A stretch of DNA of 64,000 nt, taken from Eledone cirrhosa (taxonomy: Eukaryota). Below are positions 1 to 64,000 of this stretch, one piece after another. The notes below the pieces were generated by a model. That model did no database searches, had not been told where the DNA came from, and saw only the letters and a list, made by a program, of their open reading frames with translations. A program made the position numbers and the translations under genes. The stretch spans positions 273,544,001 through 273,608,000 of the forward strand of contig OZ024743.1 of the NCBI GenBank assembly GCA_964016885.1, written 5' to 3'. Numbering within the stretch: the stretch's first letter is position 1; every line of letters begins with the position of its first letter.

Positions 1-54
1 GCTGCATTCACTTTATTATTTTCGCAGCAAAGCCATCTAATTTAAGACAAAAGC

Positions 55-865
55 GAGTATATCAGCAAACTGGCCAGTCAGTTTACTGTAAATGAGCGAT
101 AAATGGCCGCCTCTGCCAAATTCAAATTAAAAAGAGAACATTTCGCTCTAGATGGCTGAATACAATAAATGTAATCTGAGTTTTTCGAATATTAATAATA
201 ACATTCGATTCGTTTTCAATTATGCAAACAAGCCTCAATTTTATAGCCATGTCAGTAGAATGGACACTTCATTTTTTCTCTTGTGTTGGCATGCGAATAG
301 AATTGCAGACACTAATGTTTCTGGGTATCGTCCTTCATCAGTACAGATCACTGTTCACCTGCCAAACTGTCAGAGCTAGTGAAAGTATATGCTATTTTCA
401 AAAATAGACAGTGACTGATCGGCTTGATTTGCATATTAGCAGACTGGCTGAACAGTCAGATCTGCATATTATCAGATACACTGATCACCCAGACATATAT
501 ATCAGCAGACTGGCCAGTCAGTTTCCTGTATACGAGCGATAAATGGCCGGCTTTGCCAAATTCAAATAAAAATGAGAAAATTTCGCTCTACGTGGCTGAA
601 TACAATAAATGTAATCTGAGTTTTTCGAATATTAATAATAACATTCGATTCATAAGCAATTATGCAAACAAGCCTCAATTTCAGAGCCATGTCAGTAGAA
701 TGAACACTTCATTCTTGCTCTTGTGTTGGCATGCGAACAGAACTGCAGACACTAATGTTTCTGGGTATCACCCTTCATTATGTATTTTTGAAAATAGCAT
801 ACATTTTCACTAGCTCTGACAGTTTGGCAGGTGAAGAGTGAGCTGTACTGATGAAGGGTGATACC
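55..865 (-). mobile_element. ~440-bp tandem-unit, hammerhead-bearing element (retrozyme-like) with a short inverted arm
   Basis: The unit repeats with period 440 (aattgcagacactaatg at 301, aactgcagacactaatg at 741). 781-865 is an inverted copy of ~325-410. The same family occurs at 57591-58248. Confidence 0.8.
303..346 (-). ncRNA. Type I hammerhead ribozyme motif
   Basis: Minus strand reads ctgta CTGATGA aggacgataccca GAAA cattagtg TC tgcaa. The core is intact and stem I pairs ctgta/tgcaa. Stem II is weakened relative to the 57.7 kb copy. Confidence 0.75.
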
Positions 866-869
866 TATC

Positions 870-1765
870 GACCACATACACCTATAGAGCCTTCCACAGC
901 AGGTCCCGTGAAACGCGGTAGTACCAAAAATACACCTCTTGGCATTACTTTCACTATTCCACGAAGACCAACCGCAGTATGAATATTTTGTCGGCTGTGG
1001 TGCTTCTGGGGCTGAAACCACACTGTTCGACAATATCCCTACATCTCTTGTCCGTACACATAGCACAAACTTTACCGGATAGGATTAAAAACAGATGCTC
1101 CTCTAATTGGAACGATATCTCTTGTCTCCCTTTTTAGAAATAGGGATTATAACTCCTGATCACATTTCTTAGGTATTTTTATAGATAACCAGGACACTCC
1201 GTATACTCACGTCAGCCAGAAAACACCGTCTCTATTCAAGGCTTCTAATATCTCGGACCAAATTTCATCCTCTCCCGCGGGCTTGCTAGCTTTTTGCGCG
1301 TAACCTCAGCCTCAGAGAGATTAGACATCACTCCCAGCAATGTATTATGTCCACCATGCGAAGATGCACCATTCTGAAGGGAGAAAAACTCCAGACGCAT
1401 TTCTGATAGCATTTGTAGACGCGGACTTTTTATTATAAAGTCGAAAGTCATTGGAGTAACGTTACTCGATAGAGTATGCAGCCCAGAGATCAAAGAGTGT
1501 CTCCGTGTAGAGCCGCTATTTCTTCGAAGTGAGAAATGTCCCCGGAAAGAATTGCTGGAGAGTTTTGACGGGCAAAACCAACCGGCAGAAGACCAAGTGT
1601 AGACCGCGAATAAGAGGTTCGGATAACATCCATGTGCTCGGTTGGTCACGCTTGGGGATTCAGCCGGAATAATTGGAGATGGGTGCATTTGACAGAGCTC
1701 ACTGCAGTGAGGATTTAAGGACGTTGCTCCTACGCCATCTGCGGAATATGTAGGTGAAGAAGACA
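870..1765 (+). mobile_element. Decayed RTE-clade LINE, 3' portion
   Basis: Plus-strand peptides VIGVTLLDRVCSPEIKECLRVEPLFLRSEK and DNIHVLGWSRLGIQPE match the fragments at 8.2-8.5 kb and 63.5 kb. Many stops. Confidence 0.7.
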
Positions 1766-1787
1766 TAGATATGTATATATATATATA

Positions 1788-1845
<58 letters not shown>

Positions 1846-1954
1846 ATGTATATTATACTCCAGAAACTGTTGAGTGCTCTAAATCAGTTATAGACATTTA
1901 TATTTGTTGAATTACCAACAAATTAAGTATCCCTTCTGCTTATATATATATATA

Positions 1955-3066
<1,112 letters not shown>

Positions 3067-3442
3067 ATATATATGCTTGCTTGTGCATACAGCCATGCTT
3101 ACAGAATGATATACAGGAGAATAATTTCCGAGGCCTTTTCAATATACACCAAGTATTATCAAGCATTCTATTACTTTATATACGTTCTACTACTTTATAT
3201 AACACACAGCTAATTAACTGCTCCTTAGATCTGGCAAACTAAATTAAGGCAGTATGTTTGAAATTGAGATAAATGGAAACATCTGCATTGACAATATTAA
3301 GGAGCAACTCCAATACCTTCATCATCAATAGTACATATATATGGCTTTATTGACAGCAAGGCTTCTTGTTCCTAAGCAATGGACACTTTTATTTAATTAG
3401 ATGCATAACTGGTTTATAATCTCGTTGCCAAATAGCGTATAC

Positions 3443-3588
<146 letters not shown>

Positions 3589-4101
3589 TTATATATATAT
3601 ATATATGTATATATGTGCATGTGTGTGTGTGTCTGTGTGTATTTGTGTGTATGCGTTTATGTGTATATGTGTGTATGTGTCTGTGTGTGTGTGTCGAGAG
3701 GGAGAGAGAGAGAGAATTATAAAAGAGTGAGAGAGAGAGAATTATTAAATAGGGATGTGATGAAAGGATATAAACATTTTTATGTAAAATACATGCCTAT
3801 GACTCGCTATGTGTCTTCATATCGCATATAATTCAACATCCGATTAATAAGGCGAAAAGCTAGCGTTTCAGAATCTTCACCCGCTTCAAAAATGTTCACC
3901 CCCTCGGTCCTGTGGCACAATAACCTATCACCTATATAGATGTTCCATATATTACATTGAAGGATATGTTTGGCCGGATGGCGGTAATTAGCAGTAGCTT
4001 AACACCACGTTTTTCGTAATGGATGCCTATACAATCAATATGTTTATGCACAATAATCATACATAAGACGTATTTTACAACCTTTAAGCTGAGGATTATG
4101 T

Positions 4102-4225
4102 GAAGGCGTGTGGTTGAGTGGTTAGAGTTTTGGATTCGCAATCATGAGGTTGTGAGTTCAATTCCCATACCGGGCGATACGTTATGTCCTTGAGCACGAC
4201 ATTTTATTTGACGTTGCTCCTGCTA
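4102..4225 (+). mobile_element. tRNA-derived SINE, second family (other copies ~16270-16380 minus, ~44440-44690 minus)
   Basis: A-box-like tggttgagtgg and B-box gagttcaattcc, followed by a CORE-like gtccttgagca segment. Confidence 0.7.
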
Positions 4226-4487
4226 TCAGGTGTTGCGACCGATAGATAGTATTAGCAACTGGAAAGACAAATGGAAACGTTGTTTCCTCGGTCTGATCTG
4301 ATGAAAGTCAATCGTTCCTAAGCTGTAACCATATCACAACTATCCCAGTACCCGTGTGATAATGTGAAACGGGCAGCTGTTGTCTGTTGAAAATACATAA
4401 AACGTGACTTATGTAAGTTTTATATATAAAAATAGTGTATACCCTTTTATATATGCCTCTATGAATCATTTTAGCGTATCTGCTAAA

Positions 4488-4585
4488 GAATTGTTTCTAC
4501 TTTAGGCACAAGGCCAGCAATTAACCAGTGCATTACTGGTACTTTATTTTATCGACCTCGTAAGGATGAAAGGCAAAGTCAACCT
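4488..4585 (-). mobile_element. SINE family A, 3' fragment
   Basis: aattgtttctactttaggcacaaggccagc...actggtactttattttatcgac...gatgaaaggcaaagt is shared with more than 10 copies in the window. Confidence 0.85.
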
Positions 4586-4886
4586 GTTTGTCAAGGTGGC
4601 ACTATATATGTAAATGAGAATCATCTTAAATGTGCAAGACGTAAAATCTATATGTAATAGCTTATTCAGTACCAAAAGAATAAATGTCACAGAAATTAGA
4701 TAACAATTCAGAAACACTAGTCTTTGGTGTTCTCAAACGACTACTAAGGTGACTCTGACATTATGTATGTAACGGTTGATGCCCGAGTTAAATAAAATAA
4801 TGAAATTAATTCAAATCCGGATATATTTTCCGAATATTTATTGTGATTAGTGATTCTAACATTAAGGACATAACAAATTATGTGAG

Positions 4887-5090
4887 ATCATTATCAACAT
4901 CATTTTAACGTCCGCATTTTCACACTTTCATGGTTTGAACAGGCCTTTTCTAGTGTGAGTCTCAGCGATTTCAGATCAGCTCTCACCACCTCACTTAGTG
5001 TACCTCTACAGCGGGTTAGTTCCATTGATATTTCCTCGAAATTTTACTATGAAAGATGCTTGAATGTAGAGAATGAAACTACTCTCATTT
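4887..5090 (-). mobile_element. RTE LINE 3'-end fragment, opposite orientation to its neighbour
   Basis: Resembles the reverse complement of the 6570-6650 terminus, including the (gat)n-like tail. Confidence 0.45.
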
Positions 5091-6650
5091 TACGCAACTG
5101 AAGAACCAGCCAAAGAGATGAAAAATGGTAACGCTTAGAGTCCATCAGAGATAGTTGGTGTGATGCTCAAAGCATCGGAGGAGTAGGAGTCGTACTAGTA
5201 CCCCCCATATTCAATAAGATAATGAAGGATGGAGTCATAACCAATGACTAGCGCAAGAGTAATATCATACATTGCTACAAGTGTCGATTTGATGCACTAC
5301 AAAGGAGCAACTATAGAGGAATAAAACGAACGGACCAAGTTATGGGAGTGGCGGGAAAACGTATAGCGCTACTAATTTCAAATTAGACGAAATGCAGTTG
5401 GGTTTCATTGCTGGGAAAAGAACGACTAATGCCCTTTTCTGTGTGAGGGGCAAGTTACTAGCCAAGAATAAGCCACTATATTTAGCTTTTGTTAATCTAG
5501 AAAGGTTTTTAGTGTAGAAAATTGGCTTGCGAGAGCCGTACAATCCATGTACAGAGAAGCTGTCAATAAAGTCAGAGTAGGAAGTGACTTTAGGGAGGAA
5601 ATCAAGGTACAGGTAGGTGTTCATCGAGGTTTGTTTCTTAGGTCATTACTGTTCATCATAGTTCTCCAGGCCATAACAGGGGATTTAAAACTGGCTGTTC
5701 ACGGGAACTTTGCTGTGCAGATGATTTGTTCATTATAGCCGAACAGATAAAAGAACTAGAAAATATGTGCCGACTATGGGGACGGAATTTGGAATCAAAA
5801 GGTCTGAGAATATATTTAGCCAAAACTAAAGGGCTAGTGAGTAGGAGAGACGATAGGACTCTGATCCCTTCAGTGGAGTGGCCCTGCTCGATATGTAGAA
5901 AACGATTACGTATAAACTCCATATGCTGTATACAATGTTCATTTTGGGTACACAAGAGTTGAAGTGGGATAACGATAGACTACTAGGAAATGAAGACTTT
6001 GTGTGTAGAAGATGCACAGGAGTAATCAAAGGGAAGAGCGTCAGTGATATAAACATCTTCAAATCATAGAACGAGTCCGTAGAAATAGTTGATAACAGGG
6101 GAGGGGGATGTTCTGAGGGCATAATAGCTACAATAAAGGTAGAATGGAAGAAATTTAGAGAACTACACCCACTTTTGACAACAAACATCTTCTCCCTACG
6201 TGGAAAAGAACAACTGTATGACGCCTGTGTACGAAGTGCGATGCTGTCTGTTAGTGTCTACAGAAGACATGCGTAGAATGGAGAGAAATAACGCAGCCAT
6301 GCTTCGTTGGACGAGCAATGTGAATGTGAGAGCTTTGATAAAGTGTGGGAGAAGCTGGGTTTAAGAATAATCTGAAGTGGTGTGCAGGAGAAAAGACTGC
6401 GTTGGTATGGACATATGATGCGCATGAATGATGATGGATGGGAGAAGGGCAATGAAATGCCAGTGGAAAGAAACCGGAGCAGATGGAGGCCGAGCTGAAC
6501 TAAAATCACTAAATACTCACAGAGGAGATAAGGAAGAAACGCTGCGAGAGAAGAGATGTTGTGCTGAAAAGGAACCGTCCAACTGAGGCCAGTGTGGAAG
6601 AGCGGACCTACAAACGATGATGATATTGATGATGATGATGATGATGATAT
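5090..6650 (+). pseudogene. Decayed RTE-clade LINE reverse transcriptase with a Cys-rich insert and (GAT)n tail
   Basis: Broken-frame motifs DEMQLGFIAGKRTTNA, KPLYLAFVNLE, VQVGVHRGL, WPCSICRK...ICCIQCSFWVHK, LYDACVRSAML and RLRWYGHM. The tail is gatgatgat at 6616-6650. Confidence 0.85.
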
Positions 6651-8164
6651 TATGAATCTGCCCTACATTCACAAACAGTTGATGAACGGATTTATTCGGC
6701 ATTTTTAAATATTTGATTATATATAGAAAACACTTAAATGATCAATTGAAGTAGCTTTTTTAATTAAATCTGGAGCAAGTTTCTAAAATTAGGTACACTG
6801 TATCATTAAAAGATAAGTTTCCATTATCCTGATGGACTCGTTTGGGTGCCGGCCTTATATTCGGTGTCTTGCGCACTTGAAAAATATCGGAGTTCTGCCT
6901 AGGTCAGGTTCAAGCACAGCTACTTTCTTTCAGATAGAGAGAGAGGGGAGAGAGAGAGAAAGAGAGAGAAAGAATCGATCTAATGCTGACAGAGTACTTT
7001 ATTTATCGATACAAAAATGATTAAAGAGAGAGTTGACTTTTTAGAGTTTTGAACTCAGATAACAATGAGACAGAACAAATTCCGGGATATTTTTTATCCC
7101 TCGTTCTAATGACATAATTTGCCACTTATTTGATTTATTTCATAACTTAAATTAATATAATTAACATTAAATATGTTTCAACATTTTATCGTAGTTGTAA
7201 AACGTGCTTTCTTTTTTAATGCGGATAATTATCTCAGCCATCAATCCTATGATATATTATACGTTCAAATAATAAACTGATTATCAATCTTGCGTTTATG
7301 CCGTGAATTATTGTCTTTGCTAATTGCCATTTCCATAAAAGAGCTCATATATTCGAATATATATATTTGGCATTTCTATCTCATTTTAAGAATGGATAGT
7401 ATTCTTTACATGTATGTTGCAAGATTACATAACGAAGATTCCTATCAAATTTCATTTCCGTATTCTTGAAATACAAAATAGGATTCTTTTTATGCATCAG
7501 TTCAAAGAAAATTTCATTATTTGAAGGGTTTGATTCCATAAAGTTGTTCCGTTTCTATTTTATATAATCCAATATCTCACTTTGTTTAATTTTCAGCGTT
7601 TGGAGGGGGCGGGTCTTTTTAATGCACATTTCTCTCATACTCGTATTTCTTTTATAATGCAACTTTTCATAATCCTGATGTCATGTCTTGCTTAGATAAG
7701 ATTTCAAGAATAGTGTGAGGGTGTACGCAGTACAGAATAGAAAAGTTAATTCCTCACATGAAGCAATATCCCTCATGACGCAAACCTCTCAACACTATAG
7801 CCAAAAGTACAAATATTAACATTATTCACCAGTGTGTGAAATTGATTTTCCTTGAACCAGTATGAACTGAGGTACAAAAAACCGAAAAGATTACTGTCTC
7901 TTCAAAGTTTAATTTAAGCCTTCTTAATGATAATATCTAGCATCATAATATCTGAAATATATTAATTTTCTGGAGTTATTCGCCTGTAAGGCGGAGAATT
8001 GGCAGATTCGTTAGAGCGCAGGATTAAGTGCTGTATTTACTCTGATTTCAAATTCACTGCAAGCGGTAACCAGTAGGTATAATAGTCAAACTCTCTATCT
8101 TCAATTCCGTATTCGTGCCAAACCTTTCCTAGGGTCATGAATCTTTGGTAATGACAAAAAAAAT

Positions 8165-8560
8165 ACCATCGCGAATACAAACGGCTGAAATGAGCTTTCT
8201 CCAAAGGATTTTCGAATAACGCTAATAGATAGAGTGCTTAGCTTGGAGATCAGAGAGCCACTCCAGATAGAGCCGCTACGGTTCCGAATTGAGAGATCAC
8301 ATCTCCGATATTCTGGGTATGTGGTTAAAATGTCTCGGGAAAGAATCGGTGGATCGATTTTACGGGTTAAAATCAACCGACTGGAGACCCAGGGGTACAC
8401 ATCAAGCAAGATGGTTGGACAACATCCATGGACTTGGCTCGTTTCCCTTGAGAATCCAGCCGAATCAAGTGTAGATGGTTACTTCTAACAGGACCCACTG
8501 GAAGTAGTGTTTGAGGATTCTGCCCCCACGACCCTCTCAGGAAAAAGAAGTAGAAGGGAA
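8165..8560 (+). mobile_element. RTE LINE 3' fragment
   Basis: RIQTAEMSFL, SLEIREPLQIEPLRFRIERSHLRYSGYVVKM and RPRGTHQARWLDNI. Confidence 0.75.
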
Positions 8561-10452
8561 GACTGCACTCGAATTTGCCTTTCACCGATTCGGCGTCAAT
8601 ATATTGCCAGTTCAAGGCCGTGGATTTGCAGAATTGTTAAATTGTCGGACGTAATTACCAGAAGCATTTATCTTTGTCTTTCGATATCTGGGTTCACGAA
8701 ACGTCGCAGCTATCAAGCAACGGCACTTGCTATTTCTTGTGACGTGAAGAAGGGAGAATTGCATGCGTGACAACTGCTAATATTCTATAAATTCCGTGCT
8801 CATTTAATCACCTTCGAGAGTAAATTTCCAGGTGTATATATTTGATCTCACGTAATAATAAGATTTGTCAAATCGCTATGATACTCTACATCAAGAGTCG
8901 ACCGTGCAAAATATAAATTTGTTATATTACATTTTGGAATAAACATTTATATTCAAATAAATTATTTAAAAAACATTGATACATCTTTTCTACTTTTCAC
9001 ATCAGGTTTGAATTTGCCATTGGTAAGATTTACTACGTGGGTACATTACGATATAGAATTTTCATTAAAAAATGTATTCAGGTTTAAGAAACCTTGTGTA
9101 TATAATTATATCTTTTAATAGAGCTGTTTGTCTTTTCTTTCCAAAAAAATAAGATATCTATTGCGTGTGCACATATATATTTTGCACCAATATATTTTTG
9201 TCCTTACTCATATATTCAAATTTAAATATATATTTGTTTTTGTATCACCGTTGTAATGCTTTCAATATCCATTTTCTTTTGTATTACTGCCTCACTTTCC
9301 CCAGGGTCTAATTTAACAATGTATATTTTGGGAGCCTATTCTGGTTGCTGTTACAAATATTATGTAGTAAAATAAACAGGGCCCTCCATAAATTTGTCTA
9401 TTCCTTATTTACTTTCATTTTTGTGTTTGCAAATAAATGAGTTCCTTATTTTCCTTCTCTAAAGTAAAATAATTCTGCGAAGATTTACATAAAACAAACA
9501 AAAGTAAATGTAGTGTATAAAATATTAGTTCGTAGGAGGCTATTGTATGGGTAATATTTCGTCGTGATCATAAACCTAAAGTTGAATTGACTTGTATATT
9601 CTGAACATAATGAGACACATAAAATATTAAATGATGTTCAATCACAGAGAAGAGCTGACGAGAAAATTTGCCTGTAACTCGACGTGCTAGAACTAAAATA
9701 TTTAACGATACAAATATATACTTATCAATATAGTACCTAATATAAAAGCAAGAAATTTGTAATTGTGGTGGGAAAACATTTGATTATATATATATAAATT
9801 TGATCAGGGTGGAACCAAAACTAAGGAGCAGAATATCACATACCATTGAAGATATATTTGTTGTGATATTTCGAATTCATAGCCACCTCAAAACGTTAAT
9901 CCATGAGTCATAATTTCTCTTAACTGGGTAACAATTATTCCTCTCCTTACTCGAAAAACTGTCGCTTTCGCAAGGGCTAGTTAACAAGATATAGGATACT
10001 GTACATTTAACACTGGGAAATCCGCTTTCGCCATTGCTCTTTGTCATATGAAAGCTTCACTAAATGTAACAATGTATTTCGCTATTCTGTCATTAACTTC
10101 GCTAATGTATGATTTTCGCAAAGCTATGCGAAACTGGAATGACTGTGTTACTATATTTCGCTTTTCAAACGGATAGGTCAAAGCATGTTCACTCAACATT
10201 AATTTGATTTATCGAACTGAGTTGGCATTACGTGATTATTGGTGATTATGGTGATTAAATATGTTAAATTTTAATTTACGATGAAAATCTGTGATTTGAA
10301 CAGTTTTCTAACATCGACAAATAAAGAAATTGTTTAGCGTAAAAAGATGAGATTCTGCAAATGATGATATGGATCATTATAATACTACAACTACTACTGC
10401 TGCTAATGATTACATTGAGATCGACAGATGTGAATATGATATATATATATAT

Positions 10453-10638
10453 ACAAAGAAAGTGTGGTAAGGAGCCAGGTAGACCATTACGCACCAGAGT
10501 ACTCGATACTTAGGGTAGTAGAGTGGGTAATTGGAAAAGAGTCACGAATCCGACGGCTGAACTACGGCCGTTTCGACAACTAGATCACAAGATCTAGCTG
10601 TCGAAACGGCCGGAGTTCGGCCATCGGCTCTTTTCCTA
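10453..10638. mobile_element. Hairpin-plus-tail element family P, copy 1
   Basis: Tail (gtggtaag...gagtgggtaa) followed by the palindrome ...gccgtttcgacaactagatc acaa gatctagctgtcgaaacggc...ttcc. TA runs on both sides. Confidence 0.85.
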
Positions 10639-13600
10639 TAAATATATATATATATATTGGTCTTTGTCCACAGATTTTCATGTGAGTATTTTAAACTTCC
10701 CAAATAAGAGGCTACCTCACAGATTCTCACTCGTTTTTCACTGGCTTATATACGTACTTGTGTGTTTGTGTGTGTGTTTGGGTGTGCGGGTGTGTGTATG
10801 CGTGTGTGGGTGTGTGTATGTGTGTACGTGTGTGTGTTTGTTTGTGTGTGTCTGTGTGCGTGTGTTTTGTTTGAATATGTTCCGTCACTCCATAATTTAG
10901 CCGCCTGACAAAAGGAGCGATAATACAAATACCAAACAAGGAAGTAACAAATACAGGGGGTGATAGGATTAGCGTTAAAGTAGGTCCCAATCAAGAATGT
11001 ATTGCTATGACTGAAACCAGAAAAAGAATATTTCATTGACAGATTTTGATGTGTGAAAGACAAGTAAAGTGTTAGCCGATGAGGGCTGACCTCACTACCG
11101 TTATCATCCTCATCACCATCATCATCACCATCATCATCGTTGTGTATCATCTGTTCTCAACAGTATGAATATTATTGATCGCAATCAGGATCATCTTGCA
11201 TTGCTTTTGTGCATTGAGACTGTCTAACTCTTGACATTATTCATATTATCTATATAATACCCGTGTTTCTTTTCTTTTGAACGCACAAAGTTCGCATATT
11301 TTGAGACATCAAAGACATCCAGTAGGGAACAAATCATGATAGTGTGAAACATGTACTTTACAACAATTGTAGAGCAAGGGGCACAAGTGTAGATCCAAAG
11401 TAAAATGTTTAGATAACATACATAGTTTCGGCAGGGGTCGTGTGGATATCCAGTCTTATCAGTTAGACGGGACCCGCAGCAAGGTGGGCATGTTCAAACA
11501 TATTCACAGGGATATGTTGGCAAAGAAAGAGAATTAAAATGTTTAAAATACATTAGGTTTCCCTCTTTGATAGTTTCTGCTCAGATAGTTTTCCCAGTTT
11601 TACTACTTCAACAATAGCGTTGTATTCTATATGAAGGACGTGCGAGACCGATTGGTTAAGAAGTTTATTTTGCAATCATTAATGCAGGGGATTAAATCCG
11701 CTTCAAGGCTATTTTGAATTTTCGTAGATGGAAGATGTTTCTGTAGTTCAAAAGACCAATTTTGTTACAGTGTCTTATTGAATTTTCCTGAGATTTAGGA
11801 AAGGTTACATTTTCTTGTGGAATTCAGTCACACATTAATATCATGAGCAAAAAGATTCATTTAACAAATAACTGTAACACTCAGTGTCGAGGTCTATTCG
11901 ATCTACCGAACCAACTTAGTTTCATTTAGGTTCATTCAATTCTGTTATGTATATGATATTCAAAAGATAATATACCCATATCTTAATATTTTGTAATATA
12001 TTTTATAAGCTATCGATGTGTTGGGTAACTTCGCAAATTTATAAAAATGTAGACATCCCGAATGCAGAAAATAACTGCAATTACTGTAAACACAATGGAT
12101 TCCTATAAATAATATCTTAGAAACGTGCGTATAGACAGAAATCCATCTATAAGATTTTGTAAGCATTCTACAACGTTTCAGTTCCATATAGAGGAGTGGC
12201 ATAGTCATAATCTTTTAAATATTTTTGATACTTTTATAACACACTACTATTTATGTGGAAAAAGTAGTGTTATTTTGTAATATGAAACATAGGAATTTGA
12301 GTAAAACTCTGGAATGAAATGGCGTCTGCCCGTTGGAATACATTCCAAAATATTTACCTAGTGATTTACTCGTTTTTTTAAATATGTGATTACTAAACCC
12401 TCTAAATGAGGAATATGTAACCATCCAGATACCGATTTTTTTCATCTGTTTAATACAAGATTTTGAAAATAAAATTCGTATGTGCACAAATAAAAGAAGG
12501 TTAGACGAATGGGTTTTTCGAGTATATTCTGTTATTATGTAGCACCAGTGCTCATACTAGAACGTTAATTCGATAACATTGTAATCAGAACAAAATTATT
12601 TGTATCAGGAAAGCTCTGCTCTTTATTCTTCAAACCGAGAGGTGGTCATTAATACGTATATTTATGAACTTAAGAAATATAATAAGATTAAGTAATTTTC
12701 ACTGTTATATATTATTACATTTTACATGATTCTATCAAATTAAAAGCAAATGCATTTCAGCTACAGCAATGCCAAATTAATCCACATAAGTAGCTGCTGT
12801 GTCAAGAGGTAATATTCAGAGTTGGATTTTATTTAATTTCTATAATGCAATATACTTTTAAACCAAATTGCTGTATGGTCACGTTAGTCTGGGGTGACAG
12901 GATGGTGGAATGCTTTGGGTGTTGAATTATTTACGTTATAGTATATAAGTTTCTTTCACTACGTCCTATATCTATATAAAGGCAAACTTAACTTTTCCTT
13001 GTCCCTTATTCACAAGAAAGTTAATATCCACATTCTATCTATCGAGTAAGTTTCTTGCAAAATGAATGTTGTTCACTTACTAGAACAATATTAAAATGTC
13101 TATAATTGTGTCAATTTGAAAATTCCATATATAATTATCATTGGAATAACTAAAATGACCAACAAATACGCTGAAAACTATAACTTGCTTCATAGTTAGA
13201 ATTCATCTGTAAATTCCCTTCCCTTCTTGGTTTACGATATTATTACATATACATCGTTTGATTCAATTAATTAACCCTTCATTCGTAATGATGTTTCTGC
13301 GTGTTAACTTTAAATAGATACGTGTGTTATATTAATTCATTTTCATATAACGTCTGATTATTGAATTCAAATAAGTTTTGGGAGAGAAGTGACTGAATTC
13401 TAATTTATCCAGCATATTCACTTGCTATTTTGAAGATCTTATGCTTAATCATTCCAATATATGATAATTATTTATTCTGGCTACGCTTAGGGCCCAATCT
13501 TATGTTTGTACTGGCGGAAAATTACAATTGAATCAATCGCGGTATAATAAAGATTTTTACCGAAGGTAAACTGCTGCGCATTTTAAGAGAATGATCACTC

Positions 13601-13949
13601 AATTTAATTAACTCTGGAAACTTCCAACTTGACAGGATTCAAAATGATATTAAGAGACATAAATAAACAAGGTACCGAGACTACCAGCCCCTGTTGTTCA
13701 TCTGAATTTATTGTGATTTATTTTATAAAATCATTGAGGTATTGACATATCAACTTTCTAGAATATCATGGAGAGAGCACAATTCTATGGACCGTGAGTG
13801 TTCCATTTGTTCGAAAGACGAAACGGAGGATCTGCTCCCGAAATAATGTGTAAGTGGCCGTGCACTCCACATATACCTGGACTCGTTACGTAATTTTAGT
13901 GTATATTACATGTAACACTTTGAGATGACTAGACATTTGAACAGACGAA

Positions 13950-14124
13950 CAGACATGTCAACACTCCCCGTCCGAGAGGGAGATCTCCCACCCAGTTTTG
14001 GATGGGTGAGAGATATCTTCTCTCGTGAAAATCATTATAGCTCTCATTATGAAAAATCTCCCGTTTTTTGGAGCATTTTTCTGATGGTACTCCTCTTTTG
14101 GGTTTTTAAAGGTTGGCAATTCTG
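13950..14124. mobile_element. Possible small non-autonomous DNA transposon (MITE)
   Basis: Imperfect terminal inverted repeats cagacatgtcaac / gttggcaattctg (10/13 match) and a GC-rich internal hairpin. No clear TSD. Confidence 0.4.
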
Positions 14125-15122
14125 AGTGGAATTATGGGTACAGTCCATCCGACGAATATCCAAACAATTTCTATCGACACGACACTGTGGTAAATACAAA
14201 CTTGCCCAATTGCTACGCTTGGGAATCGATCCCCGGACAATTCAAAATGCTATGTTACAACACTCGGATAAATCACAACGCTGATGGTAAACTACTGAAA
14301 TGGCAAAACGATTTTATTAGACACCTAAAAGAAAGGAAATTAAAATATGTTGAACAATTCATTTTAAAAATGAAATAGTTTCCAGATACTATGAAAAGGT
14401 GACAAAACAAATTAAGCGAGAAATAAAAAAATTGAATGTCTGGAAAATATCGAAAATGGGACAATTAAAGTAATGTGAAAGTAAAAGAACAGTGCAAGAT
14501 GGCGTTGATGGCGACCAATGCTATTCGGCATGACCGGAGTAGACGATACCAGATAAGGATGATAATGAGTTCACTCCTATTCGACTGAATTTTCACTTAT
14601 CCAACTACATTTTTCTTGGTTTTAGTAATAAGAATGCAGTCACGATAGGGCACCACTTTAACTTCAATCATATCTACCAGAATATTTTCAGGTCTTGTAC
14701 TCTTTCATCGATGTCCTTTTGATAAACCACTAAGGTACGAGACTCGGAAGAATTTTCAATTTAAAACAGCGCGGCGAAACTAGATATAATAAACTCTATT
14801 ATTCGATGATCAACGTTTACTAGCCAAAATCCACCATACTATGTCTATTTTGTTTATTTAAAATATTATAGTGCACTTATCATCAATATAGCGAGTGGCC
14901 TTCAATTACGTTGGACCTTCGCCCAACTTTGAAAAACCATACTGGTTTATGATATTATAAGTTTACATTTAAATAAGTTTTTTATAGCGTATAGATACAT
15001 ATATCTGTTTGCCAAATACATTTCTATATATTTCTCTCGTTGTTTATTTTTATTCAATTTGGGCATCGTCTTAACATGTTTTATATCATTCACTTTTTGA
15101 TATATATATATATATATATATA

Positions 15123-15300
15123 TGAAAAAGTGTCAGGACCCCGACGGCTGAGCTCCAGCCGTTTCGACAGCTACAACTGACCTGTTCGGATCTCGTCGGG
15201 GACCTGACTCTTTTTCCTATTACCCACTCTACTACCCTAACTAACAAGTACTCTGGTGCAGTTATGATCCACATGATATCTTACCACACCTTCTTTCTTA
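15123..15300. mobile_element. Family P, copy 2 (one arm partly deleted)
   Basis: gtcaggaccccgacg...cgtcggggacctgac followed by the tail tattacccactctactaccc...ttaccacac. Flanked by (TA)n. Confidence 0.85.
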
Positions 15301-18300
15301 TATATATATATATTATGGTGACATTTTCCTGTCATCATTTCCATTATTTATTATTTCTACATACATTTTATGCATCTGTATTTATGTTACTACTATGATT
15401 CGTGTCAAGGATGTGAAAGCGATATAACAGTATGCGAAATTATCAGATCATTTTAAAAACATTTCAGTTATTTCAGTGAATTATTTATTTTCATTATTTA
15501 ATAGGTTAAAAATTGAAGTAAGTCGTTAATTGTAAAGAAAATATTTTACCTGTTTGGTTTCGTTAATATTACCGTCATCAGCATCATAATTATTGCCTCA
15601 AATACAGAGATGGAAAAGAGATATTCAAGAAATCTAGGCCTCCAAAACGGTTTCCATTACTGATTCATAACAATCTCTCTCTTAATGTGTGCGTTTGTGT
15701 ATGGGGGTGGTGGTGGTATGGGTGCGTGAATGTGTGGTTCTTGTATGGACATTACGTTTTGCATTTATCAATGATCAATTAGGTTCTCAATCATAGTTCA
15801 TTATTAATTTATTAATCAGTAATTATTATGCAAAGTTTCAGCCTAAAGTTATAAAGAATATCACAATGATGGATCTATTTTTTTTTAAGTACCTTAAATA
15901 TTGCAAGAAACTCCTTAATTTACAAACAAAATATAGCCAGAGTGATTGAGAAAGAAAAAAATAAAAGATTGAGAGTATCAAATGAGAAATTTACGATAAA
16001 GAAGGCAAGACAAAATTATTTTTTGAGAGAGTCTAAGATGTTATTTCACTGGTAAAACGACAAGGACCTCATCTGTTCAATTCTAGACATGAACTATGCA
16101 GCTATTTGTAAGTTAGCATGGTTTATTCTTCCAGAAGTACAAACCAGGGCAATGATGTCCTGGATGACTCTCGGCCGGTCGTATATACAAGACTCTCCTC
16201 TGCACAACGCCGATCGGGAAAGGCAAAAACTGATAGAAGTTGACAACTGTGTAGTCGCAACATGGAGTAACATGAAATAGTGTCTCGCTTAATGACAAAA
16301 CACGCCACCAGGTTCGGTATTTGAATTCCCATCCTTACTATCGTGAGCGCAGCATCCTAGCCATTGTGCCATACACCTTCGAATTCAGCAGTGTGCATTC
16401 GTGTAAGTACTAACCAAGTTCGTTCTTAATTCATCTCAGCAGTCGGGTGAGAAGCATTGCTTTGAACGCGATATGACCCTAAACATTTTTATTGCCCTAA
16501 AGTTGATAAAATAATTGATAACAGTGGCATACTTTAGTCGATCATCTCGAAGTCTATCCTTACCCATTAGTACACTCCACGAAGACGAGCCATTGGAGGA
16601 TCCTCAGCGTGAAAATAGGGTATGCTAAAATGTAGATAAATTATATCGAGAAAGACACGACTGAAATGTTTTGATCTTACGTCTTCTCTAATAGTACAGG
16701 CCTCGGATTAGAAATTCATCCATTATCCTAGTAACGATATTGAGAAGCAGAAATGTATTTAATTTAGAGAACAGCGTAAGACAATTTTACGATGATAATT
16801 TCTACGTAAGAAGTATACTGTTCTGTTCTAGCGAATATACTAACCCTAAAAAGCAAAAATAATATTTCAATTGAAATTACAACCAAGAAAAGAAAAAAAT
16901 TATTAGTGAGTTAAATATCCAAGTTAAATAGACTGTCACATGTATTGGAAAATACGTTTCATTCTTGGAAGAAACAGTGAAAATTTCTGAAATGTCCGCT
17001 CTTATATTTCCTCGTATTCACCACCTCTTACAAGGAATTTAACAGGATCTAGATATCTACGTGAGAATTATGCACTACACTGATTAGACATAACCGTTGT
17101 CAATTTAAAATATCTTAATCCAAAACGTTCTTTTTCGGTATTTTCGCGAAGTTATTTATTCTACGCTATTTGGTTTCTCTTCGCAATGCGTGTAATTCCA
17201 ATGAGCATATTTGGTTAGTCATTAGGGATTTCTTCAATTCCATTGAGGTATAGAATTTGTTGGAAATTTGGATTATCTTTACAACTGATTTCTCTTAATT
17301 ACTTCTGAACTTGTTCCATTTCAATTGTTGAAATCTTAATATTTTAGCATGTTAGCATTTCTGTAAATGCATGAACTGCTGGGAATACTAAATTTCATCA
17401 ATCCCCTCTCCTATAATTTTAAAATAAGAAATATATATTGTAAAATATAAACCAAGTGAATATTTAAGGTTCATTAGTAATATGGAATCGTCATCAGAAG
17501 CAGCAACTAGTGCATGGCGTGGTCTTTGAAGATATATTGTATACGTCTACTGTATTTATTGGTCAGTGGTTCTAAATGTCATAGTCGGTAATAGTAGTAA
17601 GTATATTTTGTAGCCATTGAAATTGTGGATTATTTTAATGTGCGAGGCTTTACGTGCAATTTTTGACGTAGGAGTTTGTGGTAGTAACAACAATGCTGCT
17701 GACGGTTGTTATAGCAATAATACTTGTAATGTTGCTGTAATGTTACTGTAATGTTACTGTAATTCAATGATGACATCAGTAACCTTTCGTAACGAGGTTA
17801 TGTGTAGAAGGTCATGATAGTCCATATATGTAGTTGTTTTAAAACAGAAATTAATAATACTGAATGACTAGAATCATTTCGAATTTCTTTTACCCATTAG
17901 TGTTGACTACGAATCCAATTTTCTAAACCAGATCAGATATATATTTGCGGTCATCATAGTATAGTCACATATACAAAAGTAGTGTCTTCAAAGTGTCAAG
18001 TTTCCTTTTCATGCGTTACATTATATAGATACATAATTGTTTTCTTTTAAACTATACTTTCATTGTAATCCCAAGAGAATTCCGCCCCGTCAGGAGATTT
18101 GGTTAATGAGCTTTCAACTAATTATTTGGTGTATTTGAATGAATATAAATTACTTTTTCTGCAACTGAGATTTATGTATACACCACCGTTTTTCAATATG
18201 TATGTCTTACTACCAGCCACAAACTAATGTACACACACAGACATAGATATAGACTGGTAAATATTCTGTTTACAGACAAAAGAAAAATGTGTTCAGTACA

Positions 18301-18494
18301 TAAATATGAGTTGATATACTGTACTAGTAGCTAAGGCTTATCGAATCATAACTCTAAGTTTCCCTGTGCAGATTATTCAAACGAGTATTTAACGAGGAAT
18401 TAAAACTGAAGGTGATTCATGTCATACTAATACGTATATGGTCATATAATATTACATACAGAAATACATGCACACACACATATATTGAGTAATA

Positions 18495-18564
<70 letters not shown>

Positions 18565-18671
18565 AGAGACGTAAAATAAGAAAATTATAAAATTAACTTA
18601 CTTACTAAAATATCACTTCCAACTAATTTGTTATATATATATATATATATTTATATATATTTATATATATA

Positions 18672-18758
<87 letters not shown>

Positions 18759-18879
18759 TCACCTTACTATCTTTGCTTTCATATTTCTCCTTGCTCGCTT
18801 TTTCTCATTGTATTTGTATATAAACAAGTATATAGATTCAAGAGGAGAAAAGGAGAGCAATATATATATATATATATAT

Positions 18880-19328
18880 ATGAAAAGTGTAATTTTCTAC
18901 ACAAAACGAAGGTTATAGAGAAAATTGAGGTTGGTAATGGCACATGGAATATATAAGAGACAGAATACTTTTTTGTGAAAAAACATAATTTTATAAGGTA
19001 AGGAAATAATAAAGGGTATAAAAAATGACCGGTTTCGATGGGTCTGCAAAAGCCATCTTTTCAAATGTTGATTAATATTAAGAAAAATTAATAATACGAT
19101 CAGAATGACTTGTATTTTAATTTCACTGCCCCAACTTCTTATATTATGGAAAAAAATATGTGTCTGTATGTATATATATATATATATATATATTTGAAGG
19201 CCATTTCTCTGTGTGTGGGTGTATGTATGTGTATATGTGTGTGTGTGTATGTGTGTGCATGTGGATGTATGTATTGTGTGTGCGTGTGTGTGTGTGTGTG
19301 TATGTATGTGGGTATCTGGATGTATGCG

Positions 19329-19361
<33 letters not shown>

Positions 19362-19363
19362 GC

Positions 19364-19394
<31 letters not shown>

Positions 19395-19489
19395 TGTGTG
19401 TATGTGTGTATATATATGTGTGTGTGTGTGTATGTTTGTATGTGTGTATGTATATATATATGTGTGTGTGTGTGTATGTATGTGTGGGG

Positions 19490-19533
<44 letters not shown>

Positions 19534-19600
19534 ATATATATATATGTGTGTGTGTGTGTGTATGTATGTGTGTATCTGGATGTATGTGTATGTATATATA

Positions 19601-19665
<65 letters not shown>

Positions 19666-20273
19666 ATGTGTATATATGTGTGTGTGTGTATGTGTGTATG
19701 TATATGTATGTGTGTGTGTATGTATGTGTGTATATGTATATATATATATATATATGTATATGTATATGTATATGTATGTATGTGTGGATGAAGGTATGTG
19801 TGTATATATAGGTGTAAGTGCACTAAATCCCTTTCTATCACGCTCCACTCTCCTACCCACCACAGGAAGATATGTGTATGTATATTGCTTCCACCCCCCT
19901 CACTGACCAGCAGCTGGCCAGTTGGTGATTGCTAAATCTGACCTTTATAAAATAACCCACACCCCAAATAACTTCTCATTCACTACCAGAAAGGGACACA
20001 GCAGTCAACCTGTTGTTGCTACCTAGATGAAAACTGCTATGAAATCGCACAATGAATTTTATACTTGAATTTTCAAGTCTCAAATTTTAACTCTTCGTAT
20101 TATTAATTTTTCTTAATATTAATCAACATTTGAAAAGATGGCTTTAGCAGACCCATCGAAACCGGTCATTTTTTAAACCCTTTATTATTTCCTTACCTTA
20201 TAAAATTATGTTTTTTCACAAAAAAGTATTCTGTCTCTTATATATTCCATGTGCCATTACCAACCTCAATTTT

Positions 20274-20280
<7 letters not shown>
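18880..20280. mobile_element. Fold-back element with ~185-bp arms, a decayed HHR and a microsatellite-filled interior
   Basis: 18914-19099 is the reverse complement of 20095-20280. There is an extra ~35 nt tail on the left, and (TA)n on both sides. Confidence 0.85.
20125..20172 (+). ncRNA. Decayed minimal hammerhead motif (mirror copy ~19022-19068 minus)
   Basis: TTGAAAA gatgg ctttagcagac ccatc GAAA CCGG TC. Stem II is perfect and helix III is palindromic, but the CTGANGA box has two changes. Confidence 0.45.
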
Positions 20281-20344
<64 letters not shown>

Positions 20345-20348
<4 letters not shown>

Positions 20349-21545
20349 TAAATAATCAATACTTGGGAAGATTATGTAAAAAGATTACAATATTCTTCAA
20401 TAAACCAAACCAAGGCATCACTTTCGAACTTAATTCTAAAAACGCTAACTTCTTAGATGCATCACTCAACCCAAATACAGGACTAATAGAGCCCTTCCAT
20501 AAAAATAACGAAAATCTAGCATACATTAGTTATAACTCAAACCACCCTCGCTCCATAATTAACTCCATAGCACATAATGTATTCCTTAAAATTTCACGCT
20601 TTTCTTGTAACCTATAGATTTTCAATGAACACGCGAACTACTACAACAAGGCTTTACTTAAGGCAGGCCACAAAGAGAGGCTCAAATACATACCAGATAC
20701 AAACAACAACAATAACACCACCCACACCTATAGAAATACCATATATAGGACTAAACATAGAAATAGATAACGAGCACCAGAAATAAATGAACCGAATACT
20801 AATATAAGGACCCCTAGGAACTATAGAAAATCCAGAGATAGGAAATACTTATGGTACAATCCAATATTTAACTCCTCTATAAAAACCAAACCATGTTCTA
20901 CATTCTTTAAACTAATTGACAAACACTTCCCTAAACTTCACAAATACAATACAATCTTTAATAGAAAAACTATCAAACTGTCTTACTCTACTGCAGCCAA
21001 CATAGAATTACACATACATAAAATTAACTATAGAAGAATCTCTAATGAAAATAACCTACAAACAAACACCGTAAGACCAAATACAAAACACAAATACATA
21101 ACAACATACAAAACCAAATAGAGGAACCGGCACACAGGAAGGCCTCAAAATGTAACTGTCACTTACCGGATAAGTGCTCACTACAAAATAGATGCCTGGA
21201 GTCAAATATAGTGTACCTGTGTACTATAATTCAGGCAAATTAGCATGGCACTACATAGGTTCTACGACTGGGGAGTTAAAAAATAGATGGTACGTTAACA
21301 GACATTCTATAAAGAACCGTAGACTAATGAACTCAACAATGCTCGCCAATAAAATCTGGCAGCTTAAAGATACAAACCAAGAATAGCTGGTCGAAACTGT
21401 CGTGGGAAAAAGCCTACAGAAATGGAATGTCCCACTGCGGACTTTGCAATATGGAGCTGCTCCATATTTTAAAATATGACAAAATAGAACGGTCAATTTT
21501 CTGTAGGCATAAAGCAGCTACTAAATTCGGTAATTTCAAATCAAC
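20345..21545 (+). pseudogene. PLE fragment: RT thumb, linker and GIY-YIG
   Basis: NFLDASLN..YISYNSNHPRSIINSI, YLWYNPIFN..IDKHFPK..IFNRKTIKLSYS and YIGSTTGELKNRWY..STMLANKIWQLKD, with frameshifts. Starts at a (TA)n run. Confidence 0.85.
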
Positions 21546-22034
21546 ATAATTCGATCCAACAATCCCATTATTCAACCTGAACCACTTAGAGTCTATTATA
21601 ATAACCCATTATTATTAACTGTCAATAGATCAACTAATCACTGAATCAACATCATAACCTCCTAACATTTCTTTCTTTTACTCTCTTTCCCTAAAACTGT
21701 TTCACCTCTTCCATTATATCCTATCATGTTCCCTTCACCACTCACATAACTTACGATTTATTAATTTATCCTTTATTTAGCAGTGTACTAATTCTTGATA
21801 ATATAATTTAACCAATACATACATGTATATACTAGACGTGAAAAATCCGCAAGCTCAAAAGAGCCAGAGAATGTTATAATAAACCTTCAAAAGAGAGGGA
21901 CTAGATTTGTTGATGAAAAATATTATAATCATTATCTATCGTACGCTGTGATTCTTTTGAGCTTACGCATTTTTCAGGTTTAGTTTAATATTTGTTAAGG
22001 CAACGCTTGTAATAACTCTAGTTAAACATGATAT

Positions 22035-22205
22035 ATATTGTTTCTTATTTTGGCACAAGGACAGCAATTACCCATGCATTACTGGTACTTTATTTTATCG
22101 ACCCCGAAGGATGAAAGGCAAAGTTAACTTCGGCGGGATTTGAACTCAGATCATACAGGGAGGTAACTCTATGCTTCAAAGCATGGCGTCCGATACTCTA
22201 CCGAT
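22035..22205 (-). mobile_element. SINE family A
   Basis: Family core plus ggatttgaactc (B box on the minus strand). Confidence 0.85.
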
Positions 22206-23059
22206 ATATATTAATAATAAATTATTGTTGTAATGTAATTAGATTATATAATTGTTATCTTATAAATATAATTGTAAGATGTATAAAAATATTTTCAGAC
22301 TTTTAATATAAACAACTACAAAAAACAATCAATATTAAATAAATATATTTTACATAATAATTGTTATAGTTGAATTAATAAAAATTAAATATTACATACA
22401 AATAGTCTAACATAATTAAAAAATAATCTAACATAATAATAATAAAATAATCTAACATAAAACGAACAATAATATGAATAAATATACAAGTAAATATGAT
22501 ACAACCAATATTATAAGCATGTTATAACGAACAGAAAAAAAATAGTTAATATAAATTTAAAAAATCATATTATAAATTAACAATATAACTTACCAAAACA
22601 TTAAAACTATTTTGATGATAAAAACGACGAAATACAGGAGGAAGATTCGAAAGCGAAAGTTAAATAAACGTGCAAACCAAGTGGCGGATGCTTTTGAGCA
22701 ACAATTACTCTCATTGGTTGATTAGCCACTAAGACGATGAAATTAGCCAACAAGACGATACATTACAAAAGATGTTTGGCAGGGATCACCACGGCCAGCG
22801 AAACCTCTTGAATGTTTTATTCACAAGCTACGCATATATGTCAGACATGCAGATTTAAAACATTCTGTTGTTAGTCATGCGTGTCTAACAGATTTAATTT
22901 CATATTTATACCATCACATCTTTATACTCTTAACAACACCACCACCACCACAACTATTTTCACCAATCATATAATGTTCACTTTTTTTCACACGCATATT
23001 TTTTACTTATTTTTTATCATCTTCATTCTAACTTATTTATATTTATTTATTTATTTATT

Positions 23060-23480
23060 TATTTTTTTTTTTTTTTCTTGTTTCTTTTTTCTTTTTTCTT
23101 TTTTATTTATTTTTTCTTTTTTCTTTTTTCTTTTTTTCTTTTTTCTTTTTTCTTTTTTCGTTTTTCGTTTTTCGTTTTTCTTTTTTCTTTTTTCTTTTTT
23201 CTTTTTTCTTTTTTCTTTTTTCTTTTTTCTTTTTTCTTTTTTCTTTTTTCTTTTTTCTTTTTTCTTTTTTCTTTTTTCTTTTTCTTTTTTCTTTTTTCTT
23301 TTTTCTTTTTTCTTTTTTCTTCTTTTTCTTTTCTTTTTTCTTTATTCTTTTTTACTTTTATCTTTTTTCTTTTTTTCTTTTTTCTTTTTTCTTTTTTCTT
23401 TTTTCTTTTTTCTTTTTTCTTTTTTCTTTTTTTCTTTTTTATTTATTCTCTCTCTCTTTTTCTTCCTTTTCTTTCTTTAT
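23060..23480 (+). repeat. Long polypyrimidine (T4-6C)n tract
   Basis: About 400 nt of ttttc/ttttttc units. This is the source of the poly-Phe ORFs. Confidence 0.95.
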
Positions 23481-23540
23481 TACTGATGTTATGATTTGAA
23501 TTTTCCTAGTATATTACAAACGCCCTGAATAATTTTAATC

Positions 23541-23652
23541 AGTTATTCTGATGATTTGATTAGGCATACATTGTATTTAAAATTGAGTGACACAACTTCA
23601 AGTGATTAGCAATTTTTAGACACCCTAATCAATGAAACAATTGTTTCTAATT
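23541..23652 (+). ncRNA. Hammerhead motif with a long helix II loop
   Basis: CTGATGA (23548-54), ttgattagg (23556-64) pairing with cctaatcaa (23624-32), then t GAAA CAATTG TT. Stem I pairs only partly. Confidence 0.6.
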
Positions 23653-23884
23653 GTTTATAAATTGTAAATAAAACCCCTTTTGTACTGTTGACCATGTTAT
23701 TCTTCACTCTTTCACTATTATGACTGCAAGATTAACCTGTTAGGAATTCCCGTGAACTCGCAACCTAACTAAGGAAACCACTTGCTGAGTCAAACAACGC
23801 TGTACGTTAAAGCTATCCACAATACGGAGTACTCACAACCTGTAACTGGATTACCTATAACGATAATTTGCTATCCCATATGCA

Positions 23885-23919
<35 letters not shown>

Positions 23920-23924
23920 TAACA

Positions 23925-24033
<109 letters not shown>

Positions 24034-24055
24034 GCATATATATATATATATATAC

Positions 24056-24430
24056 ATATCAACTAGAAATAGATTGACATATATATATAAAATAAACATA
24101 TGAAACAATGAAACAATCACAGGGAATAATTTGTAAAGAATGTAAGTACACATAGCTAGGTAGGTAACTATTTACAGTTTAACTAGAACTTCAAATATAG
24201 ATACCTTTTAAAATGATTAATCTCCTTGTATATACTTCTTTAAGTAAAAAATATATTTCACCAATTAATCCGTAAATCACAGTAGTCAAATTCTCGAATG
24301 GTCACCAAAGGAGCAGAAGATAACTATCTGCGTTTACAAAGAAAATGCAAATCTGCGAATGACTCGAGCCACGTGTTGCATTTTTAAAATAATTATTTAC
24401 AAATTATTCCCTGTGATTGTTTCATATGTT

Positions 24431-24494
<64 letters not shown>

Positions 24495-24610
24495 ATCTAT
24501 TTCTAGTTGATAAGTAATGCTCGGATCTATTCATTGGAACTTTGAGCTTATTCTACAGTGGATATGGCGCATGTCTCTCAGACATGAAAACCCTTAATTT
24601 TAATTTTGGA
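24056..24610. mobile_element. Fold-back element with a ~100-nt tail
   Basis: tatcaactagaaatagattga...cagggaataatttgtaaa is inverted at 24394-24512. The internal TA run is expanded in the right arm. Confidence 0.8.
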
Positions 24611-24655
24611 TATATATATACATATATATATTTGAGTAATATATATATATATATA

Positions 24656-24780
24656 TAGGAACAAGTAAGACCCCAGCCGTCGGGGTCTTACTTGTTCCTA
24701 TTACCCACTCTACTACCCTAAGTATTGAGTACGTTGGTGCGTTATGGTCCACCTGGTTCCTTACCACATTTCCTTCGTTA
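24656..24780. mobile_element. Family P, copy 3 (short hairpin)
   Basis: taggaacaagtaagacccc agccgtc ggggtcttacttgttccta followed by the tail. Confidence 0.85.
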
Positions 24781-25957
24781 TATATATATATATATTTATT
24801 TAGGTTTGTTGGTTCACCACAGGATGAAACTGGTCATTCCTTATGGTCAACCTCGATATAATATTATGGAGAGCACTCAATGTAATGCAACTCAACTCGC
24901 TTTACTCTCATTATATACTTATCATTGTGCTCATTACGCACACGACCCTAGAATATTACTCCCTGTACCCTTATATATGTTTATCTTTATTAACTCCCCC
25001 TACCCACACACGAACCACACTACTACATATAACCCGGACTAACTGGGGACTAATTATAGTCTATTTGCGCATTTCATCGGATTTTACCACTTTTAACCTC
25101 ACCACACGGGTGTGAATAAATGATAATCGTTTGGTAACACGCGATGATCCGACGGATGTGGCGGCTTTCCGGACTGCACGCCGGGCGCTCGGGTAGATCA
25201 GCCTTCCTTGAGTGCTTGGAAAAATAAATTTCCCCTTCTTTCGGTAAACGAAATTACTCGGAACGGTTTCTTCGCTCTGGGGCCCTGTCAGACTTGGAAC
25301 CCGCCACACTACCGGCTTTAACCGCCAATTAGTACCTCTAACTTCTAAGCTTAATCATAACTATTAGCTGTATCATGCCTCCTTCTACTAGCATTTAACT
25401 AAATCGTCTGGTATATAAGATCGCCAGCCGGCGGTGGAGAACTTCCTGCTAACACACCCAACAGCTAGGACCGTTACATTCCTGGAGTGCTCGGAAAAAC
25501 TAATTTCCATTTCTTTCGCTAGACGATATTACTCGGAACGGCTGGCACGTAGTTAGGGCAGGGCTGGCCGGAGGTCTGCAGTCGTCGCTGGTTTTGACCG
25601 CTAAGCAAGGGTTTAATCTTTACTCTATATCCTACCCTGAAACTTTATCGTGACTATCTATAATACACTTAAACGTTTTCATAAAAGCCCGCTTCTGTAA
25701 ATTCTTTAACTAAATCTCACAACCCAAACCTTAAATCTTATTTTTCTAATTTCATCTTCTAACTCTAACCACAAGTTTAACATTTCTAATTGATAAACGA
25801 AATTTCTGTGCACAATTTATACCATACATACGCCCACTATGTATGACTTTGTTGAAGATATATGTTCTTTGAAAAAACATTTTTTGCGGCAATTTCTAGC
25901 ACGCATGATCAGCTTGATTGAGTCATGACCTCAACGTTGACATTTTTCTTTGACAGG

Positions 25958-26484
25958 GTTGTAGTAGCACATTACAAGCCTGCGACCCTCCACCAGAGGT
26001 CTTAATAATCAACACTTGAGGGCGGTCGAACGGGGTAGAAGCTGCTAAATAGTCGGTCGTGCTCTTGTCTCTGATTTTCAGCCCCATGGATTTTATCTGT
26101 TATATTATTTTGTTGTATTTTGAATACCTGATGATGTCACCGGACTCATACTGAACCCGGTCATTCAAATGATGATAGTATGATAAACCTTTCAAGGATT
26201 TACACCAGTCCAGCCTCCTGTTATTTTATAATATATATATCCTTGAAAGTTTTATTATACTATGATCATTTCAATGACGAGGTTCAGTATGAATCCGGTG
26301 ACATCATCAGGTATTCAAAATATAACAGAAGCAGATAAAATCCATGGGCTGAAAATCAGAGACAAGTGGACGACCGACTATTTAGCAGCTTCTACCTCGG
26401 TCGGCCGCCCTCAAGTGTTGATTATTAAGACCACTTATTCCCATCTGATGGAGGGACGCATGCTTGTATTGTGCTACTACCACG

Positions 26485-26485
<1 letters not shown>
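25958..26485. mobile_element. Tail-to-tail inverted pair of HHR-bearing ~250-bp arms
   Basis: 25958-26208 is the reverse complement of 26240-26485. A short (TA)n lies in the centre. Confidence 0.85.
26257..26314 (-). ncRNA. Type I hammerhead motif (more decayed mirror at 26124-26181 plus)
   Basis: Minus strand reads atac CTGATGA tgtcaccgg...cctcgtcatt GAAA TGATCA TA gtat. Stem I is atac/gtat, helix III is palindromic, and stem II is imperfect. Confidence 0.65.
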
Positions 26486-26577
<92 letters not shown>

Positions 26578-26590
26578 TATATATTTATAT

Positions 26591-27720
26591 ATGAAAAAGA
26601 ACACAAGAGCGTCTACAACATCAAAAGGTTTTTATTGGCTAACAATGTTTCTTCCTTACGTGTAACCGTAGGTTTCATCAGAGCTATAAAAGGGGTTTGA
26701 TTGGTGTTATGGACTCTACCAACCAAACACACTTACAAACTTGTGCATCTGCTGTGGTGTCAAAAACAAACGCACATGACCGCACAGATAAACAATAGAC
26801 CATGCCACGTGGCTTGAACCCGTAAGTGAATTGAAGGTTCTGCAACTCTGATACACATATTGTTTATTATTTATTATTAAGATGTATAAACTGGACACGA
26901 CTGTTATCATCCTATATTCTCTCAACGAATTACACTTGATCATATTTCTCTGTCCTGTTTCCCCCCCCAACCATAATTATTATATTTTTATTATTTTTTA
27001 TTATTGTTTGAAAAAAATCGGTTTTTTTACATTGTGTTTTCCCCTCCAAATATTCCCTTATATTTCCTTATATATTCTCTATATATTTTTTATCTTTATT
27101 ATTATTTCCACTTTTATCCTCCTTTATATTTTACCTTATTCTTACCTTTATACCTTATTATAGTGTAATCTTCCCCATGCCTTATTATACACTATTAATT
27201 ATTGATTATTATTATTATTCTTTTTCCATTTCTAATTACCTCATGTACCTCCTCCGCTATATGTATATATGTATTCTACGCCCTTTGTATTTGTGTAGCC
27301 TCTGCGCACCCTCTGCACCATACTATCCACGCCACCCCATCTATGGTTCAGCTAACCACTCGACCCCGGGAATGAATATGACCGCAGCTAGTAAACAAGG
27401 ACCAACACCCCACCCTCCCGCACCAAAATTAGACTTATCGTCCCCTACTTTTGCTCTTTACCCTCTTTACTCTTTGTTCTTGGGTGTTTGGTTGGTAGAG
27501 TCCATAACACCAATCAAACCCCTTTTATAGCTCTGATGAATCCTACGGTTACACGTAAGGAAGAAACATTGTTAGCCAATAAAAAACTGTTGATGTTGTA
27601 GACGCTCTTGTGTTCTTTTTCATATATACGGCTCTGCTCCAAAGCATAGAGGTAATTATTATGCTGCCAATACCTTAATGGGACACGGGTATATACTACC
27701 TAACTCCTACTAACCTAAGT
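26591..27720. mobile_element. Fold-back element with 140-bp HHR-bearing arms and a ~95-nt tail
   Basis: 26591-26731 is the reverse complement of 27484-27624. (TA)n on both sides. Confidence 0.88.
27530..27576 (+). ncRNA. Minimal hammerhead motif (mirror ~26638-26685 minus)
   Basis: gct CTGATGA a tcctacg gttaca cgtaagga a GAAA c att g TT agc. Confidence 0.65.
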
Positions 27721-27862
27721 ATTATATATATATATATATGCATATGCATATGTATCTATATACATATATATATTCAGTAATATATACATGTATATATTCA
27801 GTAATATAAACATATATATATTGAGTAATATAAACATATATATATTGAGTAATATAAACATA

Positions 27863-27975
<113 letters not shown>

Positions 27976-28332
27976 TATATATATATATATGGAGGACTCG
28001 GAGGGATAATAAGAAACTGTGTGTGTAATGTATGCAAACATTGTCAATTAACAATCACCAAACTGGCAAACTCAGTTCGTGTTCACACCTCATTAAATAG
28101 AAACGTATTACATTGTAATGATGTAGGTGAGATGTAGGGAATTCCCGAGCAATTTTCAAAATTAAATTCGTACAATCACTTTCGGAATCCACACCTGCAA
28201 ATAAACTTTATATAACAACTTAGTCAATTAAAAATATATGCTACGGGAGATGACAGAAGATTTAGTTTCAGTATTTGTTTCGGTACGTCAGTTAAATAAA
28301 TAAATAAATATATAAACATAGCCAGTGGAAAT

Positions 28333-28405
<73 letters not shown>

Positions 28406-28437
28406 TGTATACGGAGAGAGAGAGAATATATATATAT

Positions 28438-28827
28438 ATAAAAGAGAAAACACAGGCAAGCATTAAGAGAAGGATTTTATCCAGGTATTTACGACCGTTT
28501 CGTTGGTAAGTACAACCTTATATTGCTATACGGCAAACTTTGAAATTTTGAAAATTTGGAGGTGAACAACAATTATCATTGAGTGTCTGCTATTTGCAGT
28601 ATAGCAATATAAGGTTGCACTTACCAATGAAACGGTCGTAAATAGCCTGATAAAATCCTTCTCATAATGCTTACCTCTGTTTTCTTTTTTATACTTTATA
28701 CTCCAAGATTGAACGGAATTCTTACAAACTTGTGGAGTTACCCCTAACCGTGCGTTGAAACCGTCCGTGAAACTGGCTTTCTTAACCACAAACTGGAACA
28801 CAATAATCAATTTGATGCTTCCCTAAC
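28438..28827. mobile_element. Fold-back element with a ~135-nt tail
   Basis: 28438-28540 is inverted at 28598-28693. The arms contain GAAACGGTC. Flanked by (TA)n. Confidence 0.8.
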
Positions 28828-28961
<134 letters not shown>

Positions 28962-28965
28962 GAGA

Positions 28966-29011
<46 letters not shown>

Positions 29012-29016
<5 letters not shown>

Positions 29017-29815
29017 GCCAAGAGAATGTGTACTATAGTCTCCAATAAAAACACCTGCTACTTACGGCTACAAGAACTAAAGGACACACTCATAGGCAGG
29101 GACTACCCTGCATCACTAATTGACAATGGAATACAACGTGCCCTAAAACTCAGTACCCAGGACCTTAGAAACCCTAAAGTAAATCAACCGAAACTAAAAG
29201 CTCTTCCATACATCTTCACACACAACCTCCTCAACAATGAGTCCTTTGACACCATCCCCCAGAACATCCCTGTGTTGAAAAAGGACCATAGAATGAACCA
29301 AATCCTACGAACACACGATATCATAAAGAGCAAAGGACAATCTAAGTCAATGAAAAACATCCTAACACATGACAAAGTACTGCCAACCACAACAACGAAA
29401 CCCACAGTAAAAAGAATGCGATAGACCCAACTGTGGCATTTGCATCAACCTAATAGAGGGTTCGGAATTCTATTTCAAAGAAGGCCAAGGTTTTATAGTA
29501 AAACACAATTTCACATGTGCATCAGCAAATCTGATATATGTATTAACTTGCTCAGGTTGTCGAGAACAATACATAGGCCAGACCAAAAACAGCCTCCGCC
29601 AACGCATGACTGTCCATAGATCCCAAATTAAAATACGGGAATACAGGAAAATACCACTGAGTGAACACATTGATACCTGTGCCGCCCAAAATCATCCCAA
29701 CTTCAGAATCTTTCCCCTCTACAAATTTAAATATAATGCCACCCACACCCAACGCATTAGCAAGGAATCTTACTTTATTACCAAATACAGACCCCGTCTA
29801 AACACTTCTCCCTAA
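29012..29815 (+). pseudogene. PLE (Neptune-like) 3' fragment: thumb/linker and GIY-YIG
   Basis: RLQELKDTLIGRDYP. After a frameshift at ~29415: CDRPNCGIC...NLIYVLTCSGCREQYIGQTKNSLRQRMTVHRSQI...KESYFITKYRPRLN. Confidence 0.9.
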
Positions 29816-30036
29816 GAGGAACCCACTACATCCACACGTCAACATACATACCTACATCAGCATACATCTCTACCCACATATAAACACAATGACATACGTT
29901 AACACACATGTTCTATGGTGCAACACAAATATTGATGTCTATAGATATAACACAAAAATCGATGTCTATAGATATAAACGTGCCGACACACACACATACA
30001 TAAACGCACACATGCATTGCACACTGATGGGCACAT

Positions 30037-30310
30037 ACATATTTGTGCACAGGTATTCCAATACGGCAAGGCCTAACAAATTCGCCTTGCAGTACGTACA
30101 ATCTGGACACACTCCAGATACATATTTGTGCTCAGGTATACAATTTCTGGACACACTCCAGATACATGTGTAAAATTTGTGCACAGATATACAGTTTGTG
30201 CACAGGTATACTATTTCTGGACACACTCCAGATACATATTTGTGCACAGGTATTCCAATACGGCAAGGCCTAATGGATCCCCCTTGCAGTACGTACAATC
30301 TGGACACACT
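30037..30310 (+). repeat. Mosaic minisatellite in the PLE 3' region
   Basis: Recurrent blocks catatttgtgcacaggtat and tctggacacactccagata. A ~75-nt block occurs at both 30037 and 30233. Confidence 0.85.
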
Positions 30311-30529
30311 CACACACACATTGGTATTATGCCAATACTATATATCATTTCACACCTTTTATTATTAAGGTTTTTGATGTTCTATTGAGAGAATCCATTT
30401 TACTGAAAATATCGAATAATGTACACCATTTTACCAGTAATCAATACTGGTCCACCCCCACACACACACTCACACACACACACATATATACACACACACA
30501 TACACACGCGTACATTAACATACAAAGAG

Positions 30530-30587
<58 letters not shown>

Positions 30588-31218
30588 CTCCGTATGAGAC
30601 AAGAGCTGAAAAAATATCTTTTAACATGTTAAAATATCCCCCACACACTTACAGACACATTCCTACTGACCATCCCTCTACCACGAATTACTCTGCTACA
30701 CACACACACACACACACACACACTTGTCTTAATAGGCATTTGATTGTCAACAGGCTGCGGTTCGCACACACATCCCTGCTGACCATTATCACAACAACGA
30801 ACCTCTTTACTACTACTACACACACACACACACACACATATTTGTTGTGAAAGACTTATTTCTCAGTCAGCCGACACAAACCTACATTTGGCGCAAAATC
30901 AATTTTTTACATTCACATGACCTCTACCGATCAATCAAAATTGTTTTGACCACAAGAATTTTTGCAACACGAATTGGCGCAAAACTTATTTTAATAACGC
31001 TGGAGCCACTTTTTTAACATCAAAACAGGTAGAATTCCCAAAACTAATCAGATCAGAGAAAACATCACGGACGCTCTATCTCAAAATTATTTTTGAAAAG
31101 CATTAGAAATGGTAAAAACCAAACTGAATACTAACCAATACTATTACTAATTCTCACTTATTCCTAATTAAACTATTTTCCACTGTGAACAATTTGTCAG
31201 CATGTTCTATTCCTTTTA

Positions 31219-31308
<90 letters not shown>

Positions 31309-31377
31309 ATGGAGAGAGAAAAAAATAGATATGTAGTGTGTATACATGGAGAGACAATATATATATATAATAGATAG

Positions 31378-31570
31378 GGCGGTGGATTGGCAGTATCGGT
31401 AGAGGGCCGGACGCCATGCTTTGCAGCAAAGAGCTACGGCCATTTATGGTCTGAGTTCAAATCCCGCCGAGGTTAACTTTGCCTTTCTTCCTTACGGGGT
31501 CGATAACATAAAGTACCAGTAATACACTGAAATAATTGCTGGCATTGTGCCAAAAGTAGAAACAATTATT
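31378..31570 (+). mobile_element. SINE family A, near full-length tRNA-derived copy
   Basis: A-box-like tggcagtatcgg, B box gagttcaaatcc, core gcctttc.tccttacggggtcgataa..aagtaccag, and end gtagaaacaattatt. Confidence 0.9.
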
Positions 31571-31588
31571 TATAATACATATATATTC

Positions 31589-32030
31589 CTATTCCTCTTC
31601 CGTATTCCCAATATTTGCTCCCAAACACAGTCCTGAACCAATTCTAGCAGCTTCCCGCCTCTTCTCTGGCTTCTTAATATTCTCTACCAGATACTTCGTC
31701 TTAATCTCATTCACTCTCAGCCCCACTCTCATCAGCACAGACTCCACCTCTTGCATCATATCCTCTGCCTCCTTCACTGTGTTTGTCACCAGAACTATGT
31801 CGTCGGCAAATTCGGCATTCGATTTACTTTGCGCTTTAACTCTCCTGCTCTGAGCCAGTGTTACAGTAAAGCCAGAGTCATGGTGTTTCTCCAGCGCAAG
31901 GCGCATACAATAGTCCACTGAGATGATAAAAAGTTAGGGAGACAATGTATTTCCCTGGAGCACACATGTCAGTATCTCAAAGAACTCTGTCATCCCATCA
32001 GGTGTAAAGTCTTGGGCTTTGGTATTGGTG
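31589..32030 (-). pseudogene. RTE LINE RT core fragment (inverted segment)
   Basis: DGMTEFFEILTCVLQGNTLSP, VDYCMR and EFADDIVLV. Confidence 0.85.
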
Positions 32031-32034
32031 TGGA

Positions 32035-32420
32035 GAAGTGATATCAGGTCCACTATCTTCTTGGGGATTCCACTCAGATAGTCGATGGGTGCTACACGAG
32101 AATGCTGAGGATGGTTCTGAACATTACACAGTATACACTAAAGATGAAGAACTTAGAGCTGTACGGCAGCATCACAAACGTCAGCTCGAGAGTAGCACAG
32201 AGGAAATTGAGATTAGCTGGACATGCTCACCGACATCAAGAGATGACACTGCACTCAGTGCTCCTGTGGGAGCTCCTGCATAGACTCACTTCAAGAGGAA
32301 GACCGAGGTTAACATATGTTGATGCCCTAATGACAGACACTGGTCTCTTGGAGACGCAGGGTATGGCAGCGATAACAAGGGACAGTCCGCTGGAGAAAAC
32401 TCGTACATGGATCTCAGGAA
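32035..32420 (+). pseudogene. RTE LINE C-terminal fragment
   Basis: RMLRMVLNI...LYG...RKLRLAGHAHRH...VLLWE...RGRPRLTYVDAL..DTG. Confidence 0.85.
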
Positions 32421-32851
32421 TTTTACCCGCCCTAGATAGGTATAATTTGACCGCCAAAACCCGGGGGTTACCTCCCTTTCTGAAAACCATGTGACCGCGA
32501 GCAGTGTTTACTGCTAAAAGTCACACCCGGCAGCGGCAGAGAAAGTTAAACCTCTGTTCGATCTTCCAAAACCAATAACCTGCATACCCCGCAAGTGCAT
32601 TTTGTTGATTTCGATTTCACAGAAACCTGGCGGAGATATTGCTTAATATCGATGCGATGGTCCAGATTTGTCAAATTTTCCTGAGTCGTTTTTCTCGATG
32701 CTTTGGTCCCTGCAGCTGGCTTACCGGTCGCAATCTTCAATTTGCCAAGCTGTCTAAACGTAATGTTATTACTCTAAGGTAAAATACTTTATTCCGATTG
32801 CATTCGTTAGCTTAGCTGCAACTGGAGCTTCGGTTATGCTGAACTTCCATT

Positions 32852-32985
<134 letters not shown>

Positions 32986-33147
32986 AACTGCTCTGTAAAT
33001 CATCTGATGTTTTTACATTGAGCTACTTAACTTACTGGTAATAAGGTAGTAATACATTACTGCCTACCACTATTTAGGGTTTGTATAAAAAATACATATA
33101 ACTGCAAAAGGTTTTTGTATTTACATAACCATAAATAGTATAATTAA

Positions 33148-33210
<63 letters not shown>

Positions 33211-33212
33211 TT

Positions 33213-33315
<103 letters not shown>

Positions 33316-33382
33316 TAATATGTAATACAGAAATGGCTTCAACAGGAGTAGAACTGTTTCATTCGAAGGAAATAATCAGGAT

Positions 33383-33522
33383 ATTTATAAGTTTTCTGGA
33401 GGTAGGGAAAGGTGGTGATTTGAAAGGCCAAGAGATTTTAATGAAAGGGATTCTTTGAAAAAACTATATTTAGAAATATTAGACAGTATATATAAAAGGC
33501 ATTCACACTAAGTACCTATAGA
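33383..33522 (-). repeat. Dispersed PLE 3'-region repeat (direct copy at 38228-38367)
   Basis: atttataagttttctgg...taagtacctatagac is nearly identical at both sites. The second copy lies downstream of the minus-strand GIY-YIG. Confidence 0.85.
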
Positions 33523-33744
33523 CCAAAGATAGGTACAGCCACACATATTTTAACGTTCATTTATTCTAAGCAAACCAAGGAAGGTTCATTAAGTGGCGCT
33601 ACTTACATGCTCAACTGAAGAATTTATGGTATGGACGTATGGTTCAGACCCTTCGAATTAAGGAAGGTGAAGTCTGGCGTAATGATCAGGAATATACATT
33701 TATATAGGTAGGAACACACATACGCACACACAGACACACACACA

Positions 33745-33800
<56 letters not shown>

Positions 33801-33802
33801 GT

Positions 33803-34611
<809 letters not shown>

Positions 34612-34694
34612 TGAAGTTTCCGTTGGAATTGAAAACGTCATAGGAGTGAAGAGTGCTCTATGTAAGTACCAGAGCAAAATGTAATGTATACATT

Positions 34695-34737
<43 letters not shown>

Positions 34738-34741
<4 letters not shown>

Positions 34742-35122
34742 ATAATAATGAAATTGAAGACTAAAATCCAGAGAGGGCTCGATAACGAAAATATATATCA
34801 AATATATAAGAACCGAAGAGCAAATATTTATTAAAATAACAGATTAAAGTTTAAGCAAAGAATCGCTGCTTTCACCCTTAACAAAGTCAATCTGTAAACG
34901 CAGAACTGGATATTTCAAAAAACGTTGCAACCGGAGGAAGACAGGAAGACGATACTTTGGTTCATGGTGACGTTCGCTGGCAAAGAACGGGAAAAAATGA
35001 ATAATACGTCATTAATAGGAGCGGTGAAAAACAATTACGTGCAAGGACAGAACCAGAAGATCCCGTTAAGGGTGAAAGCAGCGATTCTTTGCTTAAACTT
35101 TAATCTGTTATTTTAATAAATA
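34738..35122. mobile_element. Fold-back element with ~57-bp arms and a ~85-nt tail
   Basis: tttattaaaataacag...ctttcacccttaac is inverted at 35065-35120. Confidence 0.85.
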
Positions 35123-35209
35123 TATATATATATATATATATATATGACGACTGCCCCCTCGTTATCGAGTATGGCCATTACAGGATATAATATTATTAAT
35201 AATTATTAA

Positions 35210-35400
35210 TTAATTGTTTCTACGTTAGGCACAAGGCCAGCAAATACCCAGTGCATTACTGTTACTTTATTTTATCGACCCCGTAAGGATGAAAGGCAAA
35301 GTTAACCTTGGCGGGATTTGAACTCAGAATGGCAAGGGCCGTAACTCTATACGTCAAAGCATGGCGTCCGACCCTCTACCAATACTGCCAATTCACCAAT
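35210..35400 (-). mobile_element. SINE family A
   Basis: Full family match including the B box. Confidence 0.9.
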
Positions 35401-35713
35401 AATTATTAATTAATGATATCGTGCCGTGCCTGTGCGTGAGGAAAGACTGTTCACTGAAAAAATCCCACTCTCTGAGCGACAGTAGCTATAACCCGAAAAG
35501 AAGAAAAGATCAACATCATCAATAACTAGTGAGCAGCAGGTTTTTCCGGTTTCCTCAGTTATCCCAGGTTGCTGAGTTGCTTCCCCCTAGAAGAATGGCC
35601 GGGCAAAGGCTAGGGGCCTTCACTCCCAGTAGTTTAACCGAATGATCGGGTATCCAGCCCAATTATTTCTATATCCCCCGCGCATATATACAAACATTTA
35701 TATATATATATAT

Positions 35714-36684
35714 ATTTCGTTTCTGAATTTGTTTAGCAAGATTCTTTATCTAAAAACGTGTGTTGAAACCGATATTGTTATACTTTGGGAGGGTCATGTT
35801 GCCAATAAGAAACACATGCACCAGTTGCTTTCACTTCAATTTATTATAATAAATTTATAAATTTAGGAATTTATAAATTTCTGGTTGCTTGGGTGGTTCC
35901 ACAACCAGACGATTGTTTATATATTGTCAAGGTTCTTTCGTCAAACATTCTGTTACCTCTTCAGTGACTGGGGATTATTTTCTTTGTTTTTGTGCCTCTC
36001 CTTTATTCTGTCCTACGCCATCTTACTTTTGTGTGTGTTGTGTGCTTAGTTTGCGCATGTGTTACATCCGGGTGTCTGTGTGTGTTTATATTCGTTTATT
36101 CATTTGCTTATTTACATGTTACTGGTTGGTTGTCTGTTCTATGTGCGTGTGTGTTTTCACTTTGTCCTTAATTGTAAGTTGTGATGTTGCTGTTCCATTC
36201 ATGTTTTCTATTTAATTTTGGTTGGAGTTCATTTATGTTTATTGCCTCTGTGATTTGTCTAAACATTGCGTCTTTTCTGTGCGTAGATTCTATTTTTATT
36301 TCTATGTTCTCTAATTTACCCTTATGTTCTATTTTAGCATGTTGGTAGAGTACAGATGATTTGTTACTATCTTGAAGATCTCGTCAGTGTTCATTTATCC
36401 GTTCCCCTATACTACGAGCTGTCTCACCTATGTACACTATATTCTTATCTCTACATTGTCCTTCAGTACATCTAGAGGTGAATTAGCTTACAAATTTAGA
36501 AGGGCCCTAGATAAACATAAACTCAATATTAAGATAGTAGAAAGACCAGGTACCTCCATAAAAACACTTATTAGCAATACATACCCTTTTCAAAGACCTC
36601 CCTGTATAGATAAGAAATGTATAATCTGTAAATTAAGCCCCCATATTAACCGTAAAAGTAGAAATGTAGTATATAGCATAAGAT
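35714..36684 (-). mobile_element. PLE 3' end (same family as 58565-59625) with a 5' inversion
   Basis: 35772-36473 is the reverse complement of ~58958-59625. 36472-36684 is a direct match to 58749-58962. A decayed HHR lies at ~35925-35970. Confidence 0.9.
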
Positions 36685-37637
36685 TGTTTCTTTGATCTGG
36701 TATGTCTAGATTTCACTACTAGCTTTATGTTGCGTCAATCGATCTCCAATAATTTCTTTATAACCAGTCGTTTCACCAGAGCGTTCTAAAGTGAGGAAGA
36801 TACTCAAGGCATGGCTTTTATAGAGAAGTGGTATTAAACCAGAAAAATAATATCAATAATAAAATAATTAGATACTGAATAGTTAAAATAATAACATCAA
36901 TATAAGTAAGCAATAGAGTATAATGATGAATCTAGCATATTAAACGAACTTATATGATACAGATATATGAAATTGACATGTGAAAACTACTATAGGGTAC
37001 ATTAGTGTACTATAGGGTACATTAGTGTTAAGCTGGTGAAGAGATAACTGATAAAATATACTTGGAGTCAGGATTTAGGAGGTATATGCGTGTGCTGTAG
37101 GTCTGAAAGCACACTGGCAATAAACCGGAGATTTATTTATTGTTAGACAGATAAGTATTTTCGTTGTATTAACTTAGTGAGAAGGATAGGGTGTGTGCAT
37201 AGAGAAATATAGTCAATAACAAACAGTGTATAAATAAGACAATAATAACAACAATAATAGAGAGAATAAAAGTAATAAAATAATAAAATATGCATGGTAA
37301 ATAGAGAGAACATGATGAATAAAATTAGGGCTACATTGAGATGATCATAATAATAATAAGAGGCAAATAAGATGTCAAGGGATATAGGAGTAATGAGATA
37401 ATGTACTTAAAATTAATTTCACCTGTTAGAGATCATGAGTGTTAATGTGAGATAAGTAGATATAATTGTTTGGTCCGAAGGAGTAAACAACAGCAAAGAA
37501 GGGATTGATTTATAGGCTGACAAGATAGTTGTAGATATTACTCCCCCATCTTAGCGGTATAGATTTAGGGAGGCTAGAAGTAAATTCATCCCAAAAAGAA
37601 GTAAATATGTATATACATGTGTACATGTGTATGTATG

Positions 37638-37680
<43 letters not shown>

Positions 37681-37682
<2 letters not shown>

Positions 37683-37876
37683 CGAAGGAAATGTGGTAAG
37701 GAACCAGGTGGACCATAACGCACCAAAGTACTCAATACTTGAGGTAGTAGAGTGGGTAATAGGAACCAGTAAGACCCCGACAGCTGAGCTCAAGCCGTTT
37801 CGACGGCTAATTCTGGACTCAGTCCAGAATTAGCCGTCGAAACGGCTTGAGCTCAGCTGTCGGGGTCTTACTGGTT

Positions 37877-37880
<4 letters not shown>
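37681..37880. mobile_element. Family P, copy 4 (perfect 60-bp arms)
   Basis: 37760-37819 and 37821-37880 are perfect complements. The tail is 37681-37759. Confidence 0.92.
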
Positions 37881-37924
<44 letters not shown>

Positions 37925-37925
<1 letters not shown>

Positions 37926-38192
37926 GAGGAAATTAGTTTTCTTAAAATAAAAAACGAGATGTCCTTCACCAGTGAAAGTATAACGAAAAGGAATCGGTAA
38001 TGCAACTGGAGTCTTTTTAAGAATATTTATTTGTTTCCTTTACTGTTCTTATGCTTTTCAAAAGTAGTATTGAGGGTATTTTGTTTTTCTCCCGAAAAAA
38101 ACCACAAACACTCCATCTCAATTCAACTTTTGAAAAGCATAAGAATTGTGAATCCGGTAAAGGAAACAAATAAATATTCTTAAAAAGACTCC
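37925..38192. mobile_element. Fold-back element with a ~80-nt tail
   Basis: tggagtctttttaagaatatttatttgtttcctttac...gcttttcaaaagt is inverted at ~38125-38192. Confidence 0.8.
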
Positions 38193-38589
38193 AAAAGACA
38201 CATGCATATGTGTGTGATATGGTGCTATTTATAAGTTTTCTGGTGGTAGAGAAAGGTGGTGATTTGGAAGGCCAAGAGATTTTAAGAAAAGGGATTCTTT
38301 GAAAAAACTATATTTAGAAAAATTACACAGTATATATAAAAGGCATTCACACTAAGTACCTATAGACAAAACATGCATAAATATAATCTCGTAAACACAT
38401 ACGTGCACATAAGCACTTTCTCATAGATAAATAATTGAGTGTCTTCTTGCACAAGCAAATAAACCCCCACACATATATGCACAAAAGTACGCGCACTCAT
38501 CTATATATACACTTAGTTATATAATTACTCGTCTACATGCTCGCATGCGGGCACTTGTGTACCCCTATGTGCAAAGACCAGTTAGATGT

Positions 38590-39130
38590 TGTATGCTTGA
38601 TTTATGTCAGGTATTGTTTGCGTTGTTCTAGTCTATTATTAATTTGTGGGTGTGTTCTGGCTATGATTAACGCTTCTTTTATTCTCAGGTTGCCTAGAAT
38701 TCTTTCTCTGATTTCTACCTTAACACTTATGTTTTTGTTAGAGTTTTTGCATTTCTCTAAGTGTTTTATGAATGAGAGAGCGTTAGTGTTAATGTGTTTG
38801 TTATTTCTGATTTGTAGGTGTCTAGAGGTGAAGCCTATATAGACGTTGTTACATTTTTTAGAGTGAACTCGGTACACGACGTATGTTTGATTGCATATGT
38901 CTGTGTTATAGATGGTGCAATTAGCTGGTGTGCAGGTTCTGTTGTGGTCTCTAGATCATTTCCTAGATAGTTGCCTGCGTAGTTAAGGGCTGGAGTGAGC
39001 TAGTTGTAGGACTAGGTCTTCTTTTCGGATAGTTTTAGGGATACCTGTTGTGTCATCACTGCATTGCGGCAGCTACAGGAAGCAGGTGTTGTGGATGTCG
39101 TGCTTCGACTGCAGGGTTCCTTGTTTCTAA
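38590..39130 (-). pseudogene. PLE GIY-YIG fragment (distinct family)
   Basis: VVYRVHSKKCNNVYIGFTSRHLQIR...KHLEKC...LRIKEALII..HPQINNR. Confidence 0.85.
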
Positions 39131-39289
39131 CGCGGTTTACGGTGGATGTCGACTAACAGTTTAGCTTCAACATTTCTAAGAAGTGTGAGGTGTGCGTGTC
39201 TCGATCCCCAAAATCATGATTTACTTCTTTGATTGCATGGGAGAATCGTTGAAATAATTATTATGAATAAACGAGTTATGTAACAACAT

Positions 39290-39376
39290 CTTTCATCCTA
39301 ACGGGGTCGATAAAATAAAGTACCAGTAATGCACTGGGATAATTGCTGGCCTTGTGCCAAAAGTAGAACAATTATT
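39290..39376 (+). mobile_element. SINE family A, 3' fragment
   Basis: ctttcatcctaacggggtcgataaaataaagtaccag...gtagaaacaattatt. Confidence 0.85.
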
Positions 39377-39463
39377 ATACTGCATCTCCATCGTAACTAC
39401 AAATTATGAATGGAGAGACCTTTATCCTACTTGCTCTTATTTATACCAAACAATCTCTTCTGA

Positions 39464-39508
<45 letters not shown>

Positions 39509-39543
39509 CATACAAACATATATATACATATATATATATACAT

Positions 39544-39577
<34 letters not shown>

Positions 39578-39686
39578 GTATAAATATATATATGTATATG
39601 TGTATATATATGTATATATACATAAATATGTGTATATATATATATAAATATGTGTATATATATGTGAGTATATATACATATATATG

Positions 39687-39764
<78 letters not shown>

Positions 39765-39952
39765 CGCGCCCATCATGGAAATATTTACGTCTGGACGAAA
39801 TATTGGTCAACCCGCAGCTGCCCATCCAATATTTGCCAAGCTAATCTTAGACTATTTTTCTATGCTTTAAATTATGTAGATTTCGTTACACAAAGCAAAA
39901 CATGTTATAGAAACCTACTCACTCGAGTAATTGTTCTTGAAGTTTAGGCGCC

Positions 39953-39999
39953 TCTTTCTGACATCTATGTGATGTGAACCACATAGAGAAAAACTAAGA
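39953..39999 (+). ncRNA. Decayed hammerhead-like motif
   Basis: tcttt CTGACA tctatgtg atgtgaac cacataga GAAA aac TA aga. Stem II has 8 bp and the core is missing one G. Confidence 0.4.
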
Positions 40000-40272
40000 T
40001 AACATGTGTCTATTTAATTCTTAATGTTTATCTAAATCATGCAAATATGGAAGAACCTACACACATAATATTTATCTCTTGGCTTTTACCGCTCTCGCGC
40101 ACACACGTACTTATGTACGTGTGCGCGCGTGAGCGGAATATATATCCTGTCCGTATATGTATATATATGTAATGAATATATAGAATGATCTACATATGCC
40201 TTACATGTGATATTTTAATTAGTTTCAACAACTGGAACCGATTTCTAAAAGATACAACAACAATACATATGC

Positions 40273-40343
<71 letters not shown>

Positions 40344-40388
40344 CATATATGCATATATATGCATATATATAGATGTATATATATTCAT

Positions 40389-40419
<31 letters not shown>

Positions 40420-40929
40420 TTTACATATATATATATATATACATATATATATACATATATATAAATATATACATACACACACAAACACGAACACACACAC
40501 ACGCGCGCGCGCACATATACATATATATATATAGTAATAATAATAATATATATATGTGTGTCTGTGTATGTGTGTGTGTTTGTATGTATGTGTGAATGCA
40601 TGTATACATGAGGAAAATGATAACAAATTGTTTAAAAAGAGCACCTGGTATATTTAGATCATTTTAACATACAATAGTTGATGTTAAAAGTTGATTTTAG
40701 GAAAGCCTGCTTTCACCCTTTTTTATTATAAAAACATTTTATATTGGTTTAAAATTGTTTTTTCGTTAAAACTCCCGCATGCTGATTCTTGACATCGTTG
40801 GTTTGGTTCGCTTCTGCCATTGCTAAAATCTGGGATACAACTGATTTCTTAGTTGTCGGTTGTGTGTAAAATGTCTTTTTTTTACTCTGTGATAAGGGGC
40901 TAACGCTACCATCCTTTAGTGTTGATAAC

Positions 40930-41160
40930 TTATGTTACAAATGAGTTCAATCTTGGTTTGAATTTTCTGATTAAGATTTTCTCCTTAATAACCCAACCTT
41001 ATTCTGTGATTTCATAACTACACTGGTACAATGGGAAAACGTCGCTGTTTGGCAGCGTTTAGTCTCTGCGGTCTTTTATATGTTGGCTTAGAGGGAACTT
41101 TCTAGTAGATGGGTTGCTGATTTGCTGCCTACGAACTGTCATTATTTGCCGGAGTGTCAG
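40930..41160 (-). pseudogene. PLE (Neptune-like) GIY-YIG C-terminal fragment
   Basis: LRQIMTVRRQQISNPSTRKFPLSQHI...VFPLY...KEKILIRKFKPRLN, with two stops. Confidence 0.85.
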
Positions 41161-41164
41161 AAAC

Positions 41165-41420
41165 TCTTGATTTTCACTTCAAAGACGGACACATCTTCAA
41201 AATTAAGAATAACTAGGAATACTTAATTCATGTCTTAACCTGCCGACGTTGCCGAGAACATTATGAAGGACAGACGTGGCTGTCACTCCGACAAAGAATA
41301 ACAGTCCATTCTCAGCAAATCATAATCCCGTATACTCAAAAGTTCACTATAAGCAAACATAGAGAAATGTGGAGATACAACGCTTCCACACCTCGTTGTT
41401 TTCCCATGTTTTCATCATAT
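41165..41420 (+). pseudogene. PLE GIY-YIG fragment, head-to-head with the previous one
   Basis: LIHVLTCRRCREHYEGQTWLSLRQRITVHSQQI. Confidence 0.8.
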
Positions 41421-42189
41421 CAAATGATATAAGTAATCTACGTTTTGAACAATTGAGATACTTAGGATGCTCAAGTTTTAAATCTTCTCGAAAGTGAGAT
41501 GTTTCGAATTTGTTTCTATTTTACAACAAATATTGTCAACAAAAGTACGTCTCCAGAGGCGTACGGGAACAGGTCAAAGAAATGAGGACCTATATGTGGA
41601 AAAATATATACTCAGAATATTTAAGAGGAAAATAATATTTCTAATAGAGACAAGCTTCTGATATCATTCTCGTACATGTAACGTACATCATGACTATCTA
41701 GTTATGCTCAACTATTTACCAGACAAGAAAGCGAAACTACGAACACAATTTGTTTCTTTCGCTATGTTTAGCTTAACCACTAACATCGTACTTATTTATG
41801 GAATAGAGGCTATTCCATATGGAAGCGATGCGTATCGATTTGAATTAATAGAGAAACGAATTTTGCCATCGAAGGTAGATTTATTCCGGGGATAGATTTG
41901 TACAGAGCAATTATTTAATATTTGATAATCTTTTATAATGCCGGGAAGATAAACTTTTATACATTGGAAAGGGCTATGGATATTATAGTAGAATCTACAT
42001 ACACAAAACTAATTGTAGGTTACCTGGAAAATAGTAAGTCAGTAACAAATTTTGAAGCCAATTTTTATTCATCCCAGAGAGTAAGTTGGAAAGATTTTCT
42101 GTAGTTATGATCTTCTGATCATAACTATTAACCCATCATTATTGCATTCCCGATGAAAATTAGCAAATAAATACATAATTTGTTACAAA

Positions 42190-42395
42190 TAATGGTTTCT
42201 ACTTAAGGCACAAAATGGAGGGGGACAGTTGATTAAATCAATCCTAGTGCATTAATGGTGCTTATTTTATCGATGCCGTAAGGAGGAAATGCGAAGATAC
42301 CATCGGTGGCATTTAAACTAAGATCGTTTAGGGATATAACTCTATGCTGCGAAGCATGTAGCTCGACACTGTCGATACTACCAATCCACCGCCTT
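42190..42395 (-). mobile_element. SINE family A, diverged
   Basis: tttctacttaaggcaca...ttattttatcgatgccgtaagg...ccaatccaccgcc. Confidence 0.75.
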
Positions 42396-42852
42396 TTGTT
42401 ACAAATAAATAAAGGACAACTGGAAACGAATGTCTATTATAAATAAACGGATTCAGAACAATACATACTAATCACAACCTGCCATCCTAAATATACTCCA
42501 ACATAGCCTTAATACTTTGGTGAAACCAGATACTGTCAGATCACCGAAATCACTAAACTAACAGGAAATGTGGAGAGATAGGGAAGAGAAAAAGCGAAAG
42601 TTTTAAATAATTCATCGTCTTTATTCTCTTAATACTTAATGAATTCGTAGATGCAACGTATTGATATACGCGGTTTCTTGGTCATTTTCTGTCTCAACAA
42701 AGCCGATTACTTCCAAGGAAAGGGTGAATGTCATGGAGAGAAACTGATAGAAAGATATAGAAAGAATCACCAGCAGTACTGAACTGGTACATAATATATC
42801 GAACATGGATAAATGAAAGGCAAATTTGCCAACAGCGGGAATTGAAACCAGA

Positions 42853-42935
<83 letters not shown>

Positions 42936-42953
42936 TATATATATGTATATATG

Positions 42954-43801
<848 letters not shown>

Positions 43802-43902
43802 TATATATATACATTCATACACGTACACAGACACATATATATATATATATTCATACACGTACACACACACACGCAAACACACATATATATTTATATATAG
43901 AG

Positions 43903-43987
<85 letters not shown>

Positions 43988-44179
43988 GTGCGTATATACT
44001 TGTTTTTAACGTCTATGTATTATTTGCATACAGTGTTCTCTCTCGCGTTGCTAATCTCTTCCGAATGATAACTTCCTAATTTGGAAGAATTGTCATGGAA
44101 CGAATCTACGGCTGTTTAACTAATATAGAACATTCTCCCAATTCTGAATTTTGTTTTAATATATATATATAAATACACG

Positions 44180-44227
<48 letters not shown>

Positions 44228-44231
<4 letters not shown>

Positions 44232-44429
44232 CAAAAGGTGTGGTAAGATACCAGGTGGACCATAACGCACCAGTGTACTCGATAATTAGGGTAATAGAGT
44301 GGGTAATAGGAAAAGAGTCAGGACCCCAACGGCTGAGCTCCGGCCGTTTCGACAGTTAGATCCGTACAGTTCGGATCCAGCTGTCGAAACGGCAGGAGCT
44401 CAGCCGTCGGAGTCCTGACTCTTTTCCTA
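44228..44429. mobile_element. Family P, copy 5
   Basis: Tail, then taggaaaagagtcagga...tttcgacagttagatccg tacagtt cggatccagctgtcgaaa...cttttccta. Confidence 0.9.
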
Positions 44430-46634
44430 TATATATAAAGTCTAAAGTCTATCTTAAGCCAGAAGGCTCATTTAGCCGGTGCTTAACTTGTGAAGCGACT
44501 GAGTGTACCCCCCCCCCCCTGGACACCAGTCCATCACGGGGTTAAAGCCGCAGCTATTGCTGGCATTCATCTTCAGCTGGGTATACTGGAGCAATATAAA
44601 ATAAAGTGTTTTGCTCAACACAACACGCAACCCAGAATTCGAACTCACAATATCATGATCGTAAATCCAACACCATTACCACTAGGCCATATATTTATAT
44701 AATTATATTTGTTCAAATTTCCATTTAATATGACTTAATAATTCCGATTGATCCCGAATGAGAGTGTTACAAATTAAATATATGTTAATTAAAGAAGTTG
44801 TATAAATGGAAGCGCCGTGGAACATGGTTGAAATATGTTTATTGCAAATAAAGTTACCAGATTCTATTTTAAGAGAAATATGATCAATATTGTCTTCTAT
44901 TCAGCGTGTACTATACTCTATATGAAACTTTCGATCTCTTTATTTCTGATAGTTGAATACTAAGTTTTACATAGATTGTCTTTTGAATGTTTCAGTTTTT
45001 TTAATCGGATGCTCGCTAATCTTGTGCGGAAATTGCCCTGGTCCATATGAGAAGGAGTTTGACAATAGCTAATGTGATTATCCTGATTGGGACACTTATT
45101 CAAAAACATCGCTGAAGCTGGCGAACCCTTCAATTAATTGGTATATTTTATTTCCTTACAGTGTTATATTATTCAAATCTCGTCTGATCAATGTAGAGCT
45201 GTTGCTATACTGAATTTTGCGAAATATACCAAGTTTCAATATGTATTAATTGCAAGAGACAATAGGTGCGGCAATCTCTTACGTGTTTCTAACCATATGA
45301 CAACTGTCTAAAATGAAATTCTTCCACACTGATTGTTATCTGCATACTCCATTACAATGGAAGGTCTTATTGGCCGCGTAAATCTAAACAATGGCCTAGT
45401 CGGAAAATACATTGATTTGATTCCTTCCCTCTCACACATTTTCACCCCACCCTCTCTCTCTCTCTTTCTCTCTTGTGATAATGAAGGTGTTGTATTGTGT
45501 TTCGCCAGTATTTACTCTGATTCATCAGATATATTACCAAATGCATTCTAACCGTGTCTATATAAAGGACCAAAGAACAACATCGAACCTAATTTTCTAA
45601 GGTGCCAAATTTCTATTAAAGTGTACAATACCTTGCACAAGGAATGGAGAAGAGATGGAATAATGTTCTAAACGTCATTTTTTAGAAACTTGTCGGCAAT
45701 GTCTCGTTACATGTCTTCTCGTTTAGATTTGATAGAAGGCTTAACAATTAGAAAAATAACCCTTCGGGTGGCGTTTGTTGCTAGAATATAGGAAGCGTCT
45801 GACACTATCACCAGTGGTATTTTCATAATGATGTTGATGATGATGATGATGATGGTGGTGGTGACGATGCAAATGATATTTTGCATTGTTTCAAGGACGA
45901 TATTGCAGTCTATTAAATAGCCATTAGTATATAATTGGTACTTATATTTTTCAACCTCGTCATTGTTTTCATATTTTCTTTGGTTCGTTTTTTATAGTTT
46001 TAGATTTAGAATTGAATAATTATAGTAGCCAGAAATCTAAATATTCATTCTTTGTCTAACGTTACAGTTCTGCGGAGTCGATATTCCTCATTTCAGTATG
46101 TTAGTTACTGCCACATTCATTATGTTCAAAATTAAAGCCATACTTGCGTTAGAATTCTTTAATTTAACAAAGAAAAGAAGAAAAAATAACCTATGAATGA
46201 TACACTTACATGTTTTCGTGATTTCAAATTAATTAACTCTTCTTCAACGTGTAGCATTTTTTTCTATCAGTTTCCTTTCGTTGATTTTATAATTCTTATT
46301 CTTATTTTATATACATTTTGCCGATTTAAAAATAAAAAAAAATTCTATCGTTTCTAATCCTTGTAAGATATTTTATATCAGAAGCTAAATGATACATGAT
46401 TTTATTCGTTATTTAAGGAAAAAGGAAAATATACATATTTGGTGTGACAGCAAAAGTAATTTGCTGGCCAAAAGTCTTTCACGGAATAATCTCTTTCTTT
46501 GCATTACTAGTTCAAATCTTGACGATATCGACTTAGGCATTGATCCAGTCGTGTCTATATGAGAAATAAACACATGGTCCCAAATGTGATATTAAGAAGG
46601 GGTGCATGTTTTGATTCAGTTATAGAGACATCAT

Positions 46635-47240
46635 AGTTTCGGTAGAGCCTCGGACAATATGCTTTGCAGCATATATATACTTTCTGAGTTCAAATCCCGT
46701 CGAGGCTAGCTTTGCCGTTCATCATTACGGGGTCGATAAAATAAGGTACCCGTAACGTCCTGGGGTCGATTTTATCGATATACCTGTCTACTAAACATCG
46801 TAGGTCTCGTGCCTAAATCAGAAACTATTATAGGTATAACATATAGAAGTACAGTATACATAAACATAACATCAAAAATTAAGTGACTTATCATTTAAAA
46901 TATATTTTATGCGATACTCTACCGATTCTACGAATTCTCAGCTCTGAAACAAGGAAATCAATTACTAACGATTTAATAGTGTCAATTTCAACGGACTACT
47001 ACAAATATAGCATTTGACCTTATTTAGAAATCATCCTTATGTAGGGGTGGTGGTCTGGCAGTATCGGTAGAGAAAAGAACAATAGGCTTTGCAGCATGGA
47101 GTTAAGGCCTTTTACTTTCTGAGTTCAAATCTTGCCGAGGTTAACTTTGCCTTTCATCCTTATGCGGTCGATAAAATACAGCACCGGTAATGCACTGGGT
47201 GAATTGCTGGTTTTGTGCCAAATGTAGAAACAATTATTAT
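46635..47240 (+). mobile_element. Two SINE family A copies (46635-46830, 47045-47240)
   Basis: Both carry the B box gagttcaaatc and the family core. Confidence 0.85.
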
Positions 47241-47493
47241 GTAGAAATTGAAGCATTATCACAAGGTGCAGCCTTATCACCTTGTTTCTCACTGACTTTA
47301 CTTCAGAACTATGTGAAGGATAAGCGTGTATTTACACGCCTATTCATTAAGTAGGTCTTTTAGTTCATAGAAGACATAGCCCATCATTTATACATATGGT
47401 TGACTGAACAGGCCCAATTGTTTTTCTCAGTTCTTTTCGTTCCGTCCTCTATTCACTCCCTATCTTTCTATTTCATCTTTTATTTCTCATTCG

Positions 47494-47531
47494 GTCTTCT
47501 GAGGAAGGACTGGTGTCCAAAACCTTAAGAC
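47494..47531 (+). ncRNA. Decayed minimal hammerhead in a solo pLTR-like segment
   Basis: gtctt CTGAGGA a ggac tggt gtcc AAAA cc TT aagac. Stems I and II are perfect. GAAA is changed to AAAA at a CpG. Confidence 0.65.
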
Positions 47532-47693
47532 TCTTCTCCCATTATTTCAAGCGTTCAACTAATATATTCATTGTTCTGTGTCGTTTGCTTTGTAATTTCT
47601 CTTTACATTTTACACACACACACACGCACACACTCACTCTCACAGACACACAGACATACACAGACAGACAGATAGACACACACTCACACATAC

Positions 47694-47747
<54 letters not shown>

Positions 47748-47985
47748 TTATATATAAATTTTCAATACCCGAATTACTTGATCGTTTTTTTGGCTATGCG
47801 AATGATTGTTTAACCATCGTCTCAGTGTGTTTGGCGTTTAACGTTTGTTATAGCTCTGGTTCATCTGAACCATTGAGCATTTGCCTCACATCTTGAGGTT
47901 GTTTTTCATTATTTCGTGGGCAGAAATGCGAATCTCGATAATTTATGTTTATATATATATAAACCCAGCTGACAAAACATATAAG

Positions 47986-50343
47986 ATGGGTAATATCTAT
48001 CCTACGAGGTTACCCTTTAATAAAAGAGTTTGCATACCACAGCAAATAGATGACGAGACGGAGGCACAGTTCACCATAGCTAGAAATAAAATTAGACAAG
48101 TAGTAGACAGGTATACTATGAGACAGCAGACCAGGGGCCCAACAACTTGGGAGAAAACCTGTAGAAGGCTTGGTTAGCCTCAAGCAGCGCACAAGGGATG
48201 GTGAGGTAGTGTGTCTACCCACAGATAAGTCTGGTAGGATGTCAATAGATAGCATGCCGAACTACATCGAGGCAATGCAACCCCACATCACCAACACTAG
48301 CGAAGTTGCACAACTAACACACGATGGGAGAGAAAAAATCCTCAACGCTCACATGATGATGTGGACTGACATCCTAAAGCCAAGCAGACGCACTGCCAAC
48401 AACTTCCAGGCGTCTAACAATGGCATACCACCCTTGTATGGGCTCCGCAAAGACCACAAGACAGTCGACGACCCGACAACAGGACCACCAACAAGACCCG
48501 TATGCGGAGCTAATATAGCTAGCAACTACAGGATCTCCTACTTCCTCTCAATGGTTATACGCCCCATAATCAAGATGTCCCCAGATGTATGTGAAAGTAC
48601 AGAGGACCTCCTCAGCAGAATCAGTGAGTGCAACAAAAACAGGAGCCTATCCAACTGCATATAGGCAGCATGGATGTGGTGTCACTGTACCCATCCATTA
48701 ACATTCATTTTGCTGTGAAAAGATGTGTGGAGATTATCATTGAGAGTGAGGTGGAGTTCTGCGACGTCGACACAGACGAACTGGGCCTCCTACTTAGACT
48801 TACCTACGACACTGACTACCTAGACAGCCATGACCTTAGATGTTTCTGCCCTAGTAGACCTATAAGAGGTAGACCCCCCACCATAACCTCAATGGCTAAA
48901 AAGACTCCCATAGGAAGGTGGATTGGGTGGACCAAACCTATACGAACCCCGCAAAACACTGATCAGGTAAGAAAAATGGTCGCACATGCAATAGGGGCTA
49001 GTATCAAAACTACCCTAAAGGGCCACATATTTAAGTTCAATGAGAAAATCTACACCCAAAATGAGGAAGCAGCCATCGGCGTCAGCATAGCTGGTGATGT
49101 TGCCAACCTTTTCATGGTATCGTGGGAAAGGAGACTTAAAGTTCTCCTTAATGAAAGCTCCATAGACCTCATCATGTACTCTCGTTATGTAGCCGATATC
49201 AATATAGTTATAAGAACACCCCCACTAGAGAGCACTAACAAGTTTGATTTAGAACGTAGCACGATGGAAAGCATCCAGCAGATAGCTAATTCCATACACC
49301 AGAGTATAACTGTAACTATCGACTTCCCTTCCAAACACCCTAACAATAGACTACCTGTATTAGACACAGAACTCTGGATTAACACTATAGACGAGAGAGC
49401 CCAAATTCTCCACTCACACTATGCTAAACCCATGGCCTCCAAATACCTGATACTCAAAAACTCAGCAATGTCCAGTAGTGCTAAGTTTAATATTCTGATC
49501 GCAGATTTAGTACGAGTGATGAAGAATGTGTCCAGCATGTGCGACCCAACAGAAATGGAAAGACACATCCAACACTTCATCAACCGCATGCAGTTCTCTG
49601 GCTACAACCGAAGAGACAGAGTCAGAGTATACGAAGGAGCCATGGAAAAGTATAAGACCCTCATAGAACTGGACATGAAAGGAATTTGCCCACTATACAG
49701 GAGCAAATCATGGAATATCTTAGATAGGGCTAGACATAAGATAGGGAAGGCCACATCATGGTACGACAACCAGAGATATCAGAGTGTCATGTTTGTGGAC
49801 GCCACCCCTGGAGGGAAATTAACTAACCAGTGTAGAAAGGCCCTGAGAAAGACCCACTTAAAAATAAAGGTGGTAGAAAAGCCAGGAACCACCATAAAAT
49901 CCCTGATCAGCAAAACCTACCCTTTTAAGAAAACCCACTGTGCCAATAGGAAATGTATCATATGTAAGGTGAACCCCCGGATAAACTGTAAAACTAGAAA
50001 CGTAGTCTATAGCATAAGATGTACAGAGGGTACTTGCAGAAACATGACAACAACATACATAGGTGAGACAGCTCGTAGCATAGGTGAAAGGATAGACCAA
50101 CACTGGGGGGAACTAAAAGGACGAAAAAACGGGTCAGTACTATACGAACATGCTAGACAACAACATGACGGTAACATAGACAACATAGAAATTAGAATAA
50201 TATCTAAACATAGGAATGACCCAGCAGATAGGCAAATCAGAGAGGCCAGTGAAATAGAAATTAGAAGACCAAAGCTAAACAGAAAGAATGAGTGGAACAA
50301 CAACAACACCCAAATAAACAACACTGACCTAAGAGAAGTATAA
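47986..50343 (+). pseudogene. PLE polyprotein (RT and C-terminal GIY-YIG endonuclease), inactivated
   Basis: PTDKSG, PPLYGLRKDHK, RPVCGA, SMDVVSLYPSI, AIGVSIAG, RYVAD (in place of YVDD), PVLD, and NVVYSIRC...YIGETARSIGERIDQH...REASEI..RPKLN. Frameshifts near 48150 and 48650. Confidence 0.93.
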
Positions 50344-50620
50344 ATAAGTAAATAAAATAAAATAAAATAAGATAAATAAATACATACACAAGCACAATAA
50401 CAACAAGCACATAAACACACACTAGTCACCCAGCAGACACAACACTATACACACTAGTCACACAGCACACATAACACTATACACACACGCAAACGCATGC
50501 GCAAAGAAGACAAAATAAAATAAGATAAACAAACAAGCAAATAAATAAATAAATATATAGACAGACTGAATAAAAAATGGCGTAGACATACAACACAACA
50601 GGAGGAACAATGAATATAAC

Positions 50621-50660
50621 ACCACTGACGATGTTGCAGATGTGCAACGAAAGATTTATG
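50621..50660 (+). ncRNA. Minimal hammerhead in the PLE 3' region
   Basis: ca CTGACGA t gttgca gatg tgcaac GAAA gatt TA tg. Stem I is weak. Confidence 0.7.
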
Positions 50661-52379
50661 TAAATTATGTAAACTATATATATGTGTTTGTGTCTATATT
50701 GTATCTGTATTATTTTTGACCGCCAGTCAGTCAATGGCAACATTGAGGACCGAGTAAGTTAGATCGCAGATATAAAAGACAGCGAGAAGCGAAAACCAAC
50801 CAAACAGTGAGTGTGTTCTGTTATTAATTCTGGCAATATTACGCAAATATGACCCTCCCCAAATATAACAATATATATATATATTTATATATATATATAT
50901 TGTATCTTCACTTCCACCACTATATATATATATATATATATTCACTTCCACCACTGTATATATATTTTCGATGAGTTAGGCTATGGAGAGAGAGATTTGA
51001 GTAGAAATGATATGTTTATATCTAAGTTTCATCATGTGTGTAGGTGTTTATTTACGCTCTATACTTCAATCCCACGTATAAAATCTTTCTGAATATCCAT
51101 TTCCACCTACATGATTTTATCATCAGTTCTAACTATACAAAACTCAATGAAATATACTTGACGAACCTTCTACAGCAGGAAGTCTAAAACCAATATATCC
51201 CCATTGTCTCTCTTCTCTTGGTTACAACAGCCTTCAAATAACATTAAATATCAAAGTGGTTAGTTTTACGAGATAAAAACACTTTATAGATTTTGGATCC
51301 CTGTGTTCTTAATTAATGTACTGATATTCTTTTATAGAAAAATGAGTGAACACATCTATCCCCTCTTCACATGTTTCTGATAATGTGGTGGATTTCATTA
51401 AGATGTAAACAAAGAAACGGAATTATTTTGCGTGAACTTGGAAAGGGAATAACGATTATAATTTTCTCCACATTTTAAATTTTGAATTAAATCTTTGCTT
51501 TAATATCCAACTGATAAGTTAAAGTAAATTCAAGTTGCAACAACAAAGAATAATAAATATAAAAGATTACTTTTTACAAAATTAATTAATATACGAAGTA
51601 TGGGTTAAAAAGAAAGGAAACCAGAGAGTAATGTTGTTCCCGTTTTCTTTCTAGATCATTTAAAGGACTGCACTTACTAATATGTGATCTTTACAAATAA
51701 TACGGATGGGGCGGATTTTTAAACAACTGCTAAACCTGGTAGAAATAGCAGCCGTATCTCTGTTAAATTGTATGCAAATTTCCTAAAGATTCATTTCAAC
51801 CACAATCATTAGACCCTTTTCTATACGTTTATTTAATTATGTTTTTATTTGATTATTTTTAGCTATTTTTACTACTATTAACAATTTGATACATATGTGT
51901 ACATGTACGATATGGTGCCTGTAGGTGTTGCCTAGCCTCAAATCGGCCATGATTTAACAATGTGTTCAAACGCGTTCCAGTGATGACCACCTCATTTCTA
52001 CAAGTATTATAACGTATTCAATGTTCAAGCAGCATGGAGTAAATTGAGAGAAATGTTGCTGATATAACTAGCAGATAAAGGAACGGCATATAGGCTCCTT
52101 CCCTGAAGTGTCAAATATTTTGCATATACCATGAGGTATCTGTATATATGTATGTATACTGCTCACTGCCGACATCTTATCCATCATAGCAACCACACTT
52201 CCTGTCAGAAACTGATCCCTAAATAATACTTTTTCTTTTGCCATGATGAACCTAGCAAAAGACATACAGAAAACATGCTTAGCTTTCACACAACGCCAAC
52301 CTCTGCTCTTACCCTAGTACACCAACTCCTATTACTGTCACTATTACGGTCAAAGCCAGACACTGCGCTAGCCTCAATA

Positions 52380-53240
52380 TTTCTAATCAATGTAGTGTCA
52401 GCCCTTGCATCAATACAAACAAATGGAAGATGCAATTAATTGAGGATTGGGTTGGTAGCCATCCACACCCCATCTCTTTCTTCATCCTAACTGAGACCCA
52501 TCCCGACAGTTCCCACTTGGAAGCCGAAGGGGAGTTGAGGCATTTTACAAACATCCGTGCCGATCGTGTCGGCGGAAGCAAGGAACTGCCATTTTCTTGC
52601 ATGATTCCTTTACGTCGGAAAGACATATCATATTCTCCAATCGCTACTGTGAATCAGTCTCCATGTACAACAAAGCCAATAGTTTGATAGTAGTTGGGCT
52701 CTATAGGCCAACCCAATCGTCTATCATATGCTTCAAAGATTGCTTCAACAGCATTGAGTTTGTTATACAACAGTTCCATTCTGGCGGCATACTAATGACG
52801 GGATACTTCAATCTACCCTGTATTGATTGGACAACAAACAGTTTGAAACCAGGTACTTGCATCTGAACCACTGACAAAGCAGCAGTAAATCACTTCTCAA
52901 CTTTATGGATGAGGTTTTTCTATCACAAATTGTTCTTGCATGAACAAGATATTAGAAAAACCGTTTGGACTTTATGTTTAGTAAACACATTAACACTATA
53001 CACAATATTACGAAATCACTTCTCTCAGATCACGAAATGGTTCTCTATAACCTGATATTCCAACACAGATGGCTACACCCAATGTATATTTATACTGTGA
53101 ACCTGGATGCAATCACTAGCAATCTATCGAATGTTGACTGGTCTTTCACACACGCCCACATTTCCATTAACATCAAAACAGATGGGTGTAGACATTGTTA
53201 TAAACATATGTGCAAAACACACCACATCAAGATCCGCTAA
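52380..53240 (+). pseudogene. Decayed APE endonuclease of a CR1/L2-type LINE
   Basis: ILTETH, RADRVGG, IVVGLYRP, GYFNLPCIDW, LDFMF and SDHEMV. Confidence 0.8.
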
Positions 53241-53374
53241 CAAAACTAACTAAATTGTTCTCGTGCATATAATTGGCCTGTTGGGCACTATATATATACT
53301 TCGAAACTTCCTGTCAGTATCAGGTTCTTGTTATGACTGGCAATACAATTAGATATCTAGTAATTATCATAATA

Positions 53375-53715
53375 AAAAGGATTTCTAAATATGGCACGAA
53401 GCCAGGACTGTTGGGACGGGTTCGAAAATTCGATTAAATCGACTACAGAAATTGACATGTTTTTAAAGTCAGCAGCAGTAGGATGAACAACAAAGTTAAC
53501 TTCATTGGGATTTGAACGCAGAACGTAAATTCTGTGACGTAATACAATACATTATTTTGCCCGACGCGGCAATCAAACCGTACAATTAACAATAATTGTT
53601 TCTACTTTTGGCACAAAGACAGCAATTACCCAGTACATTACTGGTACTTTATTTTATCGACCCCGTAAGGATGAAAGGCAAAGTGAACCTCGGCGGGATT
53701 TGAACTCTGACCGTA
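53375..53715 (-). mobile_element. Two SINE family A copies (old 53375-53560, younger 53592-53715)
   Basis: Family core and ggatttgaac B box. Confidence 0.8.
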
Positions 53716-54360
53716 TAGTAATGGTCTCTCTATAAACAGAAGGCTTTCGACATCAGGAAGGAAATTTCGAATGAATTAACCTCGTTAATTGACAGTTAGA
53801 TTATACTATCGACATTGGAAGAATGTAAGGTGGAGGTGTTCACAATGTGTTTTGAACCTGGATCCTAAAAAACCTTTAAGTAATAGAATAAAATATTCTT
53901 CCTCATTTTAGAAATCCTTCATGAAAATTTACCGTTGAATCTATATATGCAAGTAATGGTATTTTGCCAATGGTAGAATTCTGGTGGATTTGTCTCCGGA
54001 TATTCCTATATGCAGCATGTCAGCATAATATAAGTGTTTTTGGCAACATCTGCCAGCGGTGCCACTCAGCATTACTCCAGAATATCCGTTTATCTAGCTT
54101 GACAACTAATACATCCGGCTGTCATTTCACTTCGTGTAAGAAACTTTCACATTTACATATTGCTCTATTCATCTAGATATTGCCATTTCATACTCAACAG
54201 TATACAGACGCAAAGATATATATATATATATGTATATATGTGGGTGTATCTGTGTGTGTCTGTATATGCATATATATGTGTGTGTGTATATATGCATATG
54301 TGTGTATTCATATATATATATATATATGTGTGTGTGTATATATATATATGCATATATATA

Positions 54361-54418
<58 letters not shown>

Positions 54419-55043
54419 CATATATATGTATATATATGTATGTATATATATGTGTGTGTATATATACATGTATATATGTCTCATGGTCGGGTCGTTAGCG
54501 ACTAAACTGGCAACCCCACCAAGGTTTCTTTGTGAGGAGGGTGACTTTGGACATCATGCAGGACTAAAAATAAAACCTGTCAAAGGGCAAAGGAGCTCGT
54601 AAGAGTCAATGGCCATCCAAAATCACCGGGAGAGATGACCCCTTAGCCTTTGTCAAGGCAGACTTCTAGGAGAAGGAACACTCTGATATAATACCTGAAA
54701 CCCAGATGGTATCCAATGATGTTGACTTGTTCTTCTTTTTGGTAAATATCATCTTGGTTAAGAGAGTGGGACTGGCTTTGTGCAGTGCCTTTGCTCAATG
54801 TAAAAGCTTCACGGCACAGGCATTGCTTTATATCTGAAGATCTCTCAGCACTTGTCGTCACATGGTACCATGGGCCCAGCACTATGTGTCAATAATTGTC
54901 ACAAGTGTAGTGTTTGTACCAGAGTTTTCAAGTCGCTGGCTGGACTAAAAAGTCACACTCGTTCAGCGCATCGGTAGGGGTTCTCCTACATGGATATAAA
55001 GTAGTGGCCGTACTCGAAAACGAGTTGCCAGCCACCATATATA

Positions 55044-55131
<88 letters not shown>

Positions 55132-55227
55132 AATGTATATATATATGTATATATGTATATATATATATATATATATATGTAAATATATGTATATATATAT
55201 GTATGTATATATATACATATGTGTGTG

Positions 55228-55322
<95 letters not shown>

Positions 55323-55337
55323 GTATATATAAATATG

Positions 55338-55384
<47 letters not shown>

Positions 55385-55541
55385 AAATATACACGGGTGT
55401 GTATGATTGTGTATAGAAGATTATATTAATAAAAGGAATTCCAACTTTGTCTGATTTACTCGTTTTAATTACAATCCTTTAAAATGTATAATGGTATTAG
55501 AATGAAATAGTATGGTAGAATATTAAATGTTAAGTGTTAAT

Positions 55542-55580
55542 TGAATAAGTACTTTCATGCTTTCGCAATCTTCAGGTTCA
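55542..55580 (-). ncRNA. Minimal hammerhead downstream of a PLE GIY-YIG
   Basis: Minus strand reads tgaac CTGAAGA t tgc gaaa gca t GAAA GTAC TT attca. It has a GNRA-capped stem II and a palindromic GTAC. Confidence 0.65.
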
Positions 55581-55963
55581 TAATGTGTGGTGACAGTCAA
55601 GTTTGCAATTTTCAACTGTAATGAGATGGGGAAATGTTGTGCCTTATATACAGTGAAAATTGGCTCTAGAATGCTAAATCTTGCAAACTGTATTTCGATC
55701 AATCGGTGTGTAGTTTCACTGTATTACTAAAGCTGATTGATTTAGGCGTCACGGTTGGGTGAGCATTTCTAACGACTACTATTTGACCCTATCCAAAGCA
55801 TCAATTGTTTTGCTATTTTTAGGAATGATGAAAATAGCATTTTCTAGTAATCATCACCATCAACATCACTTTTATTATTATTATTATTGTTGTTGTTGTT
55901 GTTGTTAGTGGTCGTAGTCGACATGGTCATAGTCATAGTCATAGTAGGAGTAATCCTCCATTA

Positions 55964-56443
55964 TTATTGTTCATTTAGTTTGGGTTTGAATTTATCAATA
56001 ACATTATTTTCTTTGATTTTTCTCTTGATTTCACTTGGGCTATGTAATTTGTAGAATGGGAATATTATAAATATTCCCTGACCACATGTTACTAGATGGT
56101 TACTTAGGGGTATCTGACGGACATTTGGGTCTGTGATTTGCTGTCGGTGTACCCGTGCACGTTCCGATAGTGCATCTCCAGTTTGACCGACATATAGTTC
56201 TTCACAATTCGGGCATTTAATGCAGTAAATTAGATTTCTGCTTTTGCAGTTCATATTTGCATTTGGGAATATTTTTCCAGTTTTTGTTTTCATATATTGA
56301 CCGGCGTGTATGGATTGACATGTGCCACATCGACTATCATTGCATTTAGATACAGGGAATGATTGGTCTTTGTTGTTAAGGTCAAACTTTCCTTTTGCTA
56401 GTAATTGCTTCACATTTTTCGGCTGTCTTTTACTAAGTGTCAA
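55964..56443 (-). pseudogene. PLE (Neptune-like) GIY-YIG domain, 5'-truncated
   Basis: CNDSRCGTC...CKSRNLIYCIKCPNCEELYVGQTGDALSERARVHRQQI...KENNVIDKFKPKLN. Confidence 0.9.
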
Positions 56444-56459
56444 AGATCGATCTGTGATT

Positions 56460-56721
56460 AAGTCTTTTAATTCATTACTTTGAGCAATGATCGGTAGGTT
56501 TGCTTTGGCAGTGTTTTAAGGTATTCTGGTGACATGGGTTGTGTGTCACCAGATTTTGTGGTATCTCTCAGATATTTTGGTATCTTATTAAAATGGTGGT
56601 ATCCCTTAAACCCCAGGCATATGCAGTATGCGGTCCTTAACCTCGATTCCACGCGTGACACCTTTGGCACCATACAGTAACGTCCTGTTTGCAGGCTGGT
56701 CATGCTTTCAAAGCCGAAGTT

Positions 56722-56725
<4 letters not shown>
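56460..56725 (-). mobile_element. Probable CR1/L2-type LINE C-terminal fragment
   Basis: TGRYCMVPK...GFKGYHHFNKIPKYLRD resembles LINE ORF2 ends. Confidence 0.5.
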
Positions 56726-56783
<58 letters not shown>

Positions 56784-56976
56784 GTAATAGGAAAATATTT
56801 GACCCAGACGGCAGAGCTCAAGCCGTTTCGACGACTATTTCTAGAAATAGTCGTCGAAACGGCTTGAGCTCTGCCGTCTGGGTCAAACATTTTCCTATTA
56901 CCCACTCTACTACCCTAATTACTGAGTACTCTGGTGCGTTATGGTCCATCTAGTTCGTTACCACTCTTCCTCGTTA
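56784..56976. mobile_element. Family P, copy 6
   Basis: Near-perfect spacerless palindrome centred on tttctagaaa, followed by the tail. Confidence 0.92.
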
Positions 56977-57205
56977 TGTATATATGTATATAGATACATG
57001 TATGTGCGTGTATATATATATGTGTGTGTGTGTGTGTTTGTGTGTGGGGGGTGGGTGGGGGTGTATAAATGTACATGTGTATATATATATATATATATAT
57101 ATTTGTATACTTAACTGTAGAAATGAGTGGCAACGTCACTGGTGCCCCAGCTGTATCAGCCATCTCCTTTCCCGGACCTTCTACGTGCAAATCCCATGGT
57201 CATTA

Positions 57206-57239
<34 letters not shown>

Positions 57240-57242
<3 letters not shown>

Positions 57243-57590
57243 GAGGAAATTATAGTTCACTTGAAGCATTGTGTAATGAGGTATAAACGTTTGTATTTGT
57301 AAAGCCAAAACAATGCAGGTATGGATATAGAATATGAATGCAAATGCAAAAGATATTGTTGACAATTAGTCTTTTATCTTAAATTTATTTAAGTATCCTT
57401 AATTTTCGAGATAATATCTCTTCTTCGGAGGGAAGTAAAGTGGTTAATCCAGCGTTCTAACTGGTAAGCTATTTATAACGCTGGTTTAACCAGTTTACTT
57501 CCCTCCGAAGAAGAGATATTATCTCGAAAATTAAGGATTTATATTCTATATCCATACCTGCATTGTTTTGGCTTTACAAATACAAACGTT
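57240..57590. mobile_element. Fold-back element with an HHR-like motif (57502-57537) and a ~45-nt tail
   Basis: 57285-57457 is inverted at 57477-57590, with ~60 nt missing from the right arm. The motif reads cct CCGAAGA a gagata t tatctc GAAA at TA agg. Confidence 0.82.
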
Positions 57591-58406
<816 letters not shown>

Positions 58407-58484
58407 GTGAGAGAGAGAGAGGTGTATGTATATATGTATCATATATATATATATGGTACATATATATCTATGTATATATGTATC

Positions 58485-58564
<80 letters not shown>

Positions 58565-58566
<2 letters not shown>

Positions 58567-59618
58567 TTCGTTTCTGAATTTGTTTAGCAAATGGGAAAAA
58601 ATGGTAAATGATGAAGCAAATGGGACCTGCCCCTTGTATAGGAGCAAATTTTGGAATAGAATAGAAAGAACTAGGAATAAGGCTAATAGAATAAACTCAT
58701 GGTATGATAGCAATAAATACCAGAGTATAATGTTCATCGATACAACCCCTAGAGGTGAATTAGCTTACAAATTTAGAAGGGCCCTAGATAAACATAAACT
58801 CAATATTAAGATAGTAGAAAGACCAGGTACCTCCATAAAAACACTTATTAGCAAGACATACCCTTTTCAAAGACCCCCCTGTATAGATAAAAAAATGTAT
58901 AACCTGTAAATTAAGCCCCCACATTAATTGTAACACTAGAAATGTAATATATAGCATAAGATGTACTGAAGGACAATGTAGAGATAAAAATATAGTGTAC
59001 ATAGGTGAGACAGCTCGTAGTGTAGGGGAACGGAAAAATGAACACTGGCGAGACCTCCAAGATAGTAAAGAATCATCTGTACTCTACCAACATGCTAAAA
59101 TATAACATAAGGGTAAATTAGAGAACATAGAAATAAAAATCTACACATTGAAAAGATGCAATGTTTAGACAAATCACAGAGGCAATAAAAGAATTACAAC
59201 CGAAATTAAATAGAAAACATGAGTGGAACAGCAACATCACAACTTACAATTAAGGACACAATGAAAACACACACGCACATATAACAAACAACCAACCAGT
59301 AACATGTAAATAAACAAATAAATAAACGAATATAAACACACACAGACACCCGGATGTGCCGCATGCGCAGACTGAGCACACAACACACACACAGAAACAA
59401 GATGGCGTAGGACAGAATAAAGGAGAAACACAAAAACAAAGAAAAGAATCCCCAGTCACTGAAGAGGTCACAGAATGTGTGACGAAAGAACTTTGACTAT
59501 ATATAAACAACCAACCGGAAATTTATAAATTACTAAATTTATAAATTTATTATAATAAATTGAAGTGAAAGCACTGGTGCGTGTGTTTCTTATTGGCAAC
59601 ATGACCCTCCCAAAGTAT

Positions 59619-59625
<7 letters not shown>
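58565..59625 (+). mobile_element. PLE 3' fragment (linker, GIY-YIG and pLTR), related to the 48-50 kb element
   Basis: CPLYRSKFW...[18 protein letters not shown]...IKIVERPG, then VIYSIRC...YIGETARS. Frameshifted and flanked by (TA)n. Confidence 0.92.
59454..59498 (+). ncRNA. Intact minimal type I hammerhead
   Basis: agtca CTGAAGA g gtcaca gaatg tgtgac GAAA gaac TT tgact. Stems I and II are perfect. Confidence 0.85.
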
Positions 59626-59653
<28 letters not shown>

Positions 59654-60374
59654 TCATATATATACATTTATGTATGTATATATATATGTGTGTGTTTGTG
59701 TGAGCGTGTGTGTTTCTGCTTATATATATATGTAGTTGTAATAAAAATTAATTGCGTTTTTCTATTCGTTGGTTTTATTCTCGTGATTTAGTTAATCTTG
59801 TGATAGGAACATATTACATATATATTTTTCCCTGAGAGAGGAGATCTCAAGGCATGTTTCCCTTTGAATATTGTGAGGATTATTTACTTCTACAGTTGTT
59901 ACGATAACATTGAATATGGAGGTAATTGAGATGCATCTCCGTCATTTGATGCTGTTTTAATTTCGGTAAGGAAAATATATTGCAGAAACGATCTTTCCAA
60001 TTTACGGAGACGATGCCATAGCCTATAGTACAGTTCGCAAGTTTTTTCCCTACGTTTAAAAAAGAAAATTTGACCTGGACTACCGTGCATGTCCAGACAG
60101 TGCTAGAGTCGTTGATAATGACTCAGACGAGACAGCGCAATTCCTAGCTCAAACGTGATATACGGCTTATGTATTTCTCTGCTTGAAATATTTTGTCTGG
60201 GCACCATTACTGTTAAATAGTCTTCAGAGAAGCTTCTGTCGTACAACCGTGTAATCAGTGATATTTTACGAATCCACTGTTTTGACACTCATGAAACATA
60301 CGTGCAGTTTTCAAGGCAGATCCAAACAAGGGCAGTATTTTTTGCAATCATTGTAGAGCGAGAAAGGGGACGAA

Positions 60375-60431
<57 letters not shown>

Positions 60432-62354
60432 CCTGACTTTTGCAGCACATTGATGAGAACTATGTGAGACATGAATTATATACTAGTATGGACAAGAGGA
60501 ATTAGCTGTACACGAAATTTCTTCTATACGGACATGGATTATGGACTGCTTACAAGCCGATCTCTATGTTGCATTTAGATTGGTGGCAAGATCGTTTCAG
60601 ATAAATATAAACAAGCTCAACCAGATGAGTTGTTCAATATCTTATGAATTTAAATAATCTATAGAAAAAACTCACCCTTCCATTGCAGCCTAATACTGGC
60701 ATTTTTTACATTTTTTAACTTTACTATTCTCTCCTTCAAGAAACAGATATTAAAACGAGTGGAAACATTTGGAATGCTTGATATATGATAATCATTTAAT
60801 CATTATTTCAAAATTCACAACTGACAGGTATCCAATCTTATTTAACACAATATCATTATAACTCCATACTCATTTTGTTTACCTTCCTTAATGTAGAATA
60901 TTTTTAACTTGAAGTTGAATATTTTTATGTTAGAGTACTGCACATCTGAGATATAAGGTGTTTTGATTGTTTTTTTAAATTATTATTCTCAACTGTTATG
61001 TGTTAATGTAATGTGGGATTTCACTCGAACAGTTCCCCAGACATTGTCAGCGTAATTGAGTTCAAACATTATAAATCAACCCTAGTTAATCATACCTTTC
61101 CATTGCAATAAGTTAATGACAATTATCAAATTAACTTCTCACAAGGTAATCGATAATTGTAATATTGGGATTACAATTCGTCTGTTTTATATGTATATGT
61201 TTATATATCAATAAATTGTTTCGTTACTTAAAAAACAAACTTCATTTTTCCTGGAGAAGGCTTATAAAAATGATCAAGTTTGAAAAATGCATTGTGAAAT
61301 GCTCTAATATTTACAGGAAAAAGAAAACATGGATATTTTTTACTCTGAGATTATATATATCCTTATAAAGAAATTGTCGATATCCTTACAGAAATAGTTG
61401 TGTACCATTCTAGTTATAGAAATTACAAGTGAGAAGACCCTTAACTAGCATAATTCAATAGCTAAGTCAAAGTAGTTGCTTCACTTTTCAACTTTATTCT
61501 GCATAACAGTATACTCATTTGCTATTGCTATATCGATTATAAATATATAGTAAATTGACATTTTCTTTTTTGTGAAACATAATATCGGACGTAATATATG
61601 ATATATGGTCTGCAAATTAAAGTTTTGGAATTGACATTTTTTATGAGGTGGAGTTTCATTTGAGTTGTTTTTTGAATTATTTGTAACTGATTGGACATAC
61701 GTGTAGAGAACAATTTTGCTACGTTATAATGAATCCAAGTACATGTCAAAAGATTTAGTGTAGGGCCACTTGGATATAACAGGGTGCATTTTTTTCAGAA
61801 AATACCTCGCGCAACTGACATGTATCATTTATATTTTAGGAATGGAAGATGAAAATGTCTAGCGGTGTTGTCTGAAACTATATGGCAAAGATGTTTCTGC
61901 AATGCAATCCCCGTTCACTAGGCGAGCATTTGTTTGCATTCCATATGTATTTTATTCTATCCTTGGAGCTAATTAGCCACAAGACTACATGTAGTTCTTT
62001 TTTTTGGGGGGGGGGGGGGTATACTATCATTGTGGTCGATTTGTTGCTAACTTATATTTGGTGTTAAGATTTTGGACACTTAATCTTTCTTTTTTATTTT
62101 CTTGGGGCATAATGAAATAATTTACTGCATTATAACCTTAAAAAATAACATCCTGTTCTAAATTTGAATAGTCATAAATAGTATTAATAATAATCCCCTC
62201 AACATGATCCCTAGCAATAAATAGTCACCTGTTACTATCTCTGTAAATAATTTATCCTTGTTGGATGTCAATTTTCTTTTAAACAGTTTCTAACGCGAAC
62301 ATGCTCAGAGTTGATGTATATTATTTTCGAATATAATATTACAAAATAAAATAT

Positions 62355-62730
62355 AATAATTGTCCCTACTTTTGGCACAAGGCCACCAATTATCCTAATG
62401 GATTACTGGTACTTTATTTTATCTACCCCACAAGGACGAAAGGCAAAGTTAACCTCGGCAAGACTTGAACTTAGAACGTAAAGGTCCATAACTCTATGCT
62501 ACACAGTATGAAGTCCAACGTTCTACCGATACTGCCAATAATATAATAATTGTTTCTACATTTGGCACAAGGCCAGCAATTACCCCAGTGCATTACTGAT
62601 ACTTTATTTTATCGACCCCGTAAGGATGAAAAGCAAAGTTAATCTCGGCGGGATTTGAACTCAGAATGGCAAGGGCCGTAACTCTATGCGTCAACGCATG
62701 GTGTCCGGCCCTCTACCATACTGCCAGCCC
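62355..62730 (-). mobile_element. Tandem pair of SINE family A copies
   Basis: Two adjacent ~185-nt copies, 62355-62540 and 62545-62730. Confidence 0.88.
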
Positions 62731-63400
62731 AGCAATAATATAATAATGACATCGACAGTACTTTTACTGTTTATATACGCTGGTTATACAGATATTTTTT
62801 TCTTCTTTGGTCTCAGGTGAAAATATCCATTCCTTGTTCGTATTCGGATAATTTTCAGGCACACAGTTTTTCTCCGTATGTTAAATATTCGTATAGAGTG
62901 GAATTTTCTGACTGCAAAATATATGTGAGATTGGCCAGCTTCACATTATAAAATAACGTTTTGTTTAATGTTATTTATAATAATTTCAAGACCCTACATG
63001 AATTGCTCAACAAAACTGAAGAGATTCATAATTTGAAGACTTTTAAAGCATAAAATGTTGCAGCATTCATAGAAAGAAAATATACCTTCCTCTCCCTGTA
63101 TCCACGTGCAATATCATAGAATAGAAGAAGACCATGTTTATTGCAATCTTAACATATCCCAATAGATATTCCTGTAAAACTAGACAATAAGTTATTAGCG
63201 AGCGTTAGAATTGTCTTTGATTTATTCATTTGTTTTGTAAAGAAGTTCAACGTGATGTCATCACATGTATTCATTTCCTGCATGTTTGGTTGATGACAAA
63301 CAAGACTAATTTTAATTTTTGTCGGACATGACGAAAACATCAAACGCATCTAATTAAATATGCTTAACGAAACCTAGGCAATTGCCCGTACTGCTTTAGC

Positions 63401-63705
63401 GTTCTTCTTCTTCTTCTTCTTCTTCTTCTTCTTCTTCTTCTTCTTCTTCTTCTTCTTCTTCTTCTTCTTCTTCTTCTTCTTTGTATGAAGGTCGCTGGGG
63501 CAGAGTCTTCAAGCACGCCTTCAAGTGGATTCTGTCAGGAGCAACCGTCTTTGATTGATCCGGTTGGATCCCCAAGTGAGACAAGCCGAGTTCATGGCTG
63601 CTATCCCACCATCTTGCGTGGAGGAGCGGGGTCTATCCCTGAAACCCCTGCCACTTGGTTTAGCCCGTAAAATATATCCAGTGATTCTTTCCTGAGTCCT
63701 TCAAA
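63401..63705 (-). mobile_element. RTE LINE 3' end with a (GAA)n tail
   Basis: LGIQPDQ..VAPDR..LKTLPQRP matches the 1.6 kb and 8.4 kb termini. (ttc)n at 63401-63482. Confidence 0.8.
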
Positions 63706-64000
63706 GCACATTTCCGTAGTAGCTGTAACCACACAATTTGGAGTTTATCAATTACCAGTAGGTAAGAGATGCGACTGATATTAATAATTAAATGGGACCT
63801 CTGATGAATGAGGAGGTCAGATTATCGTTGTTTTTCTAGTACTATGCAGTCTTATTGTTGATTATTGAAGATGGTTTTGAAGGTTAAGCTTTTCTTATTG
63901 TATAATATTCCAAATGATCACCAACAATGTTGAATATCGCCATTGCAAGTATATTTCTAACTTTTGAGGTGCATGTCTGAAATGAAATGCTGTGTGGATG

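Follow-up and report, generated by a model that had tools for sequence, protein, structure and literature searches.

Perfect hairpins of Eledone cirrhosa as probable head-to-head insertions, in very short form, of an active Hydra-like Penelope element

The hairpin elements of family P in the Eledone cirrhosa genome probably arose as very short insertions, arranged head to head, of an active Hydra-like Penelope element, through twin internal priming on one RNA and run-off to its capped end. Judging from sequence, we put the probability of this reading at roughly two in three. The family was recognized in a 64,000-nt stretch of contig OZ024743.1 (the window), where the first-pass annotation had placed six copies. 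All six are present at the positions it gave, have a tail in common, and are surrounded by (TA)n. Their features are listed below in window positions, with strands where assigned. L denotes the long, tailed arm and S the short, untailed arm, and parent positions count from +1, the A of TTT/AGTCC.

37643..37681: (TA)n target, left of the focal copy
37682..37761, minus strand: tail, 80 nt (+59..+138), between two putative reverse-transcription start sites
37683..37819, minus strand: long (tailed, L) arm, parent +1..+137, 100% identity to the active parent
37820..37820, minus strand: apex, a single untemplated base, G in L-arm sense (parent -1 = T), putative cap copy
37821..37880, plus strand: short (untailed, S) arm, parent +1..+60; ends TTCC, then TA common with the target
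37821..37866, plus strand: hammerhead 3' half without 5' core (from sequence and parent fold)
37881..37924: (TA)n target, right of the focal copy
10453..10636: older L+S copy, GATC-type subfamily
15123..15298: older S+L copy, L arm with internal deletion
24656..24779: S+L copy, trimmed arms (S from +42, L from +35)
44228..44427: older L+S copy; S arm from the +1 equivalent (AGTTCGG)
56784..56975: S+L copy, ATTT subfamily, both arms from about +5

The focal copy is exactly the reverse complement of parent +1..+60, one untemplated base (G), and parent +1..+137. Its sequence pairs perfectly, as first reported, in 61-bp arms around one base, and the predicted fold has 60 pairs and a 3-nt loop (z = -24). 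The broader statement that the arms pair almost perfectly within a copy holds in four of the six. It fails for 15123, where an internal deletion lies within the tailed arm, and for 24656, whose arms are merely 20 bp and without GAAA. The old copies at 10453 and 44228 have several arm mismatches each. The apices quoted earlier for 10453, 37681, 44228, and 56784 were recovered, and the full arms carry GTC GAAA CGGC as described. The common tail, which in a tandem parent is the leader of the next unit, was also confirmed, with a length of 80 nt (parent +59..+138) instead of ~75 nt.

The description of the arms as copy-specific had to be abandoned. For the focal 198 bp, 24 sequences at 100% identity, one of them the window copy, were found among 40 scored of 952 candidates, and the arms of family P are subfamily-specific. 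Identical focal-type copies sit on many contigs; 29 of the 30 fetched loci, those that could be oriented, are dispersed (TA)n insertions with differing immediate flanks. The (TA)n arrays mask the target-site duplication of the family. Genome-wide, the exact hairpin-core pattern matches at least 16,280 loci (control pattern, 0) and the young-subfamily arm-end pattern 35,824 places, both counts being lower bounds. Apices among the listed core-pattern matches vary almost copy by copy. The contiguous 484-kb stretch around the window holds 27 match clusters, a local density of one per 18 kb. At C4:273.5377-273.5382 Mb (L101:3697-4190), a three-part array of L+S, S+S, and S+L spaced by (TA)12 suggests local hairpin duplication.

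The earlier prediction of a ribozyme-bearing, non-palindromic Penelope-like element (PLE) as parent was borne out, including its ORF. The parent of family P is a non-palindromic PLE of 3,531 bp with an intact 716-aa ORF, tandem arrays, and a complete hammerhead. A pattern search for a parent with a helix II of 4-30 nt gave 36 matches and no true parent. Placing the 5' core 30-60 nt before the arm gave 58 non-palindromic matches, an atypical CUGAGGA minority. In two non-palindromic copies, the end of a Penelope-type endonuclease lies about 1.2 kb upstream on the same strand. A DNA search with this region returned 2,986 candidates (the 40 scored were 90-100% identical), and a protein search of the genome revealed many open frames near 784 aa with tandem spacing. 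Three head-to-tail arrays, at C1:437.20 Mb, C2:51.28 Mb, and C1:91.47 Mb, have units of 3,528-3,543 bp, and partial tandems are also present. The landmarks of the parent are:

-29: TATA-like box TATTTAAA (young parent)
after +41: predicted ribozyme cut
+58, then TAT: S end
+138, then TAT: L end
+232: ATG
near +2385: stop codon
+3489: ribozyme core

The 716-aa ORF contains the motifs YRDD (RT) and IYQ...YIG (GIY-YIG). Its nearest Atlas clusters carry HTH_animal, GIY-YIG, and RVT_1, and 2,046 relatives were found among 8,000 scored proteins, the best about 40% identical. A Pfam scan of the ORF returned 0 families, a PDB profile search with the protein 0 matches, and a profile comparison with a GIY-YIG fragment of the window a probability of 6%. 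In the window, a 183-aa frame with a GIY-YIG domain at 55967-56515 (minus strand; Pfam E 6e-6) is the end of another PLE family. The window also holds long open frames of 180 and 571 aa at 48122-50340 (plus strand), which belong to another Penelope-like RT with no Pfam match, and a similar fragment near 58700-58906. An unrelated AT-rich hairpin with 68-bp arms (57395-57538) adjoins a 281-nt repeat that has further copies at 58-338 and 498-778.

The parent has the traits of EN+ PLEs: a single RT and GIY-YIG ORF, tandem pLTRs with a hammerhead motif, and an inverted 5'-truncated copy with a one-sided tail. Naiad was excluded as its class, the parent endonuclease being C-terminal. The marks given for the Hydra clade in the accessible text of PMC8557442 recur in the parent: DKT in place of DKG (HSDKTGN), a CxCX5C linker (CNCPDRSIC), CxxC and CxH flanking E and N (CNLC..E..N..CKH), a C-terminal GIY-YIG, and insertion in (TA)n. 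The presence or absence of CCHH was judged by eye. The parent differs from the clade in having RWR where Hydra has RWK, a length of 3,531 bp versus generally <3 kb, and a U3-A8 core versus the canonical hammerhead. Because of its size, its U3-A8 core, and a classification made by motifs, we file the parent as Hydra-like only.

The sequence and the parent fold support the proposed reading of the arm as a hammerhead 3' half, the ribozyme being of type I. In the focal S arm, the order is helix II 3' strand, GAAA (37839-37842), helix III, GUC site, and helix I 3' strand. Helix III holds the palindromic TGAGCTCA (37848-37855), and the predicted cut falls after 37861. The L arm carries the mirror image. 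A complete catalytic core is absent from the hairpin, whose arm is locked in a 60-bp stem, and the Rfam gathering scan of the window gave 0 hits. The minimum free energy fold of the parent region contains the hammerhead three-way junction, with a z-score of 0.13, so that the energy alone provides no evidence. The missing 5' half was supposed to be CTGANGA, which did not hold. In a hand tally of the first 100 of 5,014 core matches in the genome, CUGANGA was found in 0, UUGANAA in 77, CUGANAA in 21, and UUGAAGA in 2. U3-A8 hammerheads have been described for Cercyon PLEs; those minimal ribozymes resemble the parent in the covariant U3-A8 core, a long helix II, G10.1-C11.1, and a palindromic helix III (PMC4209133, accessible text). 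The parent differs from them in its longer helix III (6 bp in the fold), a putative transcription start that splits the ribozyme, and an amplified C3.A8 lineage. The older subfamily with this mismatched core (21/100) stands beside U3-A8 (77) and rare C3-G8 copies; it may be an intermediate in a compensatory change, or it may indicate that cleavage can be dispensed with. At window 59459-59505 (plus strand), a canonical CUGAAGA hammerhead-like motif belongs to another repeat family and also occurs in loci L039 and L079.

Every arm is a piece of the leader of the tandem 3,531-bp parent, which encodes an RT and GIY-YIG-type protein. In our reading, this protein would cut both strands of AT-rich DNA, as known in vitro for another PLE. 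It would begin cDNA synthesis internally, following +58 for S and +138 for L, where the TAT next to each of the two sites can pair with the target. One site of each kind appears to be used per event. Among 117 short pairs (145 found, 28 query-selected ones left out), 108 are L+S, 3 LL, 6 intermediate, and 0 SS. By hand tally, 29 of the 30 long head-to-head insertions with both ends seen are L+S, and one is S+S. The first-pass annotation proposed checking whether arms pair by locus, and they do agree by locus and subfamily. At six diagnostic sites, the arms are discordant in 23/623 comparisons, against a mean of 52% and a minimum of 40% in 500 shuffles; this equals the background rate (155/4452). 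Subfamily succession in time explains part of the concordance, the mean arm-arm mismatches of the partly successive subfamilies ranging from 0.46 to 3.0. The subfamilies CCG and TTG nevertheless overlap in age (1.44 and 1.25), and no pair differs at both of their diagnostic sites despite this overlap. We infer that the S and L sites of an event lie on the same template, one of each being used. The in vitro results in the accessible text of PMC11167929, which report no strand difference in start-site use, do not account for the strict L+S rule. At loci L033 and L034, P arms are joined head to head, without TA, to the GIY-YIG-coding ends of other Penelope families, possibly as rare two-template events. 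Apparent fusions of an arm with other PLE ends were dropped as two-template evidence, being pattern-selected and often nested or deleted neighbours.

A total of 14,161 arms contain +1..+25, and a hand tally of the first 100 gave 36 stops at +1, 29 at -1..-4, 1 at -6, and 0 at -7..-16, the other 34 arms reading through. A near-census of C1 0-21 Mb, comprising 114 arms, found 74 starts at -4..+8, 1 within -5..-11 (at -7), and 23 at +12..+41, and 16 arms that read through; only 2 start at the ribozyme cut site, that is, no pile-up. The short-arm boundary at -4..+1 is Inr-like and lies inside helix II. Older subfamilies have a poor TATA-like box (TATTCATTTA etc.), and no good DPE match was found. 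Among 83 contexts with an intact core, TT/TC-AGT at +1 is kept in 83/83, across subfamilies with differing loops, and -1 is T or C in all (C in 6) and G in none.

The arms nevertheless often carry an extra G. For the first 100 of 343 loci with a single apex base between two +1 arms, this base is C in 51, G in 37, A in 8, and T in 4; the 88 with C or G correspond to an extra G on one of the arms, L or S. Across all 36 loci with two-base apices, G directly precedes +1 on 35 of 72 arm ends (p = 1.3e-5 versus 25%), with CG in 7 versus GC in 1 and AT in 0. Where solo arms abut (TA)n, 14 of 76 loci show G at -1, compared with a background of 4% for G after TATATATAT. The youngest subfamily, with T at -1, has C or G at 27 of 35 apices (hand tally). 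Several of these tallies were made by hand on the first listed matches from the start of C1 and are thus non-random samples. Some apex C or G can be templated by the minority parent with C at -1 (6/83 contexts), and C may be added by the RT without a cap. An untemplated 5' G in L1 and SVA, which the extra G resembles, has been put down to cap copying (PMC3287187, accessible text), and Penelope transcription has been reported to begin in the upstream pLTR (PMC2377424, accessible text). The sequence data point to a transcript whose capped start is at about +1, inside helix II, and which therefore would lack the ribozyme 5' half. The cDNAs would run off the capped end, in many cases with a copy of the cap as an additional G, be trimmed by a few bases, and be joined head to head with 0-4 nt of microhomology or filler, giving a hairpin with a one-sided tail.

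The L+S layout is continuous from short stubs up to 16-kb insertions. In the long insertions, loci picked for long open frames, 35 of 36 arms pass +1 at their second arrival there. Both arms pass in 28 of 30, versus 34 of the 100 +1-containing arms tallied above. Passing or stopping at +1 is thus a property of the event and not of the arm. The one stop, locus L354, is a full-length unit with two untailed ends and the sole exception to both rules. The rarity of +1 stops in long cDNAs seems to call for a second template class, a weaker part of our reading. Templates without a +1 end, such as the circles or multimers expected from arrays with two complete hammerheads, could give the long insertions and tandem arrays. 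Circular templates for tandems were proposed in PMC4209133 (accessible text). Both four-unit arrays, at C1:437.198-437.214 Mb (L335, L175, and L176) and C1:91.473-91.494 Mb (L179, L180, and L337), alternate ABAB inside one S/L-bounded insertion; the pattern rests on one site in one array and on four sites and six singletons in the other. They hint at a two-unit circular template read twice, or could reflect later duplication of a two-unit block. At the inner array end (C1:91.489-91.493 Mb; L180:8170-10000 into L337), a 55-bp ORF piece (+1755..+1812) forms at least 30 head-to-tail repeats and resembles repeated RT slippage or template jumps.

Several other explanations of these ends were weighed. 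An RT stall, or a nuclease cut of the RNA, atop helix II could set the boundary under the same two-ended priming, as the predicted upper stem has -4..+1 at the top of its 3' strand, immediately ahead of the apical loop. We consider this unlikely, given the untemplated G at -1 on both arms, the conservation of TT/TC-AGT where the upper stem differs (L100), and the 35 of 36 long cDNAs that traverse the same structure. Rather less probable is an origin of the arms from two joined RNAs, usually of the same source locus, held by a protein dimer or by kissing of helix III loops. The palindromic TGAGCTCA of helix III would allow such contacts, PLE hammerheads have been proposed to act as dimers (PMC4209133) and a PLE protein dimer has been predicted (PMC11167929; accessible text in both cases), and some arms are fused to fragments of other repeats. 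Most of these hetero-joins, however, look like nested or deleted neighbours in a pattern-selected set, and the one-L-one-S rule and the coupled fate at +1 are simplest on one template.

The first-pass annotation favoured snap-back of a single cDNA at helix II, followed by self-copying that replaces the ribozyme 5' half. The near-identity of the arms and their meeting near helix II fit this idea, which is related to the self-priming by which PMC3846280 (accessible text) interprets palindromic junctions of this kind. The untailed arm could then not reach further upstream than the tailed one. Among 54 clean short junctions (of 101 listed; gap <=13 nt, copies with clustered mismatches left out), hand tallying found S further in 23, L further in 19, and equal ends in 12 (23 versus 19, p = 0.64). 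In 29 long L+S insertions, also tallied by hand, S is the longer arm in 13 and L in 16, with differences of 57 nt to >10 kb and junction overlaps of 0-8 nt. Later central deletions could blur the short junctions but hardly the long ones. Moreover, arms that start at the same position with 0-2 apex bases between them provide no loop, and the untemplated G occurs on both arms, S arms bearing their own in 37 of 100. Snap-back is therefore strongly disfavoured and, in our judgement, improbable. Least probable is a self-contained palindromic non-autonomous element, mobile as a unit and kept symmetric by intra-element conversion, the other origin suggested at first. The 24 identical 198-bp copies would suit it, and re-mobilisation of some stubs is possible. 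It is disfavoured by apices that differ almost per copy (the focal apex class has 343 loci versus 16,280 hairpins), by the same L+S layout extending to 16-kb insertions, and by rare alleles, of which 91 are unmirrored and 3 mirrored, all 3 in one old copy, which argues against ongoing conversion.

Capped run-off of two cDNAs from one RNA thus remains our preferred reading, and it has parallels in known systems. In L1 twin priming, two target ends prime on one RNA; its pieces are without overlap and its second site is unfixed, whereas family P has full overlap and both sites fixed. Retroviral strong-stop DNA is likewise a run-off to a capped 5' end. MITEs and foldback DNA transposons have symmetric terminal inverted repeats that are fixed and match a transposase parent; this identity was ruled out for family P by its asymmetric ends, variable apex, and RT-element parent. 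Non-LTR retrozymes (10.64898/2026.07.22.740005, accessible text) are, like family P, short non-coding derivatives of PLE pLTRs. They are head-to-tail with complete hammerheads, and the head-to-head arms and half ribozyme of family P exclude this identity. Family P resembles the EN+ PLE insertions in the accessible text of PMC3846280 and PMC8557442 in head-to-head arms, a one-ended tail, partial and full tandems, a pLTR hammerhead, and (TA)n targets. It differs in consisting mostly of two arms of about 60 and 140 nt, with one boundary inside the ribozyme, and in a tail of 80 nt versus 30-40. Its tens of thousands of copies, unlike those earlier insertions, permit counting.

The closest experimental precedent is Poseidon PAc of Anolis, of a different clade, in vitro (PMC11167929, accessible text). 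As in our reading of family P, both target strands are cut and extended, there are two internal RT starts with the tail between them, and the RNA 5' end sets the product length. The same text leaves later steps open. It reports that hammerhead cleavage is dispensable in vitro, with no reads at the cut site, which by analogy would weigh against an essential role of the ribozyme. One-L-one-S pairing, a capped run-off boundary, and two template classes are absent from that text. Our literature search found no description of capped twin run-off stubs in the accessible texts; related end maps may be present in the supplements of PMC11167929 and PMC8557442.

Tentatively, the start inside helix II may act as a licensing switch. 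Half-ribozyme mRNAs, their rear priming sites removed by self-cleavage, would yield only abortive hairpins, and arrays with two ribozymes would yield one- or two-unit circles and thereby full copies and ABAB arrays; L+S would reflect an asymmetric RT dimer on one RNA. This scheme is less likely than not to be correct as a whole.

As a by-product of an element of known type, family P shows an established layout in extremely short form, and the hairpins themselves are probably dead. The origin of inverted and tandem PLE structures and the purpose of the hammerhead are described as open in the accessible text of PMC8557442 and PMC11167929. Family P offers an intact young parent together with tens of thousands of products, from whose ends precise predictions follow: a start within the ribozyme, capped and located at -4..+1; a second, endless template; and priming at two fixed sites of a single RNA, each serving once per event. 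Capped twin run-off would explain one of the major classes of perfect hairpin in the E. cirrhosa genome, and these hairpins may be sources of double-stranded RNA.
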